NCBI GenBank assembly: GCA_031400935.1
Contig: JANNQV010000058.1
Span: forward strand, 1-64,000
Length of the DNA: 64,000 nucleotides
Reading direction: 5' to 3'
Origin: Armatimonadota bacterium
GTDB lineage: Bacteria > Armatimonadota > Fimbriimonadia > Fimbriimonadales > Fimbriimonadaceae
The translations under genes were made by a program, and so were the position numbers. The notes under the pieces are model-generated. The model was not told where the DNA came from, made no database searches, and saw only the letters and a program-made list of their open reading frames with translations. Positions 1 through 64,000 of this stretch are shown piece by piece. Within the stretch, counting starts at the first letter, position 1, and every line of letters starts with the position of its first letter.

Positions 1-1970
1 CCGTTCCCGCCTGTTACCGCACCGCCAGAATGAACCAACTCCCCTTCCAAAGTGACCAGCCGACTCCATCCACTCGTTTTGGCAAGTTTCAATGCATCCG
101 ACAATGACTCAACGACCAGAATTCTTCCTAGAAGTGCATCAATGACGGGCTTAAACTTGGGTTCGCAATCAATAACCGAATTGGCAAAAGCGATAACTCC
201 ATTACGATCAAGAAGTGCTCTGGCTTCGGCGGGCAAATGGTGCGGCCTCATCAATGGAATCGGCTGAAAAGTCGCTCTTCCTGCCCGGTTTGCTTTGAGA
301 TATTCGATCGCTTGCTTCGCGTCGTCTTCACTGTTGCAAATCAGGTCGTTTGATGATGCGCCAAGTGCAACTTCAATAGCCAACGCGACATCTTTGCTTA
401 CCGAAATGGCTTCCCCGACAGGAACGAAATCGCCGAAGATATCTCCATTTTCGACTGCATCTAAAACTGCTTTTGGGCCTTGCGCCAATCCTTCATGCGA
501 TTCAATGGTCGCCTCGATTCCCCGCTTTCTGCCTTCTAAAGAGGCTTGTTGGGCGAGGTCGTTTCGCAAGGCAACCGACCGATCTTGACTGGATTTCCTA
601 ACTGATTCGACTTGATCTAGCCGAGAGCGAAGCTGCTCCTCCGTCTCTTTCCACGCGGTTTGGGCTGTTTCAAACTGCTCAGTAGCTTCCTTGGATGCGG
701 ATTCCACATCGGCGATGTTCTTTCGCGCCGAATCCAGTTCCCTTTTGATTTCCTTTTGCCGGGTTTGGCGGTGGTTCTGTTCGGCTTCTGCCTGCAGACT
801 TTCTTGATGAGCCTTGCGTCCATGGGCCAGCTCAGATTCTACGTTTGCAAGTTCAATTTTCAGTCTTGAGGTAGATTCGCCAACCCCCACGCACTCCTCT
901 GAAATCCTAGTGAATTCTGCTTCTTCTGCTTGCCATTCCTTTTCCAAAACTTCGATTTCGGCGCGCATCTCTTCTAGTCGCCTTTGGGCTCGCTCGGCTT
1001 CGTCGTCAAAATTGGCTTCCAAATCCTCAAATGACTTCAATCGTTGATGCCCCAATTGAACGGTTGATTCGAGCCGCTCAATTTGCGTGAGAGTTGACTG
1101 CAGGGTAGCCCGCATCGAATCCAAGTCGCTTTCAATGACAGAAATCTTGCTTCCAATGCGGGAAATTTCGTCTTCGGCCTTGATCGCAATTTCGTTTTCT
1201 TTTCGGATCGTGGTTGCAGAACTCTGGAGGCTACTTTCAAGGCTTTCGAGTTCGGTGTTGGCAGAAATCACTTCCGAAACCAGGAGCCCGCTTTCAATTT
1301 CCCGCAATGAAGTTAGGGCACTTTTGTACCGAATCGCAACTTCGGCTTCGGCGGCAAGGGGTTCGCGCTGACCCTCAATTTCCTTCAGGATGTCGGCAAC
1401 TCGGGAAAGGTGATCTTTCGCCGAAACAAGCCGCCGCAATGACTCAGCCTTTCGAGCCCGGTAACGCTGAACCCCAGCGGCCTCGTCTACCCACGATCTT
1501 CTGTCTTCCACAGATGCTGCAAGTGCTTGGTCTATCTCTTTTTGGCTCACAATCGCATAGCCAGCACGCCCGAGTCCGGAATCTGCAAGGAGTTCCAAGA
1601 CATCGCGAAGTCGGCAAGTTTGGCGGTTGATGCTGTATTCCGATTCGCCTGCCCTCGTTAGGCGACGGGTAACTGTGACTTCCGAGGTAGGAATGGGCAG
1701 TGCGCCGTCTTCGTTGTCAAACAATAGAGAGACTTCAGCGTAGCCTACAGCCTTTCTTCGTGAACTGCCGTTGAAAATGACATCGGTGCCGGATTGAGCG
1801 CGAAGATGCCGCGAGTTCCCTTCTCCAAGCCCCCAAAGAATCGCGTCTACGATGTTCGATTTTCCGCTTCCGTTTGGCCCCACAACGGCTACGAAATCGC
1901 CAGCGATCTCAAACTCCGCTTTTTCAGCGAAGGTCTTGAATCCAAAAATCTTGACACGTCGAAGGCGCAT
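1..1970 (-). CDS. smc: Chromosome segregation protein SMC (5' part; runs off the left edge)
   Basis: Manual translation from ATG at 1970 gives MRLRRVKIFGFKTFAEK...VVGPNGSGKSNIVDAILWGLGE (SMC head, Walker A). The same frame reads RLVTLEGELVHSGGAVTGG (hinge motif) at the window edge. Absent from the ORF track because its stop lies outside the window. Confidence 0.95.
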   Translation of the reverse strand, partial: MRLRRVKIFGFKTFAEKAEFEIAGDFVAVVGPNGSGKSNIVDAILWGLGEGNSRHLRAQSGTDVIFNGSSRRKAVGYAEVSLLFDNEDGALPIPTSEVTVTRRLTRAGESEYSINRQTCRLRDVLELLADSGLGRAGYAIVSQKEIDQALAASVEDRRSWVDEAAGVQRYRARKAESLRRLVSAKDHLSRVADILKEIEGQREPLAAEAEVAIRYKSALTSLREIESGLLVSEVISANTELESLESSLQSSATTIRKENEIAIKAEDEISRIGSKISVIESDLDSMRATLQSTLTQIERLESTVQLGHQRLKSFEDLEANFDDEAERAQRRLEEMRAEIEVLEKEWQAEEAEFTRISEECVGVGESTSRLKIELANVESELAHGRKAHQESLQAEAEQNHRQTRQKEIKRELDSARKNIADVESASKEATEQFETAQTAWKETEEQLRSRLDQVESVRKSSQDRSVALRNDLAQQASLEGRKRGIEATIESHEGLAQGPKAVLDAVENGDIFGDFVPVGEAISVSKDVALAIEVALGASSNDLICNSEDDAKQAIEYLKANRAGRATFQPIPLMRPHHLPAEARALLDRNGVIAFANSVIDCEPKFKPVIDALLGRILVVESLSDALKLAKTSGWSRLVTLEGELVHSGGAVTGGN

Positions 1971-2126
1971 AGCTCCAGAAGAATGGACGCAGTTTCGAAT
2001 TCATTTGAACCAAGAAGTTTTCCACAAGTAGCGGTTGATTCCGGCATTTCTTACAGCAACGAGCAACCATTCAAGTTTCCAACAATTCATTTGGCGAAAC
2101 TCTTAGCAGGGTTGGAGGATTTGAAA

Positions 2127-3065
2127 ATGATGATAAGAGCACGAGGATGGATTTTGGCGTCGGCATTGCTGTGCTCAACAGCAATTTCTGCAAATTCTGG
2201 CGTTGACGAAGATGTGAAAACGTTGATGGACATCGCAGGTACTTATGCGAAAGCTTGGTCAATGGACGAAAAGCAAGACGACGAATTCCTGAAAATTGTG
2301 AAGGAGCGCAACGAAAAACTTGACGTGATCAAAGCGATCTACGCAAAATACAAGCCAGATATTGACAAGAAAACTGAAACTGGAAAACACATTTGGCAAA
2401 AGATCGGCTGGACTTGTTCTCAGTTCGATTTGTTCAACTCACAGTCGAAAACCTTTATGGACGACTTCAAAAAGAACACTGACAAGCGTTTTGATTGGTA
2501 CAAAATGCACATGGAGAGTGCTGAAAAAAGTCAGGCTTGGGGTTTGTGCAATCTGGCCATCAAACAGCTAGTTGAGAACGCCCAACTTGCACATATAATG
2601 CAGGCTTTCAAGGGCGATGACAACCCTGAGGCGATGTCTGTTCTAGACAAAATTCCTGCACTAAGAGAAACAGCAGAAAAGAGATCGGCGGCGATCAAAA
2701 AGGCGACTCAGCGGGTCGTGAAAATGCCTGTAGACAGCTACGGCGGAGCCGACAAAGAGAAGTATCGCGCCGCTATCAAGAAGGCTTGGCAGAAACAGTG
2801 GCCGAGCGACAAGATCCTGAAAATTGTCTTCCCAACGGGCTGGAAGAGAGACGATGAATGGAACAACAACGGCAACAGTAACTGGAAGCACAGCGACATG
2901 TCTTTCCTCGTGCCTTGGGTCATCGTACAGAAGGACGCGAAGAGCGCGATGATGTACCCGGCTTATGTGAATAAGAACAACCTATCTGGAGAAGTTTCTT
3001 TTGGAGTGCAAACCAAAGGCGGTTCGTTCGTGAATGACGAGATTGAATTGAGCAAGGTTAAGTAG
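2127..3065 (+). CDS. Secreted hypothetical protein
   Basis: GGAGG RBS before ATG 2127, signal-peptide-like start (MMIRARGWILASALLCSTAISA), Lys-rich body; no recognised family. Confidence 0.75.
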   Translation: MMIRARGWILASALLCSTAISANSGVDEDVKTLMDIAGTYAKAWSMDEKQDDEFLKIVKERNEKLDVIKAIYAKYKPDIDKKTETGKHIWQKIGWTCSQFDLFNSQSKTFMDDFKKNTDKRFDWYKMHMESAEKSQAWGLCNLAIKQLVENAQLAHIMQAFKGDDNPEAMSVLDKIPALRETAEKRSAAIKKATQRVVKMPVDSYGGADKEKYRAAIKKAWQKQWPSDKILKIVFPTGWKRDDEWNNNGNSNWKHSDMSFLVPWVIVQKDAKSAMMYPAYVNKNNLSGEVSFGVQTKGGSFVNDEIELSKVK

Positions 3066-3185
3066 CGTGTCTTGGGCGTCCCACCCAAGTTCCTAATCTT
3101 TTATGGATATGAGAACTTGGGCGGGACACCCAAGACACGCTAACCTTTTTTCGAAGGGGAACTTGGGCGGGACGCCCAAGACACA
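3065..3185. repeat. REP-like palindrome cluster (family A), 3 copies
   Basis: GTGTCTTGGGCGTCCC(A/G)CCCAAG at 3067 plus two inverted copies at ~3113-3140 and ~3159-3185, between convergent genes. Confidence 0.85.
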
Positions 3186-3189
3186 CTAA

Positions 3190-3633
3190 TTACGGCAAAT
3201 GCTGCGAGTAGATGAACTTTAGGCCTGACGGAGTTCGCTTCAGGGATTCGACCACGCTTGTGTTGAATTCAAAAGGCACCCACTTATCCCCCTGCTTCAT
3301 TTCGCCCTTGCCAACAAATTTGACCCAAACGCAAATTTCGCCTTTGGACTCTGACAGCCGCTCGATGGTGATCTTGCCTTTAGCCTTACGCATCGTGTCT
3401 TTCATCGTCTTCATCATCGCGACGCTATTCGCCCTGTTGGTAACAACGCCATTGACGTCAACGGAGTAATAGGAAGAATCCAAAGTGTCAAGTGCGACTT
3501 GCATATTGCCGCCCGCCATGCAATCCACCCAAATTTTGTACATTGCCTCAACTTCTTGTCGAACGGTCTGACCGGAGGCAAAACTTGAAACTACAGATAG
3601 TAGAAAAACGCTGATTGTAAGAAATCTTTTCAT
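3190..3633 (-). CDS. Exported NTF2-like/DUF4440-type protein
   Basis: Signal peptide; helix-then-strand NTF2 pattern ending in LKRTPSGLKF. Confidence 0.65.
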   Translation of the reverse strand: MKRFLTISVFLLSVVSSFASGQTVRQEVEAMYKIWVDCMAGGNMQVALDTLDSSYYSVDVNGVVTNRANSVAMMKTMKDTMRKAKGKITIERLSESKGEICVWVKFVGKGEMKQGDKWVPFEFNTSVVESLKRTPSGLKFIYSQHLP

Positions 3634-3759
3634 GAAAGTATTCTATCACGAGGAGGCCAGCAATTTTGGATTTTGGATTGTGGAATTGGTCGGAGCATAA
3701 TCCAATAACCAATAACCAACAACAAATAACCTCTCCCGCTTGCGCTACACTCCTTATAT

Positions 3760-4588
3760 CATGCTCTCAACATTGCTCTTGCTAACCTTTGTCGCCGAAC
3801 CAACGATCGCCCTCGATGTCATCTATTCTCGCGTTGCCGGCGAAGAAATCAAGATGGACATTTACTATCCTGAGCGATCCGCAACCTCTGTTTCGCCAGC
3901 CGTTTTGGTGATTCACGGCGGGTCTTGGATGTTCGGCAAGAGGCAAGACATGGCAGAAATGGCTAAGGAATTGGCAAAATCTGGGTTCGTCGCAGCGACA
4001 ACCAGCTATCGTTTGGCTCCAAAGCACAAATGGCCGGCAATGCTCGATGATGTTCAAACTGCGATGCGGTTTCTTCGCTCCAAATCAACCGAATATCGGA
4101 TTGACCCCAAAAGAATCGGCTCGTGCGGAGCGAGCGCTGGCGGCCACTTAGGATTGCTTCTCGGATTTCGAGACAAGAACACAACGGGCGAATTCGAATA
4201 CAAAGACTTTTCCAGCCGATCTCAAGCAGTATTCAACATCTTCGGCCCAACCGATTTCCGGCGCGACTTCGCTCCGTCAATCAATTTTGTTTTGGAAGCC
4301 GTTCTTGGCAAAAAGGCAGCAGACGCAACAGAAGATTTGAAACAATGCTCGCCCGTGAATTGGATCACAAATGACGATTCGCCAGTGTTCACAATGCACG
4401 GCGAATCTGACCCGTTAGTCCCGGTAGCTCAGGCCAAATGGCTGAAAGAAAAACTTGATGAGGCCAAAGTCCGCAATGAAATGACCATTGTTCCGAAAAT
4501 GGCTCATGGGATTAACAAGAGCGATCCCGTTCAGCTAGATACGATTAAGCGCGGGATCGAGTTTCTGCAATCAGTTTTGGGAAAGTGA
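3760..4588 (+). CDS. Alpha/beta hydrolase (esterase/lipase, BD-FAE-like)
   Basis: IHGGSW oxyanion motif, GASAGGHL nucleophile elbow, HGESDPLVP and final His (MAHG); start uncertain (3740 or 3761). Confidence 0.9.
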
Positions 4589-4597
4589 GGGGGAAGG

Positions 4598-4690
4598 GTT
4601 TTAGGTTTTAGGTTTTAGGCTTTAGGCTTTGGGTTTTGGGTTATTGGGTAGCAATTCGATAACCATTAACCGATAACCGAAAACTAACGG
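4598..4690. repeat. Inverted heptamer tandem repeats (TTTTAGG-like / AACCGAT-like)
   Basis: ttttagg x3, ctttagg, ctttggg, ttttggg, ttattgg, followed by aaccatt, aaccgat, aaccga, between convergent genes. Confidence 0.7.
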
Positions 4691-4703
4691 CCAAGAAATC
4701 CTA

Positions 4704-5831
4704 TCAAAACTGAATCCCAACTTCAAATACTAACTGACTGTATTTTTGCCTTTGAAATCTAGCCTCAGCTATGAAACGAACAACTGATTGACCATCGCCT
4801 AAGGTCCAACTTGCATAGGGCGAAACCATAATTTTTTGTCCACCAATCTGCCGGTGCTCGATTCGCACTCCATAAGCCTGGTTGAAATCACGAATCCAAT
4901 CTGCAGTTAGGGAATACCGATATTCTTTCACACCTAGCGTCTCGGCCCTGCCAAATCCCCCATCTAGGTACAAATCTCCGATTTTTGACTGGCCGGCGAC
5001 ACCAAAATAGCTCCTTTCGTTGTTGCCCGAAAAACCATTGAACCCAATTGAATTTGGACCACACCTCTTGAAAACCTCTGCAAACACCCCCTTAGGTCGG
5101 AGTTCCAATTCATTGCTTGCGTTCGTTCTTGCCTCATCTGTCAATGGAATGCTGAACTCGCCAGGAAACATCGCCGCAAGTGTTGCATAGGTTCCGTCGG
5201 CTGAATCCATGCTCTTTCTTTTTGACAATCCAAGGCGAATTCCTGGCGAACGACCTGAAACCGAAAACCCCCGCAGCGAGGTAATTCGTGGATCAGAACT
5301 TGCGCTTCCGGCAAGAGATGTCGAAAAAACAACTGGCTCGCCTAACCCAATTCGTCTTGAAACATCAATCTGGCTCAGTGCTCGAAACTGCCCGATTTGC
5401 ACTCCAAGGTTTGGTGAAACATCCCAATTCACGTAGGCATCTTCAAATCGTCCAGATCGATCTCGTTCGCTACCATCGCCTTGCAATTCTTTGCTCACAA
5501 CCCTCCATTCAACAAAATATGAACCTGGCAACGAGTCCAGTGTGCCACCAGAAATCAGTTCAAGTCGGTTGAATGCGCTCTTGAAATCATTGGGATCGGC
5601 GGTGCGATTTTGATTTTGGAGGCTGACCCATGCCGAAAGTGGTGCGGATAGCTTTTTCTTAAGACCTTCCATTTTGTAGCCATTGGCGGCGAACGCTTCG
5701 CCAAAAGAATTGAGTTTTGCCCCATGTACGTGGCATGTTATGCATGAAGTCTGAAATTCGCGAGAAAACTGAGGAGTTGCTGATGCAAAAACGGCCAATG
5801 CAAAGAGTGAAAGAGTTAAGAAAGTACGCAC
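4704..5831 (-). CDS. Outer-membrane beta-barrel/porin with N-terminal CxxCH motif
   Basis: Signal peptide, ATPQFSREFQTSCITCH...LNSFGEAFAANGY segment, alternating beta-strand pattern, C-terminal Phe (VGIQF). Confidence 0.7.
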   Translation of the reverse strand: MRTFLTLSLFALAVFASATPQFSREFQTSCITCHVHGAKLNSFGEAFAANGYKMEGLKKKLSAPLSAWVSLQNQNRTADPNDFKSAFNRLELISGGTLDSLPGSYFVEWRVVSKELQGDGSERDRSGRFEDAYVNWDVSPNLGVQIGQFRALSQIDVSRRIGLGEPVVFSTSLAGSASSDPRITSLRGFSVSGRSPGIRLGLSKRKSMDSADGTYATLAAMFPGEFSIPLTDEARTNASNELELRPKGVFAEVFKRCGPNSIGFNGFSGNNERSYFGVAGQSKIGDLYLDGGFGRAETLGVKEYRYSLTADWIRDFNQAYGVRIEHRQIGGQKIMVSPYASWTLGDGQSVVRFIAEARFQRQKYSQLVFEVGIQF

Positions 5832-5997
5832 GGTTCAATTGTAGCTCAGGCTAAAAAGATTATGCACAGCTACATTTCGGTTTTCTAGACATTGGAGACG
5901 TGCGGTTGAAGATTGAAAACGGCAAAGAATCCACAACCAACAACCGATAGCAGATTCCCCAAACAATTTCCTCACAATCCTTGGTTACAATTTCAAT

Positions 5998-6906
5998 ATG
6001 TTAACTAGCGCACTTGCATTGATCGCCTTTTTAGGCACGCCTGGAATTCAGTGGTACACCGAAATGGCCCAAGGCTTTGAGGTCGCCAAAGAAACCGGAC
6101 GCCCGATCCTTTTGCTATCGGCTGCGCCGCAATGCTCCGAAGTTCCAGGGGATTGGTGACCAGGGAAACAGGATATTGATAAGAGTGTCTTATCAAATGA
6201 ACAAATCATCAAATCGAGCAGAAACTTTGTCTGCATCCGCCCCCTCACGTACGAAAACAAAGAAGAGTCTGATTACCTCCGTCTCATGCTTTCACCAAGA
6301 GGCGGGCTCGAAAACACAGTTTTTACGATTATGGATTCGAATCGTTCGAAGTACTTGGCACAGCCGAGCCGGATGCCTTATCAAACCTTTCCCGGATGCG
6401 AAAACGACCCCGAAATCATGGCTCGCGGGATGGACCAGCTTGTAGCACCTTTCGCAAAATTGCCTTTTCCAGACCAGCTTCCGATTGTTAAAGGGCTACG
6501 ATATGCTCTAAATGTAGGGGCGTGTGATCGTCGTCCAGTCGTAATCATTACTGGAACTCCCGAAGAACGTAAAAAAATCAAGGAGAGTCTTGCTCCGCTT
6601 TCTTGGTCACCAGAATTTGCTGGCCAGTTTGTGTTCACCGAATCTGATCCCGTTGAAGGGCAAAAGGCGATCACTATCGTTCAGCCCGACGAATATGGCG
6701 TGAGGTCAACATTACTCGCGGTATCAGCGACCACAAACGACCTGAGCGTCGTACTTACCCAGGGGCTCGCCAAGTTCAAACCTTGGACCAACGACCATCG
6801 CCAGCATCTGGCTCGAGGCGTTCGCAACGGAATCCGTTGGCGCCCTGCCGTGCCTGTTGAGGATAAGCAAGCTAATTCGGCAACGAAACGGCTTTGGGGA
6901 GGCTAA
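5998..6906 (+). CDS. Exported thioredoxin-like protein with in-frame UGA (candidate selenoprotein)
   Basis: ATG 5998 reads MLTSALALIAFLGTPGIQWYTEMAQGFEVAKETGRPILLLSAAPQCSEVPGDW-UGA(6157)-PGKQDIDKSVLSNEQIIKSSRNFVCIR and continues in frame into ORF 6286-6906. Confidence 0.8.
6176..6196 (+). promoter_or_regulatory. Candidate bacterial SECIS hairpin
   Basis: TTGATAAGA-GTG-TCTTATCAA: perfect 9-bp stem; the G-starting loop lies ~26 nt after the UGA. Confidence 0.65.
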
Positions 6907-6915
6907 AAATAGTGA

Positions 6916-7371
6916 ATGCAAAAGATATTTTCTCTTGGGGCAGTTCTCTTTTGTTGCTACGGCTGTAACAAACCAGCTATAGATGTTGTTGGCATATACC
7001 GCATGGAGCCTCTCGAAACCACGCCAAGGGGGAAGACTGATCCAGGTTGGGATGGGATGGCCCTCGGAATAATGGGCCAAACTTCACTTGAAATTAAAGC
7101 TGACGGCTCATTTAGATATGAAATTCATATTGAAATGTATCCCAAGGAAACTCCGACTTCAACTGTCGGCACTTGGAAACAATCGGGCTCATACCTGACT
7201 CTAACTCCTGATCAGAAATCAGAAGGCATACTTAGCTTAGAGCCCCTTGAACTGAAAGTAACCAAAGTCGGTCGTGAGTTGCTACCCACTGTCGAAACAA
7301 GACCAGGCAGGGGTTTTCGATACTATCGTAGCGATACTGAACCTACGCGCTTAACTTCTGGAGAAAAGTAG
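6916..7371 (+). CDS. Putative lipoprotein (lipocalin/NlpE-like beta protein)
   Basis: Lipobox-like CCYGC; motifs LEIKADGSF and GTWKQSG. Confidence 0.65.
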   Translation: MQKIFSLGAVLFCCYGCNKPAIDVVGIYRMEPLETTPRGKTDPGWDGMALGIMGQTSLEIKADGSFRYEIHIEMYPKETPTSTVGTWKQSGSYLTLTPDQKSEGILSLEPLELKVTKVGRELLPTVETRPGRGFRYYRSDTEPTRLTSGEK

Positions 7372-7376
7372 TTTGG

Positions 7377-7777
7377 GATCAGCGGCCAGTTGTAACGTTT
7401 CCAGGAACTGAAAACGAGCGTAACAATCTAAAGGACTCACTTGCAAAGCCATCTTGCTCAGAGTCATTTGCTGACCAATTTGTGTTCACCGAATCTGATT
7501 CTGTCGAAGGCAAGCCCGCAGTGCAAATCGTCCAGGCTGATGAATGCGGCGTGAAATCAACTGTTCTAGCGTCCATGCGACTCAAGAGTCAACAGCGTCG
7601 AATAGCGACGCCCTTTGCACCCTCCTCAGTAATGCCCTTTCAAAGTTCAAAACATGGACAATAGACCATCGCAAGCATTTGTCGCTAGGAGTGAGAAACG
7701 GAATTCGATGGTGCCTTGCCGTATCCGCTAAAGACAAGCAAGCCGATATGGCGACGAAACGGCTTAGGGGAGGGTAG
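7377..7777 (+). pseudogene. Degenerate, frameshifted copy of the 3' part of the 5998-6906 gene
   Basis: Aligns by eye to 6526-6906 (QFVFTESD.VEG, DE.GV.ST.LA, KFK.WT.DHR.HL..GVRNGIRW, DKQA..ATKRL.GG); no start codon, frameshift near 7570. Confidence 0.85.
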
Positions 7778-7889
7778 TTTTGACGAGCATGCTAATTGAC
7801 TCTCTAACTTAACCTTTCCTTGACATTCAAACTATACAAATCATCCAATTCCTTCAATGCCCGCCTGAACGGTATCCTTTTACTCACCC

Positions 7890-8729
7890 ATGACCCTCAC
7901 TTTTCCAATTCGTAGCGATAAACTCACCATGTCCGTTGAGGTGCGCGAGCACATCGCCAGTATCCAAACCGAATTCCAAAAAATTGACATCTACGACACA
8001 GAGTGTTTGGGCAAGATGCTCTTTTTAGATGGGCATGTGCAGCTCGCGACCTTTGATGAGTTTGCATATCATGAGTCACTCGTCCATATTCCTCTTTTGA
8101 GCGTTGCCGAGCCAAAGCGCGCGCTGGTCGTTGGCGGGGGCGATGGAGGAGTACTAAGAGAACTGGTGAAACATCGCTCGCTATTGGAAATTGATCTGGT
8201 GGATATTGACAAAGGAGTAATTGAAGCCAGCAAAAAATACCTTCCAGAACTCAGTGACGGTGCATTCAACGACCCAAGAGTAAGTGTGAAAATCGAAGAT
8301 GCATTTGCGTTTTTGAAGCGAGTCTCAACCCCTTATGATTTGATCGTGATGGATGTGACGGACGTTTACGAAGAAGAAGACGGCGAACTCAGCGAGAAAC
8401 TGTTTACGCAGGAATTCTATGCAGATTGCTTCGCGGCATTGAGCGAAAGAGGCTTCCTCGTTTCGCAAGCCGACAACCATGTTTTTTGTCCGTATTCGAT
8501 GGTGGATTTGCTTTCTGAGCTTGGTTCTGTTTTCACGAAGATTGGTTCGTTTCAAGCTTTGGTGCCTTCGTTTGGCGGGTATTCGGGGTATGTCTGGGCG
8601 AGTCGGTCTGCTGAAGTTTCTTCTGGCTTTTCAAGTGAAAAGGCATCGGCTTTGGAGTTAAGGTATTTGAACTCGACCACATACGCACAAGCGATTGAAG
8701 GTGGTCGCCCTGGTGGATTGTTTTCTTAG
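7890..8729 (+). CDS. speE: Spermidine synthase (polyamine aminopropyltransferase)
   Basis: LDGHVQ, DEFAYHESLVH, LVVGGGDGGVLRE, YDLIVMD motifs. Confidence 0.92.
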   Translation: MTLTFPIRSDKLTMSVEVREHIASIQTEFQKIDIYDTECLGKMLFLDGHVQLATFDEFAYHESLVHIPLLSVAEPKRALVVGGGDGGVLRELVKHRSLLEIDLVDIDKGVIEASKKYLPELSDGAFNDPRVSVKIEDAFAFLKRVSTPYDLIVMDVTDVYEEEDGELSEKLFTQEFYADCFAALSERGFLVSQADNHVFCPYSMVDLLSELGSVFTKIGSFQALVPSFGGYSGYVWASRSAEVSSGFSSEKASALELRYLNSTTYAQAIEGGRPGGLFS

Positions 8730-8813
8730 AAAGTTGCTACTCTAGTTAATCATGTTCAGCCTAGCTTTGTCAATTGCAAACGATACTTGCAATGTTGAAC
8801 TCAGTCTTGTGTT

Positions 8814-9038
8814 TTAACTCTTAGGTCGAATGAAAGCCAACGCGATGAGAGCTAAAAGGGACAACCCACCAACTAAAAATCCGCCGAAAAACGCTACGTA
8901 GAACAGTGTCCAGACCCATGCTGGATCGCGCTCGGAACCTCCAAAGAAAGCCATCAGTGCAAGGATTGAAACTCCAGCGCCAGCGCTCAGCATGGACAAT
9001 GCAACTTTCCGACCCTTTGAAATCTGGTTAGTAGTCAT
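8814..9038 (-). CDS. Small two-TM membrane protein
   Basis: Two hydrophobic helices in 74 aa. Confidence 0.6.
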   Translation of the reverse strand: MTTNQISKGRKVALSMLSAGAGVSILALMAFFGGSERDPAWVWTLFYVAFFGGFLVGGLSLLALIALAFIRPKS

Positions 9039-9108
9039 AAGGCAAGTATGAGTTAATTGAAGTGGGTACGGAAATGCTCATCAATTGTGTGAATATCCAC
9101 TATTAGCC

Positions 9109-9549
9109 TTAAATCGCACCAGAATCTTCGATTTGCGCAATTCGCTGATCGTGCCTTCCGCCTTCATATTCGGTCGAGAGCCAAATTTCGACAATCTTTA
9201 GTGCCAATTCCGGCGAGATCATCCTTTCTCCAATTGAGATCATGTTCGCATTGTTATGAAGGCGGGAAAACCGTGCCGAATTTTCATTCCAGCAAAGAGC
9301 GCACCGGATTCCGGAATGGCGATTGGCGACCATGGCTTCCCCGTTCCCTGAGCCCCCAAGCACGATCCCTCTATCACATTCGCCAGATTGAACAGCAGAA
9401 GCCGCGGCGTGGCAAAACACCGGATAGTCGCAAGATTCGAGGCTATCCGTTCCAAAATCAACAACTTCGTGGCCCAATTCGCTAAGCCGTTGCGAAAGAA
9501 TCGCCTTGTACCGAAACCCAGCATGATCGGAAGCTATGGCTATTTTCAA
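9109..9549 (-). CDS. rpiB: Ribose-5-phosphate isomerase B
   Basis: KIAIASDHAG, DYP, GSGNGEAMVANR, SRLHNNAN, GGRHDQRI; TTG start overlaps the upstream stop. Confidence 0.95.
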   Translation of the reverse strand: MKIAIASDHAGFRYKAILSQRLSELGHEVVDFGTDSLESCDYPVFCHAAASAVQSGECDRGIVLGGSGNGEAMVANRHSGIRCALCWNENSARFSRLHNNANMISIGERMISPELALKIVEIWLSTEYEGGRHDQRIAQIEDSGAI

Positions 9550-9929
9550 ATTGCATCCCCAGCAGTTGATTTGAATGCGGTTATTGCCAGAAGGAGCCAT
9601 CCCGAAAGAAATGCGACTCCGCCAAAGGGTGTGATGATTCCGAGCATCCGATTCCCTGATAGTGCCAAAGCGTACAAACTCCCTGCGAACAACAAAATTC
9701 CGATTCCGAAGAGCCAAGAACAAATTCGAACCTTGTTTCCCAAAATCGGAAGTGCAAAGGAGCAAGCAATTATTGCTAAGGAGTGTGCCAAATGGTAGTT
9801 CACCCCAGTTCGAAAGACTTCAAGCATGTCCACAGAAATTCGTTCCTTCAAGGCATGAGCACCAAATGCCCCTAGTGCTACGGCAGTCATCGCTGACAGC
9901 GCACCCGCTCCAAAAATCTTGCGATCCAT
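9546..9929 (-). CDS. DUF423/TMEM256 family membrane protein
   Basis: ALGAFGAHAL, YHLAHS, LFAGSLY, ITPFGG motifs. Confidence 0.92.
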   Translation of the reverse strand: MDRKIFGAGALSAMTAVALGAFGAHALKERISVDMLEVFRTGVNYHLAHSLAIIACSFALPILGNKVRICSWLFGIGILLFAGSLYALALSGNRMLGIITPFGGVAFLSGWLLLAITAFKSTAGDAI

Positions 9930-10039
9930 GCTCGAAAGGTACCCTTAGGCTCGGGTCTTTCGCCTCAATTTCATGTCAAAATACTAAAGTTAGAAGCAAG
10001 ATAAGCCAAAATGAAAAGGTTGTGTCAGTCTTGCAAAAC

Positions 10040-10068
10040 TTGCAATGCCTGTCAAACGTAAGTATAAT
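10040..10068 (+). promoter_or_regulatory. Sigma70-type promoter
   Basis: TTGCAA-N17-TATAAT upstream of the 10148 gene. Confidence 0.65.
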
Positions 10069-10147
10069 TACGGTGGGCCAAGAAATGGCGCGTAACTTAG
10101 GAGTTGCGCTACGGAGCGGCCCAACGAAAGAACAGGAGGTTCTGAAA

Positions 10148-10672
10148 ATGAAAATTTTGGTAACTATATTGGCCGTCGGCGCACTTGTCGGCTCGGCTTT
10201 CGCTTCTTCACCTACAGCCCCGGAAGCGGGAAATAAGTGGAACATCAATGTCGGCTTTGCGGTCCCTGATGGCGATCTCAAAGACGCTGGCGTAGACAAC
10301 ATGTTTAGCTTTGGTGCTGATTGGATTCTCAACAGCGGCATGGGCGATACTGGCAACTCAAGCTCATACATTGGCATTCTCGCAATGTTTGGCTCGGGCG
10401 ATCTCAGCCTAGACGTGATGACCTATGGAATTCACTATGGATTTGAATTCGGCGTTGGCGACAACAGCGAGTTCGCAATTCGAGTTCAAGGCGGATATTA
10501 CAATAGTGATATGGGTGATTTGAACGAGTGGGGTTTTGGCGGAATGGGTGCTGTGGGCTATAAGCCAGCAGCAGGCGGCTTTTCGATCTGGGTTGGATAC
10601 TATTTCTTCCCAGAAGTAGATGGAGCTGACAATCGAGGCTTCCAAGTCTCGGTGGGAATTCCAGTTAAGTAA
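10148..10672 (+). CDS. Small outer-membrane beta-barrel protein
   Basis: AGGAGG RBS, signal peptide MKILVTILAVGALVGSAFA, about 8 amphipathic aromatic-rich strands. Confidence 0.8.
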   Translation: MKILVTILAVGALVGSAFASSPTAPEAGNKWNINVGFAVPDGDLKDAGVDNMFSFGADWILNSGMGDTGNSSSYIGILAMFGSGDLSLDVMTYGIHYGFEFGVGDNSEFAIRVQGGYYNSDMGDLNEWGFGGMGAVGYKPAAGGFSIWVGYYFFPEVDGADNRGFQVSVGIPVK

Positions 10673-10692
10673 TAAATCTTAGCAAAACTCTC

Positions 10693-10725
10693 AAAACACC
10701 CCAGCAATTGTTGGGGTGTTTTTTT
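10693..10725 (+). terminator. Rho-independent terminator
   Basis: AAAACACCCCAGCAA/TTGTTGGGGTGTTTT hairpin followed by a T-run. Confidence 0.85.
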
Positions 10726-10777
10726 ATTTTTTTAGACGACAGTTTGTATTGCGTAATCCGTCGTGTATCATAGAATG

Positions 10778-11995
10778 GTGAAATTTTCGATTAGATTCGT
10801 TTGCATTGTCTGGCTTTCGTTGTTTACGATGTCTGCTTTTGCAAAAGATCGGATCGAAACATATTCCGTTTTCACAGTCAATTGTAGCGGACCAAAGCAA
10901 GTCCAGATATTGAGTGATGCCAACGTCATTCTTATGGGCGAAGACGTATTAATTGGCGAGAACCAAGTTGCTGTCCGATTTGGCGAAGAACTTAGCGTAG
11001 CTGCTATTCCCTTGCCTTCCAAATTTTTGCGAATTTATCGGACATCAATTTCCGAAGGTGTTTCAGATGGTGGACCTAACTACAGAACAGAATGGCTCAA
11101 TCTTGACCAAATAAATGCAGAATGGGAGACGCTCCGGGCAACGTATCCGTGGCTCGTTTCACGCAAGTCAATAGGAACCAGTCACGAGGGCCGAACCATT
11201 TGGGCTTACCGAGTATTTCGTCCTGAGCTGAGGGACGTTTTAACCCCACCCAAGTCAGTTTTGATTCTCGGAAACACCCATGCACGAGAGTGGATGTCTC
11301 CGTCAGTTGTCTTGCATTTGGGAATCAAACTGACTGAATTGCTAGCGACAACTGACGACTTGTTGACTGATCAGTTGGTAGACAGTGTCGGTACCTATTT
11401 TGTGCCGGTCATGAATCCAGATGGTTATTTTCGATCATGGAATGGCGAGAGATTTTGGAGAAAGAACCGCCGAAATAATGGCGGTGGCGTATTCGGAGTT
11501 GACTTAAATCGTAACTATGAAAAGGCTTGGGGAGGTGCAGGTTCCAGTGGAACCACATCTTCAGACACGTACCGCGGCCCTTCCCCTGCGAGCGAACCCG
11601 AACTTCAAGCGGTTCGAAATTATGCCCTGACCTTGCGTAACTTGATTGCTTTCGTTGACTATCACAGCTATGCTGGGGATATCTTGTACCCATGGTCTTA
11701 TACGACCGCGCCTGCTCCGCCAGCGGCCGTCACGATGTTCCAAAGCGTTGGAGCCCCAATCAGGAGCGCAATTATCGCGGCGGGCGGCCCCACGTACACT
11801 CTTGGACAAGGTTCGGTAGTCCTCTATCTAGCAGCCGGTTCGTCCAAAGATTGGTTTTATGACCGATTCAATGTCCCTTCCTATACGATTGAGATTTTTG
11901 GAACCCAATTTGACCCTCCCGCAACGACCATTACCCCTACACAAGATCACTCTTGGGCAGGGTTCAAGGCATTTCTTGATGCGGCGATTCCGTAA
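10778..11995 (+). CDS. M14 zinc carboxypeptidase
   Basis: HAREW, NPDGY, WRKNR, GVDLNRNY, DYHSY, YTIE motifs; signal peptide. Confidence 0.93.
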   Translation: MKFSIRFVCIVWLSLFTMSAFAKDRIETYSVFTVNCSGPKQVQILSDANVILMGEDVLIGENQVAVRFGEELSVAAIPLPSKFLRIYRTSISEGVSDGGPNYRTEWLNLDQINAEWETLRATYPWLVSRKSIGTSHEGRTIWAYRVFRPELRDVLTPPKSVLILGNTHAREWMSPSVVLHLGIKLTELLATTDDLLTDQLVDSVGTYFVPVMNPDGYFRSWNGERFWRKNRRNNGGGVFGVDLNRNYEKAWGGAGSSGTTSSDTYRGPSPASEPELQAVRNYALTLRNLIAFVDYHSYAGDILYPWSYTTAPAPPAAVTMFQSVGAPIRSAIIAAGGPTYTLGQGSVVLYLAAGSSKDWFYDRFNVPSYTIEIFGTQFDPPATTITPTQDHSWAGFKAFLDAAIP

Positions 11996-12054
11996 GCCCA
12001 GAAAAATACTAGGGTTTTAGATTCAAATTCGTGGAAAAAATACGGTGGCGACCC

Positions 12055-13806
12055 ATGGAGGGATTGCCAGCGGATTTATTTTCTATGCTTACCGGCGATG
12101 TATTTGTGGCTGAAGGTCTGATTAGTTCAGATCAATTGCAGGTAGCCGAAGAGAAGAGAAAAGAACTTGGCGGAGCAGACCCGATTGCGCGCGTTCTTGT
12201 CGAGATGGGCTTCATTGACGAGCGTGACCGCGTCCGTTGCCTTGGAAAAGTTTGGGGAGTGGGTTGCCGGGACCTGCGAGAATTCGAGCCATCCGCCGAA
12301 ATCCTTGCCCTAATTTCACCACAAATTGCGAAGCGGTTCAAGGCTATACCACTTGAGCTAGTTGATGAAAAACTCGTAGTTGCGATGGCCAATCCACTCG
12401 ATATTTTCATCATTGATGAACTTCGACTTATTACTGCCAAAGAGATTGAGCCTGTAATAGCTGTAGAAGAAGACTTGTATCAAGCCCTATCCAATTTTTA
12501 TAAGATTGAAGCCAATGTTACTGACGCCCTTGCTGGCGTAATGAAAGATTTCGATGGAGATGACATCGAAATCGGCATCGGCGATTTCGATGAAATGAGC
12601 GAAGCTGAACTTCGGGAACTGAGCGAAGATGCGCCGATTATTCGACTCGCAAATCTTATCATCACGCAAGGAATCAACGACAAGGCTTCTGATATTCATA
12701 TTGAGCCACAAAAGAACGGAATGTGCGTTCGCTATCGAATTGACGGTGTGATGATGGACGGAATGAAGCTGCCAAGAAAAATAATGGCGGCGCTTACATC
12801 TCGCTTCAAGATCATGTCCGATATGGATATTGCCGAAAAGCGAATGCCGCAAGATAACCGAATTTCTGCAACTATCGGTGGAAAGGATTTCGATTTTCGT
12901 GTTTCATCGTTGCCCGTAGTTTATGGCGAAAAAATCGTTTTGCGAATTCTGGATAAGGGCGGAATCAACGTAGGTTTGCATAAGCTTGGGTTCTTGCCGC
13001 ACAACTTGGCACTGCTTGAAGACGCATGTGCGAGAAGCTACGGAATCATCCTTGTTACCGGTCCTACTGGATCAGGAAAATCAACGACGCTCTATTCAGT
13101 TTTGAACCAAGTCAATGATGGCAGTTCAAACATTATTACAATTGAGGATCCCGTTGAATACGAGCTCTCTGGAATCAACCAATGCGGTGTGAACAACCGC
13201 GCTGGCATGACATTTTCAGCTGGGCTTCGGGCAATGCTTCGTCAAGACCCAGACATCATCATGATCGGCGAAATGCGGGATACAGAAACGGCAACGATTG
13301 CGATGGAAGCCGCATTAACAGGGCACCTTGTACTCTCAACTTTGCACACAAATGATGCGGCTTCAGCACCAACTCGGCTTATTGACATGGAAGTTGAGCC
13401 GTTCTTGATTTCATCGTCCATCATTGGAATACTGGCTCAAAGGCTTGTGCGAACCATTTGCCCAAAATGTAAGGAACCATATTCTGCCAGTCGCGAAAGT
13501 CTGTTGCGATATGGATTTCCTGTGAGCGATGAAATTGGAGCCGAGACGAATGGCGAGATCACGTTGTTTAAGGGAAAAGGCTGCGACCATTGTAAAGGCA
13601 CTGGTTACAAGGGTCGAACTGGTGTTCACGAAATGTTGGCGATGAACGATGCCATTCGCGATAAGATTCTCGAAAAGTCGCCGTCACACATTATTCGAAA
13701 TCTCGCCGTCGAAAATGGCATGAAAACTCTTCAAGTGGATGCAGTTCAGAAAATCCTTATGGGAACAACTTCAGTTGATGAAGTTCTTCGCGTTATATAT
13801 GCATAA
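12055..13806 (+). CDS. pilB: Type IV pilus assembly ATPase PilB/GspE
   Basis: N-terminal MshEN-like region, ASDIHIEP, GPTGSGKSTTLY, TIEDPVE, LRQDPD, tetra-Cys zinc motif; start could be 12031. Confidence 0.93.
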   Translation: MEGLPADLFSMLTGDVFVAEGLISSDQLQVAEEKRKELGGADPIARVLVEMGFIDERDRVRCLGKVWGVGCRDLREFEPSAEILALISPQIAKRFKAIPLELVDEKLVVAMANPLDIFIIDELRLITAKEIEPVIAVEEDLYQALSNFYKIEANVTDALAGVMKDFDGDDIEIGIGDFDEMSEAELRELSEDAPIIRLANLIITQGINDKASDIHIEPQKNGMCVRYRIDGVMMDGMKLPRKIMAALTSRFKIMSDMDIAEKRMPQDNRISATIGGKDFDFRVSSLPVVYGEKIVLRILDKGGINVGLHKLGFLPHNLALLEDACARSYGIILVTGPTGSGKSTTLYSVLNQVNDGSSNIITIEDPVEYELSGINQCGVNNRAGMTFSAGLRAMLRQDPDIIMIGEMRDTETATIAMEAALTGHLVLSTLHTNDAASAPTRLIDMEVEPFLISSSIIGILAQRLVRTICPKCKEPYSASRESLLRYGFPVSDEIGAETNGEITLFKGKGCDHCKGTGYKGRTGVHEMLAMNDAIRDKILEKSPSHIIRNLAVENGMKTLQVDAVQKILMGTTSVDEVLRVIYA

Positions 13807-13875
13807 ACACTAACTATCGTATCAAAAGTACCCAAGAATTAATACTTGGGACATTAACCACTACAAAAGAAAACC

Positions 13876-14745
13876 ATGTCAGCCGCACCACAATTCGCAG
13901 GAAACGATCGAACGGAAGAACTGCTCGCCAGAATTGGCGAGATTGCAGTTCTGCCTCACGTTGTCTACAAGGTCTTAGAGCTTTCCGGCTCGGACGACAC
14001 CTCAGCCATTGAAATAGAGCGAGCCATTCAAATTGATCCTGGATTTGCAAGCAGAGTCCTCACCCTTGCTAACTCGGCCCATTTTGCATTGCCAAAAAAG
14101 GTCAGTTCCATTAAAGATGCAATTATGTTTTGCGGACTCAAGACGGTTCGTGAACTAGCCATGACAGTAGGCGCATACGACCTGTTTATGGGCAAGCAAG
14201 ACAAAAGTTCGATGAGAAGACGAACTTGGTGGCGACACAGCCTGGATACTGCTGTTTGTTGCAAGTGGTTAGCAGCTCGGACGCGATCCGTTCCAATTGA
14301 AGAAGCTTACACCTGCGGGCTACTTCACCTTATCGGAAAGATATTGCTAGACCGGTTTGGAGGAGAGGATTACGAAGAAGTTGACCGCCTGATTGAGGGT
14401 GGCTACAACATACCGGACGCAGAGAGCATCGTCTTCGGGACAAATCATGTAATGATTGCTATTGCAGCAACTCAAAAATGGGGTTTTCCTCACGTTTTGA
14501 GCAATGGAATCAATTACATTTCAGAACCTAGTGATACGGAGCCTGCCAGGAATCATCGCTGTTGCTTGGCCATTGCCAGCCCTATCGCATGGTTCGCAAT
14601 GCTTGGTCGCCAGGGCGGGCAACAACAGGAGTTATCATTGCCGTTGTGGGCGACGAGCTCAGTAGGAATTTCAGCGGAGCAGCATTTAGAACTCATTACA
14701 GGAGCAATTCACGCAATCGGAAACGCTGCGTCTATTCACGGATAG
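13876..14745 (+). CDS. HDOD domain protein
   Basis: IQIDPGFASRVLTLANSA, WRHSL, CGLLHLIGK, KWGFP motifs. Confidence 0.92.
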   Translation: MSAAPQFAGNDRTEELLARIGEIAVLPHVVYKVLELSGSDDTSAIEIERAIQIDPGFASRVLTLANSAHFALPKKVSSIKDAIMFCGLKTVRELAMTVGAYDLFMGKQDKSSMRRRTWWRHSLDTAVCCKWLAARTRSVPIEEAYTCGLLHLIGKILLDRFGGEDYEEVDRLIEGGYNIPDAESIVFGTNHVMIAIAATQKWGFPHVLSNGINYISEPSDTEPARNHRCCLAIASPIAWFAMLGRQGGQQQELSLPLWATSSVGISAEQHLELITGAIHAIGNAASIHG

Positions 14746-14760
14746 CAGAAGGGAGCAACC

Positions 14761-16236
14761 ATGTCAAACGAAGCATTTAGTTGGAACAAATTTTTGAGTC
14801 CGGAAGAAGAGGAAGCGGCAAAGAGTTCGGTATCAGAACCAAACTTGGAGATTGTGCAAACGCAGCAAATGTCTACGAATGAGGCAGCCGAAGAAGCACT
14901 CAAATTGGCGGAGGAATTTAACCTGGGGCATCCAAAGCCAGTTCCTCTAGAAGTAGTGGAAGAAATTCCGGCAGCACCGGACAATACTGACTTCGGAACA
15001 AACCCGTTTACTAATGCCGACGATGCAAAGCCTCCAGATATGGAAGACAGGTTTATCCAGGTGGAACTACCTGACGATATTCATTCCTTTAAGATCAACA
15101 AAGATAAATACGATATTCACGACCATGTCAATCCCGATGCGTTGAAGAATCAAATTGATGTTTTGCCGCTTGACGACGTACATATTGACGACATCTTGAG
15201 AATGGCAATCGAGCGTAAGGCAAGCGATATCCACTTAACGTCATCGCTTCCGCCGATGATTCGGTTAGATGGCGAACTTCAGCCGTTGCCATTTGAAACT
15301 TTGACTCCAGAACACTGTAGAAGACTAGTCTATGACACGCTTCATGATGAGCAGATTCAGAAGTTCGAGCAAACTCATGAGCTCGACTTTGGCTACGGGG
15401 TTACCAACCTCTCCAGATTTCGTTTCAACGTGTATATGCAGCGAGGTTCAGTTGCTGGCGCATTGCGTGCAATTCCAACTAAAATTCCGGCATTTGACGA
15501 ACTCGGGTTGCCAACCGTAATTCGTGAAATTGGCAAGAGGCACTCTGGGCTGGTTCTCGTCACCGGACCGACAGGCTCGGGAAAATCCACGACGATCGCC
15601 TCCATGATTGACGATATCAACGAGAATCGAACTTCGCACATCATGACAATCGAAGATCCCATTGAATACTTGCACAGCCATAAAAAGTGCATGGTCAATC
15701 AGCGGGAGCTTCATGCAGATACGTTCACATTTCATAATGCTCTAAGAGCAGTTCTTAGAGAAGACCCTGATATCATTCTCGTCGGTGAGCTTCGCGATTT
15801 AGAAACGATTGAAGCAGCTTTGACATTGGCAGAAACCGGCCACTTGGTTTTTGGAACTCTTCACACTCGAAACGCTCCCTCCACCATTGACCGTATCGTT
15901 GACGTGTTTTCAGCCGACCAACAAGCGCAGATTCGCGTACTCTTAGGCAATACCCTTGAAGGGGTTGTCTCGCAGCAGCTTTTACCTCGACTGGGCGGAG
16001 GACGCGTTGCTTCCATCGAAATCATGCTGGGAACGCCAGCAATTAAGAACTTGATTCGTGAAGGCAAGACGCACCAGATGTATTCAAGCATTGAAACATC
16101 GGCGCAAATAGGAATGCAAACGATGGACCGCTCGCTTGCCGAAATCTTTAGACAAGGCTTGTGCTCGTATGAAGAATGCCTGATGCGAGCAGTTGATAAG
16201 GAAACGTTTGCCCGCTTGGCGAAGGGTGCGGCTTAG
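14761..16236 (+). CDS. pilT: Twitching-motility retraction ATPase PilT with acidic N-terminal extension
   Basis: ASDIHL, GPTGSGKSTT, TIEDPIE, LREDPD, AETGHLVFGTLHT, AIKNLIRE, GMQTMD. Confidence 0.93.
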   Translation: MSNEAFSWNKFLSPEEEEAAKSSVSEPNLEIVQTQQMSTNEAAEEALKLAEEFNLGHPKPVPLEVVEEIPAAPDNTDFGTNPFTNADDAKPPDMEDRFIQVELPDDIHSFKINKDKYDIHDHVNPDALKNQIDVLPLDDVHIDDILRMAIERKASDIHLTSSLPPMIRLDGELQPLPFETLTPEHCRRLVYDTLHDEQIQKFEQTHELDFGYGVTNLSRFRFNVYMQRGSVAGALRAIPTKIPAFDELGLPTVIREIGKRHSGLVLVTGPTGSGKSTTIASMIDDINENRTSHIMTIEDPIEYLHSHKKCMVNQRELHADTFTFHNALRAVLREDPDIILVGELRDLETIEAALTLAETGHLVFGTLHTRNAPSTIDRIVDVFSADQQAQIRVLLGNTLEGVVSQQLLPRLGGGRVASIEIMLGTPAIKNLIREGKTHQMYSSIETSAQIGMQTMDRSLAEIFRQGLCSYEECLMRAVDKETFARLAKGAA

Positions 16237-16305
16237 GGAACCGAGATTAGGGTGTAGGGTTTAGGGTTTTAAGGTAACAAGGTTCCGCAACCCCATACCC
16301 CGATC

Positions 16306-17028
16306 CTATTTCCTTCGCTTGCGAATGAGAGCAACAACGCCTAATCCAATCACTGCCATAGTGGCTGGCTCTGGCACTGAATTTGTTTGCGCGGCTGAAC
16401 CGAACGAAAAATTCACATTGTTGATTGCAGCGAGGTTTATTGGCCCGTTGCCAACAAGCGTAAATGTAACGCTGTTTCGCACCGCTGGGTTATTGTTCGC
16501 AGCATTTAGAGTTCCAAAGGAAGATGAAATCGCATAATCATCTCCTGGTGAGCTGCCTGCGTTGCCAAGACCCATCATCCTCTCATAAAAGGTGTCGCTG
16601 TTAGTACCGAAAACGCCGAGTCCAACACAGGAAACGCCGTGTCCAAAATTGACACTTTGAAATGTAAAAGCATCCTCGTACATGTACTCTTTGTCCAGGT
16701 CATAAGAGCCCGTGTATGTAGCGTTGTTCAATTGCACTACCGAAGCGCCTTGGTCAACATTGTTACTGGCGTGTGGCTGGACAAATGTCATTCCCGTCTG
16801 ATTCCAAACCAATGTTCCCAATGTGTCGGCAGGATTGTTTGACGCCTGAGCCGATGCGTTTGACAGGACGATTGTGAGTACGTTGCCTGAAGCCGTAAAA
16901 TCGGCGGATGCGCTAAGGGTTTGACCGCTTGTGGTTGATGTTCCGCTCCAAGTAAAAAGAATCGCATTCGCCGATGAAGCAAATGCCAAGCAAGCAACAG
17001 ATATTCCAATTATTCCAAATTTATTCAT
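16306..17028 (-). CDS. PEP-CTERM sorting-domain protein
   Basis: Signal peptide; C-terminal VPEPATMAVIGLGVVALIRKRRK. Confidence 0.93.
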   Translation of the reverse strand: MNKFGIIGISVACLAFASSANAILFTWSGTSTTSGQTLSASADFTASGNVLTIVLSNASAQASNNPADTLGTLVWNQTGMTFVQPHASNNVDQGASVVQLNNATYTGSYDLDKEYMYEDAFTFQSVNFGHGVSCVGLGVFGTNSDTFYERMMGLGNAGSSPGDDYAISSSFGTLNAANNNPAVRNSVTFTLVGNGPINLAAINNVNFSFGSAAQTNSVPEPATMAVIGLGVVALIRKRRK

Positions 17029-17275
17029 TCTTCTCTCCCAAAAAAAGTTTCCATTCATTAAACAATACACTTTCTTGCAAAGTTGGTTTATAACCAGTGA
17101 GAACCAAAAAGTCTCTTTCAAATTTCGTCAACAAGACAAATGCCTGCAAGAAATTGACTTGAACATTATGATTCATGTTCCGTGCCAATAACGAGGAATC
17201 TGGAAAGAACTCGCCAACTAGGGCGAAATACTCATATAAATACGTGGATCGGATTACCTAACTGCAATAAGTCAC

Positions 17276-17311
17276 AAAAAAACCGCTCGACAAATTGTCG
17301 AGCGGTTTTTT
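17276..17311 (-). terminator. Rho-independent (bidirectional-type) terminator
   Basis: A-run, CCGCTCGACAA/TTGTCGAGCGG stem, T-run. Confidence 0.85.
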
Positions 17312-17376
17312 GGAATCGGATCAAATTGTGCTCATACACAAAAATGATTTTTGTTAGATTGCAATACTGCCGGTTG

Positions 17377-17754
17377 TCATTCTTGTTTAATCCACCAGAT
17401 TGGTACACCTAGGTTTACACAAGGTACAAGCAACAACAAGACGGACCATCCTGGCTTGCCTGTTTTTTCAACAACTTTCCAAAGAACATAGAGTCCAACT
17501 GGACCGCAAAGCAACGAGCCAATGAACCACACGATCTCGAGCTCAGCCATTTGACACAAAAGATACATGTTTGCAATCGGAATCCAGGCCATCCAAGAAT
17601 TCTCGACTCCCATACGATTGGCCATTGTCATGATGGAATATGCAATGACTGCATATAGTGCCACGTAATACACCATATAGACTAAGAAAAAGCCGCCAAC
17701 GGCTGCCGCGGCTGCAGCCTCACCACCATCACTTTGCGCAAGTAAATTCCACAT
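17377..17754 (-). CDS. DUF5684-like membrane protein
   Basis: SWMAWIPIANMY and GKPGW motifs; GGAGG RBS. Confidence 0.75.
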   Translation of the reverse strand: MWNLLAQSDGGEAAAAAAVGGFFLVYMVYYVALYAVIAYSIMTMANRMGVENSWMAWIPIANMYLLCQMAELEIVWFIGSLLCGPVGLYVLWKVVEKTGKPGWSVLLLLVPCVNLGVPIWWIKQE

Positions 17755-17817
17755 AGAAATCCTCCTAACTGAATCGCTAAGACGATATAGGTAACAAAAA
17801 AGTAGCGACTTACGATT

Positions 17818-18378
17818 TCAAGGTCGTGTTCCTGGCTTTGAAATCGGAATATCGTTGAGCCATTGAGGAACTTCTTCGGCGACGTAGCTGTCCGCCTGAA
17901 CTTTGTATGCGGCGAAGGTTTCGCAACCAAAATCTAACTGGGACTGAGCACGGTCTATCAGAACCCCAACACCCATTGACACACCGCCAGCCGCCTTCAC
18001 CACTTCAATTGTCTCGAAAACTGACTTGCCAGTCGTTAAAACGTCGTCAACAACAAGCACTTTCGCGCCATTGGAGATTTGTGCCCCTCTTCGAAGGGTT
18101 TTTGCTCCGTTTTCGCTTTCGATGTAAATTGCCGGTAATCCCATTTGCCGAGCAACTTCAAAGGCAATGATGATCCCGCCAGTTGTCGGACCTGCGACTG
18201 AATCGAACTTAGATTCAGAAAAATGAGCAACAATTTCTGCGCACAGCGCACTCAGCACATCTGGACGTTCCAAAACCCGAAATTTCTCAAAGTAAACATC
18301 CGAATGCCTCCCCGAAGTCAGCAAAAAGTGACCTCTGAGAATGGCACCGGATTCTTCTAGCAAAGCTTCTAAGTTCAT
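17818..18378 (-). CDS. pyrE: Orotate phosphoribosyltransferase
   Basis: GHFLLTSGRHS and VLVVDDVLTTGKS PRPP-binding loop. Confidence 0.95.
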   Translation of the reverse strand: MNLEALLEESGAILRGHFLLTSGRHSDVYFEKFRVLERPDVLSALCAEIVAHFSESKFDSVAGPTTGGIIIAFEVARQMGLPAIYIESENGAKTLRRGAQISNGAKVLVVDDVLTTGKSVFETIEVVKAAGGVSMGVGVLIDRAQSQLDFGCETFAAYKVQADSYVAEEVPQWLNDIPISKPGTRP

Positions 18379-18392
18379 CCTATCAGTTTATT

Positions 18393-18500
18393 GTGTCTCG
18401 ACCGTCCCGGTCGAGTGTGGCATGGCCGTCCCGGCCATGTCCCAAAACTTGTTCTTGAGCGAGACGCTCAAGAAACTCTCGACCGGGACGGTCGAGACAC
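18393..18500. repeat. REP-like palindrome cluster (family A), 4 variant copies
   Basis: GTGTCTCGACCGTCCCGGTCGAG, GTGGCATGGCCGTCCCGGCCATG, and inverted TCTTGAGCGAGACGCTCAAGA and CTCGACCGGGACGGTCGAGACAC. Confidence 0.85.
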
Positions 18501-18514
18501 AGTCGAGCCCAAAA

Positions 18515-20638
18515 CTACCTCTCCAACCTCCGCTCGGCTGCCTTCTTAATTCTGTCATTTCTTGAGGGAATCATCAAAGCCTTTCTCAAGACTTCAACAT
18601 CTAGCTTTGGATCGAGAGCGTTAATTGCAGCGACAACAACCGAGTACATTTCCGTTCCATTAACTAAGGCTCGAATCGCCGTTCTGTCCTCCGCCTGGAG
18701 CCCAATTCCAACGATGCCGTTTACTGCATCGCGACGACGAGATTCTGATTTATGCTTCAATTCGCTTCGGAAAAAGTCTCTCGATGCCTGGATTCGGAAT
18801 CCAATCAGCTTAGACGTAGACTCAAACGCTGGGAACATTCCTTGGTCTGCCCTTAAAAGTCTTTCCGCAAACTTGACTTTGGACTCGTTTGCCGTATCGC
18901 CAAGGAATTGCATGAGCGCAGAATTTCGATCTACGCAGTTCGGTGCGAATTCAGCAACCGCACTAAGCTCCATAGCGCCAAAAGTGTGCTTCATTTCTCG
19001 AAGAAACGAATGATCAGGATCGAGAATTACTGCGTCTGGGGCTACAGTTGATTCGAATCCAAGTTCCGCTGTTTTCGTGTTAAACACGATTTGCGATCTA
19101 GACAATTTCCCGCCTGCGATAACCAGAACATCAGCTTTCAAGTCATATACTGGCGTGCCGTCATCTGTCGCCTGAGTTTGATCCACCTTGATTCTCACGC
19201 TCTTTGCAACACCATCATAAGACCACGAGTATTCGAGAACAGGGTGCCCCGGTTTGTAAACCCACTGATCGAAAAACTGAGCCATGTTGGTGCCGCTTGA
19301 CTCGGTTTGCGCACGACACAAATCCGAACTTTCCACAGGTCCAAAGCCGCCCACCGCGAAATATCGCTTTACACCAGCAAAAAAGGCATCGTCCCCGAGC
19401 CAGTTCCGCATGGTGTGCAAGACAACTGCACCCTTCGGATATGAGTGGCTGTCGAACATGTTGTCGGGGTGGGTATATAGGTTCGTCGCTAAAGGGCGTT
19501 TGTACCTACGGGATTCGGCAAAATAGCCCTGCATATTTCCTTCCATTTCTCGTTGATATGCATACTTTCCGCGAGCATGTTCGAAATAGAGGGCCTGAGA
19601 GAACGTCGCACCACTCTCGTTGAGCCAGGTATGCCCCCAATCTTTGCAGCTAACTAGGTCGCCCCACCACTGGTGGGCAAGTTCATGGGCATTTAATGAC
19701 GACATCGTGTAGAAGCCGCTTCTTTTATCGGTCAAACTGCCCATTCCAAGGGTGGTGGAACTCACATTTTCCATTCCGCCGCCAAAATCGTACATTGCAT
19801 TCTGCGCGTACTTTGGCCAAGGATACATCGTTCCAAAACGTGAGCTGAAAAATGAAAGCATGTCCTTGGTATCGCCAAACGAGTCGTCAATTAGGTTCCC
19901 CATTCCTTTCGGAACCACGTACCAAAGCTCCTTCGCGTTCCAGGATTCCTTCTTTACGTCAAATGGCCCACCAACTAATGAGAGAAGGTAAGTCGCGTGC
20001 TTTTGCGACATCTTCCAATGAACGGTCTTCCTCGTTCCTACAACTGCTTCGTCTGCCATGATTCCATTGCCTACGACTGTCCAGTCTTTTGGCACTGTTG
20101 TATAAGTTTCGCTGGTTGTAAAGTCGTTGGGATAATCCCATGTCACTGCCCAATTTCGGTTGTACAGTGATTCGCCTTGCGTCCAGAATCCGACTCGCGT
20201 AGGGTCTTTTTCGTCTGTGCGAATCCAATGCCATCCGCCTTCTCCGCCGCCGAAACCCGATCCAATTGCTTTCTCAGAACTATATTTTGCCGTGATTGTC
20301 ATCGGTTTTCCAACAATCGTAGGTATGACCTTTACAAACATATCAGAGCCTGATCGTCGAAATGTTGCCGTTTTTCCATCAACTGTAACGGCTGAAATCT
20401 GGAGCTTTTCTCCTGCATTGAGTTTGAGTTCTGTCAATCCGGCGCGCAGGGGCGAAACTAAATTCGATGATGTTCCAGCAAAAATTCGATTTTTAGGGTC
20501 GACGTCGAGACGAACGACCACATGTTGAAGGTCAAACTGGCGGCTTGGGGCAAACTGCAATGTCGCCGCGGGCGGCTGAAATGGGTTGGGACGTTGAAGG
20601 TTCTCAATCGGCAGGAAAAGCGCTAAAGGAAATGGCAT
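18515..20638 (-). CDS. M1 family aminopeptidase with HEAT-like C-terminus
   Basis: GGMEN, HELAHQWWGD-x-WLNE, SYPKGAVVLH. Confidence 0.93.
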   Translation of the reverse strand: MPFPLALFLPIENLQRPNPFQPPAATLQFAPSRQFDLQHVVVRLDVDPKNRIFAGTSSNLVSPLRAGLTELKLNAGEKLQISAVTVDGKTATFRRSGSDMFVKVIPTIVGKPMTITAKYSSEKAIGSGFGGGEGGWHWIRTDEKDPTRVGFWTQGESLYNRNWAVTWDYPNDFTTSETYTTVPKDWTVVGNGIMADEAVVGTRKTVHWKMSQKHATYLLSLVGGPFDVKKESWNAKELWYVVPKGMGNLIDDSFGDTKDMLSFFSSRFGTMYPWPKYAQNAMYDFGGGMENVSSTTLGMGSLTDKRSGFYTMSSLNAHELAHQWWGDLVSCKDWGHTWLNESGATFSQALYFEHARGKYAYQREMEGNMQGYFAESRRYKRPLATNLYTHPDNMFDSHSYPKGAVVLHTMRNWLGDDAFFAGVKRYFAVGGFGPVESSDLCRAQTESSGTNMAQFFDQWVYKPGHPVLEYSWSYDGVAKSVRIKVDQTQATDDGTPVYDLKADVLVIAGGKLSRSQIVFNTKTAELGFESTVAPDAVILDPDHSFLREMKHTFGAMELSAVAEFAPNCVDRNSALMQFLGDTANESKVKFAERLLRADQGMFPAFESTSKLIGFRIQASRDFFRSELKHKSESRRRDAVNGIVGIGLQAEDRTAIRALVNGTEMYSVVVAAINALDPKLDVEVLRKALMIPSRNDRIKKAAERRLER

Positions 20639-20691
20639 TGCTTATTTTGTCATGTTGGGCGCGCAGTTCATATGGAGCTGTGTCCTGTTAG

Positions 20692-21783
20692 TTAAATTGG
20701 AGAAGTGGGCTTGAACAATTCGAAAGCCAAATCATGAAACTTTGGCCTAAGTTCTACAAGCGAAGCAGAGTCGTCTGGATGGACTCTATTGGTGAGAAGA
20801 ACTGCGAATGAGTCGTTCTCGGGGTCAATCCAAATCGAGGTGCCAGTGTAGCCTGTGTGCCCGAAACTCGATTTCGAGAATTTTGTTCCGGCGCTGCATC
20901 CTGGGCTCCACATGTCCCAACCAAGTGCTCGGGAACCAGCTTGGGGCTGAATAGACTTCTGAAACAACTCAGTATGCGGATTCGAGATGTCGCCTGTTGA
21001 CCACTGGAGCATTCTTTGAGCAAACTTTCCGACTTCTGAAGCGGAACCGAAAAGCCCCGCATTTCCAGATACGCCCCCCAGTAAGAAGGCAAGAGGATCG
21101 TGCACTGCGCCACAAAGGAAATCTCCACTCAATTTCCCTTCTGGTATCATCGCCCTCCGCCAAGGTTCAACGACCGTAGTTGGCGCGATGCTCAAATTTT
21201 CATCAAGTTTCAGGTTCCAGGGCATATATGCGCTACTCTCAAAGCAATAGGGAATCTTATGTTTCACGTCCTCAAGAAATCCATCGAGCGAATCAACTAA
21301 GACCCGCTCAATTACAATTTGCAATAGTACAAACCCCAGGCACGAATAAGCCACTCTTTCACCCGGTTCAGCTTCAAGAGGCATCGTCAATATCTCATTC
21401 AAAATGCTTTGTGGAATTGGCGATTCAAAGTGAAAGTTTCGATATGGCGGAAGTCCTGAATTGTGAAGCAGCAAGTTGCGAACCGAAAGCTCTGGACGCT
21501 CCTCTATCGGCTCATCTAGATCAAGCATTCCCATACAAACCAGAGAAACTGCAATCGTTGCTGGAATTATGGGTTTGGTTAAAGAAGCAAGGTCGTAAAG
21601 CGTGTGCTCAGTAACTGGCTGGCACGACGCGGGTTCGTATGTGGTATTTCCGACGCTTTCAAAGTGAATGTTCTTCGAATTGCCAACTGCAAACGCCGCC
21701 CCGGGAAAGAGTCGTTGTTTGATGCCTTCTTGGCAGAGGACAACAAGTGGATCAAGATCGATTTCAATAGAATTGATGGCCAT
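20692..21783 (-). CDS. Serine hydrolase, beta-lactamase/PBP class C-like
   Basis: LASLTK (SxxK), LLLHNSGLP, YSCLG, FGHTGYTG, LLTNRVHP. Confidence 0.9.
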   Translation of the reverse strand: MAINSIEIDLDPLVVLCQEGIKQRLFPGAAFAVGNSKNIHFESVGNTTYEPASCQPVTEHTLYDLASLTKPIIPATIAVSLVCMGMLDLDEPIEERPELSVRNLLLHNSGLPPYRNFHFESPIPQSILNEILTMPLEAEPGERVAYSCLGFVLLQIVIERVLVDSLDGFLEDVKHKIPYCFESSAYMPWNLKLDENLSIAPTTVVEPWRRAMIPEGKLSGDFLCGAVHDPLAFLLGGVSGNAGLFGSASEVGKFAQRMLQWSTGDISNPHTELFQKSIQPQAGSRALGWDMWSPGCSAGTKFSKSSFGHTGYTGTSIWIDPENDSFAVLLTNRVHPDDSASLVELRPKFHDLAFELFKPTSPI

Positions 21784-21880
21784 TTGATGGATCAAGATTT
21801 TGCTTCCGGAACCTCCACCCCCTTGCCCCCTCCTCCTGCTCCTTCGTCGCAAAAGGAGGGGGAATCGGAGACTCGCTCGA

Positions 21881-23785
21881 TCAATCTACCTCGACCTTAA
21901 TCTGTTTGTGAGAGTCGTCAAGTGGAATCAGCAAGAGACTAAGCAGCCCCGGAATCGAGAGGAATAGAACAGCCGTGTAAACGCCCTGATACCCAAAGTT
22001 TTGTTGCAAAACGCCGCTCAAAACACCAGCAATCGCGATGCAAAGCGCGCCCATTCCGGTACCGATTGCATAGTGGCTTGTCGTAAAATTGCCTCTTTGC
22101 GCGACCCACATTAGATAGATCATGTACCCGGCAAATCCAAATCCGTAGCCGAATTGGTCAACGAACAAAATGCCTCCCAAAGTGATGTTCAATGGCCCCG
22201 GCCAAGCTAACTGGATTGTTGTCATTGGCAGTGCATTCATCGTCAGCAGCAGGTAAAGGATGTTCGGGACGTTCATCGCCAAAACCAGTGGGATGAACGA
22301 CTTTCGCAACCCGATCTTGGAAACTGTGAATCCGCCAACGATTCCGCCGAGAATGATTCCCACGACGCCCAAAGCTCCGCTCAGCATTCCGAACTGCACA
22401 TTGTCAACAGCGAGACCGCCTTTATCCAGCCCATCTTTAAGAAAAAGGGGATTGATTTTTCCGACAACTGCTTCTGGGAAGCGATAGAAGAGTATGAAAA
22501 GAAAGATCGCGCCGAAACCTTGCTGCGAAACAAAGCTACCTAGCGCTTTTCCCATTTCGCTGCCAGAAATTGTGCGCTTTGCAAGCCAAAAACCCAGAGC
22601 AGCCAGGGCAAGGCAGAAGCAAAACTGGAAGAATTCAGTACCAACTCCGCCAAAGCTAAGGTTGTTAAGGATAGGGATTTTGTTGTCGTCGGGCAGTTTC
22701 CAAGCTATTCTCGTCCCTTCCGGTACATTGCTGGAAAGTGTCCCAACAACATAGACTAGATGTGCGACAAGCCGTACTGCCGCGTTGAGGCAGAAATACC
22801 CGCCAATGCCCACAAGTAGCATAGAAAGCGTCCTTACTAGATTCCTGCGAGTTTCACCCGGCACCGGTGCCGCTGCCGCATCTTTTTCTGGAAACGGCGT
22901 TTCCTTTCGAGCTACAAAATGAAATAAACCGTAGAAAGTGGCTCCACCCAAGAGAACAAAGAACCAAACGGTTTTTGGGTCTTGAGTCTGAACTTTTGAA
23001 CCCTGCACAATACGGCCCGAATCTCCTAGCGGGATGCGTCCGACCTCCCTTGTTTCCTTCAGAGTTGTGGCAATGATTGCCCCCTCTTTGTTGATTGCAA
23101 GTTCATACGATCCTGGCGGAATTGTAATCTCAAATCCAATGGGCTTCTCGCCCTTGTAGCCGACAAGTTTTCCGCTGTCAACGATTAGCTCAACTTCGGT
23201 AACTGATCCTGGTACGCCTTCGACCAGATAGGGCAAATGCGCTCCCATTATTTTCAAAGGAGGGAGCCGCATGAATAATCCAGCGATTAAAACGAGCCCC
23301 ATAGCGCAAAACAGTCGCCCCAGCCGATAGCAAGTTGACATGATTCCTGCGAATCTCGCTTGATCCGTTCGGTCCATCGAGAGGATGGCAAAGCCATCCG
23401 TCGCGATATTGCAAAGCGCGCTGACGACAGCGGTCGCCCCGAGAACAACGAGTGCAAAAGCAAACGGATCAGGAGTCCGGAGCAAAAGAGCCGTGACGAT
23501 AAGTCCTGCGGCAATGATAAGTTGCCCGTTCAGAATCCACTTGCGCTTGGTAAAATTCAGGTCAACCATCGGCCCTAGGAGCATTTGGAGCGCCCAGGGC
23601 AGTGCGATGAGTGATGTCCAACGTGTAATCGGCTCGTTTTCGATCCCGAAATCTTTGAAAATGATCGTCGAAAGCTCTTGAACAACCGTGACCGGAATCG
23701 CTTGCAAGAAATAGAGAATCGGAATGAAAACCCACGGAGAAAACCGCTTGATCTTAAAATCGTCGCCTTGCCGTTCGTTTGTCAT
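21881..23785 (-). CDS. ampG: AmpG-like MFS permease
   Basis: LYFLQAIP, NIATDGF, YRLG, LFYRFPEA, TSHYAIGT motifs; multi-TM. Confidence 0.75.
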   Translation of the reverse strand: MTNERQGDDFKIKRFSPWVFIPILYFLQAIPVTVVQELSTIIFKDFGIENEPITRWTSLIALPWALQMLLGPMVDLNFTKRKWILNGQLIIAAGLIVTALLLRTPDPFAFALVVLGATAVVSALCNIATDGFAILSMDRTDQARFAGIMSTCYRLGRLFCAMGLVLIAGLFMRLPPLKIMGAHLPYLVEGVPGSVTEVELIVDSGKLVGYKGEKPIGFEITIPPGSYELAINKEGAIIATTLKETREVGRIPLGDSGRIVQGSKVQTQDPKTVWFFVLLGGATFYGLFHFVARKETPFPEKDAAAAPVPGETRRNLVRTLSMLLVGIGGYFCLNAAVRLVAHLVYVVGTLSSNVPEGTRIAWKLPDDNKIPILNNLSFGGVGTEFFQFCFCLALAALGFWLAKRTISGSEMGKALGSFVSQQGFGAIFLFILFYRFPEAVVGKINPLFLKDGLDKGGLAVDNVQFGMLSGALGVVGIILGGIVGGFTVSKIGLRKSFIPLVLAMNVPNILYLLLTMNALPMTTIQLAWPGPLNITLGGILFVDQFGYGFGFAGYMIYLMWVAQRGNFTTSHYAIGTGMGALCIAIAGVLSGVLQQNFGYQGVYTAVLFLSIPGLLSLLLIPLDDSHKQIKVEVD

Positions 23786-23840
23786 TTCAAAGCCTAGAAG
23801 GTTGAGACGATTCGACACGCGGACTATTGTTTCCTCTTTG

Positions 23841-25883
23841 ATGGTTTTGGTGGGGATTGCTGGGGGGCTGGGAGTTGCGGGGTGTGGGGATCAAACTAGT
23901 GCAACCTCATCTAACACTCCAAAAGCGGCATCGCCCAGGGCAGGTCTCAACGAGTCGCCAAAAGTGGCGCCTCCTCGGGCTAATTCGGTTGAATGCTGGG
24001 ATTCGACGAATCCGATTCCGGCTTACTTAAGCAATGGGATCATCGGAATTCGGGTTGGAAGGGATGGTTCAGGAACAGGACCTGATGGGAAATCATTGCC
24101 GATGTTTGCCATTGACCAATATCAACAAACTGGCGAAGAAAAGATTATTCCTCAACCAACGATTCTTCCGATACATATGAAGTTGGACGGCCAACCCATT
24201 CTTCCGGGAAGCGAGTTGGAATATGTCCAGATTCAGCCTCTGAATCTTGGAAAAATGGAGCTTGCAACGCATTGGAAACTTGGGAACTCGACAATCAAGT
24301 CAAGTCTCCTTCTGAACCAGACTTCAAATGTCAGTTCAAATTCCTCAATTTCAATGAACTACCGTTTCGAATCGGTCAAAGATCAAGTGATCAAATTTGA
24401 ACTTCTTTCGGGCCAAAGAGTTATTGCGTCAGAATTGGCATCCATTAACCCAGATTGTGATCGAGCAACAGTCCAGAGTGGAAATCGAAAGTGGGACATT
24501 CAAATCAAAGGTGGATTTCTTGTTAAGACAATCAAGAACTACTCCATTTCTTTAGCCTCAATGGCAATTGCAGATTCCTTCGAACTGACAATTAGAGGTT
24601 CCTTTGTTGGCTCAACAGAATTTGATAGCGACAAACCAACTCAGGAAACGCAAATTGAAATTGAGGGCCCAATAGATGATCAGCAGGCCGTAAATTCGTT
24701 CGTTTATTATCTCTGTTCCGGCGTCCTTTCCAACTCATCAAGCCCAGTAGCACCACTCGGTCTTTCGTCGAAAACTTACAACGGACATGTATTTTGGGAT
24801 GCCGACATTTGGATATTCCCCGCCCTCGCCCTGATTGATCCCAATCGTGCTCGCTCAATTTCAAACTACCGCATCCGATTGGCAGGCGATGCCGGACGGA
24901 ACTTTCGGCGCAAGCACTCCTGGTCTAAACAGGAATTTATTCCATACGAATATGATTTTGAAGGCAAGCTACAATACCCCTGGGAATCTAGCGTAAGCGG
25001 CCTAGAAGTGACGCCGACCGAAGCCAGGCAGCAGCACCACATCACCGGAAGCGTTCTTTGGGCATTGGGGATGGCTTCCGATTTGGGAATCGCGGACCCG
25101 AAGACCGTAAACGAAATCGGTGAAAAGGCTGCAAATTTTTATCTATGGCGAGCAGATCAGGTTTCTTCCACCGATCCAAAGATCGAGGGATTACGAACTG
25201 TCAAAAACACATTCAGCCCAGACGAATTTCACTTTGGCGATGACGACCTGTACACCAATTGCATTGCCGAATCGGTCGTGCGCAGGTTTTCAAAGGAATA
25301 TCCAGATATCGAGTTTCTTCGCCCGCGAGACGATAATGGATTCCTAAATTATTCAAATGACCGGCTAAAGGGCTATAAGCAAGCGTCAGGCGTTCTTGCG
25401 ATCTATCCCTTGCAAGACCCTGAGGTTGAACCTGAAGCTAAGCAAATGATGGATCGTTTCGCGGATAAAGTAAGCAAATATGGCCCACCGATGACTGACT
25501 CAGTGCATGCCCTCATTTGGGCGCGATTAGGCGAGAAGCAAAGGGCGTACACAACATGGCGTAAAGGCTGGAAGGAGTTTACAAACAACCCGCTCCTGCT
25601 ATTTAGCGAGATTCGGACTGTAGACGTTACTTACTTCTCCACAGGAGCCGCAGGATGCCTGCAAACGGTTCTCTATGGCTTCTGCGGCATTCGTATTGAT
25701 TCAAAGGCACAGCCCGGCGCAAAATGGCAATTGCCGCTAAAGAATGGCAAAGTATTTAGCATCAAGCCGAACCTCCCCAAAGAATGGAAGTCGGTTCGTC
25801 TCAAAAATCTTACGATTCTTGGCAAGAAATACGACGTGACAATCCGTGGCGAATCCGTAGCTGTCTCGAATCAGCCCTTATGA
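23841..25883 (+). CDS. Glycoside hydrolase family 65-like lipoprotein
   Basis: Lipobox VAGC, YLSNGIIG, YNGHVFWDAD, YPWES, SPDEF, KQA, FSTGAAGCLQTVLYGFCG. Confidence 0.85.
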   Translation: MVLVGIAGGLGVAGCGDQTSATSSNTPKAASPRAGLNESPKVAPPRANSVECWDSTNPIPAYLSNGIIGIRVGRDGSGTGPDGKSLPMFAIDQYQQTGEEKIIPQPTILPIHMKLDGQPILPGSELEYVQIQPLNLGKMELATHWKLGNSTIKSSLLLNQTSNVSSNSSISMNYRFESVKDQVIKFELLSGQRVIASELASINPDCDRATVQSGNRKWDIQIKGGFLVKTIKNYSISLASMAIADSFELTIRGSFVGSTEFDSDKPTQETQIEIEGPIDDQQAVNSFVYYLCSGVLSNSSSPVAPLGLSSKTYNGHVFWDADIWIFPALALIDPNRARSISNYRIRLAGDAGRNFRRKHSWSKQEFIPYEYDFEGKLQYPWESSVSGLEVTPTEARQQHHITGSVLWALGMASDLGIADPKTVNEIGEKAANFYLWRADQVSSTDPKIEGLRTVKNTFSPDEFHFGDDDLYTNCIAESVVRRFSKEYPDIEFLRPRDDNGFLNYSNDRLKGYKQASGVLAIYPLQDPEVEPEAKQMMDRFADKVSKYGPPMTDSVHALIWARLGEKQRAYTTWRKGWKEFTNNPLLLFSEIRTVDVTYFSTGAAGCLQTVLYGFCGIRIDSKAQPGAKWQLPLKNGKVFSIKPNLPKEWKSVRLKNLTILGKKYDVTIRGESVAVSNQPL

Positions 25884-26476
25884 ACTTCGCTTTGCAACCC
25901 GCGCCTGACGACCAAGAACTTGATTCTTGTCGGCGCAAATCCTTCACGAAGCGCATCAATCGCCTTGTGCACTTTCACAGTTCCGCCGCAATAAAATAGA
26001 TCAATCGCTGCGTAGCCGTGTTCTGGCCAAGTGTGAATCGTATAGTGCGATTCTTGGATGATGACGGCGCCTGATACGCCATAAGGCTGAAATTCGTGGA
26101 ACGATTGAGCGACCACAGTTGCCTCGCTTCGGTCCGCGGCCTCGCGCATTACAGTGCCGACAGTTCCCTCGTTTTCGAGCGACTGCTGGTTGCAGCCGTA
26201 CATTTCGACAAGAAGATGGGAACCCAATGAAAGCTCCTCATCGAACCCAAAAGGCAACCCCTCTTCATCATGGCCGAGCCAATCGCGAAATGCAGATTCG
26301 TCGTCACTCCGAATAATGGTCCAGCCACCATCGCGCTGGATAACTGGAGAAACAAGGGAAGGAGCTTTGCCGAAAAGCGAACGTAACCTTTTCAGGATCG
26401 TCGGACGAATAATATCGCGGGTAACCGCAATAGCAGCAAAAGCGCAACAGCTAATTAGGTATGTGTAAATTGACAA
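25871..26476 (-). CDS. speD: S-adenosylmethionine decarboxylase proenzyme with N-terminal extension
   Basis: LGSHLLVEMYGC, FQPYGVSG, IQESHYTIHTWPEHGYAAIDLFYCG (ES cleavage site); GAGGT RBS before TTG. Confidence 0.92.
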   Translation of the reverse strand: MSIYTYLISCCAFAAIAVTRDIIRPTILKRLRSLFGKAPSLVSPVIQRDGGWTIIRSDDESAFRDWLGHDEEGLPFGFDEELSLGSHLLVEMYGCNQQSLENEGTVGTVMREAADRSEATVVAQSFHEFQPYGVSGAVIIQESHYTIHTWPEHGYAAIDLFYCGGTVKVHKAIDALREGFAPTRIKFLVVRRGLQSEVHKG

Positions 26477-26497
26477 TTAATAAGGACCTCACAATTG

Positions 26498-26747
26498 AAC
26501 GGTTCGCAGGCACCAAGAATTTCCTGGCGCGAAAGACCCCGAATCGGGATCACACGGGGCAAGCATTCAGCCGAATTTGATGTGGCGAGCAGCCCGCGAT
26601 GTCCTTTGCGGTCACTCTTGCCTGAGTGGATTATTCCACCCCCGATTTGCATCAAATTTGCCATTTCTTGCACGGTGCAGGATCTCTCCTACAGTTGCGG
26701 CGAATTTCGCGCCGCCCATAGCCGCCTCCCGGCTTCAACCGTTTGGC
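26498..26747 (-). ncRNA. Unassigned structured RNA in speD 5' leader
   Basis: Closing helix AACGGTT/AACCGTT plus at least six internal helices, directly downstream of a strong promoter. Confidence 0.6.
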
Positions 26748-26753
26748 TCGTGC

Positions 26754-26782
26754 ATTGTACCAGACCCCTCGGATTTATTCAA
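26754..26782 (-). promoter_or_regulatory. Sigma70 promoter of the speD leader
   Basis: TTGAAT-N17-TACAAT with extended TG on the minus strand. Confidence 0.7.
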
Positions 26783-26875
26783 TAGTTAGAGTCAATTTGG
26801 ATTCAAACTGGCAAGAATGACGTTATTTTCATCAATTCTTGCGAAAGATCGCTCTCTTTGGGATATGATCGTGCA

Positions 26876-27712
26876 ATGCGTTTTCTTCGTAGTGCGTTTA
26901 CTCTTATTGAATTGCTTGTCGTAATCGCTATCATTGCGATTCTCGCTGCGATCCTATTCCCGGTCTTTGCACAAGCGAAGGCAGCCGCAAAAAAAGTCGT
27001 ATGCCTTTCTAGTTTGAAGCAAATTGGCATTGGCCAAATGATGTATGTGACCGACTATGACGGTCGCTACCCGGCTTGGGCAGCAAACATTCCTCCGATC
27101 AATGGCGGCAACACTATTTTCATGCCTCCAGACCTGCAATTGATGCCATACGTCAAGAATGAGGATCTCTGGCAATGCCCTATGGACCGTCAAGCACGTG
27201 TCGCGTCCAATACGGTCCCATGGTGGGATGGTTCGTATAGCGCTAGAAGGAAGTTGCGTTCGTACGTTTACATCGGAAATATAGTTACCGTTCAATCAAA
27301 TCCGGTAAACGATCTGAATACTGGATTAACTTACTACACCGGACCTGGAACGTGGGTCTACAACGGAAGGAGTGAAAGCGAAATCGAAGGATCTGCCGAC
27401 ATGGTTGGTTGGGCTGAGCAATGGGCGACAGGCTTGCCTCATGAATTTGTTGGCGGAATTTGGGGAAGCGGATTCATTGACTGCGATGCTTGGAAATTAG
27501 CGGGCAGAAAGGTCCCAACCCAAAACGCTGGTGACCGATTGCCGCCTGCATGTGCCTCAAACAACGAGCGAAAGCCAACGCCTGGGCATGGCAACATGGG
27601 AATCTATGTATTCGCTGATGGCCACGCTGGTGCCAAGACTTGGGGGTTCATTCGTAAGAACGACTTTTATGTTTTCAAGGCTATCAAGCCGCAGCAACAG
27701 TACGTTCCGTAA
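26876..27712 (+). CDS. Prepilin-type N-terminal cleavage/methylation protein with H-X9-DG domain
   Basis: [39 protein letters not shown]...YVFADGHA. Confidence 0.92.
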
Positions 27713-27781
27713 GGATTGCAGTTGGCGGTTGGCAGTGATTGTCTGTTGTCTTCGCCAAACGCCAACTGCATACCGCTTACT

Positions 27782-30055
27782 TTACGGCCCATGCTGCCGG
27801 CATTTAGCCGGAATTCCTGACTTGGAAAATCTTCTTGAAACAGTTTCAGGGCAATAAGGCGAAGCTCGGAGCCCGCTTTCAGCGCACAATTCGACGGTAA
27901 CTTTTTCCTTGTCTTCTGGAATTGCTTGGGTCTTTATCGGTTCTCCTGTAATCTGAGGTGGGTCTGGCTGAGGCGTGCCGTTCCCGCCTTTGGCCTTGCC
28001 CGAAGGATCTAAAGGTGGAACTTGGTCAGGATAGCCGTTGTCTGGCAATTCTGGTGGTGTATTTGAATCTGACTGTGCAGGATCGGGTTCTAATTTCTCC
28101 GATTCTGCTTCAAGTGTTGGCAACGCCTTCATTCTCTTTTTTGTTCGCGTGGGTGTATCGTCGTATTTCTTGAGGGCGTTCCGCATGAATTCTGTCCAAA
28201 TTTGAACTGTAACTTCGCCGCCAAACACGCCGGGCATTACTGCGTAACTTGGTTTGCCGTTATGAAATTGTTCGTTTGCTACCCATCCGATTCCGACGAG
28301 GTTGTTTGTATAGCCACAAAACCACGCATCTCGATTATCTTGAGTTGTGCCTGTCTTTCCGCGAGCGTTTGGAATTCCAGCGGCTCTTCGAGCCGTACCG
28401 CCAGTTACAACGCTACGCAGGCAATCGTCCATGTATTCAGCGACTCTCTGGTCTAATATGTTCTGAATGACCTTTGGAGCAAAGTCGGCGAGCGACGTAC
28501 CATCAGGGCCGACAATTCTCGTAATTCCGTACGGTGTGGCGCGATCACCATACAGCATAAACACACTATAGCCTTGTGCCATTTCGAGCGGGGAAACTGC
28601 CGATGAACCCAAAACGAGCGATGAAACTGGGTCAAGTGGAGAATCGAATCCAAATATGTCTCGGCAATAGTTTGCGGCCGTGTTTGGCCCAACTTTGTCC
28701 ATGACCCAAGCGGCAGGAACGTTGATGGATCCGGCAATCGCTCGCTGAATACTTACCATTCCCCCTTTTCCGCCGCCGGTCGGCCATTTCTTTGTTCGCC
28801 CGCCTCCTAACTCTAAGTAATGGGGCTCGTTTGATATCGGTTCATTGAATCCAAGCGCGCCAGTGGAAAGGGCTGCGGCATAGACAAACGGTTTCATTGC
28901 CGAACCTGGCTGCCGACTGCCTTGGGAGATCGCGTTATATTGCCGCTTTTCGTAGTCCGCACCACCAACCATAGCGAGGATTTGCCCGTTGTAGTCCATA
29001 CATACAAATGCGCCAGTGGTAAGTCCTCTTTTGCGATACTGTCGCACAACTCGCTCTACTGCCGCTTCGGCGAATTCCTGCATTTCATAATTGAGCGTCG
29101 TTTCAATTCGGATGCCACCCTTAGAAAGGTCAATCTCTGGATGGGTTCTTTTGACCGAATCCAAAACGTAATTTACAAAATAGGGTGAGGCCAGAAGCCG
29201 ATTTCCAGCTCTCATCGGGTCTTTTTTTAGCTTCAACGGCTCAACAATGGCTTCTTGATATTCAGCTTCGGTGATCTTGTCCTGCTCTCGAAGTTTTCTC
29301 AAAACTACGTTCCGTTTTTCAACCGCTAGGTCAGGATTTCGAAAAGGATTGTATTCGCTGGGCCGTTGAACAAGCCTAGCAAGAAGGGCTGCTTCTGCAA
29401 TAGTTAGTTCGTTGAGCTCCTTGCCGAAATAGACTTCAGCCGCAGCTCCCACGCCATAGGCAAACGCTCCATAAAAGGAATTGTTCAGATAGAGCTTGAG
29501 TATCTCCGGCTTCGTTTTGCGCTCTTCCATTTTCATCGCGAGGGCTACATTTTTGAGCTTGCGATCCATGGTTTTGTCGTTTCCGGTAATCGCCTTTGCA
29601 ACTTGCATGGAGATCGTGCTTGCACCTTGTCCCGTGGCTTCTCCTTCGCGAATGTTTGAGAAGATGGCGCGAAGCGCAGACCGATAATCTACGCCATCGT
29701 GGCTATAGAATCTCTCGTCTTCGACAGCCAAGGTGGCATCTTTAACGATCTCTGGAATATCTGGAAATTTGACGGGCTTCTGGAATCTGTCAATCGAGCG
29801 ATAAAGCACCTTGCCGTCTGCACTTACAATCGTAGTGGGTTGGCTTGCAAAAGTAATGCCATAGGAATCGAGCTTGAAAATCTCTTTCTCAGCCCACGCA
29901 TAGTGCGGAGCCATTACAATGCCAAACGCGCCCCATCCTACGACAACGAGGAGGAGTCCAATAAGGCCAGCATAAAACAGCCATGTCAGAAGCGACCGTC
30001 TTCGGTGCTTTGGCTTGGGTTTTGCAGAGGATTTGGTTGCAGACTTTACTGCCAC
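27782..30055 (-). CDS. Class A penicillin-binding protein (PBP1A family)
   Basis: AVEDERFYSHDGVD, QGASTISMQ, YLNNSFYG, RQPGSAMKPF, SINV, GKTGTT. Confidence 0.95.
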   Translation of the reverse strand: MAVKSATKSSAKPKPKHRRRSLLTWLFYAGLIGLLLVVVGWGAFGIVMAPHYAWAEKEIFKLDSYGITFASQPTTIVSADGKVLYRSIDRFQKPVKFPDIPEIVKDATLAVEDERFYSHDGVDYRSALRAIFSNIREGEATGQGASTISMQVAKAITGNDKTMDRKLKNVALAMKMEERKTKPEILKLYLNNSFYGAFAYGVGAAAEVYFGKELNELTIAEAALLARLVQRPSEYNPFRNPDLAVEKRNVVLRKLREQDKITEAEYQEAIVEPLKLKKDPMRAGNRLLASPYFVNYVLDSVKRTHPEIDLSKGGIRIETTLNYEMQEFAEAAVERVVRQYRKRGLTTGAFVCMDYNGQILAMVGGADYEKRQYNAISQGSRQPGSAMKPFVYAAALSTGALGFNEPISNEPHYLELGGGRTKKWPTGGGKGGMVSIQRAIAGSINVPAAWVMDKVGPNTAANYCRDIFGFDSPLDPVSSLVLGSSAVSPLEMAQGYSVFMLYGDRATPYGITRIVGPDGTSLADFAPKVIQNILDQRVAEYMDDCLRSVVTGGTARRAAGIPNARGKTGTTQDNRDAWFCGYTNNLVGIGWVANEQFHNGKPSYAVMPGVFGGEVTVQIWTEFMRNALKKYDDTPTRTKKRMKALPTLEAESEKLEPDPAQSDSNTPPELPDNGYPDQVPPLDPSGKAKGGNGTPQPDPPQITGEPIKTQAIPEDKEKVTVELCAESGLRASPYCPETVSRRFSKSGIPAKCRQHGP

Positions 30056-30089
30056 TAGTTTATTTAGACGCCAACCGTCAGGGTTTGAT

Positions 30090-31070
30090 TCATCGCTCCT
30101 GGGTCTTTAGACTAAGTGCCCGCAATTCTGCCTCAGTTTGGCGGCCGACAAGGATGAAGGAGGTTTTGCCCCTATCCCAAGCGAATACTGTTTCACCTTC
30201 TCTGCGGGCTCTTTCAAGAAGCCGCATATCCGGTTTGCCCTGTTTTTGAATGAAGGATAGAATGCCATTTGGCGTCGAATAATGCAAGATCAGAACTTTA
30301 CCGTCGCTGATTACGCGAGCACTATCTAGTTCTCGACCCTCGCCGGAAGCCAAAAACAACTTCGTGAAACCGTGCTGATTCATGAGTTTCATCGCCAAAT
30401 CGTTTGGAGTGAGGACTTTCGCACCTGGCACACGAATTTCAAAATCTTGCGATCTTATTGACGGCCGCAGGTTCACCCTAGTGAACTCGTAAAAACCTTG
30501 TACCGTCCCTGCAGAGTCAAACAGCTCTCGCTTTAGGATCAAGCCGCTCCTTGGATCAATCCAAAGATTTTGGGCAACTTGACCGTTTGCTTTAGTCATT
30601 GAAATTTTTTGCGTTTTGATTCCAGCGATAACTTCGGAGTCATGAGCAGCAATTATCCATTTTTCGCGAACTGCCATCTTCACGGATTCCATCAGCCGGT
30701 GCAACGCTTCATCGCGGCTTCCACCAGAAACATGAATCTCATTTCTATCCGGGAAGAATTGAAGCCGTTTCTTGCCCTTTTCGACAATGATTTGTCCTTT
30801 GAACGACGACCGGTCATCATACTCAATTCGGCGGTTGCTTCCGTCCTTCCAAATTGTTTCGAAATTTCGGATTCGTTCTGCCCCCAACCGCAATTCGACC
30901 CGCCGTTCTCCTGAATATTTTAAAGAAAGAGACATTCGCATAGCGCGGCTCAATGCTTCCGGCAAATTCTTGAAACTTTCAGGTTTATTCCCTCGATCGC
31001 CGGGGGTTTGCGAATTTGAGATTGCGACGACTCCCAACAAAGCGCAAGCAACTCCAATATGCTTGGTCAT
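30090..31070 (-). CDS. MucB/RseB-like periplasmic regulator
   Basis: Signal peptide, LKYSGER, NLWIDPRSGLILKRE; downstream of ECF sigma and anti-sigma. Confidence 0.75.
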   Translation of the reverse strand: MTKHIGVACALLGVVAISNSQTPGDRGNKPESFKNLPEALSRAMRMSLSLKYSGERRVELRLGAERIRNFETIWKDGSNRRIEYDDRSSFKGQIIVEKGKKRLQFFPDRNEIHVSGGSRDEALHRLMESVKMAVREKWIIAAHDSEVIAGIKTQKISMTKANGQVAQNLWIDPRSGLILKRELFDSAGTVQGFYEFTRVNLRPSIRSQDFEIRVPGAKVLTPNDLAMKLMNQHGFTKLFLASGEGRELDSARVISDGKVLILHYSTPNGILSFIQKQGKPDMRLLERARREGETVFAWDRGKTSFILVGRQTEAELRALSLKTQER

Positions 31071-31081
31071 GTCTTGAAAAA

Positions 31082-31552
31082 TCATAGTGCGCCTAAATCC
31101 GTCTCCTGCCATTCATAATTGGCTGGCATTACAAACCCATTAGACTGATTGTCGGCAGAAACTATAGCCGAACCAATCAATTCATGACTTCGATCTGCAG
31201 AAATGTGCGCTTGCATCAATGATGCTTCAACACTGTAGGATTGTATCGAACCTACACCATCATTCCGCGGAACAATTAAAGCAAATGCCAAAGCGGCGCC
31301 AACAGCCACGCCAGCCATCGGACGCCAAACAAAATTGATCCTCTTTCGCGTGGAACTCACTTTCGCGGACTCTTGAAGCAATTTTTCATTCAGCTGGCTT
31401 CTCCAAGCCAAGCTAACATCCTCAACGGGAATTTGCTTGACTGCTTGGGCAACAAACTGCTGTCCCTTTTCGTTCAGGGCGAGATCAAAATTCGCTTCTT
31501 TGATCGGGTCCACAATTTCTCTATTCTGCATTTTCTTCATAAAACTAAACAT
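31082..31552 (-). CDS. Putative membrane anti-sigma factor
   Basis: Single TM helix; sits between ECF sigma and the RseB-like gene. Confidence 0.65.
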   Translation of the reverse strand: MFSFMKKMQNREIVDPIKEANFDLALNEKGQQFVAQAVKQIPVEDVSLAWRSQLNEKLLQESAKVSSTRKRINFVWRPMAGVAVGAALAFALIVPRNDGVGSIQSYSVEASLMQAHISADRSHELIGSAIVSADNQSNGFVMPANYEWQETDLGAL

Positions 31553-32171
31553 TTGCGTCACCTCGCATATAGCTGCCAAGAACATTTTGTAAGTGAGTTC
31601 GAGCAAGGAAGAGCCGGCTTTTGACTGTTCCTATTGGAAGGGCAAGTATGTTCGCTATTTCTTCGTAAGACATATCTTCTTTATCGTGCAAAAGGAGCAC
31701 TGACCTTAGTTTTTCGCTCATGGAAGCAATTCCTGCCTCTACGAGCGTCATTAATTCTTCGTCTAAGATCACACCCTCAGGGTTCCATCGGGTATCTGGA
31801 ATATCAAATACTTCGTTTTCCTCGCTCGATGCGTCAATTCGCAATTCCGTGGGGCTCCTATCAACTTTTCGAGAGCGGTCAACGCACAAATTGTAAGCAA
31901 TTCTGAAGAGCCATGTTCGCACGCTGGATCTCCCATCGAATCTGTGAATCGCTTGATACGCGCGAATGAAAGTATCTTGAACCACGTCGGCTGCCTCTTC
32001 GGCATCCGGCACCATCTTTCGAACAAAGCCAAAAACTCTGTTTTGATAAGCGTCAATCAGCTTTGCGAATGCTTCAGGATCCTGCTTTCGCCAACGATCC
32101 AAAAGAGCCGATTCAATTGCCGCGTCCGGAGACTCCAGGCGCTTCAAACTCATCTTTGCGCACAACTCCAT
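31545..32171 (-). CDS. ECF sigma-70 factor
   Basis: DVVQDTFIRAY, TWLFRIAYN, MSYEEIANIL, GTVKSRLFLAR. Confidence 0.95.
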   Translation of the reverse strand: MELCAKMSLKRLESPDAAIESALLDRWRKQDPEAFAKLIDAYQNRVFGFVRKMVPDAEEAADVVQDTFIRAYQAIHRFDGRSSVRTWLFRIAYNLCVDRSRKVDRSPTELRIDASSEENEVFDIPDTRWNPEGVILDEELMTLVEAGIASMSEKLRSVLLLHDKEDMSYEEIANILALPIGTVKSRLFLARTHLQNVLGSYMRGDANV

Positions 32172-32225
32172 AATATGCAGGATATGACGTTTCTACGCAT
32201 CGAATGTTCAAAAAGCTCCCTCTTT

Positions 32226-32385
32226 TTTGGGAGTGCGCGGGCTTGAAAGCGCCGTTTTCGTTTGGATTGGCACAGGTTTCTTCGGATTTGTTCGGATTTG
32301 TGCCGGACAAATCCCGACCTCCGAACCAAACCGAGCTAATCCGGACAAGGTCACAAAAGCGCGTTCAAGCCCGCGCACTCCCAAA
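32226..32385. repeat. Inverted-repeat element (family B)
   Basis: TTTGGGAGTGCGCGGGCTTGA ... TCAAGCCCGCGCACTCCCAAA; second copy at 44611-44724. Confidence 0.85.
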
Positions 32386-32898
32386 CTACAGTCGTACGCC
32401 AATCGCAAGAGTAAAGCCGTTCATTCGATCTTCGCCGTTGCCCATAAACTTCAGTTCTGCAAAAAGCGGAGACTTGCCACGTTGGAAATCGTATCCAAAC
32501 CCGAATTGATAAGCAAGCTCAACGCTTTCGTCTATTTCGGTTATCTGGCCAACAGGGCGAGGGATATTGATGAGTGCTGCACCCACCCCGGCAAACCAGT
32601 AGTAGTCATTCTTCCGCGTAACGTAATTGATGGTTGCTGGAATCGTTGAGAAATCGCCGCTTCCAGCAAAGTCAATTGAAATGCTAATGTACTGACCTTG
32701 ATCCTTTGTGTATTTCAGATCTCGGATTTTGAAATCAACACCGCCGGAAACCCAACCTTCACCTTGTGTTCGGGCGGCGCGGCCTTGGGGCTTGAAAGTT
32801 CCAAGTCTCAAAGAAACGCCTAGCGGACGCACTTCTTGAGCCATCGCCCAACTAGTCAAAAACGCGGCACCAACAAAAATCAATCCAAATCGCTTCAT
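32386..32898 (-). CDS. Outer-membrane beta-barrel protein
   Basis: Signal peptide, amphipathic strands, C-terminal LAIGVRL. Confidence 0.8.
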   Translation of the reverse strand: MKRFGLIFVGAAFLTSWAMAQEVRPLGVSLRLGTFKPQGRAARTQGEGWVSGGVDFKIRDLKYTKDQGQYISISIDFAGSGDFSTIPATINYVTRKNDYYWFAGVGAALINIPRPVGQITEIDESVELAYQFGFGYDFQRGKSPLFAELKFMGNGEDRMNGFTLAIGVRL

Positions 32899-32972
32899 AA
32901 ATTCCTCAATCGCTCCGTTATTAGCTTCGGAGACTCTCTTCAACTATAGACGGATTTTGGGGTTGTTCGCCG

Positions 32973-34094
32973 CTAAGATTTCGCAGACTCTCGTATGATT
33001 TGGATAACGAGTTCGGTTGTTCTGACCAAATCTTGACGCGAGATGAATTCGTCGTGCGTATGAATCTTCTCCATGCCTGTTGCGACGACAATGCAAGAAA
33101 GCCCTTTCGCATTGTAGATGTTTGCGTCGCTTCCGCCGAGGGTTGTTCTCAAATCTCCTGAGTACCCCAGACTCCTAGCTGCATTTTGCGCTGTGAGGAT
33201 TACCCTTGAATCTGGTGCAACGTCGTAGGATTCATAGTGCCGATGATGCTCAATTCTGGCTTGTGCTCCCCAACGGGTTGCCGCCGCCTCGACTTCAACA
33301 ATCATGTGATCAATTTGTGCGTCGAGTTCGGCAACTGATGTGCTTCGCGCTTCAGCTTTGAAAGTGACCTCGGGGCAAACGACATTTGTTGTCAATCCGC
33401 CTGAAATGACTCCGATATTTGCCGTTGTTTCCGGCCCGATTCTTCCCAATTTCATGTGATGAATCGCATCTGCGGCAACTTGAATTGCAGAAATACCCTT
33501 CTCCGGGTCTTTGCCAGCATGAGCAGGCTTGCCAATGATCGTCACTTCGAGTTTGTCGTGCGTTGCTGTTCGATTCACAAACGTTCCGACTGGCGGTCCG
33601 GTATCCAGAACATAGCCGAAGTCGAGGTTTAATCCCTCTATCTCAATGGCTCCTGCTCCTAAAAGACCGATTTCTTCGGCACAGCTGAACAGTAAAACCA
33701 CATCTCCATGCGGTTCCCCAGACTCTAAGAAGAACTGCACAGCTTCAATTGCTGGAGCCATTCCGCCTTTGTCGTCGGCTCCCAAAATGGTATCGGATGC
33801 ACTAACAAATACGCCGTCCTTTTCCTCGATTACAAGTCCCATTGTTGGTTCGACGGTGTCGAAATGCGCAGAGAGAAAGATTCGTGGAGCACCGGGGACA
33901 TTGCCTTTAAGTGTTGCGATCAGATTGTTTGCGTTGCCCCCAATCTTTTTGCCGCCTTCGTCCTCAACAACGTCCAATCCCATACTCTCCAAATAGGCTT
34001 TGGTCCATGCGACAACTTCTCTTTCCTGCAAGGATGGTGCATCTATTAGGCAGAGGTTTTTGAAAAGTTCAATCAGTCGGGGTTCGGAAACCAT
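32973..34094 (-). CDS. M20 family peptidase T-like metallohydrolase
   Basis: SAHFDTV, LGADDKGG, EEIGLLG, GGSDAN, IHTHDE. Confidence 0.93.
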   Translation of the reverse strand: MVSEPRLIELFKNLCLIDAPSLQEREVVAWTKAYLESMGLDVVEDEGGKKIGGNANNLIATLKGNVPGAPRIFLSAHFDTVEPTMGLVIEEKDGVFVSASDTILGADDKGGMAPAIEAVQFFLESGEPHGDVVLLFSCAEEIGLLGAGAIEIEGLNLDFGYVLDTGPPVGTFVNRTATHDKLEVTIIGKPAHAGKDPEKGISAIQVAADAIHHMKLGRIGPETTANIGVISGGLTTNVVCPEVTFKAEARSTSVAELDAQIDHMIVEVEAAATRWGAQARIEHHRHYESYDVAPDSRVILTAQNAARSLGYSGDLRTTLGGSDANIYNAKGLSCIVVATGMEKIHTHDEFISRQDLVRTTELVIQIIRESAKS

Positions 34095-34117
34095 GAATGG
34101 AATTTACCACTCTTGAT

Positions 34118-34290
34118 CGTTGTTGGTTATTGGTTTTTGGTTGCTGGGTTTATGGGACAAACGGGACTTGAGGGACATAAGAGACAAAATTATCCCAATC
34201 AAACTTGGAGAGACCCATCAACCGACAACTCATAACCAATAACCAATAACCAACAACCAACCACCAACAACCATTAACCGACAACTACAA
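34118..34290. repeat. Inverted heptamer/nonamer tandem repeats
   Basis: gttgttg/gttattg/gtttttg arm, gggac nonamers, then aaccaat/aaccaac arm. Confidence 0.7.
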
Positions 34291-34311
34291 GGATTCCGGT
34301 ATTCTCCCCCC

Positions 34312-34650
34312 ATGGGAAGTCACCGCATCGTCGTCAAAGACCGAACCGAATTCACCGCAGAAACCGGCACCAAATTAGCATACGAAATTGAAAAGAACGG
34401 CGTGGACATCAGCCACCGATGCGGCGGAAACGCTCGATGCACAACTTGCCGCGTGAAGTTTTACTCAGAAGAGCCTCCGATGAACCAAAAGGAACATGAC
34501 AGTTTGGAAGAAGATGGCGTTCTTGGAGAATTTCGACTCAGTTGCCAGATTCCCATTGACCGAGATATGGAAGTCGAAGTCTTGAAGCCGGTTTCGACAG
34601 CCGACTGGGACAATCCGGGAACTGACCTAGAACCTGGTTTCGAAGCATAG
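34312..34650 (+). CDS. 2Fe-2S ferredoxin
   Basis: CGGNARCTTC and RLSCQ. Confidence 0.93.
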   Translation: MGSHRIVVKDRTEFTAETGTKLAYEIEKNGVDISHRCGGNARCTTCRVKFYSEEPPMNQKEHDSLEEDGVLGEFRLSCQIPIDRDMEVEVLKPVSTADWDNPGTDLEPGFEA

Positions 34651-34665
34651 CGTATCCTAACTATT

Positions 34666-35205
34666 ATGTTCTGGTTAGCAGGAATTGTTGTTTTAGGGGC
34701 TGGAGGTGGATTCGCGATCTACAACGGTCTTGTGACGCTTCGAAATATGGTTCGCAATGCATGGGCGGATGTGGACGTTCAGCTGAAACGTCGTGCCGAA
34801 CTCATTCCAAATCTGGTCACATGCGTTAAGGGTTACGCCAGTCATGAGGAATCCGTGCTGACTGCCGTTGCCGAGGCCCGTACCCTGGCATTGGCGCAAT
34901 CTGGCGCTACACCGAGTAAGGCTGATGCCGAGCAGAATCTACGGCAAGCCGTATTCAAAGTGCAAATGCTTGCAGAAGCGTATCCTGAGCTCAAAGCAGG
35001 CGAAAATTTCCAAAGGCTTCAGAATGAACTGACTGAAGTGGAGCGAACAATCGCGTCAGCGAGACAGTATTACAATGCCTGCGTTCGTGACTACAACACC
35101 AAGCGCGAGGCATTTCCAAATAGCTTCTTCTCGAGCGGTTTCAAAGAGGAGATGTACTTTGAACTTGAAGATTCGGCTCAAGCTCAGGTTCCGGTTGTTA
35201 GTTAG
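34666..35205 (+). CDS. lemA: LemA family protein
   Basis: YNGLV, AWADVDVQLKRRAELIPNLV, EAYPELKA, ARQYYN. Confidence 0.95.
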   Translation: MFWLAGIVVLGAGGGFAIYNGLVTLRNMVRNAWADVDVQLKRRAELIPNLVTCVKGYASHEESVLTAVAEARTLALAQSGATPSKADAEQNLRQAVFKVQMLAEAYPELKAGENFQRLQNELTEVERTIASARQYYNACVRDYNTKREAFPNSFFSSGFKEEMYFELEDSAQAQVPVVS

Positions 35206-35357
35206 AGCGGGAATCGTTCTGCTTGATCGTTTTGCGCTTTGTTTTTGTAGCTATGTCCAATAAGTCCTATCCATCCCATTAGTCAAATTTGTTCATTAAC
35301 AGATTGATAAGCGGTTCCAACCCAGAAATTCAAAATACGCCATAATTGAGCCTGCGC

Positions 35358-35445
35358 GGAGTGGTGTCCGAGTGGTCGAAGGAGCGCGACTGGAAATCGC
35401 GTATAGGGCAACCTATCGTGGGTTCGAATCCCACCTACTCCGCCA
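35358..35445 (+). tRNA. tRNA-Ser(GGA)
   Basis: GGAGTGG acceptor, CGCGA-CTGGAAA-TCGCG anticodon arm, long variable arm, GTTCGAATC, encoded CCA. Confidence 0.95.
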
Positions 35446-35483
35446 TGATTCTCCTTTGATTCGACCACAGGAAGCTCCTCTCG

Positions 35484-35879
35484 ATGGTGAAACCAACTTC
35501 AGAAGAAATCGCCCAAAGAGACTCCATATTTTCGAGAGTCATTGAGGCAATAAAGTCTGAGGTGACAATCAAACTCCCTCCGTTTGATTCTGTATTCTCT
35601 AAATCGTCTGAGTCAGCTCTGCTTTCGATTGTAAACGAGCCGAATCCGTTTTGCGGCTTCATCGGCGAATTTGCGTATCAATTTGAAGGGGAAGAAGACC
35701 TCTTGCACGTTTTTGTCGTGCGAACGGACGGCATGGAAATTTCAGTTGAAGATGCTCAGTGGGTAGTGGCATTTGCACTTCCAAATGTTCCGGCTGCATT
35801 CTTCTTTGTGAAGCCTGGAGCCTTTTCCCAGCATTTCTACATCGGGCATGATTTTTTGTTGGAGTACTGCGAAAGCTAA
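35484..35879 (+). CDS. Hypothetical protein
   Basis: 131-aa ORF filling the gap between the tRNA and recR. Confidence 0.6.
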   Translation: MVKPTSEEIAQRDSIFSRVIEAIKSEVTIKLPPFDSVFSKSSESALLSIVNEPNPFCGFIGEFAYQFEGEEDLLHVFVVRTDGMEISVEDAQWVVAFALPNVPAAFFFVKPGAFSQHFYIGHDFLLEYCES

Positions 35880-35902
35880 TTGGCCAAAAGAGCCGCATCC
35901 AA

Positions 35903-36493
35903 TTACATTTCGCGTCGGTAATTCAAGGCACTTAGCAACGTTGCCGAATCGGCATAGTCCAGTTCGCCCCCTACGGGCATGCCATGCGCAAGCCGGGTCA
36001 CTTTGATATCGAGAGGCTTTAGAACTTTCGCCATATAAAGAGCTGTTGCATCGCCCTCGATCGTGGGATTTGTAGCCAAAATCACCTCTGAAACTCCATC
36101 GAGCCTTGCCAATAATTCACGCACACGCAACTGCTCCGGCCCGACACCATCCATCGGATTCAACAGTCCATGAAGGACATGATACAGTCCCTTGTATTCA
36201 TGGATTCTTTCCATCGCCGTGATATCTCTAGGCTCTGCGACGATGCAAAGCTGAGTCCGATTTCGACGAGTGTCTTTACAGATTTCACAAAGTTCGTGTT
36301 CTGAAAAGCTTTGGCAATTCGAGCAAAAACGAAGTCTTTGCTTTGCTACAACGATGGAATTGGCAAGCCGATCGGTTTGCTCGACCGGAACACGAAGCAA
36401 GTGGTACGCGAGCCTTTGCGCCGATTTTGGGCCAACGCCTGGCAATCGTTCGAGTTCGGCAATTAAATCGCCCAGCGGCTTAGGAAGAAGCAT
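35903..36493 (-). CDS. recR: Recombination protein RecR
   Basis: LPGVGPKSAQRLA, C4 zinc finger, EVILATNPTIEGDAT, GGELDYAD. Confidence 0.97.
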   Translation of the reverse strand: MLLPKPLGDLIAELERLPGVGPKSAQRLAYHLLRVPVEQTDRLANSIVVAKQRLRFCSNCQSFSEHELCEICKDTRRNRTQLCIVAEPRDITAMERIHEYKGLYHVLHGLLNPMDGVGPEQLRVRELLARLDGVSEVILATNPTIEGDATALYMAKVLKPLDIKVTRLAHGMPVGGELDYADSATLLSALNYRREM

Positions 36494-36828
36494 TAACTCG
36501 TGATGCCCGGAATGTTGGGAAGATTGGGCATGATCTCGTTCATCTTGTCGGTTCGCAGCTCGGTCGCCCGATCGTATCCATCGCGAATCACACTAGAAAT
36601 CAAGTCTTCGAGCATTTCCACATCCTTCGGATCAACGACTGAAGGATCAATCTTCAATTTGGCAAGTTCGCCCTTGCCATTGAAGGTTGCTTTTACCGGC
36701 CCTTTGTCCACGACGATCTTCTCAGCGGCAAGCTCGTTATCAAGATTCTGGGCTCGAGCCATAGCGCCTTTCATTTGGCCCAATGCCCCGCCAAATCCTT
36801 GACCGCCGAATCCCTTTGGTAATTTCAT
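36493..36828 (-). CDS. ybaB: YbaB/EbfC nucleoid-associated protein
   Basis: KIDPSVVDPKDVEMLEDLI; dnaX-ybaB-recR synteny. Confidence 0.93.
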   Translation of the reverse strand: MKLPKGFGGQGFGGALGQMKGAMARAQNLDNELAAEKIVVDKGPVKATFNGKGELAKLKIDPSVVDPKDVEMLEDLISSVIRDGYDRATELRTDKMNEIMPNLPNIPGITS

Positions 36829-38480
36829 GATTCAAATTCTCCGGATGTTCCCTTTGCAACTGTCTCGCTTACTTGATCGTGCAAAGACTTTCCTGTCAAG
36901 GGCAATTCTACCGCCGCAGGTTCTTCTTCGGCCTTGCCATTTGCTTCAAAAGTAAAAACTAGAGTCCATTCTGCACCACCAGCACTTCGAAGCGCTGCTA
37001 GAATTGCTGCCCTCTTCTGTGGTGCCGTTGGACTCGCGACCACGTAGTCGTGTTCGATCCGCCTATCAAAAGCTATGGTAAGCGAATTGGCTTCAAACGT
37101 TTTGACCTTCGTGCTTTGCAGTTTGGCGCATAGGGTCTTTGAAGTCGCTTCAACTGCCTTGACTGAGGCACGCCAAATTCGTGTCGGCTCTTTCAGGTCT
37201 TCAGGCAAATCGTCAAGTAGTTCGGGTTCGGCTGAGTACTCTATTGGCGTTTCCACTACTGCGGCATTTTGTCGGATTTGTGGTTCAACCGCAGGTTTCG
37301 CTGACCCGTTCGAAGTTTTGGGCTGTTCTTGCTTTGGAGGTGCAGTTTCTGCGACAACTGGCCTAGCTTCACGCTTTGGCTCTGCAATAGCAACTGGCTG
37401 ATTTAGTTTTTTCGCAATCCGAATGAGCTCAGATTCCAGCCAAAGCCTCGGCAATGTGACTTCTCTAATTGCTCGAAGACTCGTCGCAATTTCGGCTCGA
37501 ATTTCCAGGAGTGCGTCAACGCCAATCCTCATCGCAGCTTCGTGCACGGTCGCGTTTTGTTGAGCATCGAAACCGGTTTCCATTCCGTATGCAGCCCGCA
37601 TGAGGTCAGCAATGCGCCATAGAATAGATTCAATAATGACCTTTGGGTCACGGCCCTGCTGGTAGGCATCGTGAAGAACTTGCAACAGATTTGGGATGTC
37701 GGCAGTTCGCAATGACACCAGAACTTGGTCAATCCGATCGTCAGAGACCATCCCAAGCTGGTCATAAACTTCTTGGAGCGTCACTGTGCCTTCCGTAGTT
37801 AGCAAAGCTTGCTCAAGGAACGTCAAGGCGTCTCGATAGCCACCGTCAGCTAAACGAGCAATGACTTGAATCGCAGCGGGATCAATTTTCGCGTTTTCGC
37901 TTGTTGCTACAAACTGGAGCCGAGAAGCAAGATCGGCCACGCTTCCCCTATGAAATTCATACTTTTGGCAACGGCTGCGAATTGTCGGCGGGACTTTGTT
38001 GTATTCCGTTGTTGCAAGAACGAAAACTAGATACTCCGGAGGTTCTTCTATTGTCTTTAACAATGCGTCAAAAGCCTTGGGAGACAGGTCGTGAACTTCG
38101 TCCAGGATGAAGACCTTGTAACGGCAATATCCCGGCGCATATTGCGACGCTTCTACAATTTTTTCGCGAACGTCGTCAACCCCGCTATCGCTGGCGGCGT
38201 CCATTTCAACTACGTCAAAACATTGGCCGACTGTGATTGATTGGCAAGTTGAGCACACATTGCACGGTTCTGCTGATACGCCAGCTTCACAGTTCAGCGC
38301 CTTAGCAAGCAAACGCGCAGTCGAAGTTTTTCCGGTCCCTCTTGGCCCTGTAAAAAGATAGGCATGGACAAATTTGCCCGTCGCGAGAGAGTTCTGCAGT
38401 GTACGAACGATGTGCCCTTGTCCAACGAGGTCTCCAAAGGTCTGGCTGCGATATTTTCGGTAGAGCGAGATATTGGACAA
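36825..38480 (-). CDS. dnaX: DNA polymerase III subunit gamma/tau
   Basis: LYRKYR, HAYLFTGPRGTGKTS, EMDAAS, ILDEVH, LLKTIEEPP, SRCQ. Confidence 0.97.
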   Translation of the reverse strand: MSNISLYRKYRSQTFGDLVGQGHIVRTLQNSLATGKFVHAYLFTGPRGTGKTSTARLLAKALNCEAGVSAEPCNVCSTCQSITVGQCFDVVEMDAASDSGVDDVREKIVEASQYAPGYCRYKVFILDEVHDLSPKAFDALLKTIEEPPEYLVFVLATTEYNKVPPTIRSRCQKYEFHRGSVADLASRLQFVATSENAKIDPAAIQVIARLADGGYRDALTFLEQALLTTEGTVTLQEVYDQLGMVSDDRIDQVLVSLRTADIPNLLQVLHDAYQQGRDPKVIIESILWRIADLMRAAYGMETGFDAQQNATVHEAAMRIGVDALLEIRAEIATSLRAIREVTLPRLWLESELIRIAKKLNQPVAIAEPKREARPVVAETAPPKQEQPKTSNGSAKPAVEPQIRQNAAVVETPIEYSAEPELLDDLPEDLKEPTRIWRASVKAVEATSKTLCAKLQSTKVKTFEANSLTIAFDRRIEHDYVVASPTAPQKRAAILAALRSAGGAEWTLVFTFEANGKAEEEPAAVELPLTGKSLHDQVSETVAKGTSGEFES

Positions 38481-38496
38481 AGGGGAGTACTCCAGA

Positions 38497-38592
38497 CGCC
38501 GGGAAACATGCATCGCACAGCGGTTCGATTTACCGTTGCTACCTTCCGGTCCTGGCGGAGTTCACCGGCCTACTGCCGCGCAGTTCCCGGCG
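38497..38592 (-). ncRNA. ffs: Signal recognition particle RNA (4.5S)
   Basis: Minus strand contains CAGGACCGGAAGGTAGCA inside a long hairpin closed by CGCCGGGAA/TTCCCGGCG; upstream of dnaX. Confidence 0.92.
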
Positions 38593-38645
38593 ATCTGCTT
38601 ATTGTAGCAGACCGCCGGGGGCGCCTGGATCAGCGAATTGACATC

Positions 38646-40079
38646 CTATCCTGCTATTGGATTGGCCCTTGGCTTGCTATTGACGGGAGTCTTGGGCTTT
38701 ACTTCAGGCTTCTTCTCTTGGGTTCTCAGATTTGGAACCACGATCATCTCATCCGAACCGCTTACTTCGGTCGAAGATTGCAAAAAGTTCTTAGTCATTA
38801 CGACAGGTACTTCGTCCCTGTACTTGCCTCGTCTCAATAGTTGGTCACGGGTCAGTTTCATTTGTGCAAAGATCACTCGTTGCCCCGGACGAACCTCGGT
38901 GTTTAGAAAGTTTGAATCCGCGATGCCTTCGCCATTGAAACCAAATTTGTCTTGCATGTGGGCAGCCGCACTTCTCGGATTGTAGTAGTACTCCACGATA
39001 TAATCATCGCCCGTAAACGGATAAATCGTTGGATCCCTTCCCATGTCAATTTTCTTGTTGAATCTACGATTCTTTATATAAAATTGATCTTGCATGTATG
39101 TTAGGTTTGCATCTGGGTCCATGACGATTTCATCGCCCCAGTCCCAATCGGCTCCGCCTGGAATCGAATGAGGGAAATTCGCATCTTTAAGAATTACGCG
39201 AATTCGAGTGCCGACTGGCAACACGTTCCAAGTACCTTCAAACCGAATAACCTTGGGCTCTTCGACAGTTAGTTTTACGCTGTAGCCAACATCGTATGGG
39301 GGTCTAACATCATACGGGCCAGTTTCAAAAGAGCCGTCTTTGCGCTCTTGTGCGAAATAGCCTCGCTGAATCATTCGGACAATCAAAGTATCAAGATTGT
39401 TCTCGATAGTATCCCGGATTTGACGCGCTTGAAATACGTCGTCCTTCGTAAACCTGGACTGAGCTTCATCAAACAACTTGTAATACAGTTCGAGTGATTT
39501 GTCAACTTGCCCGCTCCGCTGATAAGCGTTTGCCAAGAGGTTATGCCGCGCTTGAAGCATGTCCTTTCGCTTTGCTGCTTCTTCAAAGTAGTTTACGGCT
39601 CGATCGTATTGATCATCAATCTTGTGGTACCAAAGCCATCCTGTTTCAAAAAACATCTCGTATGTGTTTGGATTCTGCTTCGCGCCTTCTTTGCCAAGCG
39701 CAATCGCAGCTGGCAAATACCTTCGATCTGAACGTGACTCTTCGTCAGTAAAGTTATAGCCGATGTGCCACATACCCGTTGCGTAAACGTCCAACTGGTG
39801 CGGGTCAAGCCAAGTTACAAGTCGAATCAACGGGAGTACGGCATCATAGTTACCCGAATCAAAGAACGAGTCCGCCCGAACCCAAAGGATTCCTGCAACG
39901 AGTTCTCTAAAACCTGCCATTGCAGCCAATAGCTGCGAAGGGTCAAGACCTACAGCAATGCCAGTTGATTTCGGCATATCGTACTTTTTCCAAGTGGGAT
40001 AGACCGCAACTCTGTGCATCGCACCTTGCGCTATAAAGCAGATTAGCAGTCCAATTAGCCAATTTCGTCGTCCTTTCAT
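38646..40079 (-). CDS. Membrane-anchored TPR-containing protein
   Basis: N-terminal TM helix, LWVRADSFF, TPR-like helices. Confidence 0.75.
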   Translation of the reverse strand: MKGRRNWLIGLLICFIAQGAMHRVAVYPTWKKYDMPKSTGIAVGLDPSQLLAAMAGFRELVAGILWVRADSFFDSGNYDAVLPLIRLVTWLDPHQLDVYATGMWHIGYNFTDEESRSDRRYLPAAIALGKEGAKQNPNTYEMFFETGWLWYHKIDDQYDRAVNYFEEAAKRKDMLQARHNLLANAYQRSGQVDKSLELYYKLFDEAQSRFTKDDVFQARQIRDTIENNLDTLIVRMIQRGYFAQERKDGSFETGPYDVRPPYDVGYSVKLTVEEPKVIRFEGTWNVLPVGTRIRVILKDANFPHSIPGGADWDWGDEIVMDPDANLTYMQDQFYIKNRRFNKKIDMGRDPTIYPFTGDDYIVEYYYNPRSAAAHMQDKFGFNGEGIADSNFLNTEVRPGQRVIFAQMKLTRDQLLRRGKYRDEVPVVMTKNFLQSSTEVSGSDEMIVVPNLRTQEKKPEVKPKTPVNSKPRANPIAG

Positions 40080-40082
40080 GGC

Positions 40083-40874
40083 TTAAACCTCTCTTCGATC
40101 GAATACCAATATGCCGGCAATCAATAGAACTGCAATGTAAATCAAACCATAAACCGTTAGGTTCATATAGTGCACCATTGGGTTCTGAATCACGCTTTCC
40201 GGGTTGATGATTCTATTTTGAATATTGAAATCTGCAAAGTTGGGCAACATCGCATTGACCAGCCATGCTGCATTCTTCGCAAATCCTGACATATTTGGAT
40301 TTGACGCCATTGTTTCAAACATTGGATTGAATAGCGAACCCATCATGTAGATGCCGCCAGTCAAAAAGAAATTGACGAGCGGTGACACAAATGTTGAGAA
40401 GAAGATTCCAACAGCCGCGAGCAAACTCATCTGAATGAAAAACATTGCGGGGCCTTGGACAAGTTCGCTAAGCCGGTTAACGTCTCGAACTTGAACCTGA
40501 ATTACAAACATCAGAAGCATCACGACAGTCATCAGCGACATCATGATTCCAAGTGCCGCGACAGCGCCAAGGTACTTTCCGACAAGAAATTGCCAGCGGA
40601 GCACTGGCTTGCTAAGGATGGTGTAAATCGTCCTTCGTTCAATTTCATTTGGAAGCATATAGACTGTGAGAACGATCGCGATAACAGCGCTTGTAAGCTG
40701 AATGACACCAAGAACGAGCGATTTGAGAACTGTAAGTTCTTGGCGGGCACTAAGAACGCTTAGGCCTGGGGCCGCCATAACAAAGAACAAGCCGACAAGA
40801 AGGATGACAAGCAACACGCGACGGCGAATTGCTTCCCCGACCGTTGTAGAGGCGATGGCCATAATTGCTTTCAT
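40083..40874 (-). CDS. ABC-2 type permease
   Basis: EIERRTIYTILSKPV..WQFLVGKYLG, C-terminal FDRREV. Confidence 0.9.
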   Translation of the reverse strand: MKAIMAIASTTVGEAIRRRVLLVILLVGLFFVMAAPGLSVLSARQELTVLKSLVLGVIQLTSAVIAIVLTVYMLPNEIERRTIYTILSKPVLRWQFLVGKYLGAVAALGIMMSLMTVVMLLMFVIQVQVRDVNRLSELVQGPAMFFIQMSLLAAVGIFFSTFVSPLVNFFLTGGIYMMGSLFNPMFETMASNPNMSGFAKNAAWLVNAMLPNFADFNIQNRIINPESVIQNPMVHYMNLTVYGLIYIAVLLIAGILVFDRREV

Positions 40875-41812
40875 TACGCGGCACCTCCGATAACTTCACC
40901 TTTTTTGGCTTTCACACTTTCAACAAAAATGTCTTCCAATCGCTTTCTCCTAGGAACAATGCTCACGACTTTGCCTTTTGCAGTTCGAATCGCATCGAAA
41001 ATCGCATTTTGATCCCCTTCTTCTGACATGTCTACGATTAATCGTCCTTCGTGAAGCGAGACTGTAGCATCCTTTAGTTTTCCTCGCAAATCGTCGGCAA
41101 GAGCAACCGAAACATCGTCTGCGATGATCTCGATTCGACCACCACGCAGAAGATCGTCTAGTCGCCCTTGCGCTACGATGACGCCATGATTAATGATGGC
41201 AACTCGATCGCAAATTCGTTCGACTTCGCTCAACTCGTGAGACGAAATGAAGACCGTGCGGCCCTCATCGCGAAAAGAAAGAATCAAATTCCTAATTTCC
41301 GTATGAGCGATTGGATCAAGACCAGCCGTTGGCTCATCAAGGAACAATAGCTTTGGATCGTTCAAAAGGCTTTGCGCCAATCCGACTCGCTGCTGCATAC
41401 CCTTTGAGTATTGAGAAATGGACTTGGTCATATCGTTGTGGAGATTGACCTTTTCGAGCAAATCGCGGCACTTGGCTTCATCTTTGATGCCAAAAAGGCT
41501 TGCATAGAACTTGAGAAGTTCTAAGCCAGTCATGTGCTCATAGTAGTAAGGTCTTTCAGGCAAATAGCTGATGACCTTGTGAACCTCAATGTCGCCGATT
41601 TCTTTGCCAAGAACGTAACCTTCTCCCAAAGTGGGATAGATAATGCCGAGCAGCATTTTGATCGTCGTCGTTTTGCCAGCACCATTTGGACCAAGAAAGC
41701 CGAAAATTTCGCCTTCTTCTACCTCTAGGCTCAACGCATCTACTACGTTGACTTGGCCGGCTCTGGTTCGATATGACTTAGTTAATGATTTCGTAACAAT
41801 TGCGGAACCCAA
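40874..41812 (-). CDS. ABC transporter ATP-binding protein
   Basis: GPNGAGKTT, YSKGMQQR, LFLDEPT, SSH. Confidence 0.95.
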   Translation of the reverse strand: MGSAIVTKSLTKSYRTRAGQVNVVDALSLEVEEGEIFGFLGPNGAGKTTTIKMLLGIIYPTLGEGYVLGKEIGDIEVHKVISYLPERPYYYEHMTGLELLKFYASLFGIKDEAKCRDLLEKVNLHNDMTKSISQYSKGMQQRVGLAQSLLNDPKLLFLDEPTAGLDPIAHTEIRNLILSFRDEGRTVFISSHELSEVERICDRVAIINHGVIVAQGRLDDLLRGGRIEIIADDVSVALADDLRGKLKDATVSLHEGRLIVDMSEEGDQNAIFDAIRTAKGKVVSIVPRRKRLEDIFVESVKAKKGEVIGGAA

Positions 41813-42017
41813 AGCGGCAGACCTCCTGCGATATCGGGCGGGATTATACCTGTGAACTGACCCTTACCTGGTAATTGACCAGGCGCCCCATGAATTCAGT
41901 TCTCCCTCTGTCAAAGTCAACATAAACTTTTCAATGGGAGTTCCATTTCACATTTGATCACTTGCACACATTGTGCCAGTTCCATTCAAGGACGGGCAAA
42001 GGGACAAAAATTCAGGC

Positions 42018-42063
42018 AAAAAAATGCAGGAACGCTGAAAGGAGAGCAAAGCACGTTCCTGCA
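42018..42063 (-). terminator. Rho-independent terminator (possible sRNA 3' end)
   Basis: TGCAGGAACG/CGTTCCTGCA 10-bp stem followed by T7 on the minus strand. Confidence 0.75.
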
Positions 42064-42207
42064 AGGCTTCATCCAAGGCTTGGCTGCTCATGTTTGTTTC
42101 GGCAACCTCAGACTCTTGTCGTTTCAATACTATACAGCACGAAACGCCGCCAGACACGCTTTTTTGCAAAATAGTTCGATTTTTTTCTATATTTTTGCAA
42201 TTTCCCT

Positions 42208-42804
42208 TCAAATGGCACGTGAAGCACTCACGAAATCTCGAATTTTTTTATGATCTTTGTGTCCTGGCGATGACTCTACACCTGAGCTCACATCCACACC
42301 AAACGGATTTACGAGTCGAATCGCATCTGCAACATTGTCTGGAGTGAGCCCGCCCGCTAAGAAAACTCGAATTCCCTCAAGCTTTTTGACGATTTTCGCC
42401 GCAACGCTCCAATCCATGGTTTTCCCAGTGCCGCCAAAAGCGCTAGGATCATAAGCATCCAGCACAATTGCATCTCCAGCCCTGACATTCATCTGAAAAC
42501 TGTCCTGCCCTGCATCGCCGATCCTTAACACTTGAAAGTGACGCATATCGGTAGGAGGAAGCCGATTCCATTCCACCGATTGAACAACGTCGAATTCAGG
42601 CGACGGATCGTCGCGAAAATCGCCGTAAACAGCAACTTTGGGTACTGGCAAATCAGCCAGCCAATCTGGTGCCCAGTTTGCTGAACCCACAAATCTTGGG
42701 CTGCCAGGCTCAAAGACAAATCCTATATAGTCGGCACCGGCATCTAGTGCGGCTTTTGCATCCTCAAATCGCGTTAGACCGCAAATCTTGACGGCTACTG
42801 CCAA
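42208..42804 (-). CDS. trpF: Phosphoribosylanthranilate isomerase
   Basis: VKICGLT, SPRFV, FGGTG, LAGGLTPDNV, DVSSGVE. Confidence 0.96.
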   Translation of the reverse strand: MAVAVKICGLTRFEDAKAALDAGADYIGFVFEPGSPRFVGSANWAPDWLADLPVPKVAVYGDFRDDPSPEFDVVQSVEWNRLPPTDMRHFQVLRIGDAGQDSFQMNVRAGDAIVLDAYDPSAFGGTGKTMDWSVAAKIVKKLEGIRVFLAGGLTPDNVADAIRLVNPFGVDVSSGVESSPGHKDHKKIRDFVSASRAI

Positions 42805-43580
42805 TTCATTACCTCTCGAACCCTTCCTTCAATATCAGTGGAAGAGCAAAATGCAGTCCCAATCAACACTGAGTTGGCTCCAGCGCTTTGAACTCTCCGA
42901 ATGTCGTTTTTTGAAGACAGGGCGCTTTCGCTAACGATGTGGCACTTGCCTTTGAGAATCGGCGTAACTCGTTCAGTCACGGACAAATCCGTAAGAAATG
43001 TTCCTAAGTCCCGGTTGTTGATTCCGACCAAATCCGCGCTAAGTGCCAGAGCAATTTCTGCCTCTGCTTCAGAATGAACTTCGACGAGCACATCGAGGTT
43101 CAGGCCGATCGCTTCAAGTCGCAATTCAGAAATCTGAGTTGGTTCCAGCATTGCTACGATCAACAAAACTGCATCCGCTCCCAATGCTCGGGATTCATAC
43201 AGTTGATACGGATCGTAAATGAAATCCTTTCGAAGCACGGGCAAACCGGAGGCATTTTTACAAATCGCTATGTATTCAGATTTCCCACCAAAGAATTTTT
43301 CGTCGGTCAGAACAGAGAGACAGTCCGCCCCAGCGTTTCGATACGCCAATGCAGTTTCTGCCGGATCGAAGTTATTCCGTATTGTCCCTTGGGATGGGCT
43401 GGCTTTCTTTACTTCTGCAATCAATGAAACTTCGTGTCCGCCGTTCTTTAGCGCCTTTAGAAATCCTCTCGTGGGCTCACATTCTAGCGCCAACTCCTTT
43501 AATCTGCTGAGCGGCAACGCTAGATTCGCAGCTTCAACTTCCTGGCGTTTCCATTCAAATATCTCTTGAAGCTTGTTCAC
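42795..43580 (-). CDS. trpC: Indole-3-glycerol-phosphate synthase
   Basis: IAEVKKASPS, SVLTD, LRKDF, LVEVH, GINNRDL. Confidence 0.97.
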   Translation of the reverse strand: MNKLQEIFEWKRQEVEAANLALPLSRLKELALECEPTRGFLKALKNGGHEVSLIAEVKKASPSQGTIRNNFDPAETALAYRNAGADCLSVLTDEKFFGGKSEYIAICKNASGLPVLRKDFIYDPYQLYESRALGADAVLLIVAMLEPTQISELRLEAIGLNLDVLVEVHSEAEAEIALALSADLVGINNRDLGTFLTDLSVTERVTPILKGKCHIVSESALSSKNDIRRVQSAGANSVLIGTAFCSSTDIEGRVREVMNWQ

Positions 43581-44587
43581 GAACGATTAGTCTCCTGCAC
43601 AAACTGATTGAGCATATTGATTGCGTTTCCAGAACCTATTGATTCCTTAGCCATAGCTCCGGCTTCTGCGAATGTGTCCGCTCTTCCTGATACCCAAATT
43701 CCTGCGGATGCAGAAGGCAAGATTGCTCTTGCCCAAATTGAATCAACTTCGGACAATGCCATTCTTACCTTCTCTGCCGAATCGGAAGGAGACCATTCGC
43801 CAACGATTTGATCTTTGTCAACCTCCTCAACATCCCATGAACTAGGCGCGAAAGATTGAATGCTGGATTCGTTTCCTTCTACGACCCTCGCATGAGTTAC
43901 GCCAAAAGGTGCCATTTCGTCAAGGCCCTCGCCATGGAACACCATCGCCCGATCAACTCCAAGTTCGACAAGAGCTTCCGCCATAGGATCGAGTAGCGAT
44001 TCTGAATAAACGCCGATCACTTGCCTCCGAACTCCTGCGGGGTTTGCCAACGGCCCAAGCTGATTGAATATAGTGCGGAATCCTAGAGCCTTTCGAACAG
44101 GACCAACTGCTAGCATTGCTGGATGGTGGTTTGGAGCGAAGTGAAATGCGATTCCAACGTCATCAATGAGCCGTGCAAGTTCGATTGGGTCTGGTGAAAG
44201 TTTTGCTCCGAGAGCTTCCAAGACATCTGCACTTCCACACTTGCTGGTTACCGCTCGATTGCCATGCTTGGCGACTGGGATTCCATCGCCAGCAACGACA
44301 AATGCAGCCGCAGTGGAGATATTGAAAGTAGGTAGCCCGCCCCCTGTTCCGCAAGTATCAACTAGCCCGGTGGCTTTCGGCAAGACTGGAATACACCTCG
44401 ATCTAAGCTCCTTTGCGAACGCTGCAATTTCACTTCCCGAAGGACCTTTCGCCTGCATAGCCGTCAAAAATGAGGCCACTTCTATTTCCGACCAGGTTTG
44501 ATCGAAAATAGCTTTTGCGGCCTCATGGGCGGAATCGCCGAGATCCTCTTGATTCAACAGCCTTTGGATTGCATCACGAAATTCCAC
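43577..44587 (-). CDS. trpD: Anthranilate phosphoribosyltransferase
   Basis: DTCGTGG, FNISTAAA, KHGNRAVTSKCGSADVLE, RTIFNQLGPLANP. Confidence 0.97.
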   Translation of the reverse strand: MEFRDAIQRLLNQEDLGDSAHEAAKAIFDQTWSEIEVASFLTAMQAKGPSGSEIAAFAKELRSRCIPVLPKATGLVDTCGTGGGLPTFNISTAAAFVVAGDGIPVAKHGNRAVTSKCGSADVLEALGAKLSPDPIELARLIDDVGIAFHFAPNHHPAMLAVGPVRKALGFRTIFNQLGPLANPAGVRRQVIGVYSESLLDPMAEALVELGVDRAMVFHGEGLDEMAPFGVTHARVVEGNESSIQSFAPSSWDVEEVDKDQIVGEWSPSDSAEKVRMALSEVDSIWARAILPSASAGIWVSGRADTFAEAGAMAKESIGSGNAINMLNQFVQETNRS

Positions 44588-44610
44588 AAGTTCAAGAGTC
44601 TATCTGAATA

Positions 44611-44724
44611 TTTGGGAGTGCGCGGGCTTGACCGCGCTTTTCCAGTATCTTTGACAAAACTTTAGGTTCAAAAACGAATTCTCACTTGAAAAACAAGGCG
44701 CGGTCAAGCACGCACACTCCCAAA
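44611..44724. repeat. Inverted-repeat element (family B), second copy
   Basis: TTTGGGAGTGCGCGGGCTTGACCGCGC ... GCGCGGTCAAGCACGCACACTCCCAAA. Confidence 0.85.
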
Positions 44725-44747
44725 CGATCCGAGGTAAAGTATTTCCC

Positions 44748-45173
44748 ATGGACGGCGAGTATCTCGGCATCTTGATAGGCATTTTAGTTGCCGCCGTAAT
44801 TTCAGGTGCTATGGTCACCCTCAGTTGGTTTTTGGGGCCGAAGAAAAGGACGCCATACAAGAATTCACCCTACGAATGTGGAGTTCAGCCCATTGAAGGA
44901 GCCAAAGAACGCTTCCCGATTAAGTTTTATTTGGTTGCGATTCTCTTTGTGCTTTTCGATATAGAAGTTGTTTTTCTCTGGGGTTGGATGACCGTTTTTC
45001 GAAGCGAAAGCCTAGAATTTCAACGCTTCAGTTTTATCGAAATGGTGATTTACATGTCCACATGGATTCTGGGTTACATATACGCTTTGCGCGTCAACGC
45101 AATTGATTGGGACGAAACAATTTCCCTGTCAAGCAAGCATGACGAGATTCAAGTTGGGGAGCAAGCAGCATGA
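44748..45173 (+). CDS. nuoA: NADH-quinone oxidoreductase subunit A
   Basis: PYECG, FYLVAILFVLFDIEVVFL. Confidence 0.95.
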   Translation: MDGEYLGILIGILVAAVISGAMVTLSWFLGPKKRTPYKNSPYECGVQPIEGAKERFPIKFYLVAILFVLFDIEVVFLWGWMTVFRSESLEFQRFSFIEMVIYMSTWILGYIYALRVNAIDWDETISLSSKHDEIQVGEQAA

Positions 45174-45757
45174 GCCAATCCATTGCACGTCCCGAAATTG
45201 CTCTTGTCGAGAAGAGATTTGGCAAAGGACTTTTAAAGTCAAAAACTGAACTCGGAAATGCGTTTCTTTGCATTGAAACCGAGATTGTTCCAGCCGTAAT
45301 TGAATTCTTAAAGGAAGAATGCGGATACGACTATTTCTCCGAATGTCTCGGCGTAGATTACAGTACTTGGACAGGAGAGCGTGACTTTTTCAATCGCTTT
45401 GAGGTGATCTACAACCTGATGTCAACCACAACGTATGAGCGAATTTTTGTAAAAGCTGGAGTGGATGACGGTCAAACGATCCCAACCTGCAAACATATCT
45501 TTTTGGGTGCCGAATATCCCGAGCGAGAAATCAACGACATGTTTGGGATTGTCTTTGCAGGCAACGAGCAAACGACTCGTTTTCTTCTGCCTGATGACTG
45601 GGTTGGCTTCCCGCTTCGCAAAGAATTTCCGTTGGGTGGCGAAGAAGTCCTGTTCGACCAAGGCGACCGAGGTCCAGCCGTTGCGGATTTGTCAATGCCT
45701 CATGCAGGGGAGAGTTTTGAAGGGAAAACGGGGACTGAGGATATCGGGGGAAGGTAG
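45170..45757 (+). CDS. nuoC: NADH-quinone oxidoreductase subunit C
   Basis: GVDY, RFEVIYNL, EREINDMFGIVF, GFPLRKEFPL. Confidence 0.93.
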   Translation: MSQSIARPEIALVEKRFGKGLLKSKTELGNAFLCIETEIVPAVIEFLKEECGYDYFSECLGVDYSTWTGERDFFNRFEVIYNLMSTTTYERIFVKAGVDDGQTIPTCKHIFLGAEYPEREINDMFGIVFAGNEQTTRFLLPDDWVGFPLRKEFPLGGEEVLFDQGDRGPAVADLSMPHAGESFEGKTGTEDIGGR

Positions 45758-45832
45758 GGACGGTTGTTGGTTGCCGGAGATATCAGTCCAACTTGTCCTA
45801 CGTGTGCCAAAAAACCCAAAACCCAAGAATAA

Positions 45833-45877
45833 TGGAGCCACTTTGGGGAATCGAACCCCAGACCTATTCTTTACGAA
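45833..45877 (-). mobile_element. att site: displaced 3' half of tRNA-Thr(CGT)
   Basis: Minus strand TTCGTAA-AGAAT-AGGTC-TGGGGTTCGATTCCCCA-AAGTGGC-TCCA; no matching 5' anticodon stem, D arm or acceptor strand upstream. Confidence 0.85.
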
Positions 45878-46206
45878 TAAACAGCAGAGGCTCAATTTAC
45901 TCAGAATTGAACCTAGTTCGATCTTCTTAAGGATGTGTAATCTAGGCTGATCCTTCTTGATTCTGTGTAGAATTCTGTGTAATTATCGAGCCTTGGAGGA
46001 CTCAGGCTAGGCCTAAGTCGCTTCCCGGTTAGTAGCAGAGTCGAGACCTCATTTCATCCCAAGCACCTTTATTCTGCTATTCCAGATCATGCTAGTAAAG
46101 GATGGTACAGAGCTGACTAGTCAGTCCTTGACAAGCATTTGATCTGGAACACTTGGCTCATTTGCATTGGGATGGAAAGATAATTTGCCAAAAGTCCCAT
46201 GAAGTA

Positions 46207-46236
46207 TTGACAAGCATAACCTTGAGTTGATATAGT
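46207..46236 (+). promoter_or_regulatory. Sigma70 promoter of the DUF2130 gene/operon
   Basis: TTGACA-N18-TATAGT. Confidence 0.65.
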
Positions 46237-46344
46237 AGAGGGCTTTAACAAAGGTGCTTACCGAAAGGTTCATGAATCTGCATTCCCGCAGTGCCACCTC
46301 ACCAAAAGACAGTGCCGAGGCACTTTAATCAAAGAGGAATAACT

Positions 46345-47607
46345 ATGCAGAACCAAACAATATCTTGTCCCAAGTGTGGCAATGAATTCGAACTGAGTGA
46401 ATCCTTTGCCCACCCTATCCTTGAAGCTGCTAGGGCTGAGTATGAGGGCCAACTTCAGAAAGCCAAAGATGAAGCTACCAAAGCTAAGGATGATCTAGCC
46501 AAAGAAAAGTCAGCTATTGAAACTCAAAAGGCACAGCTTGAAACCCTTATTGCTAAAGGGGTTGCTGACAAAAGAGTTGATCTTGAAAAGTCCATTCGGG
46601 AGGAACTTCAAGTTGGTATTGATGCCGATGTGAAGGCTAAAGACACTAGAATCCAGAAGTTGATTTCTGATCTCGGCATAGCTAAAGCAGAACAACTGAA
46701 GCTTGAGCAGACTAAGCAAGACCTTGAACTAAAGGCCAGTTCGATTGAGCTAGAAATTACAAAAGGTGTCAATTCAAAGTTGGGAGATCTCAAAGCTCAA
46801 GCAACAAAGGATGCTGAGGAAAGTTATAAATTCAAAATAGCTGAACTGGAAAAGAAACTCACTGACACAACTGGAAAACTGGATGAAGCAAAGAAGAAGG
46901 CAGAGCAGGGTTCCCAGCAACTTCAAGGAGAAGTTCTAGAACTTGATTTTGAAGCTTCACTTACTCAAGCATTTCCTTGGGATTCCATTGAAGAGGTCAA
47001 GAAAGGACAACGTGGAGCTGACTGCCTTCAAGCAGTCATGTCAAACGTGAATCTAAGAGCTGGGACAATCCTTTGGGAAACCAAGAGAGCACAGTCCTGG
47101 GGTGGAGATTGGATCAAGAAACTCAAGGCAGACAGCAGAGAAGCAAAGGCAGATATTGCTGTTATCGTTTCAGACGTACTCCCCCAAGGAAATGACTCAT
47201 TTGGACTTGTTGACGGAGTTTGGGCAGTTAAGCAATCCATGGCCATTCCTCTTGCACATGCACTAAGGGAATCAATTCTCAAGACAGCAGAAGCAAGAAA
47301 TGCTGCAGAAGGAAAGCAGACTAAGGCAGGGATTATCTACGACTATGTTACTGGTCCAGAATTCAGAGCCAGGTTAGAAGGGATAGCAGAACCATTCAAG
47401 CAAATGCAATCAGACCTGATCTCAGAAAGACGAGTTGCAGATCAGAGATTTGCCAAGAGGCAGAAGCAAATGGACCTTGTTCTCAAAGCATGTTTTGGCA
47501 TGGTCGGAGATCTTCAAGGAATAGCTGGCAAGGACCTAGCTGAACTGGAAGCAATTGAACTGAGAGCACTTGAATCTGGGATTGATTCAGAGGAGGAAGG
47601 GCAGTGA
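46345..47607 (+). CDS. DUF2130 domain protein (zinc ribbon, coiled coil, nuclease-like C-terminus)
   Basis: ISCPKCG, long coiled coil, GSQQLQGEVLE, FPWDSIEEVKKGQRGAD, ILWETKRAQSW...W; GAGG RBS. Confidence 0.85.
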   Translation: MQNQTISCPKCGNEFELSESFAHPILEAARAEYEGQLQKAKDEATKAKDDLAKEKSAIETQKAQLETLIAKGVADKRVDLEKSIREELQVGIDADVKAKDTRIQKLISDLGIAKAEQLKLEQTKQDLELKASSIELEITKGVNSKLGDLKAQATKDAEESYKFKIAELEKKLTDTTGKLDEAKKKAEQGSQQLQGEVLELDFEASLTQAFPWDSIEEVKKGQRGADCLQAVMSNVNLRAGTILWETKRAQSWGGDWIKKLKADSREAKADIAVIVSDVLPQGNDSFGLVDGVWAVKQSMAIPLAHALRESILKTAEARNAAEGKQTKAGIIYDYVTGPEFRARLEGIAEPFKQMQSDLISERRVADQRFAKRQKQMDLVLKACFGMVGDLQGIAGKDLAELEAIELRALESGIDSEEEGQ

Positions 47608-47670
47608 TTGAGCAGCCTGATTCTGCATTTCATTTAGAGCTTCATCTGAACTTATTTATTTGGGTGCCGA

Positions 47671-49887
47671 ATGATTAAGAAGATCTCTCAAATACGAGAT
47701 TTTGGAGTTTTCCAGGACTTTGAATGGAATGGACTGCCAGACTTGAAGCACCTCAATGTCATCTATGGTTGGAACTACTCTGGCAAGACAACACTAGCGA
47801 GAATTCTACATACTTTCAATTCTAAGGCAAATCCTGGTGACCTCGCTAATGGCTACTGTGAGCTTGAATGGTCCCAAGGCAATTGCTCCAGCAACGGATA
47901 CAGCAATTCTCCAAGTATTTATGTTTTCGACCTGAATTTCATTAAGGCAAACATTTCCTTTGACGAAACTGCAGCACAACCACTGCTAGTTTTGAGCGAG
48001 AGGGATAAAGATACAGAAGAGAAAATCTCGAATTGCAAGGAGAAACTGCAGGGAATTGCGCTTCAAATCAAATTGATCGAGGGCCAGCGCAATGCACTAC
48101 TAAGTAGCCTTGAACAAGCTGCGACTACAGCTGCTTCAAACATAAAGAACACACTTGGTTTGCCGAACTTCTTTCGGCCAAACCTAGAGCAACATGTACC
48201 ATTGGTAAATAAATCACCAACATCCTTTGTTTTGAGTGAGACTGCTTATGATACTGCGTTTGCGACTTACAAGAACCTGGAAAACAAAGAAGTCCTTGAG
48301 CCCATTTCAACTAGCAATATTGGAATTGAAGGCCTTTTGAACACGACAAACTCGCTGATTATTCAAGCAGTCGAGTCGGTCACACTTACTAGAATTAGCG
48401 AAATTCCTTCTGTACAGTCGTGGGTAAATGAAGGGAGAGAACTTCACGTCGACGTAGTGAATTGTCACTTTTGCGGACAGCCACTGCCTGATGAACTGCT
48501 GGAGTCGTTAGCCAAACACTTTTCTGAAGCATATCAGGAGTTGATTCAAAACTTAAAGGATATTGAGCGGAAAATAACGGCCCACATAACCATGGAGCCG
48601 TCGATCCCAGCAAAGGCGTTCTTCTTCAACGACTTACAAGTTTTGTATGATCAACTGAAAACTCAGATTTTGGAATTATTCAAGGCACAAGCCGAAGCAC
48701 TGGCACCACTATATGAAGTAGTCAGTTTAAAGCTAAACGACCCATTCAAGATCTTGAATGCAATTGAAGTCGGAGATTTCACAACTGAAATTGTTGCTTC
48801 GATTGTTGAGCTGAATGCAATTATCACTCAGCACAATCTCAGAGCCGCAGATGTCGAAGTGCATCGTCAGAAAGCTCTTCTTGACCTGATTCTACATTAC
48901 GTCGCAATCTATGTGATCGACAACAAATATCAAAAAGTTACGGATGATGCAGCAGACCTCAATCTGAAGATTAACGAGCATAGAGCCTTAGAGAAGGAAC
49001 TGCTTGCTGAGTTGGCTAGATTGGAGGCCATAGATTCTCCCGTTGAAAAGGCTGTTGGGCAACTGAATGTCCTGCTGAAATCTTATTTTGATGGCTATAG
49101 GATTTATCTGCAAGCTTCCTCTCCAAGAAATTGGATCATTGTAAGGAATGGTGAGGTCGCAACATCACTGAGTGAAGGCGAGAAAACTGGAATCGCCTTT
49201 TGCTACTTTTTGATCTTCCTCGGCAATCCCGCAATTAAGCTATCTGAAAGTACAGTTGTATTTGATGATCCGATCTCCAGCCTTGATGCAAACCACTTGT
49301 ATCACGTCTATTCTATGATAAAGGATTTCAGCAGTGATTGTAAGCAAACAATTGTATTGACTCACAACTTCGAATTCCTACAGCTAATACTAGATTGGTT
49401 CAATGGGGTCAACAAACTACACTCGGGGCAAGGCCTTGATGGGGTTCCATCATGGTCAGCACTTTATGTTGAACGGTTAGAAGAAAGTAGATCAGTTTTG
49501 ATTCGAATGCCACCACAAATGCTCTTTCAAAAGAGTGATTATTATTACTTATTCATGAAAATACATAACCTCGCAAAATCACGGATCATTCAAGCCGAAG
49601 AGTCCAATCAGATTGCAAACACTATCAGGCGTTTCATAGAAGCTTATCTGAAGCTCTTTACAACGTATGGCGGCAAGCTTAGTGAGAGGATTGCACAATT
49701 GATTGACGACGGAGTTGATGCTGGAAGAGTCTCAAAATTTGTGGATGAAAAGTCACACCTACAGAAGCTACATGTCATCTCAGGGTCATCCAGTGATCCA
49801 GAAAGCAAGGCGGTTGCCAGAATCGTTCTCGATACGATTGAAAAGAAGAATCCTGCTCATTTTGAAACATTGATGGCTACTCTATAG
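47671..49887 (+). CDS. RloC-like AAA_13 ABC-ATPase with zinc hook and HEPN anticodon-nuclease domain
   Basis: IYGWNYSGKTT, CHFCGQ zinc hook, LSEGEK signature, VFDDPISSLD, LTHN, ANTIRRFIE and EKSH. Confidence 0.8.
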   Translation: MIKKISQIRDFGVFQDFEWNGLPDLKHLNVIYGWNYSGKTTLARILHTFNSKANPGDLANGYCELEWSQGNCSSNGYSNSPSIYVFDLNFIKANISFDETAAQPLLVLSERDKDTEEKISNCKEKLQGIALQIKLIEGQRNALLSSLEQAATTAASNIKNTLGLPNFFRPNLEQHVPLVNKSPTSFVLSETAYDTAFATYKNLENKEVLEPISTSNIGIEGLLNTTNSLIIQAVESVTLTRISEIPSVQSWVNEGRELHVDVVNCHFCGQPLPDELLESLAKHFSEAYQELIQNLKDIERKITAHITMEPSIPAKAFFFNDLQVLYDQLKTQILELFKAQAEALAPLYEVVSLKLNDPFKILNAIEVGDFTTEIVASIVELNAIITQHNLRAADVEVHRQKALLDLILHYVAIYVIDNKYQKVTDDAADLNLKINEHRALEKELLAELARLEAIDSPVEKAVGQLNVLLKSYFDGYRIYLQASSPRNWIIVRNGEVATSLSEGEKTGIAFCYFLIFLGNPAIKLSESTVVFDDPISSLDANHLYHVYSMIKDFSSDCKQTIVLTHNFEFLQLILDWFNGVNKLHSGQGLDGVPSWSALYVERLEESRSVLIRMPPQMLFQKSDYYYLFMKIHNLAKSRIIQAEESNQIANTIRRFIEAYLKLFTTYGGKLSERIAQLIDDGVDAGRVSKFVDEKSHLQKLHVISGSSSDPESKAVARIVLDTIEKKNPAHFETLMATL

Positions 49888-49934
49888 GAACAGGTCAACC
49901 TAAACAAACTGGAACTGAGTAAAACAAGGATCGT

Positions 49935-52007
49935 ATGTCGTGTAATCAAGATTGGGGCCCCCAAAACCCGCACCCTTTTAGCAAACTCAAAACAGAGCTT
50001 GTCTGGGATGGAAAATACGATGAGTTTGGAAATCGAAGGCTAACCAAGCTTCCTGAAACTCCCTGCCCATTGCAAAAGGTTGAGACAGTTGACGAACCAA
50101 GGGACAGGACAATGGCAGAACAGCTAGAACTGTTCAATGAAGCAGAGTTCTTTAAGAAGTGTCACAGGGATGATTTTCGCAACATGCTCATCTGGGGTGA
50201 CAACAAACTTGCTCTGTCTGCGCTTCTAGGAGATTTTCGAGGTGCTGTTGATTTGATCTACATAGATCCTCCCTTTGATAAGTCTGAAGATTTCTCTCTC
50301 TTAACGACTATTGGACACGCAGGCGATGAACTAATGAAACAGGAATCTGTATTGGAAGCTGTCGCTTATAAAGACACATGGGGTAAAGACACGGACTCTT
50401 ACTTGCATATGTTGTTCGAAAGACTTATCATTGCTCGTGAGCTGTTGTCAAGTGAAGGAAGTATCTTCATCCATATTGGTCCTGGGATTTCTCACCTAGT
50501 TCGAGCACTTGCTTCGGAGTGTTTTGGGGCTGAAGGATTTAGAAATGAGATCATTTGGCAGAGGCATGACCCCCACAATGATGCAGTAACCAGGTTAGGC
50601 GTAATCACGGACAGGATTTTGTGGTTATCGAAGTCTAAAAAGCCATACTACGATTCCCAAATTGAGCGTGAATCGCTGTCTGGGGCAGGTGAAAAGGAGT
50701 ATTCATTATTGGAACTAACAGATGGTTCTGTCGTTAACTGGAAGGGTAATGAACATGTCGAAGGGCGCAGATTCAAGCTAGATGATGCAACCTGGAAAGG
50801 GGCCAACAGAAAATTCAAATGGCGTGGAGCTAAACCATCTCCAAAGCGAGAGTGGATGTACGACATTGAGGGCATGGAGACTGCCCTAGCAAATGGCGAA
50901 CTTTATTTGCGAAATCCAAGCAAAGGAGCTGCACGATGCAAGAAGAGCTACCTTGACGAAAACCTCGGAATCTACTTGCAGGATATATGGACATCTGTGG
51001 GGCGAGTTAAGGGTGGATCAGATTATCCAACTCAAAAGCCTGAAAGGCTCATAGAAAGAATCGTAAAAATTGCTTCAAAACAGAACTCATTGGTGCTGGA
51101 CTTCTTTTGCGGCTCCGGGACCACTTGTATAGTTGCTGAGAAGCAAGGTCGTCGTTGGATAGGGGTTGATATTGGTAGATATGCAATTCACACTTCTAGG
51201 AAGCGACTGATTGGAGTGCAAAGAGAGCTTCATTCAAAGAATGAGCCATATAGATCTTTTGATGTCTACAATTTAGGAAGATATGAACGTCAATGGTGGC
51301 AAATTGATCGTTTGAAGGGAGCTGATGAGGAACACAGGGCCATGGTCCTCAAATTCTATAAAGCCACTCCACTTAACAATGCTCCAAATCCTATGCTTCA
51401 TGGTTCACGAAATGGTGCGTTTGTTCATGTCGACAAGATTGACACTATCCTTACCTACGAGGAACTGAGAGAAGTTTCTTTGGCAGCACAAGCTGCTTCA
51501 GGAAGAGAGCTTCATTGCCTTTCCTGGGAATTTGAAATGGGACTGTCTCTTAAGAAGTCTGCATTAGAAGCTGAAACCGGATTGACAATCAAACTGAAGC
51601 AGATTCCAAGAGAGATCATGGAATCAAACCGAACCGAAGTTCAGTTCTTTGAAGCAGGTGCCTTGTCAGCAGAAGGCAATTTTGATGATGGCAAGCTAGA
51701 CATTTCCCTCACCTATTTCAAGCCAGCTTTAGCTGAAGCACCAGAAAGGGAACTTGAAGCGTTGAGAGAAAGAGCAGTGAACACACCTTTTGACTTCATT
51801 GACTTTTGGGCTGTTGACTTTGACCATCATGATGACAAGCCATTTGAGCACCATTGGCAAGACTTTCGAACCAGAAAGGACAGGTCACTGAAGACTACTA
51901 CGGACATTGGCTGGGAATACGAAAAGAAGGGCAAACATCAAATTTGTGTGAAAGTAATTGATGTGTTTGGAGTGGACACCAGTACAGTCTTGGAGATTGA
52001 GACATAG
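49935..52007 (+). CDS. mod: Type III R-M methyltransferase (Mod)
   Basis: LIYIDPPF, YPTQKPE, DFFCGSGTT (beta-class order). Confidence 0.9.
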   Translation: MSCNQDWGPQNPHPFSKLKTELVWDGKYDEFGNRRLTKLPETPCPLQKVETVDEPRDRTMAEQLELFNEAEFFKKCHRDDFRNMLIWGDNKLALSALLGDFRGAVDLIYIDPPFDKSEDFSLLTTIGHAGDELMKQESVLEAVAYKDTWGKDTDSYLHMLFERLIIARELLSSEGSIFIHIGPGISHLVRALASECFGAEGFRNEIIWQRHDPHNDAVTRLGVITDRILWLSKSKKPYYDSQIERESLSGAGEKEYSLLELTDGSVVNWKGNEHVEGRRFKLDDATWKGANRKFKWRGAKPSPKREWMYDIEGMETALANGELYLRNPSKGAARCKKSYLDENLGIYLQDIWTSVGRVKGGSDYPTQKPERLIERIVKIASKQNSLVLDFFCGSGTTCIVAEKQGRRWIGVDIGRYAIHTSRKRLIGVQRELHSKNEPYRSFDVYNLGRYERQWWQIDRLKGADEEHRAMVLKFYKATPLNNAPNPMLHGSRNGAFVHVDKIDTILTYEELREVSLAAQAASGRELHCLSWEFEMGLSLKKSALEAETGLTIKLKQIPREIMESNRTEVQFFEAGALSAEGNFDDGKLDISLTYFKPALAEAPERELEALRERAVNTPFDFIDFWAVDFDHHDDKPFEHHWQDFRTRKDRSLKTTTDIGWEYEKKGKHQICVKVIDVFGVDTSTVLEIET

Positions 52008-52010
52008 GCC

Positions 52011-55000
52011 ATGGCAACAGAGCTTACAGCTGAGAATCGTTCCGCTTTAGAACCCATTTACTTGCCATGGGAGGCTCCAGATAAGCATAGAGTTCCAAAT
52101 CCACTAAGTGGAGCACCAGCAATCATCATGCCAGGCAGAAGGCCAAGTCGATGTCCACTTGTGCGCTCCATTCGAGCACAAGTCGATGAGTGGAGAAAGG
52201 CAGGTTATCCAGGTGCCAGTGATACATCAAAGCAACTACTTTCATTCTGGTTTGATTCTGAACAAAGAGTTTCTGATGATAAAGGCATTGAGTATCCCTT
52301 TCGTTACCATTGGGCACAACGAGAAGCCATTGAGACAATTATCTTTCTGTATGAATTGAGAGGGATTCAAAATGTCGCTTCCCTGCTGGTTGAATTTGGT
52401 GAGGGTCAAGTTGATGACATTGCAGCAGGAATACTTCCTGAGGATGATCGATGGGCAAAGTATTGCTCCAAAGTAGCGACAGGTGGTGGCAAGACTAAGG
52501 TCATGAGCCTTGCAATTGTGTGGAGTTTTTTCCATCGGTTGAGGGAAGCTAGCTCAAACTTAGCTCAGCATTTCGTGATCATTGCCCCAAACCTCACAGT
52601 TTATGAAAGGCTGAAAGATGACTTTGAGAATTGCTTTATTTTCAACTCAGATCCACTAATCCCGGAAGACTGGAAGACAGATTTTCAGTTTCAGGTGGTG
52701 CTTCAAGATGAACCAGGTGGTTCTGCTTCTTTAGGAACCTTGTACCTTACAAACATCCATAGGCTGTATCCAAGCAAAGATGAGAGCCAAGATGCAAGTG
52801 CTTCAGAATCAATATTTGGGCCTGATGTTAAGAAGAGCCAAGCCCTAGACACTAGCGTCAAACTCAGAGAAAGAATTTCTAGTCATCATGGAATCATGGT
52901 GCTGAATGATGAGGCTCACCACCTTCATGATCCAGACTTAGCTTGGAATCGTGCCATTGAATCCCTACACAAACTCAGTCTTTCAAAGGGAAATTCAGGC
53001 ATTTGTGCTCAACTTGATTTCAGTGCAACACCGAAGCAAAATGATGGCAAGCTCTTCAAGCATGTTATTTGTGATTTCCCTCTAGGCGAGGCAGTAGACG
53101 CTGGAATCGTCAAGGTGCCAGTACTTGGTGAGTCGGATGATCTGGTTCCGTATGGTGACAAAAAGACTGCGGCACATCTTCGCTATGCTACTCATCTGAA
53201 GCTTGGATATCAGCTATACGAGAGGAGTTTTGAGGAGTTTGGCAAAGTTCGAAAACCCATTCTCTTTGTAATGACTGAAGATGCTGCATCGGCTAACGAG
53301 ATTTCAGATTTCTTGGATAGTGATCAATTTCCGTTACTGAAAGGCATGGTTCTGAACATCCACACACGGTTGAAAGGAAGCATTAGAAAAGTAACTAGAA
53401 ATGGCAGAGAAGTCAAAGAGTTCATTGAAAGCGAATCTGGGATGAAGCCAGAAGAACTTCGTGCTCTTAGAGAGATGTCTAGGGACCTAGATTCACCTTC
53501 AAGTAAGTTTCGCTGTGTGGTTTCTGTAATGATGCTTAGAGAAGGATGGGATGTTAGAAATGTCACGACTATTGTCCCATTGAGACCCTATTCAGCAGCA
53601 TCTGGGATTTTGCCAGAACAAACTCTTGGCAGAGGACTTAGAAGGATGTTTCCAGGTGAGCCAGACAAGACTGAAAAGGTCGTTGTTGTTCACCACAAAG
53701 CGTTTCGTGAGCTCTACGAAAAGGAACTTGCTCAAGAGGGTTTAGACATTGCATTTCTACCCATACGAGATATATTCAAAGAAACAGTAACCATATTTGT
53801 TGACCACGATAAGAAGAATGTTGAGGAATTGGAAATTGAGATTCCATTGGTCTCAGATGCAGTGGAGTCGACGACTGAGCTTCAAAGTCTTGAATTTAGC
53901 GAGTTTGCCAACTACTTCAAAGCCAACTATAGGCCCTTGCCAGTTGGCCAAAAGAAAGATGCACAAATCTCATATGAGGAAAGGCACCTGTTTACAGACG
54001 AGATTGTTGCACAGTTCAAGTTAGATGCTGGATTGCTTGCTGCTGCTTTTACTGCATCTACCTATTTTGCCCAGATGCTTGGAAGAGGATGCAGAATTAG
54101 CAATCCGCACAAAGTTCTGGAGCCATTAATTGAAAGGTTCTTATCCGAAGTCTTATTTGAAAGAAAGGTCAGCCTTTACAATGGTGAAGTTGACCACAGA
54201 ATGAGAGATGCAGATGTTTTGGAACACGTGAAAGCAACATTTGCTCCCTTAATAACAAAGAAAACAGTCTGGATAAAGGATCGTAAAAAGCTCTCAAAGG
54301 GTTCAAGACTCTCCGTTTGGAAACCATACCAAGCGACAAGCACTGCTGATAGACCTGCACTTCCCGCAAAGAGAACCATGTTCAACTTGGTTCCTTGTGC
54401 AAACGAGTTAGAGCAGGGATTCACAGACTTTTGTGAGTTTGCAACTGACGTAGCTGCATTTGTCAAAAACAATGGCCCGCAGAAGCTAATGATTGATTAC
54501 CTGAAGCCTGATGGACAAAGGGCCCTTTATGTTCCAGATTTCTTTGTTAGGTCAACGTCAGGCAAACACTTTCTTGTCGAGCTGAAGGGAAAGGTTGATG
54601 AACTTGTCCCGATGAAAGCACAGGCTGCATCAACTTGGTGCAAAGCTGCTTCAAAGGAAGTGGATTGGGAGTACCTATATATTCCGTACCATCTGTTTCA
54701 ACAAAGCCATGCTTCAACAATTGCCGATATGGCCAGAGCCTGCATCCCTTCATTGAAGGATCTGATAAGCGAAGCAAAGAACCGTCAAGCAACACTACCA
54801 CTAGAAGAAGCTACAGCCCTTGCTCATGCTGAAGACCTCTACACCAAGACTTTGGCCAAATGCGGTGTGTCATTGCTTTCGGCAGATGTCGAAGGGAGAG
54901 TCCGACAAGCTCTTAATGCGCTTGAAGATGCTGTAGTAAAGAAGGCACCAACACTAGGCTTGGCTTTCCAACCACTTCTTGGTTCCCTTGATAATCTGTC

Positions 55001-55430
55001 CTTTCGCATCCTTGATCAAAGACTAAGTTCTCATGTCCCACCCACCACAACCGAGAGAGAATACTACTTTGATCCTGTACTGTCAGGTTTTAGCGGTGGT
55101 GGACTCACTACCCTTCAAAAGCACCAAAGGTGGCTGAAGGATAATCTTGTTCATGGCAGAAGAATGCAATTACTTGCAACACTTCTCTTTTGTTTGAAAT
55201 ATGCCAACGAGTGGGATCGGGATGCAGGTGGAGTCTGGGATGATGTCAGAGATGAATTCTCTGCTGAGAAGTTGGCAATTCTGTTGCCGATTCTCACAAA
55301 TGTAAATGATGTTAGGAACAGAAGCGTTGCACACGTAGACGTTGAGCTATCAGACCCAGAGGAAGCTTGGATCTACATGCGTGAGTGGATTAAGTGCCTT
55401 GCCATGATGCTTGACGGACTCGAATCTTAG
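52011..55430 (+). CDS. res: Type III R-M restriction subunit (Res) with extra C-terminal domain
   Basis: ATGGGKT, NDEAHH, FSATP, LREGWD, QTLGRGLR, YVPDF..VELKG nuclease motif. Confidence 0.9.
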   Translation: MATELTAENRSALEPIYLPWEAPDKHRVPNPLSGAPAIIMPGRRPSRCPLVRSIRAQVDEWRKAGYPGASDTSKQLLSFWFDSEQRVSDDKGIEYPFRYHWAQREAIETIIFLYELRGIQNVASLLVEFGEGQVDDIAAGILPEDDRWAKYCSKVATGGGKTKVMSLAIVWSFFHRLREASSNLAQHFVIIAPNLTVYERLKDDFENCFIFNSDPLIPEDWKTDFQFQVVLQDEPGGSASLGTLYLTNIHRLYPSKDESQDASASESIFGPDVKKSQALDTSVKLRERISSHHGIMVLNDEAHHLHDPDLAWNRAIESLHKLSLSKGNSGICAQLDFSATPKQNDGKLFKHVICDFPLGEAVDAGIVKVPVLGESDDLVPYGDKKTAAHLRYATHLKLGYQLYERSFEEFGKVRKPILFVMTEDAASANEISDFLDSDQFPLLKGMVLNIHTRLKGSIRKVTRNGREVKEFIESESGMKPEELRALREMSRDLDSPSSKFRCVVSVMMLREGWDVRNVTTIVPLRPYSAASGILPEQTLGRGLRRMFPGEPDKTEKVVVVHHKAFRELYEKELAQEGLDIAFLPIRDIFKETVTIFVDHDKKNVEELEIEIPLVSDAVESTTELQSLEFSEFANYFKANYRPLPVGQKKDAQISYEERHLFTDEIVAQFKLDAGLLAAAFTASTYFAQMLGRGCRISNPHKVLEPLIERFLSEVLFERKVSLYNGEVDHRMRDADVLEHVKATFAPLITKKTVWIKDRKKLSKGSRLSVWKPYQATSTADRPALPAKRTMFNLVPCANELEQGFTDFCEFATDVAAFVKNNGPQKLMIDYLKPDGQRALYVPDFFVRSTSGKHFLVELKGKVDELVPMKAQAASTWCKAASKEVDWEYLYIPYHLFQQSHASTIADMARACIPSLKDLISEAKNRQATLPLEEATALAHAEDLYTKTLAKCGVSLLSADVEGRVRQALNALEDAVVKKAPTLGLAFQPLLGSLDNLSFRILDQRLSSHVPPTTTEREYYFDPVLSGFSGGGLTTLQKHQRWLKDNLVHGRRMQLLATLLFCLKYANEWDRDAGGVWDDVRDEFSAEKLAILLPILTNVNDVRNRSVAHVDVELSDPEEAWIYMREWIKCLAMMLDGLES

Positions 55431-55495
55431 CACGAAAACTTGGATGAAATAGCAAATTGGGACCTGTGGTAAGACTCTATCAGGATGGATTGAGA

Positions 55496-57256
55496 TTACG
55501 AGCTGAATCCGATTTGGTCCAGGAACCTGCATGGCCTGTTCCGAGTATCCGAACCATCTGTGAACACCATCAGAACTTTCTTTGCCCTAGTGAGGGCGAC
55601 ATACAGCACCCTCAGACTTTCAGCGATCTGTTCATCCTTCTCAGTCTGATCTGAGATGTATTCAACCGAGAAGTGTGGGATTCGACCATCGTGAGCATCT
55701 ATGATGGCAACAGCATCGAACTCTCTACCTTTCGCTTTGTGAATCGTCATCAGTTGGAGACAGAGTTTTGGTCTTGCAAAGATTCCAAGATCTTCAACTT
55801 TAAGGTTCTCGTTTTCCTTGGTTGAAGCGATGTCCTCTGCCATACGACTCGCGGATTCAATCAAGGAATCTGCTTCAGAATCTCCAATGGCTTCAGCCTC
55901 AATCAGTACTCTTGCGAAGGCTCTTGTCGCTTCGATCACCCATTCTACGGCATATTCGTACTTTGACCTTGCTTGCCGAGCTACCTTCAGGATCTCGCAT
56001 AATATGACCCTTCCCTTGAAATCGTAGACACTAACAGTGGAATCTGGAACTAGGTTCGTCAACAGAATGTACAGGGCACGTTGCACTGACAGAACAATCT
56101 CTGGTTCTGGGCTTTCCAGATATGCTCCAATTGCTTCCATGAGCTGAGCAACTTGGTTCGATCTCTTGTATGGTCTCGCTCCTGGGCCAACAACAGGTAT
56201 CCCTTGAGCCCTCAATTCCTTGGCCACCTTGTACAGTGAAAACCACCAGGGAGCAAGGATCGCTGCATTGCCTATTTCAATGTTATGTTCTTTCAGTTTT
56301 GGTAAGAAGTGAGTAAATATGGCATCGTTGGTTGAATCCGCATGAATGCGCTGTGGAGTCTCCACAAAGTCAATATGTTCACCAACAGCCATCATTGGAG
56401 GAACAGTCGGTAAAAGATTCTCAGCACAGTTAACGATCCTCTGAGAGCATCGAAAGTTTCCAGTAAGTCTCACATCAAGTGAAGCTCCAGTGCTTTCAGC
56501 GAACTTGGTTAGCAATGTTGGAGTCGCTCCAGCAAATCTGTATATTGACTGATTGGGATCTCCAACGCAAAAGAACTTTGTCTTACCATACGAATGAATT
56601 CGATAAAGAATTCTGATCTGTCCCGGTGATGTGTCTTGAAACTCATCAACCAAGAGAAATGCGAACTTGCTTGCCAATCCTCTGGCGATATGGTTGTACT
56701 CGATGAGTTTCGATGCAAAGTATACGATGTCATTCAAGCAAACATATGCATTGTCATCACACCACTTGCACCATTCCACCATCAGCTGAGTTGATAATCC
56801 TTGGACTTGGTACGGTGATCCATTTGGACTTCTATTAATTTGCTCAAAGAGTTGTTTATCCTTGGCTCGAAGATCGTACTTAGTGATTAACTCATCAACT
56901 TTGTCCTTGAACTCTTCAGCATCCTGAGTTAAGATTGTATAACCATCTTTCAATACTGGAAGAAGATGATAAAACGGCCTTAGGATATGTTTGAGGCAGA
57001 ATGAATGGATCGTGCTGACTTCATACAAGTCATCATCATTGCCAAAGCTGGATGAGCGAATCCTTGCATCAATCTCATCTGCGGCTGCATTGGTGTGCGT
57101 AATGCATCCAACTTTCCTGGTTGTGCCTCTGACAACATCAACACAATAAATGAGCTTAGCAATAATCACCCTTGTCTTGCCACTTCCAGGACATGATACA
57201 AGGCACACATTGCCCTCGATCTCAATCGCTTGACGTTGCTCTACGGTAAGTCTCAT
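55496..57256 (-). CDS. UvrD-like helicase (GajB-like)
   Basis: PGSGKT, LVDEFQD, VGDPNQSIY, NFRC, TIHKAKGREF, LYVALTRAK; ATGA-coupled to the OLD nuclease. Confidence 0.88.
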   Translation of the reverse strand: MRLTVEQRQAIEIEGNVCLVSCPGSGKTRVIIAKLIYCVDVVRGTTRKVGCITHTNAAADEIDARIRSSSFGNDDDLYEVSTIHSFCLKHILRPFYHLLPVLKDGYTILTQDAEEFKDKVDELITKYDLRAKDKQLFEQINRSPNGSPYQVQGLSTQLMVEWCKWCDDNAYVCLNDIVYFASKLIEYNHIARGLASKFAFLLVDEFQDTSPGQIRILYRIHSYGKTKFFCVGDPNQSIYRFAGATPTLLTKFAESTGASLDVRLTGNFRCSQRIVNCAENLLPTVPPMMAVGEHIDFVETPQRIHADSTNDAIFTHFLPKLKEHNIEIGNAAILAPWWFSLYKVAKELRAQGIPVVGPGARPYKRSNQVAQLMEAIGAYLESPEPEIVLSVQRALYILLTNLVPDSTVSVYDFKGRVILCEILKVARQARSKYEYAVEWVIEATRAFARVLIEAEAIGDSEADSLIESASRMAEDIASTKENENLKVEDLGIFARPKLCLQLMTIHKAKGREFDAVAIIDAHDGRIPHFSVEYISDQTEKDEQIAESLRVLYVALTRAKKVLMVFTDGSDTRNRPCRFLDQIGFSS

Positions 57257-59064
57257 CCTGTAAGCCACTCAACAGCTTTTGAAACGTACTCAGGAATGTC
57301 GTTTGCATGTTTCGTATGTCGAGCTGTAATTTGTGCAAATCTGGCCTTACCAATTCTCTTTGCAAGATTCAGAACCCTTGTCCCGATCTGATCTGTTGGA
57401 AGGTTTGCTTCCTCTCTCGCAATTGCTTCTTGTAGTTCCTTGAGTAACTTTTGCAAAGATGCAGCTTGGACTTCGTATGCTGCCCATTCCAACATATGAA
57501 AGTTGCCCGATGTAGCAATCTCCCTTTCAAACGTAGAAGTACTTTGGAACACTTTCACCAAGTCGTTTTCTTCTACATTCAGTTGCCTCAATGTACTGAC
57601 ATCAACATCAGATTCTGCATCTTCAGTATCGACTGCATCTGAGGGGACAAGATCACCGTCTGCAACCACAGCACACTTCTTTTGAATTCCTTCAGGACCA
57701 AACAGCTTCGCATAGACTGAGAAGTGAGTTCCATATATCGGAACAACAGATATTCCAAGATCTTCCAAGTCAATTCCCATAACCTGTTTGACCAATGGTG
57801 GGATCAAGAATTGTTCTGCTGGACCTTCAACCAACATGACACGTCGAGCATACAAGAGTGTGGATCTGGTTGCGTCGAGGTATCGCTCCAGATCTGCCCC
57901 AATCTTCTCATCAATCCCTGGAATCTGTGCAACTCGAACAGATCCTGTGGCTGCACTGCCAGTAGATGTAAGGACTACTTGCCTTTCCAATGGAATCGCA
58001 GATGTGACGTGTGTGCTATGTGAAGTTACAAATACCTGGACACTTTTGTTCAGCAACATTGAAACCAGAACCCTCTGAAGCTGTGGATGCAAATGTGCCT
58101 CAGGCTCTTCAATCAATAGCAGCTGGCCAGCCATTTTCGCATCAACTCGACGCTGCTCGAAATATCTCAGGATCATGCTGATGAAGAGAACATTATTCAA
58201 GCCAAGTCCATTTCTGGATGGATCTATATTGTCCAGTCCATAACCTGAAAGTAGAACCTTGATACCTCTTGTAATATCAGTGAATGTTGGAGTTCCTAAT
58301 CCCAATGAAACCGACATTGAATATGTTTTGCCAGCCGCTTCGCCAAATGAAGCTGTGATCTCATTCGCAAGATCCTTGATTGATTCGCTGTCATTGATTT
58401 GCTTGTTCGCATCCTTCAATAAGTCAACTAAGCCGGTTTGCTCTTCAGCAGGGAATCCTTTCTGATCAATCAATTGCTGAAGCGGAGATCCTCTTTGTTG
58501 AGCAAGCCGCGATTCAACATCTCGCAGAGCTTCCATCAATACGACCAAATATCCCTGCTGTAGTGTTTCGGATCGGAAGTAAGATCCAAAGTTGTCACTC
58601 CAACTGATTGTGGACAGATCAATATCATCTCCACCACCAACCAATTCCCAATGATAGTCATCAAGGTTCAGTTCTCTGGCAGGTTTGCCATCTCCCCATT
58701 GAGCGATCTCGTCTCTGACCACAGCTCTCGGCCTGAATCTGTAGCTGAGCCTTGCTACTCCAGATTCAAGTACAGCTTCACAAATCAATGCCTCTTGCTC
58801 AGGCTGATCGGCAAAGTCCGAGAACTCAATTGAGATCAGCACATGCTCAGGCTTTTTGAATGTGAGGCCGACTGAAACCTCATCTTCCTGCAAACACCGT
58901 CGAGCAGAGCTGATAGTTCCGTCCAATACGAGCCTAAGTGCATAGAAGAGGTTTGTCTTTCCAGAGTTATTCTCACCGATGAAGCAAGTCACTCCGTCGC
59001 AAATTGGGACATCCAAGTGTCGGAAGTTACGAAAATTCCTTATGAAAATCCTGCTAATGTGCAT
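57253..59064 (-). CDS. OLD-family ATP-dependent TOPRIM endonuclease (GajA-like)
   Basis: IGENNSGKT, LIEEPEAHLHPQ, TSHS, LVEGPAE, ADGD. Confidence 0.88.
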   Translation of the reverse strand: MHISRIFIRNFRNFRHLDVPICDGVTCFIGENNSGKTNLFYALRLVLDGTISSARRCLQEDEVSVGLTFKKPEHVLISIEFSDFADQPEQEALICEAVLESGVARLSYRFRPRAVVRDEIAQWGDGKPARELNLDDYHWELVGGGDDIDLSTISWSDNFGSYFRSETLQQGYLVVLMEALRDVESRLAQQRGSPLQQLIDQKGFPAEEQTGLVDLLKDANKQINDSESIKDLANEITASFGEAAGKTYSMSVSLGLGTPTFTDITRGIKVLLSGYGLDNIDPSRNGLGLNNVLFISMILRYFEQRRVDAKMAGQLLLIEEPEAHLHPQLQRVLVSMLLNKSVQVFVTSHSTHVTSAIPLERQVVLTSTGSAATGSVRVAQIPGIDEKIGADLERYLDATRSTLLYARRVMLVEGPAEQFLIPPLVKQVMGIDLEDLGISVVPIYGTHFSVYAKLFGPEGIQKKCAVVADGDLVPSDAVDTEDAESDVDVSTLRQLNVEENDLVKVFQSTSTFEREIATSGNFHMLEWAAYEVQAASLQKLLKELQEAIAREEANLPTDQIGTRVLNLAKRIGKARFAQITARHTKHANDIPEYVSKAVEWLTG

Positions 59065-60643
59065 TTCTTGTCCCAAATCCTCACAACAAAGACCCTCTCG
59101 AACTAAGTATACGCATTGGCTTGTTAAAAACTAGAGGTCCGTGAATATGGATGCCATGAAAAGGCTTGGAATGCTCTGAAAATGCGGAATACTTTTCTTT
59201 GCAATTTCACTCCCATAAGTTTATTCAGGCAGAAGCTGCCATTGTCCTAGCCTGCTCTTCTTTTGGCTCTGTCAAGAGAGCCCTTCCTTTTGTTTCAAAC
59301 TTATTTTCACAACTCAAATAAACTGGAAAGGAAAGAGTGTAACTTAGTTACACATTTCTTTGATTAGGTTCGATTCGGGTTTTCCTTCCTTAAGCGCCCT
59401 TCCTCAAGCCTCCAATCTCATATAACTTTTATTAAATTCTGAAAGGGAGAACTGGGAACTGTGTTCCCAGATTCTTGACGAACTTGTTTTTCAAGGCATT
59501 TTTATTCTCTGTTTCAGAATTGAGTTTATTGGGTTCAAGATGCAGAAACTCCTTAAGACTCAAATTCCTACGAATCAACTTTACTAAATTCTGGATTGAA
59601 GAATAATGGGAACGAGGTTCCCATTACCAAAGGATCATTTATTTCACTATTCAGTATTTTTGAATTAACTTGAAATCCTAAGGAACTCCATCTATACTGC
59701 TCCCTGTTCAAGGGAGCAATTTGTTTTTGCTGGAAATAGGTTCGAATATGATGAAGAAATCTCTCTCGGTGATCCACCAATACTAATCTTCACTCCCATT
59801 TCCCAAGCTCTGCTGTGAAGCAATCAGGGTCTCTTACGTGTTTTTGAGAAGGTGCACGACTGTTTACGTGCCGCTGCATACTTCAGCTAACCGCTTCAAC
59901 CAGATGCCTTGGTTTAGGATGGGACTTACACCTTGCTCTTTTGCAGAGCTTCTATATGCTGGTCCAAGAAATATGATCTTGGCCTTTCTTTCACCCACAA
60001 TTCGACTTGCAGATGTTATTTTCAAATTCAATATTATTGTTGTGGCAATCGAGACAAACTTGCACAGTTTCTTGCGATTTCCAAATCAAATAGAGGATGC
60101 GACCTCTAATAATACTACTCATTTTCTGACGGAAATATTACAAAAATCTCTCAACATCCTGAGAACATTCAAGAAGGAATATGATCCTGAACAGCCCTGT
60201 TCACATACAAAAGGGCACAGAAATGACTTAACCCCACCTTAGGCCCACCCTAGCTATGGGTTAGGGTACCAATGTAGTCTTAAAGAGCGCAGTAAGTCCC
60301 CAGTAACCACAAGTCTTCCTAGCATTGAAGCTCTTAGAGAACGAGAACCCAATAATGACATACCTCTGAGAGATAGGGGCGCCTTGAGTTAATGACCCCC
60401 CCATCGTTTCTGAGAATTATATTTTCCTCCAGTGGTCCTGTTTCCACAGACTTCGTCTGTGCCTAGGGCAGCCCAAATTCCAACTAGGTGGTGAAAGACA
60501 AGTTCTTTCTATATTCCAGTTTTGTATTTAAGAAAGGGTAGCTCCAGCTTCGCTGGAGAAAGAAATCGCTCACTCAGTTACTCCAACTCACTCACTCACA
60601 AACCTGTTAAGGGTCAGGCCGAGTGCTTGATAAGGAGAAATCA

Positions 60644-61441
60644 ATGAATGACAAGATCCAGAGTAAGGCTGACCAAGCCATACTTACTCTCTCTCAGTCC
60701 CTTGATCAGGGCAAATCTGAGACTCTCAAAACCTACCTAACTACTATGGCAAAATTCCATAGGTACTCCTGGTTCAACTGTATGTTGATATGGCTTCAGA
60801 AACCTAATGCTACTCATGTTGCAGGGTTCAAGAAGTGGTTAGAATTGGGTAGGTGTGTAAAGCATGGCCAGTCAGGGATTATGATTCTTGCTCCTGTGAT
60901 TTATAGGAAATCTAAGGCTGAGAAAACCCAAGAGGAGACTGAGCAGAGAGAAACTGCAACTAACTTTACGACGGCATTTGTCTTTGACATATCCCAGACT
61001 GAAGGTCGACCACTAGCTGCACTTAGCAGAAGAACTGGTAACCCTGGCATTTACACTGAAAGAATTGTATCCTTTGCGAACAGTAAGGGAATCATAGTCA
61101 AATTTGCTGAGAACCTGAATGGCTGTTTGGGACTCAGCAGAGGCGGAGTTATAGAGGTCCTGTCAGATCTTCCAGCTGCAGAAAAGTTTGGTGTACTCGT
61201 GCATGAGGTTTGTCATGAAATCCTTCACCAAGGTGAGCATGTTGGAACTAAGCCTAAGGTAGTAAAAGAGTTGGAAGCCGAAGCAACAGCCTTTGTAGTC
61301 TGCACTGCCATTGGCCTAGAGGATAGGTCAGCATCTGCTGACTACATCCACTTGTACCAAGGAGATTCTCAGCTACTCATGGCTAGTCTAGCTTCTATCC
61401 AGAAAGCCTCATCTATGATCTTGAAAGACATCCTTGACTGA
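60644..61441 (+). CDS. ardC: ArdC-like ssDNA-binding/antirestriction protein with metalloprotease-like domain
   Basis: FHRYSWFNCMLI..Q, VAGFKKW.ELGR.VK.G, VFDISQTEG, HEVCH, ELEAE; AAGGAG RBS. Confidence 0.88.
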   Translation: MNDKIQSKADQAILTLSQSLDQGKSETLKTYLTTMAKFHRYSWFNCMLIWLQKPNATHVAGFKKWLELGRCVKHGQSGIMILAPVIYRKSKAEKTQEETEQRETATNFTTAFVFDISQTEGRPLAALSRRTGNPGIYTERIVSFANSKGIIVKFAENLNGCLGLSRGGVIEVLSDLPAAEKFGVLVHEVCHEILHQGEHVGTKPKVVKELEAEATAFVVCTAIGLEDRSASADYIHLYQGDSQLLMASLASIQKASSMILKDILD

Positions 61442-61863
61442 GCCTGATTGGCCTGCCTGTGATTGATGCCCTGCAGACGTTCATTGGAGCCTTCACATAG
61501 GGTCCCTTCCAATGTACTTTGCAGGGCAAATAATCTTTCAGGCATGGTTAGGCAATAGGCTTCCTGTTCACCACAAATCAGTCACTGGCATGAAAAGTGG
61601 ACATGCCTCCCAGACTGAATTCACCTAGGTAGTTCACGCTCATCGCTGCTAGATACTGCAGGCACAAACCATCCTGCTGTATCTAGCAAAAGATGCCCTG
61701 CGGGACGCTACTACCTAGCGACTTCTAGTCTGGTGCCCTCCACCTTCATGCTACGGAACTGATTTGTAAGCTCACTGTCCGAAGTGTTTGATGTCACTTG
61801 ACATCAAACACTAGTGATAGGCATAATTATGCTGACAGATGTCATCAACCTAAGGAGGATTTC

Positions 61864-63018
61864 ATGAGGTTACTTTTCTGTTCAGTCATTTCGTTGCTTG
61901 TCTTAACTGGTTGTGGTGGAGGAGGTTCAGGGTCCTCACCCATAACTGAGGGCTCAATATCAATAATAGGAGATTTTGCACCAGCAACCCGCACAGTCCC
62001 TGGCTATGCCACTGAACTGAGAGTGGTCATTACTCCACCACTTGGAGTAGTACTTCCACCGAACATTGTCAACCCAATCGTACTTACCCGATCTTCACCA
62101 CAAAGGTCTCTTTCAAATCTGAGTGTAAGTTCGAGTCCCTACCAATTAACAATGACAGCCTACACAGGCACTTCTAACGTGGGTGCTGCTGTCAGGAGCA
62201 TAGTCGTACAAGGTGCGAGAATCTCAGAAGTCGATGTCTCAGCAAACCTACAAAGTGGAGTTGATTCAATAACTGTTGAAGGAAACTCATCTGTCCTGCA
62301 ACAAGGTTCAACACAGCTAACGGCATATGCAAGGAATGCTCAATCTGCAACTCTCTTTTCAGGAGATGGGTTCTCTTGGTCAAGCTCTAATTCAAGTATC
62401 TTGTCTGTTGATGCAGATGGAACATTAACAGGTGAAGGTGGTGGCGATGCCGAAATCACAGCTACCCTTAGCGGAACTTCTCAATCTGGTTCCAAAAGTG
62501 TAACAGTAATTCCAACAGGGCAAGGCGCCCCCTTAATTTCAAATGGAGATATGGAAATTGCTTTTCGAACAATAAGCACAGAAACTTCTCCTTATCCGTT
62601 CAGCTACCCTGCAGCACCAGTTCATTGGGTGATGAATACAGGTGCTCCTAATAGGACAGCAACAAGCGAAATTATGATCTCCCAGGCTCCAACTGGAAGT
62701 GGAAGCATGGTTCGCTTCTACAACAATCAAGGGCAAGATGGAACCTACAATGGTTCTGCATTAGCTCAGTACTTCCCAGCCACCTCAAATGTGCGCTTCG
62801 AATGCGATATCAAAGTACTTCAAGGAACAGTGATGTTAGGACCAGTTGGAACAAGTGGCCCTTTCTATAGCCAAACAACTTACACACCAAACGGTTCATG
62901 GAGACACATTCTAATTGATTGCCCTGTTTCTACTGAAACTGTTGCATTTCAGAATGTTGGACCTCTCGATTCAGTGCTTGAAATCTACTTGGACAACGTG
63001 AAGGTCTATCACCCCTAA
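61864..63018 (+). CDS. Lipoprotein with Ig-like (Big_2) and carbohydrate-binding-like domains
   Basis: Lipobox LTGC, WSSSNSSILSVDADG.LT, NGDME...YLDNVKV; AAGGAGG RBS. Confidence 0.75.
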   Translation: MRLLFCSVISLLVLTGCGGGGSGSSPITEGSISIIGDFAPATRTVPGYATELRVVITPPLGVVLPPNIVNPIVLTRSSPQRSLSNLSVSSSPYQLTMTAYTGTSNVGAAVRSIVVQGARISEVDVSANLQSGVDSITVEGNSSVLQQGSTQLTAYARNAQSATLFSGDGFSWSSSNSSILSVDADGTLTGEGGGDAEITATLSGTSQSGSKSVTVIPTGQGAPLISNGDMEIAFRTISTETSPYPFSYPAAPVHWVMNTGAPNRTATSEIMISQAPTGSGSMVRFYNNQGQDGTYNGSALAQYFPATSNVRFECDIKVLQGTVMLGPVGTSGPFYSQTTYTPNGSWRHILIDCPVSTETVAFQNVGPLDSVLEIYLDNVKVYHP

Positions 63019-63057
63019 AGAAGCAGTATCCAACGATTCTTTTGGCTCATTGCTACT

Positions 63058-63990
63058 TCATCTTGCAGTGGGCCAAAGACTTGCATTTCCATCAGACACT
63101 TGGCTAAATCTGAAATCCCTTAGATCTACTTTGGCAATGTGAGGCTGGCTTCCATCTTGGGAAGTCATGACAACTGAAGTGTCTCCATCGACAAACTCAA
63201 CTTCACCAGTATCAAGCTGATTTAGTGGCACCAAAGGCTGAAATATTCCAGTCCTCAGATCAAGAATTGCAGATTCATGCTTTGTCCTTCGATCAGTTGC
63301 AAATAGGACATACATGCCATTCTTGCTGTACCTGCCATGAGTATCTTCACATGTACCAAGCGTAAGCTGAACAAGGCCACTACCATCAAGGTTCATAGAC
63401 CAGAGTTTTTGAGATCCTGTTCTGTGGGATGAGAAGATGATCCTTTCCCCATTAGGATGAATTGAAGGCTCCAAGTTCCTCTTTCCATCCACGGTAATTA
63501 GTTTCCATGTTCCAGAAACGGGGTCAACAATTCCAATTTCCCAATTTCCAGTCACCATTGTGCAGAAGACTAGTTTCGAACAGTCTGGGCTCCATCTAGG
63601 TTGAACATCTCTCTTTCCAGTTGAAACAATTAGCTTCTCTCCAGTTCCATCAACATTTGCAATGTAAATGTCTTCCTGGCCATTTGGAGATCTGTTGAAG
63701 GCAATCCATTTGCCATCTGGCGAGACAGAAGGAACTCCAACATTTGTGAACACTTCTGGAAGTGGAGTTGGATTTCTACCATCACTTGTCATTCTCCAAA
63801 GCCTTGAAACTCCATTTCTTGGAGCTACATACACAACCTCGTCATGCCCAATCTGGTTTGGATCTGGATTGTAAGCACTTACAAGTTGGAAAGGCAGCAG
63901 GATTGGAACGAAGCTTGCTAAGCTCGTAATACTCCACTTACTCTGCTGAGGTTTTGCATCTTTGGACAGTGCCCTAATCCTTGTTAGCAA
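63058..63990 (-). CDS. TolB-like/PD40 beta-propeller protein (start uncertain; frame open to window edge)
   Basis: Repeats PSVSPDGKWIAF, PRWSPDCSKLVF, PSIHPNGERIIFSS. Confidence 0.85.
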   Translation of the reverse strand: MLTRIRALSKDAKPQQSKWSITSLASFVPILLPFQLVSAYNPDPNQIGHDEVVYVAPRNGVSRLWRMTSDGRNPTPLPEVFTNVGVPSVSPDGKWIAFNRSPNGQEDIYIANVDGTGEKLIVSTGKRDVQPRWSPDCSKLVFCTMVTGNWEIGIVDPVSGTWKLITVDGKRNLEPSIHPNGERIIFSSHRTGSQKLWSMNLDGSGLVQLTLGTCEDTHGRYSKNGMYVLFATDRRTKHESAILDLRTGIFQPLVPLNQLDTGEVEFVDGDTSVVMTSQDGSQPHIAKVDLRDFRFSQVSDGNASLWPTAR

Positions 63991-64000
63991 ATGACTTTGA

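Follow-up and report, generated by a model that had tools for sequence, protein, structure and literature searches.

The region at positions 5998-6906 (+ strand) of the 64,000-nucleotide stretch of Armatimonadota DNA analysed here (the window) is best read as one functional gene for a 302-residue selenoprotein, in which the UGA at codon 54 would be decoded as selenocysteine (Sec54) during translation and whose product would act as a redox enzyme; we put the probability of this joint reading at about 0.85. The region is a genuine gene split by mistake, and its internal TGA almost certainly encodes selenocysteine. On the evidence presented here, the protein is a member of a large family of thioredoxin-like proteins with two domains, which gene callers routinely divide and which curated resources have so far left unnamed.

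The sequence was reread and gave the frame that had been proposed in the original prediction. An ATG at 5998 opens a coding sequence of 302 codons including Sec54, which is broken by a single TGA at 6157-6159 (context TGG TGA CCA GGG AAA, i.e. W-U-P-G-K) and is closed by a TAA at 6904-6906. Standard callers had been expected to split such a gene, and this is what the table-11 list of open reading frames contains: one frame of 53 aa at 5998-6159 and another of 206 aa at 6286-6906. The hexamer TACAAT, already pointed out by the original prediction, lies 6 nt upstream of the ATG (5986-5991, +) and resembles a -10 element, with no Shine-Dalgarno sequence; A/T-rich -10-like hexamers occur at the same spacing in four of the five relatives compared. 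A scan of the + strand here for a consensus two-hexamer promoter found none, so TACAAT is regarded only as a -10-like hexamer, which may mark a leaderless transcript.

The conservation of the TGA was then assessed in related sequences. A protein search returned 12 relatives (173-258 aa), and all 12 started downstream of the TGA position, as would happen when a conserved TGA is taken for a stop in gene calling. At the DNA level, 17 related loci were compared, with identities to the 5998-6906 protein of 25-82%; they comprised three loci from genome contigs (Armatimonadota, Fimbriimonadaceae MAGs), three metagenome contigs, and 11 phylum loci that come from 10 genomes among the 401 genomes of Armatimonadota searched. 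The original prediction had proposed that the position should be checked in homologues for TGA or Cys. TGA was found in the same column in 17 of the 17 loci (18 of 18 counting 5998-6906), and the protein was conserved over its full length across the 17 loci. The 18 loci share the motif C-x7-W-U-[P/N]-G, and the spacing of the unusual C-x7-U arrangement that had been suggested is invariant in all of them. Coding-like conservation was present on either side of the TGA, with W19, A30, P44, C46, G51, and W53 invariant upstream of the Sec column and G56, L65, R81, Y85, E86, N106, R125, P162, D177, and P180 invariant downstream of it in the 18 sequences. Given a TGA in the same column together with invariant residues on both sides, a nonsense mutation cannot explain the TGA. 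Sequencing error as its source was ruled out by the presence of TGA in 18 independent assemblies.

Trp and Arg, the residues by which a simple nonsense mutation would have betrayed itself in homologues, were absent from the Sec column, and three full-length database homologues have Cys there. The motifs of these Cys forms are 'GMWCPGK' (twice) and 'GLWCRGY' (once; P0015, P0019, and P0157), and one of the three represents a 15-member cluster. The Cys residues were read from the proteins and are probably genuine, since ordinary gene callers produced these sequences. Among short database proteins matching the N-terminal part, eight of eight terminate exactly at ...PGxW. Taking the TGA as a true stop, so that the region would hold a 53-residue peptide and a separate 206-residue ORF from ATG 6286, or a nonsense pseudogene, is the outcome of table-11 calling, and 147 of the best 150 of the 1148 cluster representatives considered below are called in this way. 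We nevertheless regard a true stop as hardly credible: the TGA persists in 18/18 loci, even at 25% identity, the 42-codon stretch from the TGA to ATG 6286 is strongly conserved as protein (including the invariant G56, L65, R81, Y85, and E86), Cys takes the Sec column in the three homologues, and the TGA position, mapped on the structural model described below, lies between strand 1 and helix 1 and would cut a single thioredoxin fold in two.

Decoding of UGA as selenocysteine depends on a dedicated machinery, and the original prediction had named selA, selB, selC, and selD as the genes to look for. In the host genome (2.97 Mb, 67 contigs, 95.6% complete), SelA (385 bits), SelB (with its winged-helix domain within a 615-aa frame), SelD, and a tRNA-SeC with the anticodon TCA were all present, and the selD gene carries an in-frame TGA of its own. 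SelA was found in 218 of the 401 genomes of the phylum sample and in 11 of the 11 family-holding genomes, which are kin and do not count as independent. The host also has at least two further Trx7-like genes with a TGA at a UxxC site (C45, 'GYT-U-TNC', and C25, 'ADW-U-GAC') and one Trx7-like Cys paralogue (C50, 'DWCRYC').

Read-through of the UGA by a standard tRNA (near-cognate, Trp or Cys), or a reassigned genetic code, would likewise carry translation across codon 54. Termination at UGA is weak when the next base is C, and C is the base after the TGA in 17 of the 18 loci, which agrees with such read-through. However, TGA is an ordinary stop in the host, where it closes 236 of the 795 open frames of at least 400 codons, indicating a standard genetic code; the family was found only in SelA-positive genomes of the sample (11/11); Cys is the sole sense alternative seen at the Sec column; and the conserved, covarying hairpin at SECIS distance, described next, would be of no use to plain read-through. 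Read-through without selenocysteine is thus very improbable, and we return to the selenocysteine reading.

A perfect 9-bp stem with a GTG loop had been proposed at 6176-6196 (+) as a SECIS-type hairpin, and it is present there in the form TTGATAAGA-GTG-TCTTATCAA, with a 3-nt loop. It spans +19 to +39 counted from the U of the UGA and starts 17 nt behind the TGA. In the 64-kb window, perfect 9-bp hairpins with loops of 3-8 nt gave 15 matches (about 8 sites), compared with 1.8 ± 1.4 in block shuffles; given this rarity, one that lies 17 nt behind the sole in-frame TGA is unlikely to do so by chance. The folding energy of 6150-6230 (81 nt) was unexceptional (z = -0.43, with 59 of 200 shuffles equalling it), and the support for the hairpin comes from conservation, not from folding energy.

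The hairpin was examined in an ungapped alignment of the 18 sequences (162 pair cells), in which the stem occupies the same columns in 18/18. Standard pairs were found in 90.1% of the cells, compared with 78.7 ± 1.3% when partners were shuffled (0/500 shuffles reached 90.1%), a control that overstates the case for the hairpin because the sequences are related by descent. The fairer control is that of slid partners: pairing dropped to 36-52% when the 3' arm was slid by 1-3 columns. Five of the nine stem pairs have changed on both sides (18 cells). Thus, an Asp codon (GAU/GAC) covaries with the third base of a synonymous Leu codon, and a Lys/Arg codon (AAG/AGG) covaries with UUR/CUG Leu codons, so that the compensatory changes fall at codon positions that are not dictated by the protein. 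In the most distant member, L026, the peptide itself differs (LESRVLS), and the in-register hairpin is retained. Most of the 18 sequences, with L026 and L027 as exceptions, have a loop that begins with GU. In the same genome, selD and a Trx-like gene each have a hairpin after their TGA, and both of these hairpins have GUU loops. The element therefore has what is looked for in a bacterial SECIS, namely a stem-loop shortly 3' of the UGA with G/U early in the apical loop. A search of 5900-7000 against Rfam at E<=10 gave no family match; its sole match, RT-17 on the other strand, was judged to be a chance one. The hairpin, with its position 19 nt downstream and its apical loop starting with G-U, would serve as a bacterial SECIS that recruits SelB with Sec-tRNA(Sec) to the ribosome.

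The structure of the protein was modelled with AlphaFold2 on the 18-sequence alignment, giving a pLDDT of 90.3 and a pTM of 0.89, with only residues 1-11 below 50. The model contains two thioredoxin folds, which bears out the thioredoxin-like character that had been recognized from the pattern of residues. The N-terminal domain (6046-6465, +; residues about 12/17-156), which holds the putative redox site, is of the DsbD-gamma / DsbH / AGR type by VIA-align and Foldseek. Its VIA-align matches include 3f9u_B (Z 12.0, rmsd 3.0, 125 aligned), DsbH 2ju5 (Z 10.8), and 1vrs_D (Z 10.4), and Foldseek with this domain alone returned AGR2 and DsbD-gamma. The C-terminal domain (6469-6777, +; residues about 158-260) is, by the same two methods, a 'b-type' thioredoxin fold without CxxC; VIA-align matched residues 158-263 to thioredoxins with Z 8.6-9.8, the Z of 9.8 being that of 6i19 (rmsd 2.4, 92 aligned). 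With the whole model, Foldseek returned PDI b'-a' (E 1e-5), an EDEM:PDI complex, ERp44, and calsequestrin. The model has the tandem architecture of PDI, with one catalytic and one non-catalytic thioredoxin fold, and this is a likeness, not homology. The family profile, when searched against the sequences of solved structures, found nothing meaningful, the best match being focal adhesion kinase at E 0.011.

The layout of the active site was deduced by alignment with three Trx7-like paralogues of the host genome, two of which are UxxC selenoproteins. Sec54 aligns with the first Cys/Sec of the CxxC/UxxC of these paralogues, so the UGA sits at the position of the catalytic Cys, where the original prediction had put it, and in the AlphaFold2 model helix 55-62 starts directly after residue 54. 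The second (resolving) Cys position of CxxC is taken by Lys57 (6166-6168, +), which is Lys in at least 90% of the 18 sequences. The cis-proline position is taken by Asn106 (6313-6315, +), which is invariant in 18/18 and aligns with the Pro of L-P-[ST] and Y-P-A in the paralogues. A classical CxxC oxidoreductase has Cys at +3 and a cis-Pro loop; with Lys57 and Asn106 in these places, the site, as read from the alignment, is not a classical dithiol one. Cys46 (TGC, 6133-6135, +), likewise invariant in 18/18, lies in an 8-residue insertion that the three paralogues lack, and is proposed to be the partner of Sec54.

From this layout a mechanism can be suggested. Sec54, at the N-terminus of helix 1, would occupy the attacking position of a CxxC and act as the nucleophile, and Cys46 would resolve it to an intramolecular selenenylsulfide. 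The resulting protein would be a monoselenol redox enzyme of the cell envelope, in which the redox-inactive second thioredoxin fold may form a substrate-binding module, like the b domains of PDI. We infer a redox enzyme that is probably exported and that would work through the Sec54-Cys46 selenenylsulfide. The candidate substrates are a protein disulfide or thiol, by a monothiol chemistry like that of ERp44 and AGR2, which act through mixed disulfides with their clients, or a peroxide.

Glutathione peroxidases use Sec together with Gln, Trp, and Asn. The protein may accordingly be imagined as a glutathione-peroxidase-like selenol peroxidase, in which a hydroperoxide would oxidize Sec54 to a selenenic acid, Asn106 and Trp53 would contribute to its activation, and Cys46 would resolve it. 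The loss of both the resolving Cys of CxxC and the cis-Pro, and the invariant Asn and Trp that flank Sec, are in keeping with this, as is a glutathione peroxidase gene located divergently upstream in 2 of the 17 loci (L010 and L011). However, Pfam GSHPx (PF00255) and AhpC gave no match at E<=1, no glutathione peroxidase appeared among the 50 VIA-align rows or the Foldseek matches listed, and it is disulfide isomerases, rather than peroxidases, that typically have a second thioredoxin fold. We consider a peroxidase unlikely, at roughly one chance in a few. The Sec/Cys pair might otherwise bind a soft metal or metalloid (Hg, As, Cu, or Se) instead of cycling between redox states. C-x7-U is no classical redox spacing, and the 2026 review of prokaryotic selenoproteins maps many predicted Sec sites to metal-binding positions (PMC13188914). 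On the other hand, the neighbourhoods of the 17 loci contain no metal-transport or resistance genes, and the fold and the position of Sec are those of thiol oxidoreductases, which makes metal binding improbable. The redox reading with the Sec54-Cys46 pair is the one that we prefer.

The gene neighbourhood was considered as a guide to function. The neighbouring ORFs were compared with those of 15 loci and the loci among themselves, and 46 neighbouring ORFs were searched against Pfam. No gene neighbourhood was conserved beyond close relatives, and none supported any substrate. The neighbourhood was therefore rejected as a guide, since nothing recurs beyond close relatives, and the functional reading is drawn from the protein itself. 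A sulfatase gene is located downstream in 2 of the 17 loci. In the window, a decayed fragment of a second copy lies at 7344-7777 (+). It corresponds to the C-terminal third only, with 66% nucleotide identity over 407 nt, is frameshifted so that it spans two frames, and has lost conserved residues; it is not part of the functional gene.

The protein begins with a short hydrophobic N-terminus, MLTSALALIAFLGTPG (5998-6045, +), which is a probable signal peptide, and export by this route, as the original prediction had it, is plausible from the sequence. No basic residue precedes the hydrophobic stretch. Clearer signal-like N-termini were seen in the relatives L025, L026, P0015, and P0198, and that of L018 contains the twin-arginine-like 'QRRGFITLA'. 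In a subgroup (L017 and L019-L022), the frames as read lacked a hydrophobic N-terminus, so that some members of the family may not be exported.

The extent of the family was assessed by running a profile of the 18 sequences against 1.84 billion cluster representatives. This gave 1148 matches at E<=1e-3, 735 at E<=1e-10, and 313 at E<=1e-30. Among the best 150 of the 1148 matches, 147 have their first residue at profile position 62 or beyond, which places their start at the Sec column or shortly behind it, and most of these open with the conserved 'MDRSFLS'; the other three span the N-terminal domain and are full-length Cys forms. In the representative P0022, the initial Met falls in the Sec column. 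Members that carry a name are 'hypothetical protein' entries of Planctomycetes/Planctomycetota and of Fimbriimonadaceae MAGs. With the table-11 ORF as the query, the ESM Atlas returned clusters labelled 'hypothetical protein'; their proteins are about 242 aa long, the clusters have 138-311 members, and Planctomycetota and Verrucomicrobiota are the most common sources. Within the same family-level group, 36 other genomes yielded no full-length match, indicating a patchy distribution of the gene, and a protein search with residues 14-100 for proteins of near length gave no match.

Hundreds of 'hypothetical protein' entries of about 240-260 residues thus seem to represent the 3' four-fifths of a selenoprotein, with the catalytic residue and the signal peptide cut off, and they could all be corrected by a single model that includes a Sec exception. 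The 2026 review stresses that for nearly all selenoproteins the Cys homologues are far more abundant, and that discovery leans on Sec/Cys pairs (PMC13188914); the GOS paper of 2008 likewise describes a discovery strategy that depends on such pairs (PMC2398784). Against this trend, the best 150 of the 1148 representatives comprise 147 apparent Sec forms and three Cys forms, which points to a blind spot in the methods. If the family reading is true, the near-absence of Cys forms would explain why searches for Sec/Cys pairs missed the family. A thioredoxin fold that has given up the resolving Cys and the cis-Pro and holds an invariant Sec, Asn, and distal Cys would also offer a new active-site arrangement that can be tested.

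Known families were compared with the 302-residue protein, and no Pfam or NCBIfam model reached its cut-off. The Pfam match was to PF13899 Thioredoxin_7 (residues 18-81), with 19 bits and E 0.0016, below the gathering cut-off of 27 bits, although in fold the resemblance is strong. NCBIfam gave four weak matches, all of them to selenoprotein models and all far below the cut-off: trx7_PDZ_seleno (21.1 bits, cut-off 300), VPGUxxT type 1 (21.4, cut-off 350), VPGUxxT type 2 (15.5, cut-off 275), and TsoB (12.5, cut-off 805). The VPGUxxT models (NF041382 / NF041383, 'hypothetical protein OS_HP5') match weakly but specifically over residues 17-91. Like the protein described here, they have a Thioredoxin_7-like N-terminal region, V-P-G before Sec, and no Cys at +3, and type 2 is of similar length (287 profile positions compared with 302 residues). 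Unlike them, the present motif is VPGDWUPGK (VPG-x-W-U-P-G-K), with two extra residues and a Lys, and NF041383 gave no matches at E<=1e-10 in 301 genomes of the phylum, although this sample includes holders of the present family. The Trx7/PDZ selenoprotein (NF041199) likewise has an N-terminal domain of the Thioredoxin_7 type (residues 17-82 here, profile positions 1-60), but the 5998-6906 protein has no Pfam PDZ match and thus lacks the PDZ domain, and the motif listed for that family in Table 1 of the 2026 review is CxxU (PMC13188914), in contrast to the C-x7-U found here.

The same Table 1, with 119 families, has no entry with this motif or architecture (PMC13188914). Those of its accessions that are Pfam or NCBIfam models were within the libraries scanned, and none of these models reached its cut-off for the present protein. 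In the literature searched on selenoproteins in Armatimonadota, Fimbriimonas, and Planctomycetes, on selenoprotein families, and on Thioredoxin_7 proteins, no description of the family was found. For the GOS_A hypothetical protein, the GOS study of 2008 gives 2 Sec members and 155 Cys members (PMC2398784, Table 4); it was not equated with the present family, since by these published counts its Sec:Cys ratio is the opposite one.

In structure, the N-terminal domain is best matched by CxxC oxidoreductases of the Thioredoxin_7 type, namely the gamma domain of DsbD, DsbH, and the C-terminal domains of 'exported cytochrome c biogenesis-related' proteins. Sec54 falls on the first Cys of these proteins, but the present protein differs from them in having Lys for the second Cys and Asn for the cis-Pro, in the insertion with Cys46, and in the added second thioredoxin fold. 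A DsbD-like UxxC selenoprotein is also present in the host genome.

Thioredoxin-fold selenoproteins of bacteria are a known kind, and the gene at 5998-6906 involves no new principle. It is possible, at somewhat less than even odds in our judgement, that the gene is the founding example of a large, hitherto uncatalogued family in Armatimonadota, Planctomycetota, and Verrucomicrobiota, in which Sec is the rule and Cys is rare, the active site has a new layout, and the protein is an exported, PDI-like monoselenol enzyme. The likeness to the eukaryotic PDI family lies in a single nucleophile without a Cys at +3, as in ERp44 (CRFS) and AGR2/AGR3 (CxxS), and in tandem thioredoxin folds, as in PDI b'-a' (3wt1, E 1e-5) and ERp44 (5xwm), while AGR2 (9i3f) reaches a TM score of 0.64 on the target in Foldseek. 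Unlike these proteins, with which identity is 8-16% and no sequence relationship is detectable, the present one is bacterial and would carry Sec, and its domains are oriented differently, with an rmsd of 15-21 Å over the whole model. By this comparison, the likeness to the eukaryotic PDI family is one of analogy and not of membership.

The region just upstream of the selenoprotein gene was compared with that of homologues in related loci. A/T-rich, -10-like hexamers (TACAAT, TAAAAT, CAAGAT, CAAAAT and GATAAT) were found at window 5986-5997 and at the same place in loci L010, L011, L012 and L013. In all five sequences the ATG lies 6-7 nt past the end of the hexamer and a Shine-Dalgarno sequence is absent, a placement indicating that the selenoprotein mRNA may be leaderless. 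A CCTCACA motif, approximately 20 nt upstream, is common to the four closest sequences.

Downstream of the gene, a decayed fragment of a second copy was detected on the forward strand (window 7344-7777), which matches residues 169-302 of the selenoprotein in two frames. Over 407 aligned nucleotides, the fragment is 66% identical to the selenoprotein gene, and it has lost conserved residues (RLWGG to RLRGG and PVED to SAKD); it was probably left behind by a tandem duplication. A forward-strand ORF of 151 aa (window 6916-7371), for which no Pfam family was found, separates the gene from this fragment. Given its hydrophobic N-terminus and a Cys-rich stretch there, LFCCYGC, the product of this ORF is possibly a lipoprotein.

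A few kb downstream of the selenoprotein gene, the window encodes a type II/IV secretion ATPase (T2SSE plus MshEN domain; 12031-13806, forward strand). Such an ATPase also adjoins the homologue in L018 (2803-3747), a locus of the related genome G106, and this recurrence is possibly a coincidence. Two of the 17 loci have a sulfatase gene (L010 3898-5229 and L027 1-1257) as the immediate downstream neighbour of the selenoprotein gene, the two sulfatases being 31% identical; with so few occurrences, this arrangement does not support a functional link.

The N-terminus of the L018 homologue (1261-1340) reads MQRRGFITLALGG, a twin-arginine-like signal, which would imply Tat export of a folded selenoprotein in this lineage. 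One database representative, P0022, begins with M-T-G-K-Q and places Met on the alignment column of Sec54. This Met could reflect a start called on a GTG overlapping TGG-TGA after a one-base difference, or P0022 could be a non-Sec variant.

Three further genes with an in-frame TGA are present in the window's own genome: a DsbD-like fusion (GYT-U-TNC; contig C45, about 91.4-91.6 kb, forward strand), a Trx-like protein (ADW-U-GAC; contig C25, about 65.9-66.0 kb, forward strand) and SelD (contig C15, 155.7-156.6 kb, reverse strand). All three carry a hairpin 3' of the TGA, with a GUU loop in two of them.
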